DNA of 60,883 bases from the NCBI GenBank assembly GCA_964431805.1, contig CAYSKV010000006.1, forward strand, positions 1 through 60,883. Direction: 5' to 3'. Positions 1-60,883 of the stretch are shown piece after piece (position 1 is the stretch's first letter; every line of letters begins with the position of its first letter). The notes beneath the pieces were generated by a model. It did not search any database, was not told where the DNA came from, and was given only the letters and a program-made list of their open reading frames with translations. The stretch comes from an uncultured Gammaproteobacteria bacterium. Lineage in GTDB: Bacteria; Patescibacteriota; Patescibacteriia; Patescibacteriales; GWC2-42-12. The translations under genes were made by a program, and so were the position numbers.

Positions 1-584
1 CCTAAATTTTTTACTTCTTTATTTTCATCGTCAGTAAATTTAAGTTCACGCGCGGCCCTACCGGCTTCAAGTTGCGTTTTTAATTTTTCCAATAAACCCT
101 TTAAAAAAATAGCTTCTTTATTGCCGCTTTTAGCTTCTCGCGCAACTTTATCTAATCTTTTATCAACCGTAGCTAAATCAGCAAAAATTAATTCTAAATT
201 AATTGTCTCCCGATCGCCTTCAGGATCAATCTTACCATTAACATGAATAATATTATCATCTTTAAATTCGCGCACTACTTCGCAGATAGCGTCGCATTCG
301 CGGATATGAGATAAAAATTGATTACCTAAACCTTCGCCTTTAGACGCGCCTTTAACTAAACCGGCAATATCTACAAATTCAATATAAGTCGGAATAATTT
401 TTTTTGGTTTTGAGATAGCCGCTAATTTTTCCAATCTTTCATCAGGAACTTTAACCACACCAACGTTAGGATCGATGGTGCAAAAAGGATAATTTGAAGC
501 TTCAACTTTTTTCTTAGTTAAAGCGTTAAACAAAGTGGATTTACCGACATTTGGCAAACCAACAATACCAATAGATAAAGACAT
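1..584 (-). CDS. ychF: Redox-regulated ATPase YchF (5' part; runs off window)
   Basis: Manual minus-strand translation from ATG at 584: [22 protein letters not shown]...[12 protein letters not shown]...[25 protein letters not shown], the diagnostic YchF motifs; not in ORF track. Confidence 0.97.
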
Positions 585-863
585 ATTTATAAATATTAAA
601 CTACTTCTTGAATTTAGCAGAGATTTAATAATTTTACAAATTTTTAAAATCCTTTATGATATAAACATGTCTAAGCTAAGGAGTTTTATTATTGTGAACA
701 AAGAAGACGAATTTTAAAATGGACAAACCAAGCCTCCTTGCGATGGCTTTGTTGAAAAATGCCAAGGTTGTCCTGGCCCTTATCCAGAGACAACCATGCA
801 GGAAGATATAAAGCAAAAATAACTTTTTGCTCCATAAACTACAGATTAACCAGGAGGAGGTCT

Positions 864-950
864 ATGGCAAGAAATGGTCATGACAAAAATCTGAATCAAA
901 AAAACGTCATCACAAAAAAAGGAAGCAAAGAAAATAACATTCTGCAATAA
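864..950 (+). CDS. Small basic ORF, 28 aa (MARNGHDKNLNQKNVITKKGSKENNILQ)
   Basis: Strong SD AGGAGGAGG at 852-860 before ATG 864; terminator directly after the stop. Confidence 0.45.
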   Translation: MARNGHDKNLNQKNVITKKGSKENNILQ

Positions 951-978
951 CCGCTTACTTATTCGTAAGCGGTTTTTT
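951..978 (+). terminator. Intrinsic terminator
   Basis: CCGCTTAC-ttattc-GTAAGCGG followed by a T run. Confidence 0.75.
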
Positions 979-1229
979 TATAAAATAAAAACAGAGCTAT
1001 AAGCTCTGTTTTCTAAACTGCGGGCTACTCGGGTTAAGTGCCCCCGGTATGTAATGTTTACAAGGGTTTTTGAAACTAGTTTTGAGGATTGATTTTAGGT
1101 GTTCGGGTCGGGGTCTTATAATAGTAAATGAGACAAATGAGACACTAAAAGGTGGTTTTGGAACTGTCTCATTTATTATCGTTCAATAGATAAATAGACT
1201 AGAATTATTTGATAAAAATTTATTTACTA

Positions 1230-1258
1230 TTGACATATCATTAAAAATGTAGTATATT
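1230..1258 (+). promoter_or_regulatory. Sigma70 promoter for ORF 1317
   Basis: TTGACA-17 nt-TATATT. Confidence 0.7.
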
Positions 1259-1316
1259 GAAAAATCTTATTTTAAGATAAATCGAACATTAAACATAGCT
1301 TATAAGGAGGAGCAAA

Positions 1317-1904
1317 ATGTTAAAAGAAACAAAATATCGATGTTGGGGTTATCCGTTTCCAGGCTGTCCGGAATTTCACAAAGTTGTATATGCCATTATC
1401 GGAAATGTTTGCTATTTTTCCGGCACCGAAAGAGGCACAAGCACTATCAATGCGGCTGAAAGTATTATCAAAGAAATTTGTACACAAGAAAATGTGCCTA
1501 TTAAAAATCTTCGTTTTGTTGATATCCAAACTCATCTTGGATATAGAAAACCATCCGGGGTATATATGGTTAATGAATTAACCATCAAACTCAGACCTGG
1601 AACAAAACGAAAAGGCGGAATCGAGCAAATTGAAATTGGCGGTGAGAAGGGCCTTTTGATTACCGGCGACCAAGAAGGATTTGAGGTAACATCGTGGGCA
1701 AAAACACCATTTCCAGTTGATGTTCTCGAACTTTTCCGCCCCTACATTGGCGAGCCTAATGAAAAGGTAGAATGTACAGTTTGCGACTGGGAGGGTATTT
1801 TCTCCGATGGAAAAATTGAATTAAGTAATACTATGTCCAGATGCGCCTGTCCTAAGTGTGGTTTTACTCTGGTTCACTGGCCACAAGGATTCGTGATTCA
1901 ATAA
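1317..1904 (+). CDS. Hypothetical protein with C-terminal CxxC...CxxC zinc ribbon
   Basis: CTVC...CPKC motifs; SD AGGAGGAG; promoter upstream and hairpin terminator at ~1925-1957. Confidence 0.75.
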   Translation: MLKETKYRCWGYPFPGCPEFHKVVYAIIGNVCYFSGTERGTSTINAAESIIKEICTQENVPIKNLRFVDIQTHLGYRKPSGVYMVNELTIKLRPGTKRKGGIEQIEIGGEKGLLITGDQEGFEVTSWAKTPFPVDVLELFRPYIGEPNEKVECTVCDWEGIFSDGKIELSNTMSRCACPKCGFTLVHWPQGFVIQ

Positions 1905-2470
1905 TTCCAAATTTTTGATTTACCAAACCCTGCTTAAGCTATAAGCGGGGTTTTTTATTTACCATTTTAGATAGCGACATATTATTTGGCATTATAATAA
2001 TCACCCAGCCAAAAAGATACCCTTGCCTACCTTTAGATTACGTTAAATTTTTTTTATTCTGAATGGAAAATTTGCATTTTATATAACAAATCATTGACTT
2101 TTTCAGATAAGGTGCTATTATATAAGTAGATACATTAAAAATTAATCAACTGCCTCTCGGGGAGAGATCTGCGAGGGGAAAATACCAGGATTATTAGATG
2201 CTTATTCTATATAAGGGAAACGATTGAAATTTGCAACTAATAGTTAACATGCCGTAACTGGTATTTTGAAACGAAAGTCTGAATTATTGAAATTGCTCAT
2301 CGGCTCTCTTGCTGCCGTTAAACAGCTCGTAGGGCGAAATCAATATTCAGTCGTCTGCGCAGTTTCCAAAATCACTTATTTATTTAAGTGTTTTTGGAAT
2401 TTGCTCAGACAGCAAAATCAAGAACGCTTAAATAGCGTTCTTTTTTATTTATAAATTTAATTACAACAGT

Positions 2471-3805
2471 ATGACAACTAAAAACAAGCTTAATATCGTT
2501 TATGTTCCGATTAACTCCTTACGACCCTCAGAATACAATCCGCGCCAATGGGATAATGAGGCAAAAAAGCAATTAAAACAAAGCCTTAGTCGATTCGGAT
2601 TAATTGATCCGTTGCTGGTTAATTCTGCCAAAGGCCGGGAGGGTGTGGTTATCGGCGGACATTTTCGCCTGGCCATAGCTAAAGAGCTGGGATATACGGA
2701 AGTGCCGGCGGTCTATCTCTGTATTGACGATCTGGAAAAAGAAAAAGAGTTGAATCTCCGACTTAATAAAAATTTGGGAGAATTCGATTGGGCTATGCTG
2801 GCTGGTTTTGGCAATTCCCTACTTTCCGACATCGGATTTTCCAGCGAAGAACTAGATAATGTTTTTGGCATTGACGAAAGCCCGGAAATATTTGATTTGG
2901 CTAAAGAGCTAAAAAAATTAAATATTAATAAGATTGAAATTAAAAAAGGAGATATCTGGCAATTAGGAAATAATCGCTTGATGTGCGGCGACTCGACAGT
3001 TGAGGCTGAGATGCTCAAACTTATGGATGGCGTAAAAGCCGACATGTGCTGTACAGACCCACCCTACCTTTTAGATTATCTTAAGGGGAAAAAGAAAAAT
3101 GGCCAGGCGATCACGGGCTTTGGTTACAAGCGCGATCGGCGGTATTTAGAAACTGACGTGTTGCCACCCAACTTTACCGAAAGCTGGATGGCGAACATCT
3201 CTAAAATCGCTCAGCCTGATTTTTCCATTATCGTTTACGAAAACTGGAAAAATATAAGGACTATTTGGGGTGAAATGGAAAAATATTGGAAAGTAAAAAA
3301 TATGATAGTTTGGCATCTTCCTAATCGAGTCCAGGGATTCGCGGCCAAATATAAATTTTTCAACAAGCACGATATTGCCATGGTCGGACAATCGGGCAAC
3401 ATCAATTTTAACATCAAGCCCGAAGACGAGCTTCTGCAAAATGAATATGAAACCGCGCTTTACGCTACTAGCGGAAAACCGCAGTGGGAATCGTATAAAA
3501 AAGGAAAAAAATATTGTCCGACAGATTTCATTGAGTATAAATCAGCGGATAAAAAGAATTCCGGCCAAGGAGTTGTTTTCGGCACTAAACCTTTGGAAAT
3601 TTTAATTCCTTATATTAAAGTCCTAACAAAACGCGATGCGATTATCGTCGAACCATTCGGTGGAAGCGGATCAACATTAATTGCCGCCCAGAAAATGAAT
3701 CGACGCTGTTTTCTAATGGAAAAATCGCCGATCTATGCCGAGGTAATTAGAAAACGCTGGGAAAATTTAACCAACCTTAAAGCGAAAAAATATGAAGGCA
3801 AATAA
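2471..3805 (+). CDS. ParB/Srx N-terminal domain fused to an N4/N6 DNA methyltransferase
   Basis: LRPSEYNPRQW...VIGGHFRL (ParB-like); DPPY catalytic motif; EPFGGSGSTL SAM-binding motif in beta-class order. Confidence 0.92.
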   Translation: MTTKNKLNIVYVPINSLRPSEYNPRQWDNEAKKQLKQSLSRFGLIDPLLVNSAKGREGVVIGGHFRLAIAKELGYTEVPAVYLCIDDLEKEKELNLRLNKNLGEFDWAMLAGFGNSLLSDIGFSSEELDNVFGIDESPEIFDLAKELKKLNINKIEIKKGDIWQLGNNRLMCGDSTVEAEMLKLMDGVKADMCCTDPPYLLDYLKGKKKNGQAITGFGYKRDRRYLETDVLPPNFTESWMANISKIAQPDFSIIVYENWKNIRTIWGEMEKYWKVKNMIVWHLPNRVQGFAAKYKFFNKHDIAMVGQSGNINFNIKPEDELLQNEYETALYATSGKPQWESYKKGKKYCPTDFIEYKSADKKNSGQGVVFGTKPLEILIPYIKVLTKRDAIIVEPFGGSGSTLIAAQKMNRRCFLMEKSPIYAEVIRKRWENLTNLKAKKYEGK

Positions 3806-4208
3806 AGAAAAGCAAATGCTGCTTGAGCAGTTAAAAAAGACTCCGATTATCCAAATCGCCTGCGAAAAGATTGGTTTAAGCCGAGCTACCTATTATCGTT
3901 GGCGCCAGACTAATTCAAACTTTGCCAAAGCAGCTGACACCGCCATTATTGAAGGTTATTTACTAATTAACGACATGGCTGAATCTCAACTAATTTCAGC
4001 CGTTAGAGATAAAAATTTTTCAGCTATTGTTTATTGGCTTAAGCATCATCATCCGACTTATACTAATCGGCTAGAAATAATTTCCCGACTTCAACAATCG
4101 GAAGAATTAACGCCTGAGCAAACAGCGACAGTGCAAGAAGCTCTGCGCCGATCTTCTCTATTGATTGATCAAAAAGTCACGGATAATAAAAAATATGATA
4201 AAGAATAA
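3792..4208 (+). CDS. HTH protein in terminase-small-subunit position
   Basis: IACEKIGLSRATYYRW HTH followed by helical region; overlaps both neighbours. Confidence 0.75.
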   Translation: MKANKEKQMLLEQLKKTPIIQIACEKIGLSRATYYRWRQTNSNFAKAADTAIIEGYLLINDMAESQLISAVRDKNFSAIVYWLKHHHPTYTNRLEIISRLQQSEELTPEQTATVQEALRRSSLLIDQKVTDNKKYDKE

Positions 4209-5217
4209 ATTATTAACAGATCAAAAATTAATGGACAGAATTGCTCAAGATAAAAAGGTTCGCGCCGCTATCAGTCGAGAAAATCATCTTTGGTTCTTTA
4301 ATATTTATTTCCCTCACTATTCCTTTTATCCTCCGGCCTTGTTCCATCGGGAAATGTTCGAGCTTACGCAGAGAGACGATCTTCGGCTTCTTACCATCAT
4401 GGCTTTCCGCGGTTCAGGCAAATCAACGATTATGAATCTGTCTTATGCGCTATGGTCAGTCTTGGGGAAATTTCAAAAGAAATTTCTAGTTATTGCCAGT
4501 CAAACTCAGAATCAAGCCGAAGGACATTTTTCCAGCATCATTAATGAGTTAAAGAATAATGACCGCTTAAGAGCCGACCTCGGACCCTTCGAGGTCGGCC
4601 AAGATCCTTATTCCGTGCTACTCAAAAATTTCAATGCCAAAATAATGTTCATCTACAATGGGCAAAGTATCCGGGGTATGCGCCATGGTCAGCATAGAAT
4701 AGGTTTGATTATCTTGGACGATATTGAAGACAGCTGGTCAATCCAATTCGAGCGAAACCGAAATGCCACGTATAAATGGTTTGAAACCGAGGTCATGCCG
4801 GCCGGAGATTCTAGCACTACGATTGTAATTCTGGGAAACTTATTAGACGAGGATTCTTTCATTATGCGTATCAGAGAAAATATTAAGAGTGGAAAAATGC
4901 CTGGCATATTTAGAGCCTATCCCTTACTTGATGATTTAGATCAGATTCTCTGGCCGGAAAAATTCACAAAAGAAGACGTTGAACAACTTAAGAAAAGCAT
5001 CGTAGACGAAACAGTTTGGGAAAAAGAATATCTTTTAAAGATTTATAAGGAGATTACCTGTATTGGTGAATTGCTTGATGAGTCCGGACAAAACCCTGCG
5101 GACAAAAAAAACAGCCGAAGCAAAACGGCTGTTCATTTAGGAAAATATGTGATCAGCGCACCGACTATAGAGTTATCAAACAGAGAACTAGCAAGAATAC
5201 TTAGCAAATTCAACTAA
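4165..5217 (+). CDS. Terminase large subunit-like ATPase, without C-terminal nuclease (start possibly 4192)
   Basis: Walker A AFRGSGKST, Walker B IILDDIED, IRGMRH and LGNLL motifs; ORF ends shortly after LWPEK...EYL. Confidence 0.8.
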   Translation: MIKKSRIIKNMIKNKLLTDQKLMDRIAQDKKVRAAISRENHLWFFNIYFPHYSFYPPALFHREMFELTQRDDLRLLTIMAFRGSGKSTIMNLSYALWSVLGKFQKKFLVIASQTQNQAEGHFSSIINELKNNDRLRADLGPFEVGQDPYSVLLKNFNAKIMFIYNGQSIRGMRHGQHRIGLIILDDIEDSWSIQFERNRNATYKWFETEVMPAGDSSTTIVILGNLLDEDSFIMRIRENIKSGKMPGIFRAYPLLDDLDQILWPEKFTKEDVEQLKKSIVDETVWEKEYLLKIYKEITCIGELLDESGQNPADKKNSRSKTAVHLGKYVISAPTIELSNRELARILSKFN

Positions 5218-5315
5218 ATTTTGGTCAAACAAATAGGCTAAGTTTATTTTAGCCTTTTTGTCGTACCTTATAAACAGAGGTTATGATTCTTTTAGGCGAT
5301 ATACTCCTTGTTATT

Positions 5316-5717
5316 TTATATACTAAATTGAAATTTCCAGATATTAAATTTTATAGGATTAGTTGGCTTATTAAAAATTAATACTGCTGAAATTATTAAA
5401 ATATATAATAACCCCCAAAAGCAATCGAAAAATAACCTTTGTATAATCTCAATCGAATTGTTGCCGTATAGTTGTAGAACATGAACGTTGATTGGCAAAT
5501 AATAGAGAAAGTTGTAAACAAAATATAATAAAATAAAATACAAAATAATTCTTAAATATTTTCCGAATTTATGATTTTTATTATTATAGAAAATATATAA
5601 AGCAGACAAAAGCAAAATACTAAATAAATAAAAAATAAGTAAATTACCTAGAAAAAACAGATAGAGATAAAAAATGAATAGCAGGAAGCAGATTTGAATA
5701 GTTTGTTTTTTTAGCAT
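5316..5717 (-). CDS. Hypothetical membrane protein
   Basis: About four hydrophobic segments. Confidence 0.6.
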   Translation of the reverse strand: MLKKQTIQICFLLFIFYLYLFFLGNLLIFYLFSILLLSALYIFYNNKNHKFGKYLRIILYFILLYFVYNFLYYLPINVHVLQLYGNNSIEIIQRLFFDCFWGLLYILIISAVLIFNKPTNPIKFNIWKFQFSI

Positions 5718-5775
5718 AAATTTTTATTAAATAATTATAATTATTTTTTAGTCTTGATTTCGTCCATATAGTTAC

Positions 5776-6624
5776 TTATTTCCAAAATTTAAATTTCTTG
5801 AAAAAGTTTGTTATTTTCTGAAAAAAGTTGTTTATTTTATTGAAAAAACTTTGATTATTTTTCTGTTGTGGAATGGTAGAGCTTCCATTTATTAAAGTGT
5901 CTTTCTCTGTTTGTATCTCCAGAGATGATGTGGCAATAACTGGGGAGGAGGTAGCGACAATAACAGGTGAAGAAGATGGCACGGTTGTTGAGGCCGTGTT
6001 TTTCATTTCTTCAACTTTGGATTTTATATTAGTCGCACTTACAACTTTTTTAGATTGAATCGCCGAAATAGGTTGCGAAACTTCATCGGCTTCATTTTTA
6101 ATTGCTTCAGAAATTTTATCTAACGCGGACAAATATGATTTTGCTTCTTCGATGCGTAATGAATAACATTCCAAGGTGGGCGAATAAATTCCTAACAATT
6201 TAAGCCGATCATTGTTGTCTTGAACTTCTATTATTGATTGATTTAATGAGTTTAAAGAATTCTTTGTTTTTACAATTTCTGAATTTAAAAGTTCTTTTGT
6301 TGAAATTAATAAACTTGTATCAATTTTTCCGGTGTCAACATAGGCGATAACTACAAAATAGGCTAAATTACTTGCTTGGCTAATTGGACAAGCATTTGAT
6401 TTTTTACATTCATCGGTGTTACTAAAACTAACCAAACTATCTCGCCAGCCGTCATTGCAAATTGCGCTTCCGTCATAATCCGCGCCAGCGTTGCAATTTA
6501 CACCGAGATGATAAGAACACGCGCCGGAAGTGGCATAAACAGTTATTGGAACTATAAATAAAAAAGCTGCTAATAATATTAAATTGTAGCTAAATATTTT
6601 TTCCATAACTTTGTTTGTTTCCAC
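5776..6624 (-). CDS. Secreted protein with Cys-rich N-terminal module, coiled coil and amphipathic C-terminus
   Basis: Signal peptide; SGACSYHLGVNC...ICNDGW; S/T-rich linker; FFNKINNFFQKITNFFKKF tail. Confidence 0.75.
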   Translation of the reverse strand: METNKVMEKIFSYNLILLAAFLFIVPITVYATSGACSYHLGVNCNAGADYDGSAICNDGWRDSLVSFSNTDECKKSNACPISQASNLAYFVVIAYVDTGKIDTSLLISTKELLNSEIVKTKNSLNSLNQSIIEVQDNNDRLKLLGIYSPTLECYSLRIEEAKSYLSALDKISEAIKNEADEVSQPISAIQSKKVVSATNIKSKVEEMKNTASTTVPSSSPVIVATSSPVIATSSLEIQTEKDTLINGSSTIPQQKNNQSFFNKINNFFQKITNFFKKFKFWK

Positions 6625-6808
6625 TACAGTAAACGTCGTTATGTGAAATTAATTATAAATTTTTACTGTTTAGCACTTAAAATATAGCTTAAAACAAACC
6701 GGAAGTAAAGCTAAAGTTACCTACAGTTTATCTACTTTAGGGGGTCTGGACGCCCCGAGAACCTAGCGTCATCAATGTGGTTATAAGTAATAAATAAAGG
6801 AAAAAATT

Positions 6809-8170
6809 ATGAAACAAGACACCACCACATTGATGCCCCAAACAACAACCTTGAGGCAAAATCGAGGGACCCCGGAGATAATCGGGGTGCCTTCCATTAA
6901 CTATGTCCTTTACGCGAGAAAATCAACCGAATCGGAGGAACGACAAGTCCTTTCCATTGATTCACAAGTTAAGGAGATGCTTCAACTTGCCGAAAGAGAA
7001 AATTTGAATGTAGCCGAGATTAGAAGAGAATCTCATTCAGCTAAGGATACCGGCCAGAGAAAAGTTTTTAATGAAATTGTAAACGATATTCGAAAAGGAT
7101 TATTCAATGGAATCTTAACCTGGGCGCCAGACCGAATCGCCAGGAATGCCGGCGACCTCGGAGCCATAGTGGATTTGATGGACCAAAAACTATTATTAGA
7201 AATTAGAACATATGGACAAAAATTTTCTAATAACCCAAATGAAAAATTTCTGCTCATGATTTTAGGATCACAGGCCAAGCTGGAAAATGATAATCGTGGC
7301 GTTAACGTAAAGCGAGGTCTTCGAGCTAGGGTGGAAATGGGATTCTGGCCGACGCTGGCCCCAATCGGATATATGAATCAGAATCGTATGGATAAAAAAG
7401 GACAGGTTTTACCGGATCCTGTCCGCGCGCCAATTATTAAACAAATATTTGAAAAAGTTGCTTATGAAAAAGCCAGCGGTAGAAAAATATACCACTGGTT
7501 AAGATATGATCTAAATTTCCATACCAGAGGTAATAAGACTCTGAGCTTAAGCGGAATTTTTAGACTCTTAGATAGTACCTTCTATTATGGTACTTTTGAA
7601 TACCCAAAAGATAGCGGCAATTTTTATCAGGGCATACATAAACCGTTGATCACAAAAGAACTGTTTGAAAAAGCGCAAACACAGATAAAGCGAGATCAGA
7701 TAGTTAAGGGCTGTAAAGAATTCGCCTTCACTAAACTTATAACCTGCGGTTTATGTGGCTCCACTATTAGTGGAGAAGAAAAATACAAAACGCTAAAAGA
7801 CGGAACCGCGGTTAAATATGTCTATTACGGTTGTTGCCGGGCCAAAGATAAATGGTGCAAAAATAAATACATCCAGGAAAAGGATTTAATTAATGAACTA
7901 ATAAAAATAATAGATGAAGTTGATTTAAACGAGCTAGGCGTAAAAGCCAAGTTCGAAGATGAAATTGAAAGATTTAATAAATTCCAAGGAGTGCTATTCG
8001 GCAAGGAGAAGTCGGATCTGAAAAAGAAAGAAGTCGATATCCGCACTTACGCTAAATATCTATTAAAAGAAGGGAGTATTGTTGAAAAGCGGGAGTTGCT
8101 GGGTAATTTAAGAAGTAGATTAGTTTATATGGATATGAGTATAAAATTATCAAACGATAAGAGTATATAA
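6809..8170 (+). CDS. Large serine recombinase (resolvase + recombinase + Zn-ribbon domains)
   Basis: YARKSTE catalytic Ser motif, DRIARN, APIGY, CGLCG...YYGC. Confidence 0.95.
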   Translation: MKQDTTTLMPQTTTLRQNRGTPEIIGVPSINYVLYARKSTESEERQVLSIDSQVKEMLQLAERENLNVAEIRRESHSAKDTGQRKVFNEIVNDIRKGLFNGILTWAPDRIARNAGDLGAIVDLMDQKLLLEIRTYGQKFSNNPNEKFLLMILGSQAKLENDNRGVNVKRGLRARVEMGFWPTLAPIGYMNQNRMDKKGQVLPDPVRAPIIKQIFEKVAYEKASGRKIYHWLRYDLNFHTRGNKTLSLSGIFRLLDSTFYYGTFEYPKDSGNFYQGIHKPLITKELFEKAQTQIKRDQIVKGCKEFAFTKLITCGLCGSTISGEEKYKTLKDGTAVKYVYYGCCRAKDKWCKNKYIQEKDLINELIKIIDEVDLNELGVKAKFEDEIERFNKFQGVLFGKEKSDLKKKEVDIRTYAKYLLKEGSIVEKRELLGNLRSRLVYMDMSIKLSNDKSI

Positions 8171-8227
8171 TATTTGGCTAATAATAAACATTTTATATTA
8201 TTTTAACCTATGAAAACCTATGAACAC

Positions 8228-8256
8228 TTGACATTATTTTTAGAGCATGATAGACT
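8228..8256 (+). promoter_or_regulatory. Sigma70 promoter of the R-M/CBASS operon
   Basis: TTGACA-17 nt-TAGACT with TGn extended -10; lies inside the first 20 codons of the track ORF, so the real start is probably ATG 8270. Confidence 0.7.
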
Positions 8257-8269
8257 GATATTAAACTAT

Positions 8270-9955
8270 ATGAGAAAAGACATAAAAGAAAAACTCAAAG
8301 GAATGCCAGAGTTACTCTCCATCGGTCAGGTGGCAGAGATTTTTAGCATTCACCAAGATACTTTAAGAAACTGGGAAAAGGATGGCACCCTTGTCCCCCT
8401 TAGGGTTGGCCCACGTAAGGATCGCAAATATCGCCCACAAGATATTCAAGCCATCGTGGACAAAATGGGCAGTAAACTTACTTTACCTCAGCTTGAAGCT
8501 TTCCTTTGGAAGAGCGCCGATATTCTCCGAGGGAAAATCGACAGCTCTGATTATAAAAAATATATCTTCGGCCTATTATTTTATAAACGAATGAGTGATG
8601 TGTGGGATGAAGAATATGAGTCGGTAATGAAAGAATATAACGACAAGACAATTGCTGGCGCTGATTACAATCACCGCTTTCAAGTTCCAAAAGATTGCAA
8701 ATGGGCAGTTGTTACTGAACAAGCAGAAAGCATCGGTCAAAAGTTAAATGACATTTTTGAAAAGCTTGCTAATGCCAATAGTCCGAAGTTGGACAGAATT
8801 TTTGACGATCTTGATTTCTCAAATAGAGATCGTTTTCCGAACGAAACACTCCAAAGACTCATAAATCACTTTTCTCAATATAATTTTGGTAATACTTACA
8901 TTAGTTCAGACCTCTTAGGTGATGCATACGAATATCTTATCAAACAATTTGCGGCAGACGCAGGGAAAAAAGGCGGAGAATTCTACACGCCTCGTGAAGT
9001 TGAAAAAGTCATTATTGGAATTTTAAAGCCACATCAAAAAGACCATATTTATGATCCAACCGCTGGATCAGGAGGTTTCCTACTTGAGGCATATGACTAT
9101 CTAAAACAAAAATCTGGCGAAAAGATTGCCAAGACGCTTTATCTTTATGGTCAGGAATTAAACATCAGCACTTTTGCTATTGCAAAAATTAATATGTTTT
9201 TGCACGGTCTTGATAGCGCCGATATTCGACGTGGTGACACTATTGCAAATCCTCAATTTTTGACACAAAACGGCAATCTGCAAACATTCGACATCTGCGT
9301 AGCAAATCCGCCCTACTCAATTAAGGATTGGGAATCAGAAATTTTCAGAACAAATAAATATGGACGACTTGAGGGTTACGATATGCCTCCAGAAAAAAAT
9401 GCCGACTATGCTTTTGTTTTACATATCATTAAATCAATGAATGTAAACGGCCGGGCTGGCATCGTGCTTCCTCATGGCGTTCTGACCAGGCCTAACGCTG
9501 AAGCACGAATTCGTGAACAAATACTTAAGAATGATCTAATTGAAGCAGTCATTGCTTTACCACCAAAGCTTTTTTATGGCACAGGCATCCCAGCGGCTAT
9601 TTTAATTTTCAATAAAAACAAGCCTGAAAATAAGAAAAATAAGGTGTTGATTATTGATGCCGAGAAAGATTTTCTTGAGGGTAAAAATCAAAATTCCCTC
9701 CGACCGCAAGATATAAACAAAATCGTAAAAGCATACGATGGTTATTCTGATATTGAAAAATATGCTCGTATTGTTTCACTTAAAGAGATTGAAGATAAGG
9801 GATACAGCTTAAATATCCGTGATTTTATTGACTCATCCGAAGAAGATGAATTGATTGACGTTAAAACTGTAAGAAATGATATTATTTCTCTCAAAAAAGA
9901 TTTGGCGAAATCAGACGCATTGGTCGAGAGATACTTAGATGAACTGAATTATTAA
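8270..9955 (+). CDS. hsdM: Type I R-M methyltransferase with N-terminal MerR/Xis-like HTH (track start 8210)
   Basis: LWKSADILRG, GEFYTP, YDPTAGSGG, ANPPY motifs; N-terminal LSIGQVAEIFSIHQDTLRNWEKDG. Confidence 0.95.
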   Translation: MRKDIKEKLKGMPELLSIGQVAEIFSIHQDTLRNWEKDGTLVPLRVGPRKDRKYRPQDIQAIVDKMGSKLTLPQLEAFLWKSADILRGKIDSSDYKKYIFGLLFYKRMSDVWDEEYESVMKEYNDKTIAGADYNHRFQVPKDCKWAVVTEQAESIGQKLNDIFEKLANANSPKLDRIFDDLDFSNRDRFPNETLQRLINHFSQYNFGNTYISSDLLGDAYEYLIKQFAADAGKKGGEFYTPREVEKVIIGILKPHQKDHIYDPTAGSGGFLLEAYDYLKQKSGEKIAKTLYLYGQELNISTFAIAKINMFLHGLDSADIRRGDTIANPQFLTQNGNLQTFDICVANPPYSIKDWESEIFRTNKYGRLEGYDMPPEKNADYAFVLHIIKSMNVNGRAGIVLPHGVLTRPNAEARIREQILKNDLIEAVIALPPKLFYGTGIPAAILIFNKNKPENKKNKVLIIDAEKDFLEGKNQNSLRPQDINKIVKAYDGYSDIEKYARIVSLKEIEDKGYSLNIRDFIDSSEEDELIDVKTVRNDIISLKKDLAKSDALVERYLDELNY

Positions 9956-9959
9956 AATT

Positions 9960-10832
9960 ATGAGTGTATCAACTAAATTTCAAAATTTTTGTTCAAACAT
10001 CCGCATAACAGCAAGTGTTGCTGGTGATATCTCTTATCGCTACAAAAGAATCACCAAACAACTTAACAAAGATTTTTGGGATACTGAATCAGATACATCA
10101 CATAGTTTATATGTTGGATCTTATGGCCGCGATACAGATATCCATGTTAGCGATATAGATGTATTATTTCAGTTACCATACTCTGTTTATGAAAGAATAA
10201 ATGGTCATTCGGGGAATGGTCAGTCAGCACTTCTTGCTGAAGTTCGAGACTCTTTAAGAAATACCTATAGCACCACTCATATAAGTAGTGATGGGCAGAT
10301 TATTGGAATTAAATTTGACGACGGCGTGAATTTTGAAATTTTACCTTGTTTTATAAATAAAGATGGAAGCTACACTTATCCAGATTCTAATAATGGTGGG
10401 AGTTGGAAAACTACAAATCCAAAACCTGAAATTGAGGAAATAAAAAAGACAAATGACTTATGTAATGGAAATTTAAAAAATCTTTGTAGAATGGCAAGGG
10501 CGTGGAAAGATAAATGGGATGTCCCCATGGGCGGCTTGCTAATTGATACATTAGCCTATCAATTTATAAAACAATGGGCTCACAGAAATGAATCATATTT
10601 ATATTATGATTATATGACTCGCGACTTTTTTGAATACTTAAAAAATCAGGACGAAAATAAAACCTATTGGTTAGCGGTTGGTAGCGGTCAATATGTTTAT
10701 AAAAAAGGCGATTTCCAATACAAGGCCTTACGTGGATTTAATATCTCAGAAGAAGCTATTGATTATGAGCAAAGGGAAATGCCAGCTTCGGCCAATGGCA
10801 AGTGGAGAGAAATTTATGGGACTAAATTTTAA
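9960..10832 (+). CDS. SMODS/cGAS-DncV-like nucleotidyltransferase (CD-NTase)
   Basis: VGSYGRDT...SDIDVLF nucleotidyltransferase motif, third acidic residue in FEILP, GGSWKTTNPK. Confidence 0.9.
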   Translation: MSVSTKFQNFCSNIRITASVAGDISYRYKRITKQLNKDFWDTESDTSHSLYVGSYGRDTDIHVSDIDVLFQLPYSVYERINGHSGNGQSALLAEVRDSLRNTYSTTHISSDGQIIGIKFDDGVNFEILPCFINKDGSYTYPDSNNGGSWKTTNPKPEIEEIKKTNDLCNGNLKNLCRMARAWKDKWDVPMGGLLIDTLAYQFIKQWAHRNESYLYYDYMTRDFFEYLKNQDENKTYWLAVGSGQYVYKKGDFQYKALRGFNISEEAIDYEQREMPASANGKWREIYGTKF

Positions 10833-10836
10833 TTAT

Positions 10837-11409
10837 ATGGACATAAAAAACCTTTCAATTATCAGACAGTCATTTGCAAGTACAGTTTTTACACATAAAG
10901 TCCAAGAGGTTGCATCTGAAAACCAAGAAAAAAATGTATTTATTATTAAAATAATAAATATAATACTAGTTTCGATTGTTCTTATTTTATTAATTATTCA
11001 GGCCGCAAATCCAAATAATTTAATTTTTTCTTTTATCGGTGCTGGTATTACAGCTGCTGAGATTATATTTTTGATTATTCAGCTTTCTTTTAATTTTGAA
11101 CAGAAAGTGATAATGCACAAAAACTCGGCATTAAAATATATGGGTTTACGAGACGCTTACAGATCTCTTATTACTGATGTTATGAATGAAGCTATCCAGA
11201 CGAGTGAGATTGTTAGTCGAAGAGATTTATTGCAACGAGAATATCAAATAATTTCTGATTTAGCGCCCCAGACAGGAAATAAAGAATATGCAGAAGCACA
11301 AAAAAGATTAAATAAACGCGGAGTAGTCTCTGGAGAAGATTTTACATGGTCCGACGAAGAAATAGATTGGTTTTTACCAGAAAATTTAAGGCTAAAAAGA
11401 CCACAGTAG
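10837..11409 (+). CDS. SLATT-family 2-TM effector (true start 10837; track start 10678 overlaps upstream gene)
   Basis: FTHKVQE, two TM helices, HKNSALKY..LRDAY, C-terminal LP..LR; directly follows the CD-NTase. Confidence 0.85.
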   Translation: MDIKNLSIIRQSFASTVFTHKVQEVASENQEKNVFIIKIINIILVSIVLILLIIQAANPNNLIFSFIGAGITAAEIIFLIIQLSFNFEQKVIMHKNSALKYMGLRDAYRSLITDVMNEAIQTSEIVSRRDLLQREYQIISDLAPQTGNKEYAEAQKRLNKRGVVSGEDFTWSDEEIDWFLPENLRLKRPQ

Positions 11410-11418
11410 TCCATTACT

Positions 11419-12549
11419 ATGAAAGTTAATTTATTACAAAATATTCCAAAAGATTGGGACATAAAGAAAATTAAAGATGTTCTCGACTTTGAGCAACCAA
11501 CAAAATATATAGTTGAAAGCTCAAGTTATACTCCTACTGGTGAAACAGCTGTTCTGACAGCTAATAAATCTTTTATTTTGGGTTATACAAACGAAACTGA
11601 GGGTGTATATACAGACACACCTGTAATTATTTTCGATGATTTTACTACTGACAGTAAATATGTTGATTTTCCTTTTAAAGTTAAGTCTTCGGCAATTAAA
11701 ATATTAAAAACAAAAAATACTGAAACTGAACTCAAATTTATCTATGAGTTAATGAAATTAATGAATTTTCAAATCGCAAATCATAAACGTCATTATATTT
11801 CGCAATACCAAGAACTATCTATTGTTGTTCCTCCTATTAAAGAACAGAAAAAGATTGCGGGTATCTTGTCGTCTATTGATGAGGAAATTAATATTATTGA
11901 AAATATTATAAATACGGACGAAAAATTAAAAACTGGTTTAATGCAGTCTTTGTTCGAGGGTAATTGGCCTTATAAAAAAATAAATGAAATAGCAACTGTT
12001 TTGACTGGAGGGACGCCAAGAACGTCAACAAAAGAATTTTGGAATGGATCAATTAATTGGATGTCTTCTGGTGAGGTTAATTTGCGAAGAGTTAAGAATA
12101 CAGAAAAGAAAATTACTCAAAAAGGACTCGAGGGATCCAATGCAACCATTTTACCAATAGGAACCGTTATGGTTGCTTTGGCTGGACAAGGTAAGACACG
12201 TGGGAAAGTGGCAATATTAGAAATAGAGACAACGTGCAATCAATCATTAGCCGGGATTATTACCGATAAAGAATCAGTTTTTAACGAATTTTTATTTTAT
12301 AACCTCGAAAATCGCTATCAGGAACTGAGAAATATTAGCGGTGGAGAGGGTCGTACAGGTTTAAATTTAAAGCTAATTAAAAACTTTAAAATACCAGTAC
12401 CACCCCTAAATTTACAAAAGAAAATTGCCACCGCTCTTGCTTCTATTGATGAAAGAATTACAAAAAATTTACTCTTAAAAGAAAATTTTTTAAGACTTAA
12501 GAAGGGATTAGTGTCGGATCTTTTGAGCGGAAAAGTCAGAACAAAATAA
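11419..12549 (+). CDS. hsdS: Type I R-M specificity subunit
   Basis: Two TRDs with VPPIKEQKKIA / VPPLNLQKKIA conserved regions and KKGLVSDLLSG terminus. Confidence 0.95.
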   Translation: MKVNLLQNIPKDWDIKKIKDVLDFEQPTKYIVESSSYTPTGETAVLTANKSFILGYTNETEGVYTDTPVIIFDDFTTDSKYVDFPFKVKSSAIKILKTKNTETELKFIYELMKLMNFQIANHKRHYISQYQELSIVVPPIKEQKKIAGILSSIDEEINIIENIINTDEKLKTGLMQSLFEGNWPYKKINEIATVLTGGTPRTSTKEFWNGSINWMSSGEVNLRRVKNTEKKITQKGLEGSNATILPIGTVMVALAGQGKTRGKVAILEIETTCNQSLAGIITDKESVFNEFLFYNLENRYQELRNISGGEGRTGLNLKLIKNFKIPVPPLNLQKKIATALASIDERITKNLLLKENFLRLKKGLVSDLLSGKVRTK

Positions 12550-12553
12550 TAAT

Positions 12554-15466
12554 ATGAAATTTAACGAACAATACACAATTGAATATCACATCATAAAATT
12601 CATACGAGAAAAACTCGGCTATGAATATATTCCTGCGGAAGAATTTTCTAAACTCCGTTCTTTTGAAACTGAGTATATTATCACTTCTCATCTTTTGGAA
12701 GCGGTAAAGAAAATTAACAATATTGACGATGCTGTAGCACAAAGCGTTGTGAGAGAAGTTAAAAAATCAGATACAAACGAAGCATCTCTACTCGCGATGC
12801 GAAATGGTATCAATTTGAAAGATCCAAATACTGGTAACTTCCGCGATTATAAGATTGTTGATTTTGATAATCCTGAAAATAATCATTTTGTCGTTACTAA
12901 TCAATTCTATTTTGAGGGAGCAACTGAAAACATCCGCCCTGATGTGATGATTTTCCTTAATGGCTTGCCGGTTTGTGATATAGAAGCTAAAAGTCCTACC
13001 GCTTCAAGTAGTGTCAGTTTTGAAAACGCCATTGATCAGTTAAAGAGATACGAGAAAGTCGCACCAAAGCTTTTCTTGCCTAACTGCCTTAATATCGCCA
13101 CCGATGGCCTTAAAACAGTCTACGGAGCAACTTATTCCCCAAAGCAGTACTTCCTTGCGTGGCGTGAAGATCCACAAGTGGAAAAGAAAACTTTTGAAGA
13201 CGAGCTTGATTCAACACTTTTCTTTTTACTTGATCAAAAGCAGATTCTTGACCTCATTAAAAACTTTATTGTTTTTGAAAAAAAGAAAGACGGAGTCACT
13301 AAGAAAATTACCAGATACCAACAATTTTACGCGGCCAATAAAATCGTGGCTCGCGTTCAAGATGGCGAGAGAAAGAAAGGTTTGATTTGGCATACTCAAG
13401 GATCTGGTAAGACTCTTACTATGTTTTTCACAGCTTGGAAACTTCGCTATAATCCCGAACTAAAAAATCCTAAGGTATTTATTTTGATTGATCGTATTGA
13501 TCTTGATGATCAAGTGTACGAAGAATTTGAAAGCTGGGGCGGACAAAATCTTGTAAGAGTTGAATCGCGCAAAGACCTTGAAAAGAAAATTAAAGGAGCT
13601 GATAGAGGTATCTTTATCTCAACTATTCAAAAATTCAGCGAGTTGGAAGAGATAGAAAATATTGATGGTAACGTTATTGTTCTTTCTGACGAAGCTCACC
13701 GAGACAATGAAGGTATATCAGCGATAAAGATGCGCAATGCTTTTAAAGATGCTTTCTTTTTCGGATTCACTGGAACGCCAATTGATAAATTAACGCTGAA
13801 TACTCATAGAAACTTTGGCGAAGAGGGTGAACGATATCTTGATTACTATTCAATCCAGCAAGCCATTGATGATGGCGCTACTTTACCAGTTACATACGAG
13901 GCTCGTCTTTCTAAATTCTTTATTGATGAGGAAAAAGTTGATCAGCAATTTAATGAACTCACTGTTGATTTGAATGACAAGCAAAAAGAACTGCTTACTA
14001 AAAAATACGGAAAGAAAGAGGCTCTTGTTAAATTGGATAAAAGAATGGAAGCGGTTGCTCAAGATATTATTGAGCACTACAAGCTTTATGTCTTACCAAA
14101 CGGATTCAAGGCACAGGTTGTTTGTTATGACCGCGAGGCTACGGCTAAATATAAACAGCTTTTTGATAAGCTGGTTCCAGCTGAATGGTCTGAGGTTGTC
14201 TATTCTCCTGGCGATCCAAATAGTGAAAGCGATGATCTTAAAAAATACAATACAAATAAACAGAAGCGAGAAAAAATTATTGAGCAGTTCAAAGATCCAA
14301 ATCATCCGCTTAAATTCTTACTTGTGTGCGACATGCTTTTGACTGGTTTTGATGCACCAGTTGAACAAGTAATGTATTTGGATAAACCGCTTCGCGATCA
14401 TAACCTACTTCAAGCAATCGCCCGTACAAACCGAGTATTCCCAAATAAAGGATGTGGAAAGATTATTGATTACTATGGTGTAACTAAAAATCTCTACGAC
14501 GCTCTTAATTTTGACGAGAGTGTAGTTGATAGTGCCATGGTAGATATCAACCGTCTTAAAGAAGAGTTCTCAAAAGTTATTGGCGAAATAATGGAATTAT
14601 TTGTCGGGGTTAATATCGAAGATCCATCAATAGATAACCTACGCCGATGTTTGAAGATATTTATTGAAAACCAGAGCAAACAGCAATACTTCAAGGATAA
14701 ATACAGCCGACTAAAGATGTTGTTTGAGATTCTTTCACCCGATCCATTCCTGATGGAATATCTACGCAAATTTGAGTGGATTACTAGTTTTTATTTGGCA
14801 TTCGTAAAAGAATTCCAAATTGACGACATAGACGCTTTTTCACTTGCTGAATATGGAGAGAAAATAAAGAGCTTGATTCAGCAGAAGATTGACTACGAGG
14901 GCATCACCAAAAACTTCCGAGAATTAAATATTCACGACTTAGCTACTTTAAACAAACTTGATAAACTTCCCGAAGAAGAGAAGGCTCTTAACCTTGAAAA
15001 AATGTTGAAGCGTGAGATTTCAATTAATATTGATACTCATCCGGCATTCAAGAAATTCAGCGAGCGACTTATCGCTATTCGTGTTGAATTTGAAAAGCAC
15101 CAGATTGATTTAGCAGAAAGAATAAAGCGCTACTATGAACTTCTAAACGATATAAAGACAAAGACCGAAGAAGCTAAAGAATTGGGCTACACTCTCCGCG
15201 AATACGGCCTATTTGTAATCTCTGATGAATTTATCAGCGAATCTGATAAGGATATTGTTAAGGAATTCGTAAAAGAAATGGCCGCACGACTTGAAGATGT
15301 TCTCGATGAAAACTGGCAAGATTCATCCAAGAGAGAAGAATTTTTGAAAGAAGCAAAACGAACTCTGCAAGAATTAATCCTCAAAGACTATAAGGATAAA
15401 ATAAAGGTTTCTGATTTCCACAAATATTTAAATAGATTGGTGGATGTGGTAATTAAGCGATTTTAA
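12554..15466 (+). CDS. hsdR: Type I R-M restriction subunit
   Basis: RPDV...IEAKS nuclease motif, HTQGSGKT, DEAHR, GFTGTP, MLLTGFDAP, QAIARTNR. Confidence 0.97.
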   Translation: MKFNEQYTIEYHIIKFIREKLGYEYIPAEEFSKLRSFETEYIITSHLLEAVKKINNIDDAVAQSVVREVKKSDTNEASLLAMRNGINLKDPNTGNFRDYKIVDFDNPENNHFVVTNQFYFEGATENIRPDVMIFLNGLPVCDIEAKSPTASSSVSFENAIDQLKRYEKVAPKLFLPNCLNIATDGLKTVYGATYSPKQYFLAWREDPQVEKKTFEDELDSTLFFLLDQKQILDLIKNFIVFEKKKDGVTKKITRYQQFYAANKIVARVQDGERKKGLIWHTQGSGKTLTMFFTAWKLRYNPELKNPKVFILIDRIDLDDQVYEEFESWGGQNLVRVESRKDLEKKIKGADRGIFISTIQKFSELEEIENIDGNVIVLSDEAHRDNEGISAIKMRNAFKDAFFFGFTGTPIDKLTLNTHRNFGEEGERYLDYYSIQQAIDDGATLPVTYEARLSKFFIDEEKVDQQFNELTVDLNDKQKELLTKKYGKKEALVKLDKRMEAVAQDIIEHYKLYVLPNGFKAQVVCYDREATAKYKQLFDKLVPAEWSEVVYSPGDPNSESDDLKKYNTNKQKREKIIEQFKDPNHPLKFLLVCDMLLTGFDAPVEQVMYLDKPLRDHNLLQAIARTNRVFPNKGCGKIIDYYGVTKNLYDALNFDESVVDSAMVDINRLKEEFSKVIGEIMELFVGVNIEDPSIDNLRRCLKIFIENQSKQQYFKDKYSRLKMLFEILSPDPFLMEYLRKFEWITSFYLAFVKEFQIDDIDAFSLAEYGEKIKSLIQQKIDYEGITKNFRELNIHDLATLNKLDKLPEEEKALNLEKMLKREISINIDTHPAFKKFSERLIAIRVEFEKHQIDLAERIKRYYELLNDIKTKTEEAKELGYTLREYGLFVISDEFISESDKDIVKEFVKEMAARLEDVLDENWQDSSKREEFLKEAKRTLQELILKDYKDKIKVSDFHKYLNRLVDVVIKRF

Positions 15467-15468
15467 TT

Positions 15469-16035
15469 ATGAAAAGAAAAATCGAGCTACATAAAAAGAA
15501 AGTCGAATACACCCTAAAGGTGAGCAAGCGAGCTCGAAGAATGAGACTGGCTATCTATTGCGATGGCAACTTTGTGGTCACCGCGCCGCGAAATATGAGT
15601 GAGAATATTGTTGAACAATTCATAATCAGAAAATCGCAGTGGATACTTGATAAATTAGAATATTTTAAAAGCATCTCTGGACGGATATTTTTAAGAGGTA
15701 CTAAAAAAGATTATAAGGAATACAAAGACCGAGCCCTTGATTTAGTACAAAAACGGATTGAGTATTTTAATAAAACTTACAGTTTTAGATTTAATAAGAT
15801 AAATATTAAAAATCAAAAAACTCGCTGGGGAAGTTGTTCAAAAAAAGGAAATCTCAATTTTAACTACAAAATTGCCATGCTACCTGAAAAATTAGCTGAT
15901 TATATTATTGCTCATGAGCTTTGCCATTTAAAAGAATTTAATCATTCACAAAAGTTTTGGAATTTGGTCGCAAAAATGATGCCAGACTATCAAAATTTAA
16001 AAAATGAGTTAAAAAAGGGAGGACTAAAATATTAA
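15469..16035 (+). CDS. YgjP/DUF45 (SprT-like, M48) zinc metallopeptidase
   Basis: RWGSCS and HELCH (HExxH); typical position after hsdR. Confidence 0.9.
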   Translation: MKRKIELHKKKVEYTLKVSKRARRMRLAIYCDGNFVVTAPRNMSENIVEQFIIRKSQWILDKLEYFKSISGRIFLRGTKKDYKEYKDRALDLVQKRIEYFNKTYSFRFNKINIKNQKTRWGSCSKKGNLNFNYKIAMLPEKLADYIIAHELCHLKEFNHSQKFWNLVAKMMPDYQNLKNELKKGGLKY

Positions 16036-16169
16036 TAATTTACTATGCGGCGCAGAGATTTATATTTTGATAAAAAATAATATTGAAAATTAAGATTTAT
16101 ATTATAAATCAAACATAAAAGCCCCGTGAAAACGGGGCTTTCGGGTCTGCCGATAATAAGTTTTAGATG

Positions 16170-16243
16170 CGGGACGGACGGGACTCGGACCCGCGACCTC
16201 TGCCGTGACAGGGCAGCGCTCTAACCAACTGAGCTACCGTCCC
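16170..16243 (-). tRNA. tRNA-Asp(GTC)
   Basis: Cloverleaf; anticodon arm ctgcc-ctGTCac-ggcag; T-loop reads TCCGAGT. Confidence 0.95.
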
Positions 16244-16320
16244 AAATTATATTTTTATAACAAAAAGTCTCTAAACGAGACTAAAATTATCCTAACAAAT
16301 TAAGTGTTTTAAGTCAATCT

Positions 16321-17097
16321 CTATAATTTTTTTCTTTGCCTTGAAGCTTCAAACAAAATTATAGCTGTACTAACCGAAACGTTCAATGAGTCAATTTTCC
16401 CTCTCATCTTTATTTTTATCTTTTCGTCAGCCGTCTTAAGCCATTCATCGCTTAAACCTTTATCCTCGGCGCCCATAGCAATGGCGCAACCAACTTTGTA
16501 ATTAATTTCCGTATATTCTTTTTTTGTGTTCGGCGTAGTGGCAAATATTTTTATTTTATTAAGTTTACAAAATTCAACTGTCTCGCTGATTGAACTTAAA
16601 ACCGTCGGTACAGTAAAAACCGTGCCTTGACTGGCGCGAATAACATTTGGATTATAAATATCAGTTTTAGGATCATTAATAATAACCGCATCAACTCCCA
16701 CTGCATCTGCCGTTCTTAAAATCGCGCCTAAATTCCCCGGTTTTTCTACCGCTTCTAAAACAATAATTAATGGCTTCGCGCTTAATTTTATATTTTTTAA
16801 TTTTTCTTGTCTGGTTTTTGCCACGGCTAAAAATCCATCCGGATTTTCTCGATAAGCTATTTTGTCAAAAATTTTTTTTGAAACTTCAATTATTTTTTCT
16901 TCCTCGAACCCTAGCTCTTGTTTTATATAGTCCTGACAATAAAATAAATTTTCTATTTCAACCCCGCCTTTTAGCGCTAAATTTATTTCGCGCCAGCCTT
17001 CAATTAAAAACAAACCTTGCTGTTTTCGCTCTCGACTGGTCTCGCGCAACTTAACAAGGTTTTTAATTTTTTCATTCTGCACACTTTCTATAATCAT
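16321..17097 (-). CDS. TrmH/SpoU family RNA methyltransferase
   Basis: EKPGNLGAILRT, GAEDKGLS, DSLNVS SPOUT motifs. Confidence 0.93.
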   Translation of the reverse strand: MIIESVQNEKIKNLVKLRETSRERKQQGLFLIEGWREINLALKGGVEIENLFYCQDYIKQELGFEEEKIIEVSKKIFDKIAYRENPDGFLAVAKTRQEKLKNIKLSAKPLIIVLEAVEKPGNLGAILRTADAVGVDAVIINDPKTDIYNPNVIRASQGTVFTVPTVLSSISETVEFCKLNKIKIFATTPNTKKEYTEINYKVGCAIAMGAEDKGLSDEWLKTADEKIKIKMRGKIDSLNVSVSTAIILFEASRQRKKL

Positions 17098-17106
17098 ATT
17101 AAATAA

Positions 17107-17772
17107 TTATTGTCGTTTTTTTTCTTGAAGATAAGCAATATATGAATAACCAATAGTGCCTACTAATAATATTAGCATAGCGATTATAAAAACCGCTAAT
17201 TTCCAACTATTCGGTAAAATAGTTTGAATCATCATTAATAAGCCGGCCAGAATAAACATTTTACCGCCGACACGATGCGTTTTATTCCAAACTTCTTCCG
17301 AAGACATTGTCCATGGCGTTTTGATACCAATAAACCAATTCCGCTTTAACTTAGCCATGTAATTACCTATAATTATAAATAAAAAACCAATCATAATCGG
17401 CGTAATAATACCAACCGGTAGATTATAACCTAATCCATTAAGACACATTAAAAAATATACAATAACCATCATGGCTAAAATTATATGTTTAAAAATGTGG
17501 TAAACTTTAATAAATTGTTCATAGCGTTCTTTCCTCGGATCTAAAAAAGGTAATAATAAAAACATAACGTACATACCAATAATAATTAGCGGAAAAATAA
17601 TCGCTTGCATTGGTCCGGAACCCCAACCGTCAACTTCTCCGGCAAAATTCCAATGAGTTGCAATACGTTCCGGCAAATTATTATAGAAAAACACGGAAGC
17701 GACCAAAGTTAAAACAATCATGGCTAAAGAAAAAAATTCTGTTTTTATGGTTGGTTTAATTGGATTAGACAT
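17107..17772 (-). CDS. sdpI: SdpI/DUF1648 family membrane immunity protein (track start 17817)
   Basis: LPERIATHWN...DGW, RNWFIGIKTPWT.SSEEVW.KTHR. Confidence 0.88.
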   Translation of the reverse strand: MSNPIKPTIKTEFFSLAMIVLTLVASVFFYNNLPERIATHWNFAGEVDGWGSGPMQAIIFPLIIIGMYVMFLLLPFLDPRKERYEQFIKVYHIFKHIILAMMVIVYFLMCLNGLGYNLPVGIITPIMIGFLFIIIGNYMAKLKRNWFIGIKTPWTMSSEEVWNKTHRVGGKMFILAGLLMMIQTILPNSWKLAVFIIAMLILLVGTIGYSYIAYLQEKKRQ

Positions 17773-17832
17773 AAAATTTAATTGGTTTACCCTGTTAAAT
17801 AATTTTGCCTTTAGCAAAATTAGCGCGCAGCG

Positions 17833-18102
17833 CTATTTAACAGGGTTAAAAAATTTAATTAATTTTTCCGCCATTTCTTCAAACACGCTTAAATTAAGAG
17901 AATAAATTATCTCTTGGCCGCGTCTTCTGCTACTAACTAAATCGGCTTGCTTTAAAACATTTAAATGATGCGATAGCGAAGGCGGGGTAATGTCAAAATT
18001 TTTTCCAAGCTCCCCGGCCGCCATATCTTTTTTCTTTAATAGTTCTAAAATTTTACGCCTGGTTTGATCGGATAGGGCTTGTAAAGTAATATTTAAAGTC
18101 AT
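17833..18102 (-). CDS. sdpR: ArsR-family autorepressor, SdpR-like
   Basis: ALSDQTRRKILELL...SHHLNVLK...RRGQEIIYSLN; directly upstream of sdpI-like gene. Confidence 0.85.
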   Translation of the reverse strand: MTLNITLQALSDQTRRKILELLKKKDMAAGELGKNFDITPPSLSHHLNVLKQADLVSSRRRGQEIIYSLNLSVFEEMAEKLIKFFNPVK

Positions 18103-18256
18103 ATAAAATGTTTAGATATTTAGACAACTATCTAAATTATACCACACCTATAATTTTTGTCAAGTAAAAAGGCAACGCCCCTCACCAAAATTTGGTGAGG
18201 GGCGAGAAGGGGCCCGTTCTGGGAACAATTTCATCAGTTATATTTCAAATTCTAAT

Positions 18257-19588
18257 TTATAATAACTTATCTTCTTTATTTTTTTCTTCAACTTCATTTT
18301 GCATTTGACGTTCTTTAACTAACTCACGATTTACCCATAAAAGCCAAGCTATCACGCCGATTAAAAACAAAATAAATATTATTAAACTTAATTTTAATTT
18401 TCCTTGGTTAAATTCACCTTCATTAATCATGCCGCGATTATTGTTTAATCTATCTTTTATACTGCCGCCAATAAAATCTTGAATTTTTTCTAAGCTACTT
18501 TCATCCGCCTGTTTTATTTTGTTATCTTGCGGCTCTACTTGCCCTACTGTAAGTTCTGATACTTTTTCTTCAGTTGCGCCTGAGGTTTTAGAAATAGTTG
18601 GCGCTTTAGTATTGGTAACATCACTATTTTCCTCTTGCGCTGACTCAGTAATAGCTGAATTTTTAGTTGAAAAATAAACTATATTTGACCAACCACTTTG
18701 CTTGCCTCGCTGATCAACTGCAACGGCATAAACTAAATGGCTACCTCTAGCTAACGGCTTAATTGGTCTATAAGCAAAATTAGCTGTGCCGCTCGGGTCA
18801 TTTTTTACCTGAAATTCTCCATTAAATTTCTTATCAATATAAACTTTAATCTTAGAGTCGTTTTTTGCTAAACCAACTATAAATGGCCTGTTATCAGTAG
18901 TATTACCATTAACTACCGGTTTTAACATGGTCGGCGCCGGCATTGGCGCTTCAATATTAAAATGAAAAATTTCTGAAGTTTGACTAATTTTTCCAAAACC
19001 GTCTTCAGCCACCGCATAAACTTCATGCTGACCGCGGCTTAAATTTAAAAATGGTTCATAAGCAAAGTTGGCTGTACCACTTTGATGATTTAAAATTTCT
19101 GTCTTACCATTATAAATACCATCAATAAAAATTTTAACAAAACTGCCGCTCTTAGTTAAACCAATAATTAAGGGCTTTACTTTGGCGGTAATAGTTCTTT
19201 CGTCCGGTGCGATTAAAGTTGGCGCTGGTAGTACATTAACTGTAAATTTTACCTCGTTTGATGGCGCTGATAAAACCAACGATGTTCTATCTTTAGCTAT
19301 TACCATAACTATATGCGTGCCATCAGCTAACTTTTCAGCTTCTTTATATTGAAAATTAAAAACCAATTCATCTTTATTAACAACGGTTTCAGCCTGACCA
19401 ACTAAATTGCCATCTAAATAAATTAAAACTTCACTATTTTTAGGCGCTATACCTGTTATGGTGAAGTTTTTTTCATTAGTTAGTTTGGTTATTCCCGGCG
19501 CCACAACTTCTGCCTTAGCCTCTAAAGAAAAAATTGCTGAAAAAAACAAAACGAGGCCTAGACATAACAAACTTTTTAATACTTTCAT
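18257..19588 (-). CDS. Surface protein with three Ig-like repeats and C-terminal TM anchor
   Basis: Repeated P.I.G.A...V.IYIDG...G.ANF.Y.P...L..G.H.VYAVA; signal peptide and TM tail. Confidence 0.85.
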   Translation of the reverse strand: MKVLKSLLCLGLVLFFSAIFSLEAKAEVVAPGITKLTNEKNFTITGIAPKNSEVLIYLDGNLVGQAETVVNKDELVFNFQYKEAEKLADGTHIVMVIAKDRTSLVLSAPSNEVKFTVNVLPAPTLIAPDERTITAKVKPLIIGLTKSGSFVKIFIDGIYNGKTEILNHQSGTANFAYEPFLNLSRGQHEVYAVAEDGFGKISQTSEIFHFNIEAPMPAPTMLKPVVNGNTTDNRPFIVGLAKNDSKIKVYIDKKFNGEFQVKNDPSGTANFAYRPIKPLARGSHLVYAVAVDQRGKQSGWSNIVYFSTKNSAITESAQEENSDVTNTKAPTISKTSGATEEKVSELTVGQVEPQDNKIKQADESSLEKIQDFIGGSIKDRLNNNRGMINEGEFNQGKLKLSLIIFILFLIGVIAWLLWVNRELVKERQMQNEVEEKNKEDKLL

Positions 19589-19870
19589 GGTGTTGAAAAT
19601 TTATTATTACAGCCTCCTTGTTTATTATTTAAAATAATTTTTCTATTATAGGGCCAAAAGGATTAAATTAGCTCAGCCAACTTGTCCTTTTAGCCCTAAT
19701 AAGAAAATTTTGAAAATTTTACCGCAAAGTCTAATTAAAATAAAAAAATATTTGCAGTAATTTTAGTTTAACTGCTGAGAATAGAGCGCGTCAAGTGTGC
19801 AATGAGTTAATAAAATGTTATTAAATACTAATAACTTGTTAATAAGTAAGTGCATAAATTAACAATATTT

Positions 19871-20230
19871 TTATATAACATCTTTATAATGTTTTATCTT
19901 GGCGGTTTTTTTAATATGATTGATATCCACAGCAATTAAGTCTGCTCTTATTTCTTTATTAAACAAATTTTTATTATTAAGATACATTTCCATACCCAGC
20001 CTAAATCTTTCTAATTTAGTAAATTGAAAAGCATTTTCTGCTGGACCATAAAATTGACTGATCCTAGTTTTTACTTCAATAAAAATAATTAAATTATCTT
20101 TTATGGCAACAATATCAAGCTCTTGATAACTTAATTTAACATTAGTATCTATGATTTTATAACCATGCCTAATTAAATAATTTTTGGCTAATATTTCACC
20201 AAATTTACCTATTCTTTGATTGTGGGTCAT
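19871..20230 (-). CDS. yraN: YraN (UPF0102) endonuclease
   Basis: IGKFGE.LA..YL, ELDIVA, FIEVKTR. Confidence 0.92.
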   Translation of the reverse strand: MTHNQRIGKFGEILAKNYLIRHGYKIIDTNVKLSYQELDIVAIKDNLIIFIEVKTRISQFYGPAENAFQFTKLERFRLGMEMYLNNKNLFNKEIRADLIAVDINHIKKTAKIKHYKDVI

Positions 20231-20289
20231 TAATTTTTAATTAAAAAAGGGCTGTTTAACAGCCCTTTATCGAAATTAATATGATTAGT

Positions 20290-20679
20290 TTATGGAATAT
20301 ATTTTTTAAATTCTTTTTCTTTTTCTAGCTGCGCCCTTCGACTCGGTATTTTTATAACAATTTTAACAATAAAGAAAAACCAAACTAGCATACCGATAGC
20401 CCAAAGCAAAAACCAAAAACGAGCGGATAAAAATGGCACCATCTCATAATTAAAGAATGTTAACAATAACCCAATTATACTATTGCTTATAAAAAAAGTG
20501 TTTAAACTACCCCAAAAAGAAGAATATAAGCCTTTAGACCATCTTTTTTTAATAACTCCGCTGACAACAGACAAAATAATCAACAAAACAACAAAACCTA
20601 AAACTATTTTTAGGGACAAGCCGGAAAATGCGCCCGGTCTAGCGCTAAACCAAAAATTCAATGTTAAAAAATTTCCCAT
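20290..20679 (-). CDS. Hypothetical membrane protein
   Basis: Three TM segments; FLSARFW; ends KKYIP. Confidence 0.75.
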   Translation of the reverse strand: MGNFLTLNFWFSARPGAFSGLSLKIVLGFVVLLIILSVVSGVIKKRWSKGLYSSFWGSLNTFFISNSIIGLLLTFFNYEMVPFLSARFWFLLWAIGMLVWFFFIVKIVIKIPSRRAQLEKEKEFKKYIP

Positions 20680-20695
20680 ATTGTTTAATAAATAT

Positions 20696-21250
20696 TTATA
20701 ATTTTATATAAATCAATCCGTAATGATAGGATCCAGCCTCAAATTCATCTTCCGGCTTTAAGCCAAGTTTTTTAACCGCGTTTTCAAGTAAATCCTTTTT
20801 TACTCTTTCTTCGGCCGGCGGACCAAACGGCGCGGCAACATTTTTCCATTCAACAATAACTAACTTACCATTTTTTTTCAATAATCTAGTTGATTCTCTT
20901 AAAATCTCCGCTCGCTTATGCGATTGATATAAGGTATTAATTAATAAACCAACGTCTAGACTGCCGGCTTCAATTTTTGTAGCGCCAAATATTTCTAAAT
21001 TACTCCAAACTGTTTTAATATTAGCTAAATTTTCTACACGCGCTCGTTTATTAATCGCTTCTAAGGCGGTTCTTAAAATATCAACTGCATACATTATCCC
21101 TCTTTTGCCTACTATTCTTGCTCCGGGAAAAACAAAATGGCCAGAAGAACCACAACCCAAATCAGCAACTTTCATTCTATCCCCGATTTGAGCTTTACTA
21201 AAAAGTAAATTAACATCAATTAATGTATTACCTCCTGTTGATGCTAGCAT
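20696..21250 (-). CDS. Class I SAM-dependent methyltransferase
   Basis: VADLGCGSSG, YAVDI, LKKNGKLVIVEW. Confidence 0.88.
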   Translation of the reverse strand: MLASTGGNTLIDVNLLFSKAQIGDRMKVADLGCGSSGHFVFPGARIVGKRGIMYAVDILRTALEAINKRARVENLANIKTVWSNLEIFGATKIEAGSLDVGLLINTLYQSHKRAEILRESTRLLKKNGKLVIVEWKNVAAPFGPPAEERVKKDLLENAVKKLGLKPEDEFEAGSYHYGLIYIKL

Positions 21251-21264
21251 ATAAAAAAATTATT

Positions 21265-21428
21265 GGGGATTACCGTTGAATGCTCTTTCGAGTATAAATT
21301 TTCACAATTTCGAGGAAATTTTTTATAAAATTTTTAAGGCGATATTGCTATATCGGAGAAAAAATTTTAGATAAAAATTTACCGAAATTTTAAAATTTAG
21401 GCCGAATATGGCATTCGGCGGTAATTCC
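21265..21428 (+). repeat. ~163-bp dispersed stem-bounded element, copy 1
   Basis: Interior aligns with reverse complement of 38599-38760; 18-bp terminal stem with G-T pairs. Confidence 0.85.
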
Positions 21429-21480
21429 TTAATTATGATTTTATTATAATATATTTTTTTCTATAAAACAAGCACAAAAC

Positions 21481-21509
21481 AAAACCCCAGCGAAAAAGGC
21501 TGGGGTTTT
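21481..21509. terminator. Intrinsic terminator after adhesin gene
   Basis: AAAACCCCAGC-gaaaaag-GCTGGGGTTTT. Confidence 0.8.
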
Positions 21510-21528
21510 ATTTTATAAAAAACTTAAA

Positions 21529-24500
21529 TTAAAATCCTAAAATCTGATTTATCTTAGCTCTAGTATATGGGCCAACAAAACCTGTGCCCTTTTCGAGATC
21601 AAGAGGATTTAAAATTTCTTTGAAATATTTTTCTTGAAACTTTATTACCGCAGCCCTAGTTAATGGACCGAAATAATTAGTTTCTTTACCGGGTGAACCT
21701 GGGCCGGTTTTAGCGAGCTGAGTATCTAAACCTTGGTTTAAGAAAATCTGCAAACGTTTTATGTCATTATCGGTTTGCCTGTATCTTAAATTTTTAGTAA
21801 ATGGCTGATTTAAAATTTTCTTAATTGTTTCTTGAATATTTTTTTCAGGCTCAACTAAATTAGTATTTTCGATTGTGTTACCAGCCGAAGTATCACCTGA
21901 AACAGATTGCTCTGATTTTAAATCATCTTTTGAATTTTTTAAAATAATTGAATCTGAAACGACTTTAGAATAATAACCCCAGCCAGTATGATATTTAACA
22001 TAAACTATGTAAGTGCCATCTGGGCAAACATCATTATTGCCACAGAGATTCCACGATTTATTGTCTTCGTAAATAAATTGAGAGGCATCTTTAAATTCTG
22101 GGTTATGAGAAATTGAAACATCAATAGTGTTAACGCCGCTATATAGATTTAAATTAACTTTCGGCGAAGAGGTAATTCCCGCGCCATTATTAATTAAAAC
22201 ACTAAAATCATTTCGTTCTGGTTCTCTGGGCGGATTATAGTCGATGATGACGCTGCCACCGTTATTTCCTATGCCAACTTCCCTTGTGATAGTAACCACG
22301 TAGGTTGTAGTTGAATTATCTTCAGCCGTCACAATAATATTAATTGTGTTTTGACCAACTGATAAATTAACGCTAGTCGGTCTGCCGCTAGATACAGGCG
22401 AACCATTAATAGTAATAGTTGAACCAGCATCAGTAGCTGTTGGAGTAATGTTTATAATCGCCACACCATTCTCAACACTAGCCGTATAATTTAGGGTGTC
22501 ACTAGAAAAAATTGGGGTTAATGTAACATTATCAATAATTAAAGAACTAACAGAAGAGTCTGAACTAAGCGCAGATGGACCAGACTCAGGTATAGTTAAA
22601 GAAAAAATCGTACCTACGTCTAAAACCGATGTCGAGGTAGTTCTGGCGGTTGTCATGCCGTAAAATTTATCATTAACAAAAGTTAAAGCGCCAGGAGAAA
22701 AAACATTGCTGCTATTTTCTTGGTTATACAAATAATACTCCGTTCTAAAATTACTTCCGTCGGGGTCAATGGAAAAAATTGTGCCTGAACCAGGCATAGT
22801 ATAAACGCCGAGTATAATCCCAACCAAAGCGGTAAATTGGTTTCCGCTAGTCATGCCATAAAGTTTACCGTTATTAACAATCATTGAGCTCCAAGGATAA
22901 GATCCGTCTTCTCCTCCAGCAAAAGAATGTAAAACAGTAAAATCACTTCCATCAGTATCAATGGAAAAAATTGTACCCTTGCTATTGGCTCCACCTAAAT
23001 AAGTTAAGCCATAAAGCTTATCATCTATAAGATTTAAAGCGCTGGCCAAAGGCTCGTCGCCATCATTAGTCCCGCCCGCAAAAACATGCAAGACGTTATA
23101 TTCTGAACTTTCAAGATCAAAAGAAAAAACAACGCTTGAATCCTCTTCGGAAAGAGGCGTACCATTAAGAACATTCACAAGATAAGAAGCAAAAGCATTG
23201 CCGTTAGTCATGCCATAAATCTTGCCGTCTGAAAAAGTTAAATAACCATAAGGATCTGCGCCTAATTCTCCGCCTTGAAAATTATAAACAATTTGAAAAT
23301 CGCTGCCATCTGGATTTATGAAAAAAATTGTACCCTTGTCATTAGTTCCGCCTCTTTCTGTTGTGCCGTAAAGTTTACCGTTATAAGGATATAACTGGCT
23401 AAAAGGACACATACCATCTATTGGATTTCCCTCGCCATCTACTCCCACGGTTAAATCGGCAAAAATATGTAATCTAGTAAAATCTGTTCCATCAGTATTC
23501 ATAGAAAAAAGTATTCCGCCCCCGCTACCCAGCGAACCACTACCTTCTCCTGGACCAGAAATAACCGTTCCTCCATAAAGTTTATCCTCATAAAGGGTTA
23601 ATGAGCCTAAAGAAAATATGCCATCATAATTGCCAGTAAAATTATGTAATATTCTAAAATCAGTTCCATCGGCCTTAACGGAAAAAATTGTACCAGCTAA
23701 AGCACTTACTCCACCTAAACCCGTTGTACCATAAAAAGTTTGCCCATCCTCAGAAGGAATTAAGCCAACGGTAGGAAATATGCCATATTGTCCAATCAAA
23801 CCAAAACGATAAAGTATTGAATAGTCGCTAGCGTCAGCTTTAATAGAAAAAATAATTCCATCACCACCACCATCTTCATTTGTCATACCATAAAGCGTTC
23901 CGTCGGAAAGTATTAATGAACCATAAGGTTCTCTGCCGTCAGTTATTACTCCTTCATCGCTAGAATTTGTTCCAAAAAATTCATGCAAAAGAGTAATGCT
24001 GCCGCCAACCGCGGGAATGGAAAAAATTGTACCAACGTCATTATTGCCGCCAGCTCTAGTCATACCATAAAGCGTTCCGTCGGAAAGTATTAATGAACCA
24101 TAAGGTTCTCTGCCGTCATCAACGCCGCCTACAAATTCATGCAAAGTAGTTATAGCTCCACCAGCGGCCGGAATGGAAAAAATTATGCCAGAATTTAAAT
24201 CACCGCCGTTAGTAGTCATACCATAAAGTGTACCATCAGAAATAATTAAAGAACCTTGAGGATAAGATCCATCATCAACCCCGCCGGCAAATTCATATAA
24301 AAGAGTAATGCTGCCGCCAGCCGCTGGAATGGAAAAAATTGTGCCAGCGTCATTATCGCCGCCAGCTCTAGTCATACCATAAAGCGTCCCGTTAGAAATA
24401 ATTAAAGAGCCATATGGAGAGGCTCCGTCATCAACCCCGCCCGCAAATTCATGAATTAAATTAAAATCTGAGCCATCAGTATCTATAGAAAAAACTGTAC

Positions 24501-26569
24501 CAGAGCCATAAGAATATTCCCAACATTCCCCCCCCCTCCTCCCAAATGCAAAACGGAACTCCACCTTCTGTTGTCATGCCATAAAGTTTATTATCAAACA
24601 ATAATAATGACCCGTAAGCACGAACTGAATTTCCGGCGTTATCAAATTCATGCAAAACAGTAAAATTGCTGCCGTCTAAATCAATAGAAAAAATTTTATC
24701 AGCATTTGAGTCCCATTGGCCGTATGTCATGCCATAGAGCTTTGTATTATCTGCAGATAAAATTAAAGAACCGCGAGGATTTTCGTTTGCTTCAAAATAA
24801 TGTAATACTGTAAAATCTGTACCGTCAGGATTAATAGAAAAAATTACACCATCCACGTCATTACTATCTAATAAAGTGCCAGTTCTTCCCCTTTCGGTCA
24901 TACCGTAAAGTTTACCATTATAATATAGTAAATCAGCTCTAGGATTTCGGCCTATAGTTGCTTCCCAATTAAACTCATGTAAAGTAGTAAGCACAGGATC
25001 TTCTGACGTCTTATTTACAACAATTTGGTAAGTTGAAGAAGAAACTCCGTCCGTGGCTGTAATAATAATATTAACGGTGTTTTCTCCGTGATTAAGATAA
25101 GCGTCTCTTGAACCACCGCTCACTACAGCCGAACCATTAACAGTAATTGAAGCATTTGCATCGCTAGCGGTTGGCGTAATAGTAACTTTATTTTCTTCCG
25201 TATCAGCAGCAGTATAGCTAAGAGTGCTACTGGCGAATACCGGAGATAACGCGCCTAAATTAATAGATAAATTACTTAAAGATGAATCAGAGGAAACTTC
25301 AGCAAAAGAAATTTTTGTTACACCATTACCATAGCTAACAGGGCTCATACTAGCAATAGGATTTGTCGCCTATATACTTGAACCATTAAAAGCAATACCA
25401 GCTGGGGACATGCCCACATTAGAATAAGTTATCATATCACCAGTAGATACATTAATTTTTGTTACGCTAGCGCCCATAACATTCCCCGTCCACATATTAG
25501 TGCCATCAAAAGCGATGCCGTAAGGCTGAGATCCCGTGCCAGTATAAGTTGTCATCTCACCAGTGGGTGAAATTTTTGTAACACTGTCGTCACCAACATT
25601 CGCGGTCCACATATTAGTGCCATCAAAAGCGATACCCAGCCCTGGGACATTTCCCCCAGACTTATCACCTGTTCCATAATAAGTTGTCATCTCGCCAGTA
25701 GGAGAAATTTTTGTTACACTGTCGTCACTGTTTGCCGTCCACATATTAATGCCGTCAAAAGCGATGCCAAGAGGACCGGTACCTGTACCAGTATAAGTTG
25801 TCATCTCGCCAGTAGGAGAAATTTTTGTAACGCTACTACCACCACCATTCGCCGTCCACATATTAATGCCGTCAAAAGCGATACCCCCGGGATTATCGCC
25901 CGTTCCAGTATAAGTTGTCATCTCGCCAGTAGGAGAAATTTTTGTAACACTACTGCCACTCATATCCACCGTCCACATATTAATGCCGTCAAAAGCGATA
26001 GAAAGAGGAGTAGTACCTGTCCCAGAATAAGTGGTCATTATGCCAGTGGGAGAAATTTTAGTTACACTGTTGCCTATCGCATTTGCTGTCCATATATTAA
26101 TACCATCAAAGGCTATGCCAAGAGGAGCAGTACCTGTCCCAGAATAAGTATTTGAAACTGCAATTAAATTTTCTCTAGTCACAACTATTGTATATGTAGT
26201 GACGCTAGAAAGATCTTGGGAGGTTGTTACTGTAGAAATAGTATTACTGCCCACAGATAAATTAATTTCAAAAGACTCACCGCTATTTACCGACGTGCCA
26301 TTAATAGTAAGTGTAGCTTCGCCGGGCGAATTAACCGTGGGTGTAATATTAAGACTCTCAACAGTATATGGCACTACGGCGGTATAGCTTAAAGTGCTAG
26401 AAGCAAAAACAGGATTAAGAACTCCTTGATCAATAGTTAGGTTGCTTAAAGAAGAATCATCAGCAGCTGCCCTAACCGAGCTTACAAAACTAAAACAAGT
26501 CCACCCAACTATTAGGAGGATTATAAAAAATTTTAGAATGGGGATCTTTTTGTTTTTCATATCACGCAT
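21529..26569 (-). pseudogene. Giant surface adhesin split into three ORFs (25370-26569, 24476-25348, 21529-24564) by in-frame TAG and a G9 frameshift
   Basis: Signal peptide, cadherin-like beta-sandwiches, Vgb/NHL-like GIAFDGxNMWTAN repeats, LYGMT..GG..GTIF propeller repeats, C-terminal peptidoglycan-binding domain (DIKRLQIFLN...YFGPLTRAAVIKFQ). Confidence 0.85.
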
Positions 26570-26814
26570 TGGTTAAATAAATTATTTAACCAATAAAAAA
26601 GCAATGGACAGACTAATCATAGAGTCCAGACCAGCTGAACTCCTGCTCCACTGCTTTTTTAGAATATTATAATTTATTTGACCATTACGCTCTATTAAAG
26701 TAGCTGGCCTATTTTTTATGAATATCATGTTTTTGTTTTTGTTTTTCAAGATAATATAATTTTTTATTATCTAATATTATTTTATCAAATATTTTGCATT
26801 TTGTCAATAAAAAA

Positions 26815-26852
26815 TTAGACTTAAGTCTACTAAATTGTAGACTTAAGTCTAA
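26815..26852. repeat. Nested palindrome, GACTTAAGTC family
   Basis: TTAGACTTAAGTCTAC-taaatt-GTAGACTTAAGTCTAA. Confidence 0.9.
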
Positions 26853-26876
26853 TCATATGAAATAATCACTTTTTTA

Positions 26877-27488
26877 TTATTTTTTAACCTTATGAAAGGT
26901 TAAGCGATGAATCGCGCATGGACCATATTGAGCTAATTTTTCTAGATGAAATTTAGTTCCGTAGCCTTTATGCTGTTTAAAGCCATAATTAGGATATAAT
27001 TGATCAATTTCTTGCATAATATGATCTCTGGTTACTTTAGCGATAATTGAAGCGGCCGCAATAGTAAAAATTCTTTCATCGCCTTTAACATAAGTTTGCT
27101 GTGGCGTAGAACAATTAGGTAATTTCATTGACCCGTCAATAATAATAAAGTCCGGTTTATTTTTAACCGAACTTATAGCTTTTTTCATGGCTAAAAATGT
27201 AGCCTGAAGTATATTAATTCTATCTATAGTTTTATGATCGCAAATTCCAACACCAACTTCAATAAAATTTTTTTTAATCGCCCCAAACAATTCTTCCCTT
27301 TTTTTAGCGCTTAATTTCTTAGAATCATCAATTTGCGCCAACTCATTATTTATGCTAATATTAGCGTTAAAAATGACACAAGCCGCAACTACTGGCCCTG
27401 CTAAGGGGCCTCTGCCGGCTTCATCTAATGCGCCTATTACCTTATGACCATGAGAAAATATTTTTTTCTCTTCTGCTAGATCGAGCAT
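26877..27488 (-). CDS. rnhB: Ribonuclease HII
   Basis: DEAGRGPLAGPVVAA, DDSKKL, IAAASIIAKVTRD, HKGYGT. Confidence 0.97.
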   Translation of the reverse strand: MLDLAEEKKIFSHGHKVIGALDEAGRGPLAGPVVAACVIFNANISINNELAQIDDSKKLSAKKREELFGAIKKNFIEVGVGICDHKTIDRINILQATFLAMKKAISSVKNKPDFIIIDGSMKLPNCSTPQQTYVKGDERIFTIAAASIIAKVTRDHIMQEIDQLYPNYGFKQHKGYGTKFHLEKLAQYGPCAIHRLTFHKVKK

Positions 27489-27499
27489 AAATTTATATT

Positions 27500-28411
27500 T
27501 TATTTTTTTGCCTGCAAATATTTATAAGCCGACAAAGCAGCCGCGGCGCCCTGGCCACAACCAATAATAATTTGCTTAAATTCATTTTGAGTAACATCGC
27601 CAGCCGCAAAAACACCATCGCAGCTAGTTTTACCACTTAAATCCGTGATAACCTGACCCAAATTATCTCTTTTTACTAAATCTGACAACATTTCAGTCTT
27701 TGGTTCATGTCCAATTTCAATAAATAAACCTCCTACTATTAACTCTCTTATGGTTTGATCAATTTTACTTATTACTTTTATTTTTTCTAGTCTTGTCTCG
27801 CCAATTATTTCAGATGGTTCGCTATTTAATATTATTTCTACATTATCTTTACTTTTAACGGTTGAAACTAAACTCTCAAACGCCCTAAGTTTAGATTCAT
27901 TACAAATTAAATAAACTTTATTAGCAATTTTAGACATTACTTCGGCCGCATCTAAGGCTGAATTACCTCCACCAATTACAGCCACGTCTTTCCCTTTAAA
28001 TAATGGCCCATCGCAAGTGGCGCAATAACTTATCCCTCGACCGGTTAATTCTTTTTCTTTGTCTAACTTTAGCTGCCTTGGAGCAAGGCCCATGGCAATA
28101 ATAATTGTTTTGGCTGAATAACTGTCTTTATCAGTTTTAACTAAAAAAGTCCCATCATCTTTTTTATTAATCAATTTTATTTCATCAATTTTAATATCAG
28201 CGCCCAAATCTTTAACTTGCTGCTTCATTTTATTAATCAAACCAACACCGCTAATAAAATCTATACCGGGATAATTTTTTATTTCAGAAGCCCAAATAAC
28301 CTGACCGCCTATATTTTTAGAAATCAATAAAGTTTTCATCATTCTTCTTGTGGAATACACGGCGGCGCTCATACCTGTTGGGCCTGCTCCAATAATGATT
28401 GTATCAAACAT
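27500..28411 (-). CDS. trxB: Thioredoxin reductase
   Basis: GAGPTG, CATCDG, GGGNSA, FAAGD. Confidence 0.95.
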   Translation of the reverse strand: MFDTIIIGAGPTGMSAAVYSTRRMMKTLLISKNIGGQVIWASEIKNYPGIDFISGVGLINKMKQQVKDLGADIKIDEIKLINKKDDGTFLVKTDKDSYSAKTIIIAMGLAPRQLKLDKEKELTGRGISYCATCDGPLFKGKDVAVIGGGNSALDAAEVMSKIANKVYLICNESKLRAFESLVSTVKSKDNVEIILNSEPSEIIGETRLEKIKVISKIDQTIRELIVGGLFIEIGHEPKTEMLSDLVKRDNLGQVITDLSGKTSCDGVFAAGDVTQNEFKQIIIGCGQGAAAALSAYKYLQAKK

Positions 28412-28499
28412 AAATTTAAAAAATTAATAAATTATCATACTTTACCCCCAACTTATCCACTTAAATAAATTTGACTAATATTAAACACTTATTTAAACT

Positions 28500-28577
28500 T
28501 AAGTCCACAAATTTGTGGACTTATCCACGATTTATTAAAAAAAATTAAAGTCCACAAATTTGTGGACTTTAATTTTT
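28500..28577. repeat. Two perfect palindromes AAGTCCACAAATTTGTGGACTT (28500-28523, 28540-28577)
   Basis: 24-bp and 38-bp perfect palindromes; TTATCCAC overlaps the first and another lies at ~28452. Confidence 0.9.
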
Positions 28578-28579
28578 AA

Positions 28580-28894
28580 TCATTTATTTTTTGCGATTAA
28601 TTCCATCATTTCTTCTTTGTCGCAATAATTATTTTTTCGATCAACCACCTTACCATTCTTAAAAACCAAAAATGTCGGAACGCCCATAATATCATACTTA
28701 TTAACTATATCTTGACTTTCTTCTATGTTAAATTTACCTATTTTAACATTTTTATCTTGATTATCTGCAATTACTTCATCTAAAATAGGTGACATTAATT
28801 GACAGGAACCGCACCATGAAGCAAAAAAATCAACTAATACTAGGCCAGAAAAATCCTCAACCTCTGACTTAAAATTCTCTTTATTAAATATCAT
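28580..28894 (-). CDS. trxA: Thioredoxin
   Basis: DFFASWCGSC active site; GVPTF. Confidence 0.92.
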   Translation of the reverse strand: MIFNKENFKSEVEDFSGLVLVDFFASWCGSCQLMSPILDEVIADNQDKNVKIGKFNIEESQDIVNKYDIMGVPTFLVFKNGKVVDRKNNYCDKEEMMELIAKNK

Positions 28895-28948
28895 ATATTT
28901 TTATAATAATTTAAAAAGTTTTTGATAGAACAAAAATTATTTAACCTA

Positions 28949-29060
28949 AGTGTGGACCATAAGGGACTTGAAGGGGCGGAAGCCCCACGCCGACACACAA
29001 TGATTCTATACTCTTATACTCCACGTAAATTTACATTAATAATATTAATGTAAATTTACG
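28949..29060 (-). mobile_element. tRNA-Ala 3'-end duplication with shared mini-element core
   Basis: 24-bp direct repeat (28949-28972 = 29061-29084) around GGGGCGGAAGCCCCAC core and 17-bp hairpin. Confidence 0.7.
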
Positions 29061-29064
29061 AGTG

Positions 29065-29138
29065 TGGACCATAAGGGACTTGAACCCTTGACCTCTTCCA
29101 TGCCATGGAAGCGCTCTAGCCAACTGAGCTAATGGCCC
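29065..29138 (-). tRNA. tRNA-Ala(GGC)
   Basis: Cloverleaf; A32-U38 anticodon loop typical of tRNA-Ala GGC. Confidence 0.95.
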
Positions 29139-29243
29139 TAAAATTTTATTTAATTTTAGCTAAAAAACTATATTTAATTTAATATTAGCCAAATTAGCTA
29201 ATATTAGCTAATATAATAAATTAAAAAGACTTTCAATTTTTTG

Positions 29244-29315
29244 TGCCCTTGGCAGGAATCGAACCTGCGTCTAGGGCTTAGGAGTCCCTTGTTCTATCCA
29301 CTGAACTACAAGGGC
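29244..29315 (-). tRNA. tRNA-Arg(CCT)
   Basis: Cloverleaf; loop ctCCTaa. Confidence 0.93.
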
Positions 29316-29693
29316 TATTACGCCCAATAGCTGACCCCAAAACTACGTAAACCCAAATCCGCTAAATAACTAAACAACCTTCTCCTAAGCTTTAAAGTCG
29401 CTTAATTATAAACTATTCTAATCTTCGCTATGGTTAAAGTTAAAAAAACAACCTCAGCCTAGGCGTTTTTATTAATGCCTTATTAGATAAATTTATTACT
29501 GGTATTATCTATATTGATATTATATTTAAAAGATTATAAAATAGCAAATTAATTTAAACCATATTTAGCAAAGCTATATATTAACTTAAATTTTTTACTT
29601 TGACAAACTAGCTAAACTTACATAGAATTAGTATAGTTAATCGTTTAAAACTAGCTTATTAAAATAATTTAATAATTTTTTTATATATATTTT

Positions 29694-30080
29694 ATGTTTA
29701 ACAAACAAGGGCAAGGAGAAGCTTTTAATGAATTCGAAACAGTTATCGGACCATCGGTTAAAGTAAAAGGGGATTTTAACGGCCAAGGCAATATTATTGT
29801 TGAGGGTATAGTTGATGGCAGCTTAAGAACTAATGGTAATCTCGAGGTTGGTAAAACCGCCAAGATCACTGCCGACGTAGAAGCTAAAGAAGCAAAAATC
29901 GGCGGTCAAATTTCCGGTAACGTAAAAATTAAAGGTTTTCTTGAAGTTACGGCTACGGCAAAAATTTCCGGCGATATTGAAACCTCTGGTTTATCAATTG
30001 AACGCGGAGCTGTTTTTAACGGTAAATGCGTCATGACAACCGGAACAGAAGAAATTAAAAAAATAAATAAAGAAAAATAG
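29694..30080 (+). CDS. Bactofilin (polymer-forming cytoskeletal protein)
   Basis: ETVIGPSVKVKGDF...IVEG.VDG...L.IERGAVFNGKC. Confidence 0.92.
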   Translation: MFNKQGQGEAFNEFETVIGPSVKVKGDFNGQGNIIVEGIVDGSLRTNGNLEVGKTAKITADVEAKEAKIGGQISGNVKIKGFLEVTATAKISGDIETSGLSIERGAVFNGKCVMTTGTEEIKKINKEK

Positions 30081-30115
30081 TCAAAAAATAAATTGACTTA
30101 AGTTTTTCTATATCC

Positions 30116-30865
30116 ATGAATATTTTTATCTATGATTCTTTTTTGAATCAAAAAAAATATAATCGCTTATTAGAACGCATTGAAACCAGAATTACCGATC
30201 TAGAATTAAATGGTAAAATTTTTAGACTTAGCCCAACCATAAATGTTCAAGAAATTATCAACAATGAACTTAAGCGCGGCGCTAAAACAGTTATTGCGGT
30301 CGGCAACAATAAGTTAATTAACCAAGTTATAAATTCTTTGGCTGGCACTGACGTGCCGCTCGGCATTATACCGGTTGGCGAAGATAATAATGACATTGCA
30401 CAAAGCCTGGGCATTGAATCGGTTGAAACAGCTTGCGATATTTTATCAGCCAGATTACTAACCAAGGTTGATTTAGGCTTGGTTAACCAAATGTATTTTT
30501 TATCTAATATTAGCATTAATAATCAAGGCACTGTCATTGACATGAATAAAAATTATACTATCGAAACTACAGAAAAGGGAATTATTTATGTCTTTAATTT
30601 AATCAATAAACAAATTAAACTTCCACCTAGAGTAAAATTTATGCCAGACGATGGGCTCTTAGAATTAGTTGTTAATACCCGCGATAATAAAAAATTTTTT
30701 TCTAAGCAAAGCCACCAATCAATTTTTAAAATTAAAAAAATCACCATTCATAATTTAAAAAATAAATTAATTTTAGATGGATCAATTTCCATGTCAGCGC
30801 CAGCAGAAATCACAGTTATTAAAAAACATTTAAATGTAATTGTCGGAAAAAATAAAGTTTTTTAA
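30116..30865 (+). CDS. Diacylglycerol-kinase-like protein, degenerate GGDG motif
   Basis: VIAVGNNKL, PLGIIPVG..NDIA.SLG. Confidence 0.75.
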   Translation: MNIFIYDSFLNQKKYNRLLERIETRITDLELNGKIFRLSPTINVQEIINNELKRGAKTVIAVGNNKLINQVINSLAGTDVPLGIIPVGEDNNDIAQSLGIESVETACDILSARLLTKVDLGLVNQMYFLSNISINNQGTVIDMNKNYTIETTEKGIIYVFNLINKQIKLPPRVKFMPDDGLLELVVNTRDNKKFFSKQSHQSIFKIKKITIHNLKNKLILDGSISMSAPAEITVIKKHLNVIVGKNKVF

Positions 30866-30922
30866 AATAGCACAATAAAAAACAACTCTCAGAATGGAAG
30901 TTATTTTTTATTTCTTAATATT

Positions 30923-31639
30923 TTATATTTTATCTTTTTGCTTAAATAAATATAATTGTTGTAAGGCGGTAAGCAGCGTGGTTACTAACCAATAAAGTGC
31001 TAAACCTCCAGGAAAAGATAAACCAATAAAAACAGTTAAAGCTGGCATTAAATAAAGCATCTGCTTATTCATGATCGCCATCATATCTTCATCTTTAGCT
31101 TCGCTAGTTTTAATTTCTGGCCGTTTTGTGCTCATCATTTTTGCCTGCCAAAATTGAGCTAACCCAGCCAACACAGCTAAAACCACATTAGGTTTAGCTA
31201 AATTAACAAAACCTAAAGACATAGTATTAATAACTTCTGGTTTAAAAATAAAAGAATAAACAAGATTAAGTGATTGGCCGCTTAAACCATCTCTAAAAAC
31301 CATAAAAACCGCCCATAAAAAGGGGAGTTGAATTAATAATGGTAAACAAGAAGAAAACGGATTTACTTTTTCTTGTTTATATAATTCCATCATGACCCTG
31401 CCTTGTTCTTCTTTATTATTAGCGTATTTTTTCTTAATTTCCTCTATTTTGGGTTGGAGTTCCTGTAAAGATTTCTGCGATTTTATGGACTGTTTTGATA
31501 AAGGTAATAAAACCAACTTTATAATTACGGTCATGATTATAATAGCTACGCCAATATCATGGCCCGGAACAATATTATACAAAAAAACCAAAAGATTAAG
31601 TATCGGCTGATAAAAAATAAGGTTAAAAATTTCAGACAT
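30923..31639 (-). CDS. yidC: Membrane insertase YidC (short form)
   Basis: LQPKIEEIKKKY, NPFSSCLPLLIQLP, GLALYW. Confidence 0.95.
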   Translation of the reverse strand: MSEIFNLIFYQPILNLLVFLYNIVPGHDIGVAIIIMTVIIKLVLLPLSKQSIKSQKSLQELQPKIEEIKKKYANNKEEQGRVMMELYKQEKVNPFSSCLPLLIQLPFLWAVFMVFRDGLSGQSLNLVYSFIFKPEVINTMSLGFVNLAKPNVVLAVLAGLAQFWQAKMMSTKRPEIKTSEAKDEDMMAIMNKQMLYLMPALTVFIGLSFPGGLALYWLVTTLLTALQQLYLFKQKDKI

Positions 31640-31649
31640 AGATAATTAG

Positions 31650-31898
31650 TTATTTTAGAGGATCAAAACCCCCCGAATTAAATGGATTACAACGTAAAAC
31701 CCGCCAAACAGCCTTAAGCCCGCCCTTAATAAATCCGTATTTTTCTATTGCCTGGATAGCATATTCAGAACAAGTTGGATGAAAACGACAAAAACCATTA
31801 GGATATAAAAATTTTAAAATACCGTGGTCAAAAGAAAGTGTTTTTTGATAAATTTTTAAAATCTTTATTGCTATATAGCGGGGATAAAATTTAAACAT
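31650..31898 (-). CDS. yidD: Membrane protein insertion efficiency factor
   Basis: [11 protein letters not shown]...[13 protein letters not shown]. Confidence 0.95.
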
Positions 31899-31899
31899 G

Positions 31900-32250
31900 T
31901 TATTTGTTTAGTTTAAATAATTTTAAGGCAAATAACATTTTTTCTAATTCGCTTTGAATGGTTTTATAGTCTTGATCTAGCACTAACGGGGAAACTATAA
32001 CAACCAAATCAAAACCCTTAATAAGTTTTTTATTAAACTCTTTTAGGCTTGCCCTGATTTGTCTTTTTAGCTTATTTCTCTCAACGGCTTTTTTGCTAAC
32101 CTTAGTGCTAATTACAATACCATAACGATTATTATCTAATTGGTTGGCTAAAATTTTTATACGAAAAATTTTAGTATAAAACGACTTTCCTAATTTAAAT
32201 ATTCTTTTAAAATCTTTTTCCTTAACTAGACGAAATTGCTTAACTAACAT
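31900..32250 (-). CDS. rnpA: RNase P protein
   Basis: [22 protein letters not shown]. Confidence 0.95.
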
Positions 32251-32316
32251 AATAATTTAAAAAACGAGCAGTTAAAAATTTAATTTTAACCAACCCAAAA
32301 TAATATAAATAATTAT

Positions 32317-32454
32317 CTATTTAGTTAGCTTTTTTCTGCCTTTAGCTTTTCTTCTTTTAATAACATTACGGCCATTTTTTGTTTGCATCCTTTTTCTAAA
32401 GCCGTGTTTCTTTTTAGCTCGCCTTTTATTCGGTTGATAAGTCCTTTTTGGCAT
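32317..32454 (-). CDS. rpmH: 50S ribosomal protein L34
   Basis: Manual translation [45 protein letters not shown]; below track cutoff. Confidence 0.97.
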
Positions 32455-32810
32455 AAAATAATTGTATTAACCATTAAATAATTTAAACGCTAATTTAAAT
32501 TAGCGCCACAATCTATTTAATGGAAGTAAATATGGTTAATAAAAAATAAATATATGATTTTATCTCAAATAAACATAACATTTAAACTTTTTAAAGTCAA
32601 ACAAAAAAACATTATCTAATAAATTTGAATAATAAAATAATAAAAAAATCTTTTCCACTATTTATCAACATCTTTTAAACATAAAGGTCTATTTTACATT
32701 TATAATTAAGCTGTTATAATGCCTATTGCAATAAGTTTTCTGATTATTTAATATTAATTTTATATCATTTTGATATTATAATTTAAAATAAATCATAACT
32801 TCCTCGTGCT

Positions 32811-34157
32811 ATGAACAACGAACAACTTTGGCAAGCTATTTTAGGTGAAATTGAACTTAGCTTGTCCAGAGCTAATTTTACCACCTGGTTTAAAAACACT
32901 TTTATCTCTTCTATCGAAAACAACCGGGTAATTATTTGTGTACCCAACACTTTTACTAAGGCTTGGCTGGAAAAAAAATATCATAAAGAAATCGCCAACG
33001 CTTTTAAAAATGTTGGTTCAGTTGAAATTAAAGAAATTATTTATAAGGTTGAGGCTAGAAAAGAATTATCATCAGACGACTTTATAAAAAAAGTTAAAAC
33101 TGAAAATGTTGTTGAGGCTAAACCTAAAATTGTTAACCGTTTTGGTTTAAATAATCGATATATTTTTGATAATTTTATTGTTGGAAAAAATAATGAGTTA
33201 GCGCATGCAGCTTGCCAAGCCGTAGCCGCTAATCCGGGCCACGCTTACAATCCGCTCTTTATTTATGGCGGAGTAGGTTTAGGCAAAACTCACTTACTAC
33301 AAGCTATCGGCCACGAATTATCTAAAAAAACCGACAAAGTTTTATATGTTTCATCTGAAAAATTCACCAATGATTATGTTCACGCAATTAGAAATGGCCA
33401 AGCCAAAGACTTTAAAGACCGCTATCGCAATATTGATTTGCTGTTAATTGATGACATCCAATTTATGGGAGGTAAAGACGGAACACAAGAAGAATTTTTT
33501 CATACTTTTAATGAATTGCACCAAACTAATAAACAAATAGTAATTTCTTCTGACCGACCACCAAAAGCCATACCAGCTTTAGAAAAAAGATTATTATCGC
33601 GCTTTGAATGGGGCATGATTGCTGACGTCAGTTCTCCAGATTTAGAAACCAGAATAGCAATTTTAGAGACAAAGTGCCGAGAAAAAAATTATAAGCTTGA
33701 TAGAGAAATTTTGGCTTATATTGCAAATAATATAACTAACAACATCCGAGAATTAGAAGGCGCTTTAAACCGCTTGATCGCTTATTATGAATTTAATAAT
33801 TCTTTACCATCAATAGAATCAACGAAAAGTATTTTAGCTGGCATAATTTCTAATTTTCAATCAAGATCAACTACCGCTAAAACCATTATTGAGGCCGCGG
33901 CCAAATTTTTTGATATTAATATTAAAGATTTGGTTGGGCAAAGCCGTAAAAAAGAATTGGTCGTGCCCAGACAAATTGTTATGTACTTAATGCGCAAAGA
34001 AATAAACGCCTCTTATCCCTCAATCGGCCAAGAATTAGGTGGTCGAGATCACACCACCGCCATGCACGCTTATAATAAAATTGAACGCGAGTGCCAAGAA
34101 GATGAAAAAATAAAACAACACGTAGACTCTATCAAACAAGTAATTTATAGTGGCTAA
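32811..34157 (+). CDS. dnaA: Chromosomal replication initiator
   Basis: YNPLFIYGGVGLGKTHLL, LLIDDIQF, RELEGAL, GGRDHTT. Confidence 0.98.
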   Translation: MNNEQLWQAILGEIELSLSRANFTTWFKNTFISSIENNRVIICVPNTFTKAWLEKKYHKEIANAFKNVGSVEIKEIIYKVEARKELSSDDFIKKVKTENVVEAKPKIVNRFGLNNRYIFDNFIVGKNNELAHAACQAVAANPGHAYNPLFIYGGVGLGKTHLLQAIGHELSKKTDKVLYVSSEKFTNDYVHAIRNGQAKDFKDRYRNIDLLLIDDIQFMGGKDGTQEEFFHTFNELHQTNKQIVISSDRPPKAIPALEKRLLSRFEWGMIADVSSPDLETRIAILETKCREKNYKLDREILAYIANNITNNIRELEGALNRLIAYYEFNNSLPSIESTKSILAGIISNFQSRSTTAKTIIEAAAKFFDINIKDLVGQSRKKELVVPRQIVMYLMRKEINASYPSIGQELGGRDHTTAMHAYNKIERECQEDEKIKQHVDSIKQVIYSG

Positions 34158-34423
34158 TAACCTAATGAAAAGTATTAGTTTGTTTGTTGATAGTCTGTTA
34201 AAAATTTTATACAAAAAAATTTCATCCACAGTCAGCTTATTTATTCCACTTTTTTTTCAACAACAACCCCACAATTATAAAACCAACAAAACAACAAACC
34301 CTAGCCAAGACCAAACAAAAAATTAACTTATCAACCCACTTATTATTATTACTATTTATAAATTATATAAATACTAATTAATTAATAAACACCCAAATCT
34401 GTTAATAACTTATAAAATATATT
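34158..34423. other. Probable oriC
   Basis: AT-rich dnaA-dnaN spacer with DnaA-box-like 9-mers (TTATACAAA 34207, TCATCCACA 34222); plus strand looks C-rich before and G-rich after (by eye only). Confidence 0.6.
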
Positions 34424-35575
34424 ATGACAAATCAAACTACTAATAAATTAAAAATATTTAGTTTGCAAGAAAATTTAAAACAAGGGTTAGCTTTGGTTGG
34501 GCATATTTCTGGAAAAAATATTAATTTACCAATATTAAATAATGTTTTAATAAAAGCTGAGGAAGGAAAAATAAAACTAATTACCACCAACTTAGAGGTT
34601 GGGATAAGTAGTGTAATTAGAGGAAAAATTGAGGGTGAGGGTTTGTTTACGGTTAATTCAAAAATTATTTCTGATTGTATAAACCTTTTACCAAATAAAA
34701 AAATCGGCCTAGAACAAAGTGGTAATGATTTATTGGTAGATTGTGAAAATTACCAAGCAAAGGTTAGGGGTCAATCAGCTGAAGAGTTTCCTTTAATACC
34801 AGAAGTTGATAGAAAAAATTATTTTAGCGCAGAGGCGGAAGAGGTAAAAAAAGCAATTTCTCAAATAATTTTTGCTACAGCAATGAGCGAAACTAGGCTA
34901 GAGTTGTCTGGCGTCCTTTTTGTTTTTTCTGGGAATAATTTAATTATGGCCGCTACTGATAGTTATCGTTTAGCTGAAAAAAAGATTAAAATTAAATCAA
35001 ATAGCGAAGAAGATAAAAAAATTATTGTGCCAGCAAAAACCTTACAGGAATTACTAAGAATTTTATCTGTTAGTTTAGGTGATGAAGTGGAAGAAAAAAC
35101 TTCTGAAATAAAATTTTATATTTCGGAAAATCAAATTTTATTTACTTATGGTTCAACCGAATTAGTCTCTCGTTTAATTGAGGGACAATACCCAGACTAT
35201 CAACAAATAATTCCTAACAACAGCAAAACTAAAATTTCTATTAATCAGCAAGAATTGGTTAGGGCCGTAAAAATGGCGTCTTTATTCTCTAAAACTGGTA
35301 TTAATGATGTTAATTTAGATTTTCCGGTAGGTAAAAATCAAGTAGTTATTTCTTCAGTTTCTGGGCAAACCGGAGAAAATATAACAAATTTAGAAGCTAA
35401 GGTGTCGGGTGATGATAATAGTATTGTTGTTAATTATCGTTATTTACTTGAAGGTTTAAATAATATTGAAAAAGAAACAGTCAAAATTGAAATTATAGAT
35501 AGTAATACTCCATGCGTTATTCGGCCGGAGCAAGACGAAAGCTATGTTTATATTATTATGCCCATAAAACAATAA
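34424..35575 (+). CDS. dnaN: DNA polymerase III beta clamp
   Basis: LPILNNVLI, ATDSYRLAE, SRLIEGQYPDY, IIMPIK. Confidence 0.97.
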   Translation: MTNQTTNKLKIFSLQENLKQGLALVGHISGKNINLPILNNVLIKAEEGKIKLITTNLEVGISSVIRGKIEGEGLFTVNSKIISDCINLLPNKKIGLEQSGNDLLVDCENYQAKVRGQSAEEFPLIPEVDRKNYFSAEAEEVKKAISQIIFATAMSETRLELSGVLFVFSGNNLIMAATDSYRLAEKKIKIKSNSEEDKKIIVPAKTLQELLRILSVSLGDEVEEKTSEIKFYISENQILFTYGSTELVSRLIEGQYPDYQQIIPNNSKTKISINQQELVRAVKMASLFSKTGINDVNLDFPVGKNQVVISSVSGQTGENITNLEAKVSGDDNSIVVNYRYLLEGLNNIEKETVKIEIIDSNTPCVIRPEQDESYVYIIMPIKQ

Positions 35576-35598
35576 ATTTATTTTTTGTAAATATTAAG

Positions 35599-35629
35599 AA
35601 AAACCGCCAGTAAAATTTTGGCGGTTTTT
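35599..35629. terminator. Bidirectional terminator between dnaN and PBP
   Basis: AAAAACCGCCA...TGGCGGTTTTT. Confidence 0.8.
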
Positions 35630-35649
35630 TTATTTATATTTTAGAAATA

Positions 35650-38589
35650 CTATTGAGTAGTTGCTGGCGTGGTGGTGGCAGAAGAGGTTAGATTATTAAT
35701 ATTTACGGAAACTTCTTCACTGGTGGCGACTTGGCTATACCAGCCATGAGCTTCGGCATAAAATTTATATAAACCAGGCGTTAAAATTTTTATCATTTGC
35801 GCTTCGGCAGTTGTATTAATAACTTGGCTTTGAGCGATTTGTTCTACTTTGCCGCTGGTATCTTTAAAATAAAAAGTAACACCGGCCACTTGATCTGGGT
35901 TTGTTACCTCAGCTTTTAATAATAAAGGAAAATCATATTTAACTAAATTAATCGCTTCTATGGGTTGGATTAAGGCGACACTAATTTTAGTGCTTTTTGG
36001 TCTACTGTTTTTATTTAAATTAAATTCTAGTTTTTGTTCTGAGCAATTATCAACATCATCGCAAACACGAACAATTAAATTATGAAAACCATTAGTTAAA
36101 GAACTAACCGATTTGCTTAAATTAAAAGGATAAGAATTTACAATACCAAATAAATAACCATCAACATAATATTCAGCTCGGCTAACTCCTCGTGGCGCTG
36201 TAGCGCTAATTTGCACGTTTAAGGTTTGGCTGTCAATGGTTTGCTTGTTGTTTGGCGAATCAATTGAGATGACTGGATTTAACTCTGGTTTATGAACATT
36301 GTCATATTCGGTTGGCGCCGCTGAATTAACAATGCCTTGTTTTTTTGCCCACTCTAAAACCGCATTTTCCCACAAGTTAAATTGCGGATCGCTTTGAGGA
36401 TTGGTTGGCGCTGGTCCGCGTGGGTCGTCTTTATTAACATAATATAAAATACAGTGGGTTTGTTTGTATTGTTTTTCTATAATTGCGCTGGCTGGCGTAA
36501 ATTCATTAGCTAAAAGTCCGGAAAATTTATCAATTTTTACTATAGTTTCTCCGTCTACCACACCATCTAAGACTGCTTTGCCGGTTGGTTTATTATCTGG
36601 AGCGTTAAAATATTCAATTGGCGTATTGCCTAAAACTTTATTCATGTAATCATGCCAAATTGGCGCGGCCACTATTGAGCCATCAGCGCCGCGCTTCATC
36701 TCTTTATTATTATTGTTACCAACCCAGACGCCAGTAACGATTGATGGAGTATAACCAATGGTCCAAGCATCACGGTAGTCGTTTGTGGTGCCGGTCTTAG
36801 CCGCTACTGGCCTTGAACCTAGAGTTAACATATTATTTGCTCCAAAAATATAAGCGCGAGCCGAATTGTCTGATAAAATACTATTGGTTAAACGAGCGAT
36901 ATTTGGTTCTAAAACTTTTTCATCTTGGCTTTTAAACTCTTCTAAAACTTTTCCATCTTTATCTTCAACTTTTAAGATTACAGCGATTGGATGTTTAATG
37001 CCTTCTCGTGCAAAAGCGCTAAAAGCATTAGTGTGTTCTAATAATTTTACTTCGCCGCCGCCCAAAACCAAAGATAAGCCAAAACGATTTTTATCATTTA
37101 GTGTTGTATAGCCTAAATTTTGCGCCAAACTAATAACATTATCAATACCGGTTAAATAAATAGTTTTTACTGCTGGTACGTTTAAAGAGCCGGCCAGGGC
37201 TTGCCTAATAGTAATTGGGCCATGTTCTCTTGAATCATAATTATGTGGTTCGTATGGTTTAGCTGGGTCGGTAGAAAAATTAGTTACCACATCATAAAGA
37301 ACCGTGTTTGGAGTATAGCCCTTTATAAATGAAGCAGTGTAAACAATTGGTTTAAAAGATGAGCCTGGTTGCCGAGGTTGTAAGGCCACGTTAACTTGGC
37401 CATCAATGTCGTCATTAAAATAATCGCGAGAACCAACCATAGCTAGGACTTGACCGGTTTTAGGATCAATTGAAACTAAAGAGGCATTAGTGGCTTGATA
37501 ATTTTTTTCATTGGTTGCCGCCTTTTCATTAATTACCTCCTCGGCAATTTTTTGTTTATATAAATCTAATGTGGTGTAAATTTTTAAGCCACCCTGTTCT
37601 ATGGTTTTTTCTCCATATTTATCAGCCAACATTTCCTTAACATACATCACAAAATGCGGCGCTATCATGTTATCAGACCTTTCTTTAAATACTATCGTTG
37701 TATTTTTAGCTTCAGTGGCTTGATCTTTTGTGATGTAGCCGTATTTAACCATTAAATCCAAAATATATTTTTGTCTGGCTATAAGCAAATCTTTATTTGG
37801 TCCAAAAGGGGAATAGCGGCTAGGAGCTTGTGGTATGGCCGCTAAAATAGCGGCTTCAGCTAAATTAACTTCACGTACGCTTTTACCAAAATAAAGTTGG
37901 CTAGCGGCTTCAACGCCATAAGCGGTTGAACCATAAGGTATTTCATTAAAGTACATTTGTAAAATTTCGTCTTTAGAAAATTTCTTTTCTATGCGGTAAG
38001 CTAAAATAAGTTCTTTAGCTTTTCTAATGTAAGATTTTTCATTTGTTAAAATTGCATTTTTAACAAATTGTTGAGTTAGGGTTGAGCCGCCGGCAGTTTT
38101 GTTAAATAAGACATTAGTAACAACAGTTCTAAAAATTGCCCAAAGACTGAAGCCGCCATGTTTATAAAAATCTTTATCTTCGATAGAGATGGTGGCATTT
38201 TTAACGTTATCCGGTATATCTTTTAAATTTATTAGCGTGCGCTTTTCTTCGCCATGAATATCGTAAAGGATTGTGGTGCCAGTACGATCGTAAATTTTAG
38301 TGCTTTGAGCAATTTGTCTTTCAGTTAAGCGATTAGGATCTGGTAAATCATGAGATAGCCACAAAAAACCAGCGTAGCTTAAAATAAACAAAACTAAAAA
38401 ACCAATAAAAATAGTTTTAGGTTGAATTTTTAGAGGGTTGTTTTTGTTGTTGCTGAAGTATTGTTTTACGCCTCCCCGGTTGTTAAAACCAGATGATTTT
38501 TTTTGAGCCTTGTTAAAAAAATATTTTTTTTGCGGATGGCGCCAACCTTGTGGAGATTTTATATGATTTGAAGAATATGAAGAGACCAT
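35650..38589 (-). CDS. Class A PBP (transglycosylase + transpeptidase) with C-terminal Ig-like domains
   Basis: EDKDFYKH, GGSTLTQQ, RKAKE; GSSFKP (SxxK), SLN, KTGT. Confidence 0.95.
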   Translation of the reverse strand: MVSSYSSNHIKSPQGWRHPQKKYFFNKAQKKSSGFNNRGGVKQYFSNNKNNPLKIQPKTIFIGFLVLFILSYAGFLWLSHDLPDPNRLTERQIAQSTKIYDRTGTTILYDIHGEEKRTLINLKDIPDNVKNATISIEDKDFYKHGGFSLWAIFRTVVTNVLFNKTAGGSTLTQQFVKNAILTNEKSYIRKAKELILAYRIEKKFSKDEILQMYFNEIPYGSTAYGVEAASQLYFGKSVREVNLAEAAILAAIPQAPSRYSPFGPNKDLLIARQKYILDLMVKYGYITKDQATEAKNTTIVFKERSDNMIAPHFVMYVKEMLADKYGEKTIEQGGLKIYTTLDLYKQKIAEEVINEKAATNEKNYQATNASLVSIDPKTGQVLAMVGSRDYFNDDIDGQVNVALQPRQPGSSFKPIVYTASFIKGYTPNTVLYDVVTNFSTDPAKPYEPHNYDSREHGPITIRQALAGSLNVPAVKTIYLTGIDNVISLAQNLGYTTLNDKNRFGLSLVLGGGEVKLLEHTNAFSAFAREGIKHPIAVILKVEDKDGKVLEEFKSQDEKVLEPNIARLTNSILSDNSARAYIFGANNMLTLGSRPVAAKTGTTNDYRDAWTIGYTPSIVTGVWVGNNNNKEMKRGADGSIVAAPIWHDYMNKVLGNTPIEYFNAPDNKPTGKAVLDGVVDGETIVKIDKFSGLLANEFTPASAIIEKQYKQTHCILYYVNKDDPRGPAPTNPQSDPQFNLWENAVLEWAKKQGIVNSAAPTEYDNVHKPELNPVISIDSPNNKQTIDSQTLNVQISATAPRGVSRAEYYVDGYLFGIVNSYPFNLSKSVSSLTNGFHNLIVRVCDDVDNCSEQKLEFNLNKNSRPKSTKISVALIQPIEAINLVKYDFPLLLKAEVTNPDQVAGVTFYFKDTSGKVEQIAQSQVINTTAEAQMIKILTPGLYKFYAEAHGWYSQVATSEEVSVNINNLTSSATTTPATTQ

Positions 38590-38598
38590 AATGTTTGT

Positions 38599-38760
38599 GG
38601 GGCTATTGATAAAGACCGTATTCGGTCTAAATTTTCAAATTTTTGTAAATTTTTTCTAAAATTTTTTTACCAATATAGCAATATTGCCTCAAAAATTTTA
38701 TAAAAAATTTTCTTAAAATTATGAAAATTTATTTCCGAAAGAGCCTTTATTAATAGCCCC
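38599..38760 (-). repeat. ~163-bp dispersed stem-bounded element, copy 2
   Basis: Reverse complement aligns with 21265-21428; terminal stem GGGGCTATT.ATAAAG / CTTTAT.AATAGCCCC. Confidence 0.85.
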
Positions 38761-38973
38761 TAATATAAAAAATTATAACAGTTTTTTACATATCTAGCAA
38801 TGAATAATTTTTTAAAAATTTAAATCTACCAATTTTTATTTTAAGCTATTGGCCGGCTTTAGCGTTTTGTGGTAAAATATAATTAATGTTAATAACTTAA
38901 TTATTAAAAATTAACACTAACGCGACAGGTTAATTTCTGGCGTATTGGTGTTTTCTTTGAGGGGAGGTGAAAA

Positions 38974-39381
38974 ATGAAGAAAACATTATTAAAAAAAGCA
39001 GTAGTATTGGCCATGTCATTATTTATCTTAACTCCAGTTTTAGCTTTTTCTTTGCCGGCCTTTGCAACTGATACTTTAAATCCTTGGGGTTCTGATACTT
39101 TAAAGGATAATATTCAAACTGAAACTGGTTTGGGCGAACGTGATCCACGTGACATCGCAGCTTCAGTCATTAATGTTATTTTAGGATTTTTAGGAATTGT
39201 CGCCGTAATCATAATTTTATTGGGTGGTTTTAAATGGATGACTGCTGGTGGTAACGAAGACAAGGTTGGTGAAGCTAAAAAATTAATTACTGCCGGTATC
39301 ATCGGCTTAGTAATTATCGTAGCTTCTTTCGCTATCGCGACTTTCGTCTTAGATTCATTAATTAACGCTACTACGGATTAA
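38974..39381 (+). CDS. VirB2/TrbC-like pilin 1 (candidate major pilin)
   Basis: Signal-like N-terminus; GGFKWMTAGGNEDKVGEAKK core between two TM helices; strong SD GGAGG. Confidence 0.88.
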   Translation: MKKTLLKKAVVLAMSLFILTPVLAFSLPAFATDTLNPWGSDTLKDNIQTETGLGERDPRDIAASVINVILGFLGIVAVIIILLGGFKWMTAGGNEDKVGEAKKLITAGIIGLVIIVASFAIATFVLDSLINATTD

Positions 39382-39494
39382 TCTTCTTAATACCGGTATT
39401 AAGAAAAAGTGGTTCCCGTTTTTCGGGACCACTGCCTTGAACAAGAATTTAGATTCGTGATCAAGGCAGTGAGCAATATTTAAATAGATAATTT

Positions 39495-39899
39495 ATGTTT
39501 ACAAAATATAATAAAATCATTTTTTCTAGCTTAATGATTGTTTTATCATTTTTAATGATGGCGCAGATTGTGTTAGCAGAGGAGCCTAAAGATAATAATT
39601 ATGGTTTAAATAAAACCGCTGACGTGGGTATGGGGATTAAAGCAGAGACGATAAATAATAGTAATTTGTCTGTTATTATTGGTAAAATTGTAGGCACGGG
39701 CTTAGCGTTTTTAGGTGTGGTTTTTTTCGTTTTAATACTTTATGCCGGTTTAGGTTGGATTTTGTCTATGGGCAATGAAGAAAAAATTAAGCAATCTAAA
39801 GACATGATTATAGCCGCAATTTTAGGTTTAATTGTAGTTTTAGGGGCTTATGCGATTACTATGCTTATACCTATGATATTTAAAAATGCAGGAATTTAA
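39495..39899 (+). CDS. VirB2-like pilin 2
   Basis: YAGLGWILSMGNEEKIKQSK core. Confidence 0.85.
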   Translation: MFTKYNKIIFSSLMIVLSFLMMAQIVLAEEPKDNNYGLNKTADVGMGIKAETINNSNLSVIIGKIVGTGLAFLGVVFFVLILYAGLGWILSMGNEEKIKQSKDMIIAAILGLIVVLGAYAITMLIPMIFKNAGI

Positions 39900-39912
39900 T
39901 AAATAGTAATTT

Positions 39913-40326
39913 ATGAAAAGGTTATACATATTTTTTATAGTTATTTTTTTGTTCTATGCTTTTGTAATTATATCAGCGCCGGTTCTTGCGGCCGATTCAA
40001 AATTTATTACAGGCATAAAAACCACCGGACAAGGCGCTGGCTATGAGGGTGTTATTGATGACGAATCTGATGCATTAAATTTTTTAGCGGTAATGTTGGG
40101 TCAGGCGGTAACACCGATTTTTATGGGTGTAGCCGGTATGATATCTTTCGCCTATGGCGGATATAAATGGATGATGGCGCGCGGCAACGAGCAGGACGTG
40201 GAATTAGCTAAAACTATAATTATAAATACTATAATCGCTATGGTAGTGGCTTTTTCCGCTTATGCGATTGTAATTTTAGTAGCCGGTAAAATAGTGGCTC
40301 CAACCTTAGGCTCTTCGGGTTTATAA
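39913..40326 (+). CDS. VirB2-like pilin 3
   Basis: YGGYKWMMARGNEQDVELAK core. Confidence 0.85.
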   Translation: MKRLYIFFIVIFLFYAFVIISAPVLAADSKFITGIKTTGQGAGYEGVIDDESDALNFLAVMLGQAVTPIFMGVAGMISFAYGGYKWMMARGNEQDVELAKTIIINTIIAMVVAFSAYAIVILVAGKIVAPTLGSSGL

Positions 40327-40333
40327 TAAATTT

Positions 40334-40783
40334 ATGAATAATAATAAAATAAAAATTTTTGCGGTTAGTTTGTTTTTTATAATGTTTTTTTCTGCTGTTA
40401 ACTTTTGTTATGCGTCAGATTCATTAAATTTAGGCAATGCTTTTAAGGACGATAAAAATAGTCCATTAAACGCCGCGGCTGGCGTTGGCGCTGGCTTTAA
40501 TACCGACGTGGATTTTCAAGAGATTGTTGCCGCCATAATTACTTCAGTTTTATCTTTAATGGGCGTAATATTTTTAGCTTTGATGATTTACGCCGGATTT
40601 AAATGGATGACGGCTAGAGGGGAAGAAGAAAAAGTTACTGACGCTAAAGAAACGCTTACGCGCGCTATTATTGGATTAATAATTGTTTTAGCCGCTTATG
40701 CGATTAGTTATTTTGTTGTAAGTAGCCTTAGTAGTAAGGTTTTAAATGATAGTGGATCAACAACGGAACAAGCACCAGAATAG
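40334..40783 (+). CDS. VirB2-like pilin 4
   Basis: YAGFKWMTARGEEEKVTDAK core. Confidence 0.85.
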   Translation: MNNNKIKIFAVSLFFIMFFSAVNFCYASDSLNLGNAFKDDKNSPLNAAAGVGAGFNTDVDFQEIVAAIITSVLSLMGVIFLALMIYAGFKWMTARGEEEKVTDAKETLTRAIIGLIIVLAAYAISYFVVSSLSSKVLNDSGSTTEQAPE

Positions 40784-40811
40784 TTAATTAGATGTCTCTA
40801 AAAATTATCTT

Positions 40812-41258
40812 TTGGCGCATCAAACTTTTAAGTTAAAAATATATTATATGAAAATAAAAACAATTAATAAAATTAGATATACAATTTTACCATTTTTATT
40901 TATATTAATAGCTTTTCCATTATTAACTCATGCCGAAGATCCAGCTTTAACGAATTTAAAGAATGTAGGTAGCGTTAAAGGACCATATCAAGCGATAGAT
41001 TCAGGCAAAAATGATTTAGCTGGTATTGTTGGTATTGGTATCCAAGCATTTTTAGGACTGCTGGGCATGATATTTTTAGTTTTAATACTTTATGCTGGTT
41101 ATATGTGGATGATAGCGCGCGGCGAAGAAGAAAAAGTAGAAAAAGCAAAGGATACTTTAACTAGGGCGGTTATTGGTTTAATTATTGTGGTCGGCGCTTA
41201 TGCGATTAGTTATTTTGTTATTGATAAATTAATTATTAGCGGCAATATAATAAAATAA
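40812..41258 (+). CDS. VirB2-like pilin 5 (ATG start probably 40848)
   Basis: YAGYMWMIARGEEEKVEKAK core. Confidence 0.85.
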   Translation: MAHQTFKLKIYYMKIKTINKIRYTILPFLFILIAFPLLTHAEDPALTNLKNVGSVKGPYQAIDSGKNDLAGIVGIGIQAFLGLLGMIFLVLILYAGYMWMIARGEEEKVEKAKDTLTRAVIGLIIVVGAYAISYFVIDKLIISGNIIK

Positions 41259-41260
41259 AT

Positions 41261-41725
41261 ATGTCTAAAAAATATTTTAAAAAAGCATTAATCGTTTTAA
41301 CTTTATTTATAATTATTTCAGCTAATTTTTATTTTATTAAAAATGTTAACGCTGAGGATACAGCTAAAACTAGTGCGGTGAATCAACTGCAAGCTGCCGG
41401 TAGCCCATGGGGCGGAGGAAAGCCTACGGGCAATGATAGTTTGGCCGGAATTATGGCTACGGCAATTAAAGCATTTTTAGGATTACTTGGTATTATATTT
41501 TTAGTTTTAATAATTTATGCTGGTTTTACTTGGATGACGGCTCAGGGCGAAGAAGAAAAAGTTACCAGAGCTAAAGAAACTTTGCAACGCGCAATCATTG
41601 GTTTAATTATAATAGTCGCGGCTTATTCTATAACTTACTTTGTATTTAATAGTTTGCCTGGGGGCGGTAGCGGTAGCGGAGGTAGTACACCGTCGCCATC
41701 ACCTGTGATTAATACTGGCGGTTAA
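41261..41725 (+). CDS. VirB2-like pilin 6
   Basis: YAGFTWMTAQGEEEKVTRAK core; Gly/Ser/Pro tail. Confidence 0.85.
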   Translation: MSKKYFKKALIVLTLFIIISANFYFIKNVNAEDTAKTSAVNQLQAAGSPWGGGKPTGNDSLAGIMATAIKAFLGLLGIIFLVLIIYAGFTWMTAQGEEEKVTRAKETLQRAIIGLIIIVAAYSITYFVFNSLPGGGSGSGGSTPSPSPVINTGG

Positions 41726-41745
41726 TATAAAATTAGTAGATATAA

Positions 41746-41780
41746 AAAAGGCGTTTATCTTTAAAAGATAAACGCCTTTT
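41746..41780. terminator. Bidirectional terminator
   Basis: AAAAGGCGTTTATCTT-taa-AAGATAAACGCCTTTT. Confidence 0.8.
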
Positions 41781-41804
41781 GGCATTTATTTATTTTTTGC
41801 TTTT

Positions 41805-42341
41805 TTATTGCGGCATCTGGGTCATCCAATGGCCCGCAATTTTTTCCTCCTTCCCTCCGCGTTTAATTATGGTCCTTACATCAGCGTAGGGTGTAACTTT
41901 AAGGTTGTTGGTGTATGTATTATAACCATCAGCCCAAACAGTTACATATTCTCCCCATTTTAGTTTGTGTTCAAGCTTAGTTCTAGCGGGTACGTCTTGC
42001 TGAAAAATTGTTAATCCGCCGATTTTTGTTTTGATAGTTAAATTCCATTTTGAATATCTATCATTAACAATAAAACCCAATGCTTCAGTTTCCGCGGTTG
42101 ATGTTTTGCCTGACGTGTAGCTTTCTATAAGTCTTGTTTCTGCGTTTGTTTTTTCAACGATCGAGTAAGCCGTTGCTGCGCTGATCGCATTATCTGGCCC
42201 AGGGAAGATGCCGCCATGTTTTAATTCGTAAATTTTCTGCTCACCATTGTTTAGTGTGACGTATTGTCTGGTGGCGCATCCCATCAACCAAGATATTGTC
42301 ATTACTACGATTAAAGCTATAAGTACTTTTTTTGTTTTCAT
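41805..42341 (-). CDS. Hypothetical lipoprotein
   Basis: Lipobox-like WLMG-C; SD AGGAGG; TTGACT-17-TATGAT promoter upstream. Confidence 0.75.
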   Translation of the reverse strand: MKTKKVLIALIVVMTISWLMGCATRQYVTLNNGEQKIYELKHGGIFPGPDNAISAATAYSIVEKTNAETRLIESYTSGKTSTAETEALGFIVNDRYSKWNLTIKTKIGGLTIFQQDVPARTKLEHKLKWGEYVTVWADGYNTYTNNLKVTPYADVRTIIKRGGKEEKIAGHWMTQMPQ

Positions 42342-42628
42342 GATAATTATGCCCTCCTTTTGGCAAATGTAAATAAGTTGAATTGTTTATTTTTTAAATC
42401 ATCCTAAGCAAAAGGCTATATTTTATTATAGATAGTCTACTATTTAGGACAATTTAAAATAGTTTTTAAAGAACCGATTTTGTATCATACCACTAAATTT
42501 ATAAAAAGTCAAGGTTGACTTAAGGTCTTATCTATGATAAGATTATAATATCAAGAAAATCCCTATCTTAAATTCCTCGTAGGAAAGGATAGGGATTTTT
42601 TATATAAAAATTATTTAATATTAGCAAA

Positions 42629-43189
42629 ATGGAAGCACTAAAAAAGAATCATAATAAAATAATTACGCTAAAACAAGCCAAAAAAGTTATAATTTTTTTG
42701 GTATTCGTTTTTTTCTTTGAGTTTTTATTATTTCCCGCGCCCGTAGCAGCTAGTCAAATGGAAGAAAGCACTGAAATTAGCCAAAATCAATCGATCGTTT
42801 CTTTGGAAAATGAAATAGATCAAGAGATAGTCGCCGATATTATGGAATTTAATGGCAAGTTGCCACAAAGTGAAGATGCTGAAATTGACTTTTCTAAATA
42901 CGTAGTTATTACAGCTTATAATTCAGAGGTTGGGCAAACCGACAACTCTCCATGTATAACCGCTAATGGTTTTGATGTTTGTAAAAACGGAATTGAAGAC
43001 ACTATAGCAGCTAATTTTTTACCATTTGGCACAAAGGTTAAAATACCGGCCTTATTTGGCGATAGAGTTTTTGTGGTGCGCGACAGAATGAATAAAAGGT
43101 TTTCTGATAGAGTTGACGTTTGGATGTTGGAAAAGTCTACTGCTATTAAATTTGGGGCAAAAGTGGCTAAAATAGAGGTTATAGAATAA
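42629..43189 (+). CDS. 3D-domain (lytic transglycosylase-like) protein
   Basis: ITAYNS...IAANFLPFGTKVKIP...VRDRM...VDVW. Confidence 0.85.
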   Translation: MEALKKNHNKIITLKQAKKVIIFLVFVFFFEFLLFPAPVAASQMEESTEISQNQSIVSLENEIDQEIVADIMEFNGKLPQSEDAEIDFSKYVVITAYNSEVGQTDNSPCITANGFDVCKNGIEDTIAANFLPFGTKVKIPALFGDRVFVVRDRMNKRFSDRVDVWMLEKSTAIKFGAKVAKIEVIE

Positions 43190-43307
43190 ACTTAATTAAA
43201 ATGACATTAAATCAAAGCACACCTTTTAGAGGGTGTTTTATTATACTTGTTTTAAGCGGTTATATTTGTTATATTAAATAAAGATTTAAGAATAAATTTA
43301 GCATAAT

Positions 43308-43379
43308 GGCCAGGTAGCCAAGCGGTAAGGCGAGAGTCTGCAAAACTCTTATGCATGGGTTCAATTCCCATCCTGGCCT
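43308..43379 (+). tRNA. tRNA-Cys(GCA)
   Basis: Cloverleaf; agagt-ctGCAaa-actct; U73. Confidence 0.95.
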
Positions 43380-43386
43380 CAAATAT

Positions 43387-43500
43387 TTAAGTCCACATAA
43401 ATGTGGACTTAAGTTGTTTATTAAAACTGTGGATAAAAAGTGGAGTATGTGGATAAATATCAGACTTAAGTCTACAAAAATGTAGACTTAAGTCTGATAT
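43387..43500. repeat. Two GACTTAAGTC-family palindromes flanking two perfect DnaA boxes
   Basis: IRs at 43387-43412 and 43457-43500; TGTGGATAA at 43428-43436 and 43448-43456. Confidence 0.9.
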
Positions 43501-44083
43501 TGAGTAAATTTAAAATATAAATTGGCTAAAATTAGTGAATTGTTTTATTTCATCTAGATTATTGACTTATTGCATTTTTAGTGGTATATTTATATTAGAA
43601 CATTAATAATATTTATAGAAAAGTTTTCCGAAGTTATGATTTGGGAGAATTTTTCTTTATTGCTGACTTAAAATGCCAGAGTTCACATGGCAATTTATAA
43701 AAACAAAAATAAAATAACGGTAGGTTTTCTTACAAAATAAAAATCAAGGAGATTTACCAAAAGACAGCAATAATTCGCATTTTTAAAGTGAACTATCAAT
43801 GCTTCAAACCTTGAAGATTAGGGATTTTCTTATCTATCCATTGGATGGAGAAGGAATATATCTTTAGGGATGGGGCTCAGGTTACGGCCTATATATCAAT
43901 TTTATTTTATATAAAAAGGGGCCCGTTCTGGGCCCTTTTTAAATACTTAAAATTTTATCTTGCCTCTTGCAAAAAAGCCCTATATAGCGTATATTATAAG
44001 TGATGATTTATTCCTAATATCAGGAATAAATTTTAGTTTCAAGTTAATTTTCTAAATTTATTTTTTGGGATAATTTAAATAAT

Positions 44084-44455
44084 ATGGATAAAAAAGTAAT
44101 AGCAAAAATTAAAAAAGATTTATTAGTTAGCAGAAAGCAATTAATGGGAGATTTAAAAAGTTTTACCACTAAAGATGAGCATGAAAAAGATGAGCACCAT
44201 ACCAGTTTTCCTAATTATGGCGATAAGAGCGATGAGAATGTTCAAGAAATTGATGACTATACTACTAACCTAGCTAAAGAAAAAGTTTTAGAAAGCGCTT
44301 TGCGTGATATTGACAATGCTTTAGAGAGAATTGAAAAAGGAAATTATGGTATTTGTAAATATTGTAAACAAGAAATTGGCGAAAAACGTCTTATGGCTAG
44401 ACCGGTAGCGAATACTTGTATTTCTTGTAAAACTAAATTGCAAAAAATGGCTTAA
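44084..44455 (+). CDS. TraR/DksA C4 zinc-finger protein
   Basis: ALERIEKGNYGICKYC...RLMARP.ANTCISC. Confidence 0.9.
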   Translation: MDKKVIAKIKKDLLVSRKQLMGDLKSFTTKDEHEKDEHHTSFPNYGDKSDENVQEIDDYTTNLAKEKVLESALRDIDNALERIEKGNYGICKYCKQEIGEKRLMARPVANTCISCKTKLQKMA

Positions 44456-44541
44456 GTTTTTATGTTTAAAGATATTAACCCCAGTTAGAAGTTTAGATTT
44501 TAATGAGTTGGGGTAAATTAATATTCTGATTATAAATTACC

Positions 44542-45033
44542 ATGCAAACTTCTAACGGGGTAAAAAAAATGATAGCGGTTAATCTAGCTGTCATTTTTTT
44601 TATTGGCCTAGACAGATTTTTAAAAGTTTTTTCTTTTAATAATCAGGATAGTGAATTTAATTTATTAGGCGAGATTTTAAAATTTAATTATAAAAATAAT
44701 TATAATATAGCTTTTTCTTTACCTTTGAATGGAAATTTTTTAATAGTTTTAATTGTTTTAATAATAATAATTTTAATATTACTAGGTTTGTTTTATGCTA
44801 AGAAAAATCAAACCAGGGAGGCAACAGTATTATTTTTAATTATTTTAGGCGCTAGTAGCAATTTATATGATAGATTGCAGTATGGTTTTGTGATTGATTA
44901 TTTAGATTTAAAATATTTTACTGTATTTAATTTAGCTGATATGATGATAGTTGGCGGCGTAATTTACTTATTATTTTTTATTAAAAATTATCAATATGAC
45001 ACAATTTTCACCAGAAAGATTATTAATAAATAA
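44542..45033 (+). CDS. lspA: Signal peptidase II
   Basis: NYNIAFS, GASSNLYDRL, VIDYL, FNLAD. Confidence 0.92.
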   Translation: MQTSNGVKKMIAVNLAVIFFIGLDRFLKVFSFNNQDSEFNLLGEILKFNYKNNYNIAFSLPLNGNFLIVLIVLIIIILILLGLFYAKKNQTREATVLFLIILGASSNLYDRLQYGFVIDYLDLKYFTVFNLADMMIVGGVIYLLFFIKNYQYDTIFTRKIINK

Positions 45034-45907
45034 AGACAGTAGTCAACGAGAGATACAAAATATTAGAGACAAAAAAGAGAGCGAGATTAAGCAGCATAAA
45101 GAAAATTTAGATGTAGCTTATGAAAAGGCAAGCGGTATGCTTGATGATGAAAGAATAAAATCAAGTAAATTTAAGGGTTTGTATGGTAAGGAAATAATAA
45201 AAAACGATGATAATTACGTAGAGGAAAGACAAAGAAATTTTAGAAAAAATGATACGCCAGAGCAAATAGAAATGCAAAAATATGCCACAGTTTTTGAAGC
45301 GATAATTCATGATCAAATTGATATGAATGGTTGGCTAGGCGAACATGCCAAAGCTAAAAAAGCCTCCTGGTACGATGATTTTAAAAATGGCATAGATGAA
45401 ATAGTTGAATTTGAGCAGACCGAGACATCAGCGACTTCTCATTTAGCCTTGGGCGTAGATATAACTTTTAGTACGGGTATTTTTAAAAAAATGAATGATA
45501 TAAAAACGCGAATAGATAGCGGGGATATTGGAGTTATTAAATATCTTTTAACTAAAACTTATCGCGGCGAGATGAGAGATGTCCCCAGAGTAGTTATTGG
45601 CGCAGATATGAAAAACTTAAACGAAATAATTAAATTATGGGTGGATAAAAAGAAAAAAAATTTAGCTCAGCATAGAGTTAAATTTATGGTTCTTAGTCAA
45701 ATTATGATGCAATTAAATGACTTTGCCGAATATGCGGAAAAAATAGGCAAACATGAAATTGCTGATAGTTTTTTTAGAGTTTTAAAAATTGTAGAGAATG
45801 TTTGGGAAGAAGAGTCTAAAAAATATCCTGACGGAGATCTTAATTTTGATGAAGATCGAGTTTATAGCGCTATTAAAAATTATTGCGATGATTTAGATAA
45901 GCAATAA
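44996..45907 (+). CDS. Hypothetical protein
   Basis: 303-aa ORF; YDDFKNGID...LALGVDIT acidic motifs; no confident family. Confidence 0.7.
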   Translation: MTQFSPERLLINKDSSQREIQNIRDKKESEIKQHKENLDVAYEKASGMLDDERIKSSKFKGLYGKEIIKNDDNYVEERQRNFRKNDTPEQIEMQKYATVFEAIIHDQIDMNGWLGEHAKAKKASWYDDFKNGIDEIVEFEQTETSATSHLALGVDITFSTGIFKKMNDIKTRIDSGDIGVIKYLLTKTYRGEMRDVPRVVIGADMKNLNEIIKLWVDKKKKNLAQHRVKFMVLSQIMMQLNDFAEYAEKIGKHEIADSFFRVLKIVENVWEEESKKYPDGDLNFDEDRVYSAIKNYCDDLDKQ

Positions 45908-45908
45908 A

Positions 45909-46328
45909 TTAAAAAATAATTTTCCTTGAATTATTTTTTTGAAGATTTATTTTAATAAATTTTGTCTTTTTAGGCAAGATTTTTTTTATTTTATCAGCCC
46001 ATTCGATAATAGTTATGGCATCGGGGCGATTAAAATATTCATCAGCGCCGATAGCGATTAAGTCTTTAGTTGATTTAATGCGATAGGCGTCAATATGAAC
46101 TAAAAATTTAATAGTTGGCGATTTAACTGGGTAAACTTTCATTAAGACAAAAGTCGGGCTAGTAATGTTTTTTTTAATTTTTAAGCCTTGCGCCAAGCCT
46201 TTAGTAAAAATAGTTTTACCGGCGCCTAAATTTCCGATTAAACCAAAAACTTCCCCGCCAATTAAGTTTTTAGAAAATTTTTTAGCGAAGTTAAAAGTTT
46301 GTTTTTCGGAAATAGAGAAGAGTGTCAT
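45909..46328 (-). CDS. tsaE: t6A biosynthesis ATPase
   Basis: GNLGAGKT, TSPTF, HIDAYR, IIEWA. Confidence 0.95.
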   Translation of the reverse strand: MTLFSISEKQTFNFAKKFSKNLIGGEVFGLIGNLGAGKTIFTKGLAQGLKIKKNITSPTFVLMKVYPVKSPTIKFLVHIDAYRIKSTKDLIAIGADEYFNRPDAITIIEWADKIKKILPKKTKFIKINLQKNNSRKIIF

Positions 46329-46423
46329 GTTTACCCTGTTAGAGCTAAATATGATAAATTAATTTATGAGTTAAGTTAATCATTAATGAGTTAAAGACTA
46401 AACCGAATTAATCTCTAATAGGG

Positions 46424-46495
46424 TGGACAGTACAGGACTCGAACCTGTAACCCCTGCGATGTAAACGCAGTGCTCTACCATTGAGCTAACTGTCC
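46424..46495 (-). tRNA. tRNA-Val(TAC)
   Basis: Cloverleaf; ctgcg-ttTACat-cgcag. Confidence 0.95.
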
Positions 46496-46503
46496 GCGAC
46501 TAG

Positions 46504-46587
46504 TGCCGAAGACAGGACTTGAACCTGCAAGGGGTTGCCCCCACCAGCACCTCAAGCTGGCGCGTATACCAGTTCCGCCACCTCGGC
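46504..46587 (-). tRNA. tRNA-Leu(GAG)
   Basis: Cloverleaf with long variable arm; ccagc-ttGAGgt-gctgg. Confidence 0.95.
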
Positions 46588-46593
46588 AATGGT

Positions 46594-46938
46594 TTAGGCA
46601 ATTTTTATCTCTTTCATTTTTTTATTATAGTCGCGTAAGAAATATAATTTAGCGCGTCTAACCTTGTTTTGTTTTTTTATTTCTATTTTAGTAATAGTTG
46701 GCAAGTTTAGAGGAAAGATTTTTTCTACACCAACACCGTCAGATATTTTTCTAACTGTAATAGTGCCGCCGGCTTCTTTGCCATGTTTTTTAGCAATAAT
46801 TATGCCTTCATAATATTGTACTCTTTCTTTTTCTTCGCCTTTAGAATTAAGTTCTTGAATTTTTTGGTAAACTCTTACGGTCATGCCCGGTTTTAAATCA
46901 GCCGGATCAATTTTTATAGCGGTTGTTTCTTTTGCCAT
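46594..46938 (-). CDS. rplS: 50S ribosomal protein L19
   Basis: RVQYYEGIII, TVRKIS.GVGVEKIFP, VRRAKLYFLR. Confidence 0.97.
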   Translation of the reverse strand: MAKETTAIKIDPADLKPGMTVRVYQKIQELNSKGEEKERVQYYEGIIIAKKHGKEAGGTITVRKISDGVGVEKIFPLNLPTITKIEIKKQNKVRRAKLYFLRDYNKKMKEIKIA

Positions 46939-47022
46939 ATGATTTTTAGTATTTAAAAATAGAACATTAAGGTTCTATTTTAAATATGTTTAATATTTAA
47001 TGATTTAACTATATTATAACAA

Positions 47023-47598
47023 TTAACTGGTTTTGTCAACTAATTTTAGTCGTTTTTTAATATAGTTATAAACTTCGCTAAAAACCTGTTTTTTATTTAA
47101 ATTTGTGGTATTTAAAATATAATCGTAATTTTTTTTGTTATAAAGATTAAAATGATAATATTTTTTATAGCGCTTATAATCGCTTAATTTTCTCTGTTTA
47201 TGGCTTTTTAACACTTCTCGAATAGAGTGTAATTTTTTATCTTCGTTTCTTTTATCGTGTTTTTTAAGCTCATTAAAAACTCTTTCCGCGCCTGTTTTTT
47301 CATCTACATCAATATAAATTTTTATTGATTTAGGTATTAGGTGCCAGGCCGTTCGGCTTTCAATTATACATTGAGGATGTTTTTTAGGAATTTGTTTTAT
47401 ATAATTATCAACTTCATTATCAGTAAAACTTTCTTTTTCTCCGAGTTTATTAAATTCAGCTAAAGTTAAACCCATCGTTTTTGCCTGCATTCTTCGTATG
47501 CCCCCGCCATAAAATCTTGGCCAATTTAATTTTTTAGCTAGTTTTTTAGCTACAGTTGATTTTCCAGAACCAGGAGTTCCATTTATTGTTATTACCAT
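47023..47598 (-). CDS. cmk: Cytidylate kinase, archaeal-type family
   Basis: ITINGTPGSGKSTVAK, IESRTA, DYKRYKKYY, LNTTNL. Confidence 0.8.
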   Translation of the reverse strand: MVITINGTPGSGKSTVAKKLAKKLNWPRFYGGGIRRMQAKTMGLTLAEFNKLGEKESFTDNEVDNYIKQIPKKHPQCIIESRTAWHLIPKSIKIYIDVDEKTGAERVFNELKKHDKRNEDKKLHSIREVLKSHKQRKLSDYKRYKKYYHFNLYNKKNYDYILNTTNLNKKQVFSEVYNYIKKRLKLVDKTS

Positions 47599-47602
47599 AA
47601 TT

Positions 47603-48553
47603 TTATTTAACCTGTTTTAAAATATTTTTTAATTCTTCGGTTAGATTTATTTTATAATTTTGTCGTTTTTTTGTTAAGTCAGTAAAAGCTAGATGGTCGG
47701 CGATTAAAAATATTCTGTTTAAACCTAATTTTTTATTTTGTGTTCTAGATTTAGCCGTGCCGTAAATATTATCGCCTACGATTGGATGGTCATAAGCGGC
47801 TAAATGAACTCTGATTTGATGCGTACGGCCGGTTTTAATTTTTATTTTTAATAAAGTGTAATTTATTAATCTTTGTAAAATTGTAAATTCTGTTTCTGCT
47901 AATCGCCCCGCTTCAGTCGGCTCGCCTTTAACCGTCGCTGGCATAGCCGCCATTTTATAACCTTCCCTGGCTCGTTTAATTGGGAAGTTTATAATTGCTT
48001 TATCTTTTTGAATTTTTCCGTGAACTAAGGCGGTGTATTCTTTTTTTATTGTTCGATTTTGAAATTGTTTTTTAAGATTATCAAAAGCGGCTTGAGTTTT
48101 TGCTATAACCATTAGCCCGCTAACATCTTTATCTAAACGATGGACTATGCCTGGGCGTTCTGGATCGTCGCCAACTTTTTTTATTTTTGGGTATTTTTCT
48201 GTTAGCCAATCGGCTAAAGTGTAATTAGCTAAACCATGGACCGCTAACCCGGCCGGTTTGTTTATTACTAAGAATTCATCAGTTTCATGAATAATTTTTA
48301 TTTTATGATTGGGTGCGCTAATAAACTTTTTTTTATCAATTAATTTTTTATCAGAGGAAAGATTTTTGGCGATATTAATTATGTCGCCAGGTTTAAGCGA
48401 ATAATGCGATGAAATAATTAAATCATTTATTTTAATTAAGCCTTGTTCAATTAATTTTTGAATTTGATTCCGCGAAAGTTTTAGAGATTTAGAGTTAGTT
48501 AAAAATTTATCGAGTCGTTCGCCAGAATTAGTTTCAGTTATTTTTATATTCAT
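47603..48553 (-). CDS. RluA/RluD family pseudouridine synthase
   Basis: S4 domain; NKPAGL, GIVHRLDKDVSG, TGRTHQIRVH. Confidence 0.95.
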   Translation of the reverse strand: MNIKITETNSGERLDKFLTNSKSLKLSRNQIQKLIEQGLIKINDLIISSHYSLKPGDIINIAKNLSSDKKLIDKKKFISAPNHKIKIIHETDEFLVINKPAGLAVHGLANYTLADWLTEKYPKIKKVGDDPERPGIVHRLDKDVSGLMVIAKTQAAFDNLKKQFQNRTIKKEYTALVHGKIQKDKAIINFPIKRAREGYKMAAMPATVKGEPTEAGRLAETEFTILQRLINYTLLKIKIKTGRTHQIRVHLAAYDHPIVGDNIYGTAKSRTQNKKLGLNRIFLIADHLAFTDLTKKRQNYKINLTEELKNILKQVK

Positions 48554-48561
48554 AGAAATAG

Positions 48562-49593
48562 TTAATTTTTTAATATTTGCGCTAATTTTTCGACCATCAT
48601 TTCAAGAGTAAATAATCGATTAACGCGTTCTTGCCCATTTTTACCTAAGAATAGGCGTAAACGCTTGTCTTGATGCAGTTTTATAATTTGCCGCGCTAAC
48701 ATTTCGCTATTGTCAGATTCAATTAATGACCCAGTATTATTTTCTATAATTAAATCCTCTAAACCAATATTTCTCGGACCTAAAATCGGTAGGCCGGCGG
48801 CCATAGCTTCTAAAACATTGCTATGATCATCAAGCGATAAATTTTCACCCAAAGTTAAAAAGACGTCAAAACTATCAAGCCATTTTTTTAGTTGCTCCTG
48901 CTCGCCGACTAACCAGATTAAATTATCAATTTCCATTTTTTTAGCCAACCAGGCAAGATTTTTTCTTTCTTCGCCTTCACCAATGATAATTAATTGAATA
49001 TTTGGTATAACCGGCAAGCTGATTTTTATGGCCTGGAAAATCGTTTCAATTTTTTGTTTTTGATTTAAAGGGGTTATGGCGCCGATTGTAAAATATTTTC
49101 GATGGAAGTTAACTCGCCCGGTGTTCGCTAGTTTATTAAAAATATTTTCTTGGTAAGCTATAATTTTAGCGCCAGGATTTATAATATTAATTTTAGTTTC
49201 ATCACAGCCAAGATTTTTTAATTTTAATTTAGAATAACTATTAAAAACCACGATTTTAGCCAGCCGATAATTTAATTTATATATTGTTAATAAAAATTTA
49301 TTAAATTTTTGATAATTTAATTCAGGATTTTCAAACCAAACAACTTTTAAACCGAGAAGGCGCGCTAGCGGCGTAATAATAATTTTTTCATTAAAATTAA
49401 TGCAAATTACTAAATCAACTTTTCGTTTAAATTTAAAATTAATCAATAAAGATAAAAATTTAAATTGTCCCAAGAAAGGTTTTTTAGAAAATAAAAAATT
49501 AATGAAGAAATTTTTTTGCCCCAATTCTTTAAGGGCGCAAAGTAATAATGAATTTTTTTCTAACGAAGAATTAATAACGATAATTTTTGTCAT
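48562..49593 (-). CDS. Glycosyltransferase family 4
   Basis: GEGEER, VLEAMAAGLP GT-B motif. Confidence 0.88.
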   Translation of the reverse strand: MTKIIVINSSLEKNSLLLCALKELGQKNFFINFLFSKKPFLGQFKFLSLLINFKFKRKVDLVICINFNEKIIITPLARLLGLKVVWFENPELNYQKFNKFLLTIYKLNYRLAKIVVFNSYSKLKLKNLGCDETKINIINPGAKIIAYQENIFNKLANTGRVNFHRKYFTIGAITPLNQKQKIETIFQAIKISLPVIPNIQLIIIGEGEERKNLAWLAKKMEIDNLIWLVGEQEQLKKWLDSFDVFLTLGENLSLDDHSNVLEAMAAGLPILGPRNIGLEDLIIENNTGSLIESDNSEMLARQIIKLHQDKRLRLFLGKNGQERVNRLFTLEMMVEKLAQILKN

Positions 49594-49609
49594 ATTATTT
49601 TAAAAACAC

Positions 49610-51058
49610 CTAAGATAATTTTAAATCTTCTTTATTTATACCTTTAAGTAAATATAAACTAATAATATAAATTAACGCGCCTAATAAAATCACTAATATT
49701 AAATTTATTTTATCCATTAAAAAGTAAACGGCGACACCCATAATTAAACTGGCGATTAGAGATTTTAAAAATATCATTAAATTTGGGCTAAAATTAGAGT
49801 ATTTTATTATAATATAAAAAGAAAAAGCAGTGATAGCGAATTCGCTATAAACCGTTACCCAGGCGGCTCCGTTGTAAGAAAAAAGAGGAATAAAAATTAA
49901 ATAACCGATTAAAGAAGTTATTGCAGTGAAGATATAAGCGCCAATAATATTTTTTTGTTTATCTAAGGCAATAACGGCATGGGCAAATAAGCAACCGACA
50001 AAAATAAAACCGATGGCCAGCATTAATATTTTTAGAATATTACCCGATTGAGCAAAATTTTCTCCAGCTATCATTATCATTAATGGTTTGGCTGTAAGTT
50101 GGGCGCCGATGATTAAAGGAACGGCTGATATAACCATAACGTCAAATGATTTTTGTAAAATTTTATTAAACTTTTGTAAATTTTTATTAGACCATTCTAG
50201 TGTTAAAATTGGCAGAATTAAGCCAGCGAACATAAAAGGCAGGGTGGTTAAGATGTCAATTACTTTATAAGTAGCGCCGTATAACCCGACATCGGCTTGG
50301 CCTTTTAATAATGATAAAATAAAAATATCAGCTCTTAAGTAAATTAAATTAAAAAAAATGGTTAAGCCAAGCGGCCATGATTTTTTTATAATTTCACGCC
50401 AAACGCTTAAATCAATTTGCCAGCCAATTTTAATGAAACGACGAGAAAACCAATAATGCATAACAAAACTTATAAAACTTGAAATAACAGTTGCCACCAT
50501 AATACTTAACAAGCCTAAATTCATGTAAGCCGTTACAATAACCCCGGCAAGCAAAATTATTCGGCTAGCTACTTCAGCCGTAGCTACTACAGTCATGGTT
50601 AAATTTTTTTGGAAAAAACCAACTAAAATTTGGTTTAAGGCCGTAAAGAAAAACGACAAAGCCGTAACAGCCACGCCTAATTTAATAATTGGCTCATAGG
50701 GAAAAAATAAAATAACGAGCGGCGCTAAGCCTAGAAAAAATATGGCTGAAACTAAGCGTAAGCTAAAAAGATTATTTAATAAAACGCTTTGATTATTGCC
50801 CGGCTGGCTAATCATTTGTGAAGTGATTAAAGTTAAGCCAAAATCAGCGATAATGCCAAAAAAAGATAAAAAAGTAATAATGGTAGTATATTGACCGAAG
50901 CCAATTTCTTTTAAATATCTAGCCATAATGGCAATGGCTAATAACCCTACAATAGTGGCGATAACTTTGCCGATTATTTGGATAATGGTGTTATAAGCGA
51001 CTTGTGACGAAAGTTTTTGGTTCACCCCGTTAGAAATTTTATTGTTTTTTGTCTCCAT
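49610..51058 (-). CDS. Oligosaccharide flippase (Wzx/MOP family)
   Basis: Multiple TM; FGQY, ADFGL, LRADIFILS, VGLYGA.YK. Confidence 0.9.
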   Translation of the reverse strand: METKNNKISNGVNQKLSSQVAYNTIIQIIGKVIATIVGLLAIAIMARYLKEIGFGQYTTIITFLSFFGIIADFGLTLITSQMISQPGNNQSVLLNNLFSLRLVSAIFFLGLAPLVILFFPYEPIIKLGVAVTALSFFFTALNQILVGFFQKNLTMTVVATAEVASRIILLAGVIVTAYMNLGLLSIMVATVISSFISFVMHYWFSRRFIKIGWQIDLSVWREIIKKSWPLGLTIFFNLIYLRADIFILSLLKGQADVGLYGATYKVIDILTTLPFMFAGLILPILTLEWSNKNLQKFNKILQKSFDVMVISAVPLIIGAQLTAKPLMIMIAGENFAQSGNILKILMLAIGFIFVGCLFAHAVIALDKQKNIIGAYIFTAITSLIGYLIFIPLFSYNGAAWVTVYSEFAITAFSFYIIIKYSNFSPNLMIFLKSLIASLIMGVAVYFLMDKINLILVILLGALIYIISLYLLKGINKEDLKLS

Positions 51059-51328
51059 AGTAATATTTCAAACGATTTTTTAAATATTTTTTGCCCATGC
51101 CGCTTTTTAAATATTTTTCTCTAGCAAAAGCATCAAATTTATTATATGATATCTCAAAATATATAGGCTTAAATGGTTTTCTGTTCTTAGTTGCATATAC
51201 TTTTCCATCATTATGCTCCTTTATTCTGCTAACTATGTCTTTTGTACAGCCGGTATACCACAATTTGTCTTTTAAACTTTCTAAGACATAAACATACCAC
51301 AATGTTTTTTGTAAATTTCTAACGGGGT
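51024..51328. mobile_element. TIR-bounded element carrying GIY-YIG gene
   Basis: Perfect 16-bp inverted repeats ACCCCGTTAGAAATTT (51024-51039) / AAATTTCTAACGGGGT (51313-51328). Confidence 0.7.
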
Positions 51329-51332
51329 TCAT
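51039..51332 (-). CDS. Short stand-alone GIY-YIG nuclease (alternative TTG start 51302)
   Basis: YVYVLES...WYTGCT..I.SRIKEH...AFAREKYLKSG.G. Confidence 0.9.
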   Translation of the reverse strand: MNPVRNLQKTLWYVYVLESLKDKLWYTGCTKDIVSRIKEHNDGKVYATKNRKPFKPIYFEISYNKFDAFAREKYLKSGMGKKYLKNRLKYYYGDKKQ

Positions 51333-51571
51333 GTTTTTGCTTGAATTGTCTATTTTTAGTATAATTAAGGTAGAGATAGTTATAAAACTATTTCTACTGT
51401 AATTTGCTATTTTTTACCTATACTTCGTCAAGCTGGCGTAAAATTATTTCGCCGTAGCTTATGCTACGACTCAATTATTTTACTGGCTTTCCTTGTTTAG
51501 GCGAAAAATATCTAAATTTCGCTACGAAATAGTTTTATAACTATCTTATAATTAAATTATAGCAAAATAAT

Positions 51572-52030
51572 ATGTTTATGACTAAAAAAATCTTTAAGTA
51601 TAGTTTAAGCGTGATTTTGTTGTCTATGGGGTTGGCTTTAATTACGGCAACGGTTGATTTTACAACGATTAATCAAGCTAAAGCCGCTACTATGTGGGAT
51701 ACGGTTAGCGAAGGCGGTCTTAAGCAGGTTGGCACAGAGGCCTATGGTAAAAGCAACCCCGATGACCCAAATTACGATATCAGAGCTATGGTTGTGAGAA
51801 TAATAAAAGTACTTTTAGGTTTTTTAGGAATAATAGCGACAGTTATAATTTTGTTTGCTGGTTTTAAATGGATGACGGCTGGCGGCAATGAGGAAAAAGT
51901 TAGTGAAGCCAAAAAAATGTTAATGGCCGGGTTAATTGGTCTGTTTATTATTTTATTTTCCTACGCTTTAGCTACCTTTGTTTTAAAATATATGTCCGCA
52001 GCCGCCACCAACACTCAGGTAATTTGGTAA
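51572..52030 (+). CDS. VirB2-like pilin 7
   Basis: FAGFKWMTAGGNEEKVSEAKK core. Confidence 0.87.
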   Translation: MFMTKKIFKYSLSVILLSMGLALITATVDFTTINQAKAATMWDTVSEGGLKQVGTEAYGKSNPDDPNYDIRAMVVRIIKVLLGFLGIIATVIILFAGFKWMTAGGNEEKVSEAKKMLMAGLIGLFIILFSYALATFVLKYMSAAATNTQVIW

Positions 52031-52132
52031 CATTTATATTTTATAAAATTATATTAACTAACTTAATAAATTAATTTATTGACCCCATTAAATTCGCTAG
52101 AAGCAAATTTATTCAACGGGGTGAAAAAAACT

Positions 52133-52567
52133 ATGAAACAAGACATTATTAAAAAAATTATTTCGGTGGCAATGATTTTTTCGGCATTTATTTTTGTATT
52201 GTCTCCGATGACTCAAGCTTTAGCTGAAGTTACTGCGGATGATTACTGGGGTGGTACTGAGCAAAAGCAGTATGTTGATACAAATTCCGGATTAGCCGGA
52301 GGCGAGGGAGCTAGGGATCCGAGAGCAATAATAGTTGATGTTATTAGATTTATTTTAGGCTTCTTAGGCATAATCGCGGTTGTCATTATTTTATTCGCTG
52401 GATTTAAATGGATGACCTCAGGCGGTAATGAAGAAAAAGTTAGCGAAGCTAAAAAGATGTTGGTTAACGGTTTAATCGGTTTAGTTATTATTTTGTGCTC
52501 TTACGCTATAGCCACTTTTGTTATAAATCAAATAATCGGGGCGACTACAGGTACGACCGTCAATTAG
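52133..52567 (+). CDS. VirB2-like pilin 8 (track start 52079)
   Basis: FAGFKWMTSGGNEEKVSEAKK core. Confidence 0.87.
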   Translation: MKQDIIKKIISVAMIFSAFIFVLSPMTQALAEVTADDYWGGTEQKQYVDTNSGLAGGEGARDPRAIIVDVIRFILGFLGIIAVVIILFAGFKWMTSGGNEEKVSEAKKMLVNGLIGLVIILCSYAIATFVINQIIGATTGTTVN

Positions 52568-52598
52568 ATTAAAAGCGGCCGGACAGAAAAAATAAATT

Positions 52599-53600
52599 AT
52601 GTTTAAAACTTTTAAGTTTTTTAAAATATTTTTTATTGTTTTAGTTTTGTTTTTCTTTTTTATTTTTTTATTTAGCCAAGGCCAGGTTTATAAAAAAGAA
52701 GAATTAGAATATGGCATAACTTTTTCTAAAAAGCAGGCAGAAAGCCTGGACTTAGATTGGAAAAATGTTTATATGTCTATTTTTGATGATTTAGGCATAA
52801 AAAAAATAAGACTACCAGCCTATTGGGACGAAATTGAAAATCAAGAAGGTAATTATTCATGGGAGAATCTTGATTGGCAAATCAATCAGGCGAGTGAAAA
52901 GCAGGCCGAAATTATTTTAGCAGTTGGCGCTCGTTTGCCGCGTTGGCCAGAATGCCATTTTCCTGATTGGACCGAAGGCAGGTTAAAGGCTCAAATAGAA
53001 AATAGTACTTTAATATATTTAAATAAAGTAATTGAACGTTATAAAGATAACAAAAATATTGTGGCCTGGCAGATTGAAAATGAACCATTTTTATCTCATT
53101 TCGGCGATTGCCCAAAGTTTGACGCCAAATTTTTAGATCAAGAAATTGCCTTAACTAGAAGTCTTGATTCAAGACCCATTGTTGTTACTGATTCTGGCGA
53201 ACTATCTTATTGGGTAGGCGCGGCTAAGCGGGCTGATATTTTTGGCACTACCATGTATCTAAATACTTATTCCAGTTTTTTAAAGCGCTATATTCATTAT
53301 CCAATTGCACCGGCATTTTTTAAATTTAAAAAAAATATGGCTATTCTTTTTGCTAAGCCAAAAAATTGGGTAGTCATAGAAATGCAGGCTGAACCTTGGG
53401 GGCCGAAAGCCTATCAAGAATTATCGCAAGCCGATCGCGATCGCACCATGGATTTAGAAAAGTTTAAAGAAATGATTGAATTTGGGCATCAGACCGGTTT
53501 TCGAGAATTTTATCTTTGGGGAGTTGAATGGTGGTATTGGGAGTTAAAACAGGGCCGACCGGAAGTTTGGAATTATGCCAAGACTTTATTTAACAAGTAA
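52599..53600 (+). CDS. Membrane-anchored clan-A glycoside hydrolase
   Basis: IRLPAYWDEIE, WQIENEP acid/base motif, IEMQAEPW nucleophile region. Confidence 0.8.
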   Translation: MFKTFKFFKIFFIVLVLFFFFIFLFSQGQVYKKEELEYGITFSKKQAESLDLDWKNVYMSIFDDLGIKKIRLPAYWDEIENQEGNYSWENLDWQINQASEKQAEIILAVGARLPRWPECHFPDWTEGRLKAQIENSTLIYLNKVIERYKDNKNIVAWQIENEPFLSHFGDCPKFDAKFLDQEIALTRSLDSRPIVVTDSGELSYWVGAAKRADIFGTTMYLNTYSSFLKRYIHYPIAPAFFKFKKNMAILFAKPKNWVVIEMQAEPWGPKAYQELSQADRDRTMDLEKFKEMIEFGHQTGFREFYLWGVEWWYWELKQGRPEVWNYAKTLFNK

Positions 53601-53605
53601 TTTTT

Positions 53606-53684
53606 GTCATTCCGGCCTCTGAGCCGGAATCCAGTTTCAGTTCTCTAAATAAGTTTCTGGATTGCGGGTCAAGCCCGCAATGAC
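53606..53684. repeat. REP-like palindrome doublet
   Basis: GTCATTCCGGC..GCCGGAATCCAG and CTGGATTGCGGG.TCAAG.CCCGCAATGAC in inverted arrangement. Confidence 0.8.
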
Positions 53685-53695
53685 GATGGCAGCAT

Positions 53696-54559
53696 ATGAA
53701 TAAAATGAATAAACAATATACTGTTGGTATTGATATCGGCGGCACAAAAATGAGCGCGGTTTTATTCGATGGAATAAAAGTTATAGCCGATTATACCTTG
53801 GCTACGCCTAAAGACAATTTAGAGCATTTTATGATCATGTTAAAAGCTTTAATTGAGCCATTACAGGACAAAGCTAAAGCTAACGGCGCCATAATTAAAG
53901 GTATTGGCATAGGCGTTCCCGGCATGCTTGATTATAAAGAAAATAAAGTGGTTGAGGTGCCTAATTTACCATTTTTAAATGGTTTAAATTTACCAGCTAT
54001 TTTAAGTTCTAAATTAGGCATAGAACAAATTCAAATTGATAATGATGGTCATTGTTTTTTGCGCGCGGAAATGAAACTAGGCGCAGGAAAAAAATATTCT
54101 AATGTTTTTAGTATTACTATTGGTACTGGTTTCGGCGGCGGTTGGTGGCATAATGGCGAAATTTATAACGGCGCTCATGGCGGCGCTACTGAATTTAGTT
54201 GGTTAACGGTTGATTTTAAAGAGGGTATTAGATTAGAAGAAGCTTATCATAAATTAACGCAAAACAATCCAGCTACTTTAGCCGAAGAAGCTTACCGAGG
54301 AGATGTTTTAGCCCAAAAATCTTATAACGAATTAGGTCATTATTTTGGCATTAGTTTAGCCAATATGGTAAATTTGATTGATCCGGAATTAATTATTGTT
54401 GGCGGACGCGTTGTAGAATCAGATGATTTATTTTTACCGCAAGCTAAAAAAATAATGCGTAAATATATTAAATCACCGCAGGCGAAAGTTATAAAAATAG
54501 TTAAGGGTAAAATAGGTAATAATGCTGGAGCGATTGGAGCGGCGTTGTTAATTTCGTAA
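53696..54559 (+). CDS. ROK family sugar kinase
   Basis: GIDIGGTK, GIGVPG, DND, TIGTGFGGG, AGAIGAAL. Confidence 0.92.
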   Translation: MNKMNKQYTVGIDIGGTKMSAVLFDGIKVIADYTLATPKDNLEHFMIMLKALIEPLQDKAKANGAIIKGIGIGVPGMLDYKENKVVEVPNLPFLNGLNLPAILSSKLGIEQIQIDNDGHCFLRAEMKLGAGKKYSNVFSITIGTGFGGGWWHNGEIYNGAHGGATEFSWLTVDFKEGIRLEEAYHKLTQNNPATLAEEAYRGDVLAQKSYNELGHYFGISLANMVNLIDPELIIVGGRVVESDDLFLPQAKKIMRKYIKSPQAKVIKIVKGKIGNNAGAIGAALLIS

Positions 54560-54565
54560 AATTTT

Positions 54566-54594
54566 GTCATTCCGGTCTCCGAGCCGGAATCCAG
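54566..54594. repeat. REP-like palindrome, same family as 53606
   Basis: GTCATTCCGGTCTCCGAGCCGGAATCCAG. Confidence 0.8.
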
Positions 54595-54910
54595 GAGTTA
54601 GTGGGATAAACTTGGTAATATCTATTTTCTAAGTAAACAGTTTAATGAGTTTATTATACCTTTGATTAAACTTAACATTCGTGACGCTTCGCTAGGACTT
54701 ACTTTTTATGACTAAAAAGTAAGCAAAAAGTCTCGGGGGTTTCCGATTGGCTATTTCATTGATTTATCTAATCTCTGTAAGCCTTGTCGCCAACTCCAAC
54801 CCCCGAACCCCCTGGTGATTTTAAATAGTGAAAATAAAGTCTATTAAAAATATAAATATAAAAACACGGCGATAGCCGTGTTTTTTGTTGAGAGTTGAAT
54901 TGTTTAAAAA

Positions 54911-55348
54911 TTACAGGCTCGTTGCTGTTAATACAAGTTTTACCAAGGCGTAAGAGCTAAAAATAATAACAATACCTACTGCCGCCCAAATTAAAATATT
55001 TTTTCCTTTAGTTACTTGTTCTTGGTTGCCGGCTGATAGCATCCAAATAATACCGCCGTAAATAAACATTACTAAGGCCAATGAACCGATGACTCCCATA
55101 ACTGAATTAATAACTTTACCAAGAAGAGTAGGAATGTCAGTATTAGTAGCCGATCCGGTTAAGGGGTTATCAAGTTTTACGGCGCCAGAGGTTCCTGGGG
55201 CAATAGGTTTACAACCAGCTGGACAATTAGTGGTACCAGAAATAAACGGAGTGTCGCTACCCTCGGGGCAGGAGCAATCAGCAGCGAATGAATAATTAGC
55301 TAATACGAATAAAGAAATTATAATTGTCAAAAATATTATTTTTTTCAT
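54911..55348 (-). CDS. VirB2-like pilin 9 with Cys-rich N-terminal module
   Basis: CSC...C..GC; LDNPL; YGGIIWMLSAGNQEQVTKGK core. Confidence 0.85.
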   Translation of the reverse strand: MKKIIFLTIIISLFVLANYSFAADCSCPEGSDTPFISGTTNCPAGCKPIAPGTSGAVKLDNPLTGSATNTDIPTLLGKVINSVMGVIGSLALVMFIYGGIIWMLSAGNQEQVTKGKNILIWAAVGIVIIFSSYALVKLVLTATSL

Positions 55349-55458
55349 ATTGTTTTTAAATTATATATTTATATAATATAATTTTTTGAAACTTTAGTCA
55401 ATAAAAAAGAGCGGAAAGTAATATATTTCCGCTCTAAATTGAAGCTTTTCGTTCCGCA

Positions 55459-56289
55459 TTATGCAGAAGGAATAAGCTGTATTGTTATTTGTCCTCCTTT
55501 TTTATATTTAAGATTAAGCTCGTTGGCCCTCTCGTTCGTTAAAACCACGCCTTGTGGTTTTATAATCAGTTTTGTCGAATCATCAACGCGGGGTGCTTGG
55601 AGTTCGTCTTTGGGCGCACCAGTGACTATGTATCGCTGCCCTACTTTTAATTCTGTGATTGTTATAACCTCGTCAGTATAGAAAGTAACTTTCCATAATT
55701 GGCCGTCAGTAGATTTTTTTATAGAAAGTTTATTACTTAGAATACTGCCTCCATCAACCCAATCAAACATAGATGTTTCAACCCAAATTTTCTTATCAGA
55801 AGGAAAGCTGCCATTTTCTTTTGGTAACATTATTTCTGTGTAAGCAATCCCCTGAATAATTTTGGGTTTTTCTTCCGGCCTGACCTGTAAAACCGTATTT
55901 CCGGCATTAAGATAGTATTTATTCCAGCCCTTGTTTTGAGCTTGTTCAAAACCTTTTTCTGTCTGCCAGTAGAAACGATCTACCTTAGCTTTCGCTATAC
56001 CATAACTTCCTGCCGCCGCCGCTTCTGTTTTCAACGCTTGATTTGACCATCCGCGACCCTTAAGATCGGCGGTAGCGTTGAAGTTTCTTTTTGCGCTTTT
56101 TATATTTTGCCATCCCAATAAACCGAACACGATAAATAGGATAAGAAGCGCAAAACAAATTTTGGAAAATGTGATTTTTTTAAATTTTTCGGGCATTTTA
56201 GGCAAGCCAAATTTCGCTTTGTTTTCTTCTTCTTTTGGTTCGCCACCTAGTAATTTAAGCTTTTTTTCCTTTTTCTTTTCCGGTGCCAT
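55459..56289 (-). CDS. Hypothetical single-TM protein
   Basis: Charged N-terminus, one TM helix; SD GGAGG; overlaps SPFH gene end. Confidence 0.7.
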   Translation of the reverse strand: MAPEKKKEKKLKLLGGEPKEEENKAKFGLPKMPEKFKKITFSKICFALLILFIVFGLLGWQNIKSAKRNFNATADLKGRGWSNQALKTEAAAAGSYGIAKAKVDRFYWQTEKGFEQAQNKGWNKYYLNAGNTVLQVRPEEKPKIIQGIAYTEIMLPKENGSFPSDKKIWVETSMFDWVDGGSILSNKLSIKKSTDGQLWKVTFYTDEVITITELKVGQRYIVTGAPKDELQAPRVDDSTKLIIKPQGVVLTNERANELNLKYKKGGQITIQLIPSA

Positions 56290-57457
56290 CTTTTTTCACC
56301 TCCGCTGTTTTATCTTCTCCTAAAGATTGGTTTGTTAAATTCATGCCAGCAGCTAACTCAGCTCCCATTATAGGTGCCTCCGCTCCTTTACTGGCGATTA
56401 TTACACCCTTATTGTTTTTTATGGCTTCAAAATAGTTTTTGTTAAGTAGATATTGAGCAGCTGCCTTAGAATCAAGACCGGTAATATCCATTACTTTTTT
56501 AATTTCCTGGCCTATTGCTTCTCCTTCTACTGCTTGTTGGATTCTCTTTGCTTCCGCTGTTTTTTTAGCCGTTTCAATAGCAATTTCTGCTGCATCTCTT
56601 TCTTTTTCAGCAATAATGATTTTATCCCTTTGTTCTCGTATTTCCGGCGGCACAGCAATGTCAGTCACGGCGATACTTTCAATTTCGACTCCCCAGACTT
56701 TGAATTTATCAGCATCAGTATCTTTCTGGGTAATGATTGCATCAGCATTAGTATCGGATTTAGTTTCAATGGCTTTATCTAATTCCATTGTTCCATAATA
56801 AGCTCTAATGCCAGAATCAGTTTTTTCTCTAATGCCTTTAAATAAATTATCAATTTCGAAAGTTGCTCTGTGAGAGCCGTAGATACGGAAGAATATTTCA
56901 GCCGTAACAGCAGAAGTGGTGTTTTTGAAATTAATTGCCGCTTCTTTTATTCCATCTCTTTCGGTGCCATCCATATATAGTCTTAAACTCTGTGTATACA
57001 TGGGCACTTTTGCTTTAATGAACATAAAGAATGGAAATTTGATATGTAGGCCTGGCTCCCATGTTGTGAACCACTTACCAAACAATAAGATAATCCACTC
57101 TTCATTTTGTTCAACCTCATTCCAGCCGTTACGTATTACTAGAATGTTTAAAGCAATTGGAATAACAAAAAGAATTAGTAATTGGAGTATCCAAGATGGC
57201 CAAATAAAGAAACTAATACCGCTTAGGATAAACCCGGTTAAAATAGTTACAACAAATAACCCAAACCATAAAACGGGCGAGATTATTGCCGCTTCTTTTT
57301 GTTTTTCCTTTTTTTCTAATAAACAGTTGGTTTTAGCATGCTCCCGCTGTTTTTCTTCCACGCGTTTTATTTCTGTTTGTTCATCTGTTGTACCCTCTCT
57401 TTTTTTTAACTTCTTTATCTTTTCCCAAAAATTTTTTAATCCTTTCATTTTCTTCAC
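56255..57457 (-). CDS. SPFH/band-7 family membrane protein
   Basis: Two TM; VEQNEEWIILLFGK...PGLHIKFPF; WGVEIESIAVTDIAVP; coiled coil. Confidence 0.88.
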   Translation of the reverse strand: MKKMKGLKNFWEKIKKLKKREGTTDEQTEIKRVEEKQREHAKTNCLLEKKEKQKEAAIISPVLWFGLFVVTILTGFILSGISFFIWPSWILQLLILFVIPIALNILVIRNGWNEVEQNEEWIILLFGKWFTTWEPGLHIKFPFFMFIKAKVPMYTQSLRLYMDGTERDGIKEAAINFKNTTSAVTAEIFFRIYGSHRATFEIDNLFKGIREKTDSGIRAYYGTMELDKAIETKSDTNADAIITQKDTDADKFKVWGVEIESIAVTDIAVPPEIREQRDKIIIAEKERDAAEIAIETAKKTAEAKRIQQAVEGEAIGQEIKKVMDITGLDSKAAAQYLLNKNYFEAIKNNKGVIIASKGAEAPIMGAELAAGMNLTNQSLGEDKTAEVKKDGTGKEKGKKA

Positions 57458-57714
57458 CCTTTCCTTTCATTATATTTTTATTTTATTTTTTGTTTATTTA
57501 TTCGATTGTCAAAGTGCAACAATCGAACCTTCATATTTCACCCTTGGTTTATCTAAAAATAGACAAACCAAGAGGGAAGAAAAAGGCTCGATTTTTATTC
57601 TATTTGGCACATAAATACCAAAAGAACTAATTTATTATAATAGCATAAAGTTAAAAAAAAGTCAACTGTTTTACAACAATTAACTTTTTTATGGCTAAAA
57701 TTAGGTAAATTTAA

Positions 57715-58383
57715 TTAGCTATTTTTAACTTTACTATGCTTTTCTCGCCATTCCTGTATTTTTTTATGATTACCAGACAAAAGCACTATTGGTACCTGGT
57801 ATTTTTTATTATTAGTTTGAAAAAATTCCGGTCGCGTATATTGCGGGTGCTCTAAAACTCCTGGCTTAGCATGCGATTCATATTTTGCGCTATCGGCATT
57901 GCCTAAGGCGCCAGGCAATAATCTAGTAATGGAATCTACAATTGTCATGGCGCCAATTTCGCCACCGGTTAAAATATAATCGCCGATAGAAATTTCTTCA
58001 TCAATAAATTTAATAATTCTTTCATCAACGCCTTCGTAGCGGCCGCAAATTAAAATAATGTCGTTTAATTTAGTATGCGACTTAGCTAGTTGTTGATTCC
58101 AGGTTTTACCTTTTGCAGAAAGAAGAATAATTTTTATTTTTTTATTTTTAATTTTTGATTTAATATTTTTTATAGCTTTAAAGAGTGGTTCAATTTTCAT
58201 AACCATGCCAGCGCCACCCCCAAAGGGTGTGTCGTCTACGGTTTTATGCTTATCAGTTGTCCAATCGCGCAGGTTATAAATTTTTATGTTGATTAATTTA
58301 TTTTTTTGCGCGCGCTTAAGAATGCTCTCATTAAAATAAGAATCAAAGATTTTAGGAAAAATTGTGATAATATGAAAAGTCAT
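57715..58383 (-). CDS. trmD: tRNA (guanine-N1)-methyltransferase
   Basis: VDDTPFGGGAGMV, CGRYEGVDER, GDYILTGGE, PQYTRP. Confidence 0.98.
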   Translation of the reverse strand: MTFHIITIFPKIFDSYFNESILKRAQKNKLINIKIYNLRDWTTDKHKTVDDTPFGGGAGMVMKIEPLFKAIKNIKSKIKNKKIKIILLSAKGKTWNQQLAKSHTKLNDIILICGRYEGVDERIIKFIDEEISIGDYILTGGEIGAMTIVDSITRLLPGALGNADSAKYESHAKPGVLEHPQYTRPEFFQTNNKKYQVPIVLLSGNHKKIQEWREKHSKVKNS

Positions 58384-58414
58384 AAAATATTTAGTAATAA
58401 ATTTTATATGGAAA

Positions 58415-58484
58415 TGGATCCCGGATCAAGCCCGGGATGACGAAGGAAGAGATTGCTTCGCTTCTTGCAGAAGCTCGCAATGGC
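58415..58484. repeat. REP-like palindrome pair
   Basis: TGGATCCCGG.TCAAG.CCCGGGATGAC and GAGATTGCTTCG...CTCGCAATGGC. Confidence 0.7.
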
Positions 58485-58571
58485 AGATAGAATGGTGCGG
58501 AAACGGCAAGTAATTATTCTAATAAAAAAACCACATTGGTGTGTGGTTTTTTTATTTATATCTAATTGATT

Positions 58572-58895
58572 TTAGATTTTTAAATCATCAACAGATGAAG
58601 TGTCAATTCCAGAATCTTGGCTTCTGGCAGGTCGTCTTGAACCTTCTGGTTCATAGATTTTTAAATTAACACGAGCATTGTTTTTAGCGCCAACGATCTT
58701 TAATAAAGTTCGGATGGCTTGTGCTGTCTGACCTTTTCGGCCAATAATGTATCCCATGTCGGCCGGGTCGGTTTTAAGCGTTAACAAAACTCCCATTTCG
58801 TCTACTGTTCTTTCCACTGATACTGCATCAGGGTTAGAAACAACTGACTTGGCGACGAACTCCAAGAATGCTTGATCGGATGCTTGAGCAGCCAT
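58572..58895 (-). CDS. khpA: KH-domain RNA-binding protein
   Basis: DMGYIIGRKGQTAQAIRTLL; position between rpsP and trmD. Confidence 0.92.
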   Translation of the reverse strand: MAAQASDQAFLEFVAKSVVSNPDAVSVERTVDEMGVLLTLKTDPADMGYIIGRKGQTAQAIRTLLKIVGAKNNARVNLKIYEPEGSRRPARSQDSGIDTSSVDDLKI

Positions 58896-59035
58896 AGTTT
58901 TCTTGTTCTTGCAAAGCTGACTTTAAGGGTTGCCCCTATAAATATTTTCAGTCAGAATTGAAAGATCTCTTAATAATTAAACCCAATGTTTATTGGGATT
59001 ATGTTATTTTAACATAAATTACTTATTTGTCAATC

Positions 59036-59410
59036 TTAAGCGGCTGGTTGTTCTATTTTTGGCTCTTCAGCTGGAGCTTGGGTAGTAGTTTCTACTGGCG
59101 CTGATGTAGTGGCGGCTTTAACTGGAGCTGGAGCTTTTTTGGGCGTTCTGCTTTTTGAAGCTTTTACTTTTTTGCCTTCAATAATTTTTTTCTCAACCAA
59201 TAAATTATTTACTGTATCTGACATGCCCGCGCCTTTAGAAATCCAATATTTAGTTTTTTCAGCATCAATTTTTAATTCTTTGGTGTGCGGATTATAGGAG
59301 CCTAAAATTTCTAAAGAATCTCCGTAAAGATCTTTGTGTTTTTCTGATATGAGGACACGATATAATGGTTTATTCTTTTTCCCCACTCTTGATAATCTGA
59401 TAGTTAACAT
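59036..59410 (-). CDS. rpsP: 30S ribosomal protein S16 with Ala/Pro-rich tail
   Basis: MLTIRLSRVGKKNKPLYRV...LGSYNP. Confidence 0.97.
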   Translation of the reverse strand: MLTIRLSRVGKKNKPLYRVLISEKHKDLYGDSLEILGSYNPHTKELKIDAEKTKYWISKGAGMSDTVNNLLVEKKIIEGKKVKASKSRTPKKAPAPVKAATTSAPVETTTQAPAEEPKIEQPAA

Positions 59411-59501
59411 AGTTTGTTAGTTATTTTATAAAATCTCATTGAGCATTTGAGACGGTTTATTTAGTAGATGTTAGCTGATTAATAGCTTTTTGTCAATCTA
59501 C

Positions 59502-59615
59502 TGGAGCGGGTAACGGGAATCGAAGGGGCGGAAGCCCCACTCCGACACAATGGCTTCTCAACCCATTACCACACTAAAAGATAAATTTATCAACTGCGTT
59601 GCTAACTTTATCTCT
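59502..59615 (-). mobile_element. tRNA-Gly 3'-end duplication with shared mini-element core
   Basis: 23-bp repeat (59502-59524 vs 59616-59638, one mismatch) around GGGGCGGAAGCCCCAC core and imperfect 16-bp hairpin. Confidence 0.7.
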
Positions 59616-59690
59616 TGGAGCGGGTAAGGGGAATCGAACCCCTCTCTCCAGCTTGGAAGGCTAGCATAAAAGCCACTATACGATACCCGC
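59616..59690 (-). tRNA. tRNA-Gly(TCC)
   Basis: Cloverleaf, encoded CCA; loop ctTCCaa. Confidence 0.95.
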
Positions 59691-59702
59691 TAAAAATCTT
59701 TG

Positions 59703-59773
59703 TCGGGCTGCTGGGAATTGAACCCAGTCAACATGCTCCCAAAGCATGCGTACTACCGGTATACGACAGCCCG
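59703..59773 (-). tRNA. tRNA-Pro(TGG)
   Basis: Cloverleaf; catgc-ttTGGga-gcatg. Confidence 0.93.
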
Positions 59774-59793
59774 AGTTCAATTAATAATTGAAA

Positions 59794-59868
59794 TGGTGCC
59801 GGGGGTGAGAATCGGACTCACGACACAATGATTTTCAGTCATTTGCTCTACCACTGAGCTACCCCGGC
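59794..59868 (-). tRNA. tRNA-Phe(GAA)
   Basis: Cloverleaf, encoded CCA; T-loop reads TCCGATT. Confidence 0.93.
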
Positions 59869-59883
59869 CTAATTGAATTCTTG

Positions 59884-59956
59884 TTGCGGGGGTCGGATTT
59901 GAACCGACGACCTCCAGGTTATGGGCCTGGCGAGCTGCCAACTGCTCTACCCCGCG
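59884..59956 (-). tRNA. Initiator tRNA-fMet(CAT)
   Basis: C1-A72 mismatch; anticodon arm ccagg-ccCATaa-cctgg. Confidence 0.9.
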
Positions 59957-59993
59957 ATACTACGCTAAAGCTTCGTATCGCAAGCTTAGCGAA

Positions 59994-60230
59994 TTAAACC
60001 AATCTTTTTTTAAAGAATGCATTTCCAGACCCAGTTTTTAGATATTGCTCAAAATAAGCTGCAATTGTTTTGTTTTTAAACATGCCAATCCAAACAACTT
60101 TAATGGGTAATCTATATTTTGTGTAATCAACTAAACTATTTTTATGTTGTACTATTCTTTTTTTAATATTTTCAGTTAAACCTATATAATAAGTTTTATC
60201 TGAACATAATAAAATATAAACGTAATACAT
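59994..60230 (-). CDS. Short stand-alone GIY-YIG nuclease (track start 60242)
   Basis: MYYVYILLC...YYIGLT..I..RI.QH...AAYFEQYLKTGSG. Confidence 0.9.
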   Translation of the reverse strand: MYYVYILLCSDKTYYIGLTENIKKRIVQHKNSLVDYTKYRLPIKVVWIGMFKNKTIAAYFEQYLKTGSGNAFFKKRLV

Positions 60231-60277
60231 AGACAATCCCATTAAGGCTTGTCCTCCATAGCTTCAGCGTAGGAGGG

Positions 60278-60351
60278 TGGGCATGCCGGGAATCGAACCT
60301 GGGACCTCCACATTATCAGTGTGGCGCTCTAACCAGCTGAGCTACATGCCC
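60278..60351 (-). tRNA. tRNA-Ile(GAT)
   Basis: Cloverleaf; ccaca-ctGATaa-tgtgg. Confidence 0.95.
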
Positions 60352-60540
60352 AAATATTATACAAAATAAAAAGACTGCTTCTAAATAATTTAGGACCAGT
60401 CTTTTTATAATTTATCCTCCGTAGCTTTAGCGAAGGGGGACAAATAGGCCCATAAAACTATTTGTTTATTTTTTTTGTATTTCAGTACTAACAGGCGCTA
60501 ACTCTTCGACTATTTCGATTGTTCACCGAAAAATCTCCCT

Positions 60541-60883
60541 AGAAAGGAGGTGATCCATCCACAGCTTCCGCTACGGATGCCTTGTTACGACTTCGTCCCT
60601 ATCATCGATCCTACCTTCGAACCCTTTACGGGGTTCTTCGGGCATTACCGACTCTCTTGACGTGACGGGCGGTGAGTACAAGACCCGAGAACGTATTCAA
60701 CGTGGCGTGGCTGATCCACGTTTACTAGCGATTCCAGCTTCATGAGGGCGAGTTGCAGCCCTCAATCCGAACTGAGAGAAGTTTTAAAGGATTTGCTCCA
60801 TCTTACGATTTGGCGTCCCTTTGTGCTTCCCATTGTAGCACGTGTGTCGCCCAAGGTGTAAGAACCATGCTGATTTGACGTCA
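60541..60883 (-). rRNA. rrs: 16S rRNA, 3' end (partial)
   Basis: AAGGAGGTGATCCA, CCTTGTTACGACTT, GACGGGCGGTGAGTACA, TTGTAGCACGTGTGT; anti-SD CCUCC present. Confidence 0.98.

Follow-up and report, generated by a model that had tools for sequence, protein, structure and literature searches.

A family of inverted-repeat elements carrying a small GIY-YIG nuclease gene resembles a very small bacterial transposon

Results

The nuclease gene and its repeats

The window analysed here is the whole of a 60,883-nucleotide stretch of DNA (contig CAYSKV010000006.1, assembly GCA_964431805.1), and it contains one gene-bearing and four short gene-less copies of an element with common ends. The gene-bearing copy (51021-51331) adjoins a Wzx flippase gene and carries the gene for a small GIY-YIG nuclease. 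The features are listed below by position in the window, with the strand where one applies.

17790-17845, no strand: E1, short gene-less element of the GTTAAAT subfamily, between arsR-like and sdpI-like genes (Pfam), with flanks TTTA and TTAA
44479-44560, no strand: E2, short gene-less element between a dksA/traR-like gene and lspA, with flanks TTAA and TAAA
46334-46423, no strand: E3, short gene-less element between the 3' end of a tRNA-Val gene and the start codon of tsaE
51021-51024, no strand: copy 1 of the flanking direct repeat TTCA (TGAA in gene orientation), from the sequence and the family-wide start-codon pattern at junctions
51024-51039, no strand: flippase-side arm, the 16-nt inverted repeat as first drawn, containing the invariant core CCGTTAGA
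51025-51327, minus strand: core of the gene-bearing element (CCCCGTTAGAAATTT ... AAATTTCTAACGGGG), 303 bp, with a perfect inverted repeat; same anatomy at 65 of 80 homologous loci
51039-51332, minus strand: GIY-YIG nuclease gene, 97 aa, single domain (Pfam PF01541, E = 2e-14)
51313-51328, no strand: arm at the 5' end of the GIY-YIG gene, encoding nuclease residues NPVRN; the N-terminus MNPVR recurs in most homologues
51328-51331, no strand: copy 2 of the flanking direct repeat TTCA/TGAA, overlapping the nuclease ATG (51330-51332, minus strand)
52083-52121, no strand: E5, short decayed element of the GTTAAAT subfamily, between two T4SS-pilin-like genes, with flanks TTGA and TGAA

An exact 16-bp inverted repeat brackets the nuclease gene: ACCCCGTTAGAAATTT on the plus strand at 51024-51039, and its perfect reverse complement at 51313-51328. 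These arms and the Pfam match bear out the initial annotation, which had drawn perfect 16-bp repeats around a GIY-YIG reading frame. Its statement that no target duplication was evident has to be revised, as TTCA flanks both ends of the gene-bearing copy and 4-nt direct repeats are a hallmark of the family. The GTG at 51023-51025 (minus strand), formed from the TGAA repeat and the last base of the core, is likely to be the start of the Wzx flippase gene.

The gene-bearing element is retained at the orthologous site in the relatives L001-L011, and the dN/dS of the nuclease gene against its orthologues is 0.17-0.30 (lineage of the window, L012 and L013). Comparison of these loci indicates that the insertion at 51021-51331 is old, vertically inherited and under purifying selection. 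Its flanks read TGAA/TGAA in the window and in L012, but TGGA/TGGA in L013, an odd difference between orthologues that counts against one single old insertion.

Short gene-less copies in the window

The end motif ACCCYRTTA occurs eight times in the window, against 1.84 occurrences expected, and none of 100 shuffles reached eight. The occurrences pair at 17789/17846, 46333/46424 and 51024/51328; the unpaired half-hits at 44561 and 52082 have imperfect partner arms, namely a left arm at 44478 with a 1-nt insertion (CCCCaGTTAG) and a right arm at 52122 that reads CAACGGGGT. Within the window, a perfect flanking pair is found at the gene-bearing copy only. The four short elements to which the initial annotation had given the ends of the gene-bearing copy were recovered in place, two of them by way of imperfect partner arms, and the 17.8-kb and 52.1-kb copies do have the interior similarity that it had noticed; all four are gene-less members of the family of the gene-bearing copy. 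The elements of the window fold into hairpins on either strand (z = -7.5 for E1), the fold of E5 on the plus strand being weak (z = -1.65).

Relatives provide both filled and empty orthologous sites for these copies: E2 is present in L012, and the site in L013 is empty with clean borders; E3 is present in L001 and missing in L006 and L013, where the empty site ends in ACTGTCCAC followed directly by ATGAAA; and E5 has a longer version in L012 and is apparently missing in L013. Alignment of empty sites, which had been suggested as a check, finds the short copies to be insertion/deletion polymorphisms between orthologous sites, and shows that at least two of the four short hairpins of the window are true insertions: E2 and E3 are cleanly absent from the L013 sites, and a third copy, E5, is probably absent there too. 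The filled and empty sites of E3 match an insertion of the core plus TAAA better than a clean duplication of TCCA, which counts against simple duplication. An IS608-like model (a target tetranucleotide and an element-borne right tetranucleotide) was prompted by E2 and E3 and by the covariation of TGAA and TGGA; against it, the related short copies of different genomes have matching pairs of their own in each case (TTTA, TGAA, GGA), and the model is therefore not preferred.

Anatomy and distribution of the family

Among 80 homologue loci from GTDB, the gene is strictly bracketed by arms that form a 13-bp stem at 65, distributed over at least six phyla, and nearly all homologues have an arm within ~250 nt. 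The enrichment of flanking inverted repeats on which the initial annotation had made its proposal depend is therefore present, and its view of gene-bearing and gene-less copies as one family with common ends is supported. The 1.01 Mb of homologue loci hold 30 further short copies (0-3 in shuffled sequence), about half of them less than 1 kb from the nuclease gene, and the ratio of short to gene-bearing copies is ~25 to 1. The gene is found at 3 of 120 short-copy loci, a contig-scale count that says little about co-occurrence. In most genomes the unit measures ~277 bp, the window copy being longer at 303 bp; the sizes of arm pairs are bimodal, with one class under 200 bp and the GIY-YIG class at ~277 bp. 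Arrays of abutting elements also occur (for example, at L017, L073 and L083). Carriage by phages was considered and rejected, IMG/VR yielding only four distant relatives, one of them with similar arms.

The stem is built on an invariant 8-nt core (CCGTTAGA/TCTAACGG), and the arms can pair over 13-16 bp. In 91 family members, stem positions -2 to +10 are Watson-Crick paired in 93-100% of cases, and positions -2, +8, +9 and +10 covary, each with two to four pair types; mismatches in the stem are too few for the asymmetry of G-T versus A-C to indicate the hairpin strand.

Target duplications and other signs of mobility

Perfect 4-nt direct repeats flank 35 of 92 copies, where permutations averaged 10.8 and never exceeded 18, and in an independent metagenome set they flank 82 of 126 short copies (permutation mean 12.4, maximum 26); the duplicated tetranucleotide is mostly TNNA. 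The gene-bearing copies count against this picture in part: only 22 of 63 have perfect flanking repeats, and the flanks of the remaining ones are biased and non-matching (left TTTA, CTTG or TTCA; right TGAA or TAAA).

Some genomes hold more than one gene-bearing copy. A single-cell genome of Elusimicrobiota has two at different sites that are ~96% identical within the element, the similarity stopping at the left arm and ~12 nt past the right arm; a Jorgensenbacteria metagenome-assembled genome has two, and L077 likewise. At L080 (8285-8470) lies an internally deleted remnant that has kept the 3' coding end, so short copies can arise from gene-bearing ones. Other cargo is occasionally enclosed: the relative L001 has an arm-bounded element with a tRNA-Val gene that is missing from the window, its flanks (TTCA/CAAG) fitting no simple duplication and so counting against that mode of insertion, and L150 possibly has HigBA between arms.

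Junctions with host start codons

Many copies lie exactly on host start codons (ATGAA). An RTG start is formed at the junction in 23 of the 63 gene-bearing copies, and a start lies within 30 nt in a further 22 of the 63; in 11 of 63 a reading frame that opens in the left repeat closes at the TGA of the right one, with this nuclease stop codon overlapping the rebuilt host start codon. Host N-termini are recognizable at the junctions (for example, MKGIILAGG of RfbA), and elsewhere the GGGGT end precedes the host ATG by 4-10 nt, in the manner of a Shine-Dalgarno sequence. The "peptide scars" that had been described at protein termini are mostly the product of insertion at start codons and of reading frames called through the arms, not of in-frame insertions into proteins. 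Short upstream reading frames were rejected as a general coupling device: most end after 6-17 codons.

These junctions partly reveal how insertions may be tolerated. The element often lands on ATGAA, a start codon followed by AA; the nuclease reading frame (MNPVR...) would then begin in the left duplicate, and the last purine of the element together with the TG on the right would restore ATG or GTG for the host gene. No description of a start-codon-rebuilding junction was found for known elements, and such a junction may be a tolerance strategy for a mobile element in very compact genomes.

The position of the elements just 5' of start codons, co-directional with the flanking genes, could also be read as that of hairpins that act in RNA and never move (attenuators, RNase III sites or translational operators conserved upstream of genes); the stem would sequester the SD-like GGGG, and the covariation implies that pairing matters. 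We strongly disfavour this reading and regard it as highly improbable. Presence and absence are clean at orthologous sites, 4-nt direct repeats flank 65% of the copies in the metagenome set, and the same core precedes unrelated genes in many phyla. A gathering-threshold scan of the window with Rfam returned tRNAs and rRNA only and no family on the elements. Finally, 21% of the metagenomic copies lie inside open reading frames; compared with the 51% expected, the elements are depleted from coding DNA, though not exclusive of it.

The nuclease

The PF01541 domain spans residues 12-81 of the 97-aa protein and is its sole Pfam domain; no NCBIfam model matches the nuclease. PDB entry 1zg2 was matched by sequence at E = 5e-7, and the AF2 model (pLDDT 88) has the beta-beta-alpha-beta-alpha topology of 1zg2 and Slx1. 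The nearest folds are UPF0213 BH0048 and Slx1 (1zg2 and Slx1 by Foldseek), with I-TevI a weak match at rank 16, and all of 35 homologues keep the catalytic residues Y15, Y26, G28, R36, H40, E72 and N86. By its fold and full catalytic residue set the protein of the window belongs to the GIY-YIG superfamily, and the nuclease of the family is a ~90-aa single-domain member, probably of the UPF0213/Slx1 branch.

As the nearest relatives in sequence and fold, the UPF0213 proteins (YazA/YhbQ) and Slx1 offer some guidance: Slx1 cuts branched DNA, which is compatible with cutting at the base of a stem, but it requires Slx4 and extra domains. The yazA gene of B. subtilis, unlike the gene in the window, lies between housekeeping genes, and the stretch examined around it has no repeats at its flanks. 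With the family profile, B. subtilis YazA reaches 55.6 bits and four Ssn-type proteins reach 29-48 bits.

Comparison with known systems

The closest known system, related in concept, is that of the Ssn nucleases with their NTS/SRM hairpin repeats, a published partnership of GIY-YIG enzymes and palindromic repeats (Chenal et al., Nat Commun 2025, PMC11893778). A lone GIY-YIG protein of ~94 aa binds the flanking hairpin repeat and cuts beside it, and the authors themselves draw the analogies to an IS-like layout and to REP/RAYT (PMC11893778); the premise of the initial annotation, which knew GIY-YIG enzymes solely in homing and repair, is accordingly out of date. Literature on GIY-YIG enzymes with terminal inverted repeats or transposases, or with REPIN/RAYT, contained nothing closer than this paper (PMC11893778), and the arm sequences appeared in the literature only in unrelated primers.

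Both systems have a lone single-domain GIY-YIG protein of ~90-110 aa encoded between inverted copies of a genome-wide hairpin repeat, and the bracketed Ssn layout was recovered around ssnA of N. gonorrhoeae. The paper assigns proteins to the Ssn clade by their CDD top hit together with a blastp match to Nm SsnA (E < 1e-10, query cover 75%), and site-specific cleavage confined to single-stranded DNA is a further trait of the Ssn family (PMC11893778). Pairwise comparison of the window protein with gonococcal SsnA gives 33% identity at E = 2e-10, the alignment taking in 64 of its 97 residues (66%). The C-terminus of the window clade is KSGMGKRYLKNRLK, whereas that of Ssn is KKWxRxWKxxLIE. The Ssn repeats are self-contained hairpins of ~30 nt with a GTCAT tail, whereas the window family has one split 13-bp stem that encloses its cargo. 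The SRM pattern (HGTCWY...hairpin...RNCYNB) has seven matches in the 1.47-kb gonococcal ssnA locus, none in the family arms, and a single match in the whole window (58414-58442), 7 kb from the gene. Target duplications of 4 bp, empty sites and cargo variants distinguish the window family, none having been reported for Ssn.

The REP/RAYT-like reading first given to this locus holds in part: one small gene lies between inverted palindromic repeats, the hairpin-forming non-autonomous copies are far more numerous, the gene persists vertically over long periods (lineage of the window, L012 and L013), and compensatory changes keep the stem. In contrast to RAYT, an HUH/Y1 (IS200-like) transposase, the only reading frame in the window element encodes a GIY-YIG hydrolase, some genomes hold several gene-bearing copies, and the family carries target duplications, which REP/IS200-type single-strand transposition does not make and which place its anatomy nearer to pairs of insertion sequences and MITEs. 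With the latter (Correia elements and IS-derived MITEs) it shares terminal inverted repeats common to coding and non-coding copies, a fixed 4-bp duplication at a preferred target (TNNA), internally deleted derivatives and insertion close to genes. It differs in that its presumed autonomous partner, at only ~277 bp, has no gene for a DDE, serine, tyrosine or HUH enzyme, and in that the arms covary freely outside the 8-nt core, an indication that pairing matters and not protein contacts alone.

Discussion

The family resembles a very small, previously undescribed bacterial transposon, and we consider it probable that positions 51021-51331 of the window are one coding member of a family of compact mobile elements, with the nuclease as its likely mobiliser. 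The nuclease, as the mobilising enzyme, would recognize the stem formed by the arms, whether extruded as a cruciform or folded as a hairpin in single-stranded DNA, which is suggested because its relative Slx1 recognizes branched DNA and the Ssn nucleases recognize single-stranded DNA hairpins. Hydrolytic cuts at the base of the stem and 4-nt-staggered cuts at a TNNA target could then be followed by host ligase and repair synthesis, which would join the ends and create the duplication. To our knowledge, GIY-YIG enzymes are hydrolases with no strand-transfer or ligation activity, which counts against this model at the joining steps.

A more specific reading is put forward tentatively: these may be autonomous elements of ~277 bp whose transposase is a bare 90-aa GIY-YIG hydrolase, with near-silent insertion at start codons and the capture of cargo (the tRNA gene). 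Insertions would be nearly silent because insertion into ATGAA gives the nuclease that codon and rebuilds the RTG of the host. We know of no described autonomous bacterial insertion sequence as small as ~277 bp, nor of a case in which the GIY-YIG catalytic class drives transposition with terminal inverted repeats and target duplications in prokaryotes.

Terminal inverted repeats with a 4-bp target duplication are also the classic signature of DDE transposition, and the nuclease could be a passenger or a domesticated gene: the arms would belong to a MITE family of a conventional transposase, and the GIY-YIG protein would be either cargo or a host nuclease of the Ssn kind, for which the repeats serve only as recognition sites, perhaps in the restriction of single-stranded DNA that enters the cell. 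The other cargo between arms (tRNA-Val in L001, possibly HigBA in L150) and the old, syntenic gene under purifying selection at the window locus fit such an origin, and Ssn nucleases have been shown to modulate transformation, not to transpose (PMC11893778). We nevertheless consider it unlikely. In 1.78 Mb of arm-containing DNA there is no transposase-sized class of arm pairs, and a DDE-type parent element was sought among arm pairs 400-6000 bp apart and not found, the larger intervals holding ordinary host genes. The nuclease is the only gene that recurs between the arms, across at least six phyla, and near-identical gene-bearing copies occur at different sites within one cell.

The clustering of short copies by the gene (about half of the 30 within 1 kb) and the arrays of abutting elements (L017, L073, L083) would also be expected if the repeats came first, as targets and not products, and a selfish nuclease gene homed into the loop of a pre-existing palindrome; GIY-YIG genes are the classic free-standing homing endonucleases (T4 Seg proteins, I-TevI), with which the family has in common a selfish GIY-YIG gene spreading without disruption of the host. 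This origin appears quite improbable, since the nuclease reading frame often codes through both arms (MNPVR... / ...SLTG) and fills the whole element, and the remnant at L080 shows that short copies are derivable from gene-bearing ones. Unlike homing endonucleases, the window family has many unrelated insertion sites and no single conserved homing site, and its protein has no DNA-binding domain with which to recognize a long one; the target duplications of the short copies would also be left unexplained.

If the nuclease does move these elements, as we favour, it would represent a new catalytic class in bacterial transposition, and autonomous mobile elements could be smaller than the limit so far accepted. 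The family extends the Ssn result from a nuclease that recognizes genomic hairpin repeats to evidence of repeat insertion and target duplication. At the practical level, the elements currently distort gene calls through N-terminal extensions and wrong start codons, and a structure- or sequence-specific nuclease of 90 aa with a defined 8-nt core site, like the Ssn enzymes, is a possible laboratory tool. In Patescibacteria and several further phyla, the recurrent peptide ends MNPVR and SLTG and the small hairpins between genes are explained by this family.

Elements in the window

The gene-bearing element comprises the following features:

51024-51039: arm, 16-mer ACCCCGTTAGAAATTT, with its exact reverse complement at 51313-51328
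51039..51332, minus strand: GIY-YIG nuclease ORF, 97 aa, between the arms, with a single Pfam domain (GIY-YIG, E = 2e-14)

The initial annotation had described this arrangement, together with short elements sharing its ends at gene boundaries; the description held in the window and was then generalised beyond it. The window contains 8 matches to the end motif ACCCYRTTA where 1.84 are expected (0 of 100 shuffles reached 8), and these pair up into the elements so described. The four short copies (17.8, 44.5, 46.3 and 52.1 kb) fold into hairpins on either strand, two of them with imperfect arms (a 1-nt insertion at 44478; CAACGGGGT at 52122). Each of the five elements occupies a gap directly upstream of the next gene's start, with co-directional genes on the two sides, and the 46.3-kb copy (E3) adjoins the 3' end of tRNA-Val.

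Other repeats occur nearby. A 173-bp element at 51374-51546, between the GIY-YIG and pilin genes, has perfect 21-bp inverted repeats (AGATAGTTATAAAACTATTTC / GAAATAGTTTTATAACTATCT) and is unrelated to the family; it is missing at the same site in contigs L001, L003 and L006-L011 from relatives and is therefore a separate recent insertion. Another hairpin repeat family (AAGTCCACAAATTTGTGGACTT) is clustered at 28495-28577 and 43387-43501, one cluster just after tRNA-Cys. A run of six tRNA genes (59616-60352, minus strand) precedes the 3' part of a 16S rRNA gene at the window end (60543-60883).

Spread of the unit and conservation of its stem

The window nuclease has hundreds of close protein relatives, mainly in Patescibacteria; MNPVR(N/E/D) is the N-terminus of most of them and FLSLTG the C-terminus of many, and these ends are translations of the two arms. 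Every junction was printed for 80 loci from GTDB species genomes, with labelled taxa including Patescibacteria, Omnitrophota, Planctomycetota, Syntrophales/Thermodesulfobacteriota, Elusimicrobiota, Bacteroidota and others. Whether the gene is repeatedly flanked by inverted repeats had been proposed as a check, and it is: under a strict criterion, which required complementarity at 13 or more of 17 positions about a CYRTTAR core, arms bracket the gene at 65 of the 80 loci. Among the 15 failing loci, several show bracketing with a single mismatch or arms immediately next to the gene. The same 1.01 Mb contains 30 further short copies (shuffled sequence: 0-3).

Among 91 distinct copies, Watson-Crick pairing at stem positions -2 to +10 is 93-100%, and the central eight (CCGTTAGA) show virtually no variation. 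Two to four pair types occur at each of positions -2, +8, +9 and +10 with complementarity kept, and rare arm variants are altered on both sides at once (ACTCC/GGAGT, ATACC/GGTAT, CCACG/CGTGG), indicating that arm pairing matters in addition to core sequence; the copy-selection rule favours complementarity, yet demands far less than is seen at the covarying positions.

The catalytic residues of the nuclease are invariant among homologues. Its dN/dS against two orthologues is 0.30 and 0.17, and its divergence from them is similar to that of neighbouring genes; the insertion at the window locus is therefore old, vertically inherited and functional. The AlphaFold model is a confident GIY-YIG fold (pLDDT 88), with UPF0213 BH0048 and Slx1, a structure-selective nuclease, as the nearest solved structures.

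Target duplications and insertion polymorphism

With the core taken as YCCCG...CGGGR and four bases compared on each side, 35 of 92 copies in the GTDB loci have identical 4-nt flanks (permutations: mean 10.8, maximum 18), and when TGAA-left cases are excluded 13 of 68 do, against 1.9. In an independent JGI metagenome sample, perfect 4-nt direct repeats, nearly all of the form TNNA, flank 82 of 126 distinct short copies (permutations: mean 12.4, maximum 26 in 5000). Three related short copies from three genomes carry TTTA/TTTA, TGAA/TGAA and GGA/GGA, and such differing matched pairs point to target-duplication behaviour rather than an element-borne end.

Two sister genomes (L001/L012 and L006/L013), with nucleases 91% and 85% identical to the window's and the same gene order, provide comparisons of occupied and empty sites. 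E3 is missing between tRNA-Val and tsaE in L006/L013, leaving the empty site ...ACTGTCCAC|ATGAAA; the 44.5-kb copy (E2) is missing in L013 with clean borders; and the 52.1-kb copy (E5) is 15 nt longer in L012 than in the window and probably absent from L013. Conversely, L001/L012 carry at ~8160-8290 (orthologous to window 46422-46495) an arm-bounded element, ACCCCGTTAAATTTATGG...CCATATTTAACGGGG, that the window lacks. Its cargo is a complete, diverged tRNA-Val(TAC) lying within the anticodon loop of the resident tRNA-Val, where ARAGORN calls the inner gene only; its flanks, TTCA/CAAG, do not fit a simple 4-bp duplication.

By these alignments and flanks, the family's elements are insertions with target duplications. 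The initial annotation had found no target duplication evident, but TGAA flanks the gene-bearing copy of the window at either end (51021-51024 / 51328-51331). The orthologous insertion has TGAA/TGAA in L012 and TGGA/TGGA in L013 (~9131-9440), a joint change of the pair that would not be expected of one old insertion. Matching flanks are found in only about one third of gene-bearing copies; the remainder have TTTA, CTTG or TTCA on the left versus TGAA or TAAA on the right, a mismatch that the target-duplication reading does not explain, and for E3 and E2 'core plus TAAA' is as good a fit as a clean duplication, or a better one.

Insertion at translation starts

Junctions were counted in 63 non-redundant gene-bearing copies. 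An ATG or GTG stands five bases before the core (ATGAA|core) in 23 of them; in 23 the last core base and the right-hand TG form an ATG or GTG opening an ORF of at least 60 codons, and a start is found within 30 nt in a further 22. In 11 of 63, the left repeat's ATG opens the nuclease ORF and a TGA in the right repeat, overlapping the host's rebuilt start codon, closes it, so that the element is without any non-coding base. Recognisable host N-termini at junctions include RfbA (MKGIILAGG), an epimerase ((V)KLFVTGSDGFIGS) and a Der-type GTPase (MKKIVLLGQVNVGKS). For the window flippase, the junction GTG (51023-51025, minus strand) is the most likely start, but an ATG within the nuclease gene, 33 nt further upstream, is conserved too and may be used instead. 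In the metagenome sample 21% of short copies lie inside ORFs versus 51% of random windows, a depletion rather than an exclusion. These start-codon sites may reflect either targeting or survivorship.

The nuclease-bearing unit as the probable autonomous form

By length, arm pairs form two groups: one of <200 bp, and one of 265-311 bp that has its mode at 277 bp and corresponds to the GIY-YIG elements. Above 311 bp they are scattered pairings between neighbouring elements, with ordinary host genes inside, and no transposase was seen between arms in 1.78 Mb of arm-containing DNA. Two gene-bearing copies, ~96% identical within the element, lie on different contigs of a single-cell Elusimicrobiota genome, and their similarity ends at the left arm and ~12 nt past the right arm; a Jorgensenbacteria MAG also has two copies, and another locus (L077) has two within 2.3 kb. 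At L080 8285-8470, both arms and the last nuclease codons are kept and the middle is lost; this is a deletion derivative of a gene-bearing copy. The size classes, the lack of a transposase class, the near-identical copies and this derivative together support the autonomous/non-autonomous family proposed initially. About half of the extra short copies in gene-centred loci lie within 1 kb of the gene, and only 1 of 120 short-copy-centred loci has the nuclease gene within 1 kb, which gives, very roughly, 25 short copies per gene. That the nuclease mobilises the family is the best-supported reading, and a reasonably probable one.

At L150 2819-4232, arms with TTTA on both sides surround a HigB/HigA-like toxin-antitoxin pair, which could be cargo or could instead lie between two neighbouring elements.

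Comparison with known systems

The closest published system is Ssn (PMC11893778), so that the earlier view of GIY-YIG enzymes as homing and repair nucleases without such a precedent is outdated. SsnA consists of one GIY-YIG domain in 94 aa. The hairpin repeat that it binds (NTS/SRM) lies on both sides of ssnA and occurs hundreds of times per genome, and SsnA cleaves single-stranded DNA next to this repeat; the authors of that study pointed out the IS-like layout and the REP/RAYT parallel, and insertion polymorphism and target duplications are not reported (PMC11893778). Gonococcal ssnA was recovered here together with NTS repeats. Gonococcal SsnA is 33% identical to the window protein over 64 residues, B. 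subtilis YazA (UPF0213) obtains a higher score than four Ssn-type proteins with a profile of the window clade, and the published SRM pattern matches 0 window-family arms and 7 sites in the gonococcal ssnA locus. Each Ssn repeat forms a complete hairpin by itself and has a GTCAT tail, whereas in the window family one stem is split and encloses the cargo. These differences lead us to regard the family as similar to Ssn in general kind but parallel to it, rather than as a demonstrated Ssn member.

The sole window match to the published Ssn-related motif, CGTCATCCCGGGCTTGATCCGGGATCCAT (58414-58442, minus strand; 10 shuffles gave 0), lies between khpA and trmD beside a second hairpin, CATTGCGAGCTTCTGCAAGAAGCGAAGCAATC, with no Ssn-type gene nearby. 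On an IMG/VR viral contig (L099, 1-900), a distant GIY-YIG gene (44% identity) is flanked on each side by a partial copy of one and the same tRNA gene, an arrangement different from that of the arm-bounded family.

The suggested likeness to REP/RAYT systems holds for population structure, but the family differs in enzyme class and in having target duplications; it resembles IS/MITE pairs in anatomy, but without a known transposase fold.

Proposed mechanism

We favour a model in which the two arms would pair into a stem, either within a cruciform or as a single-stranded hairpin, and this stem would be what the nuclease recognises; the covarying stem with its invariant core, the resemblance of the fold to Slx1 and the precedent of Ssn all agree with such recognition. 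The nuclease would cut at the stem base and, staggered by 4 nt, at TNNA targets, where gap filling would produce the target duplication. To our knowledge, a hydrolytic GIY-YIG nuclease is incapable of joining DNA, and host ligation and repair would therefore have to complete any move.
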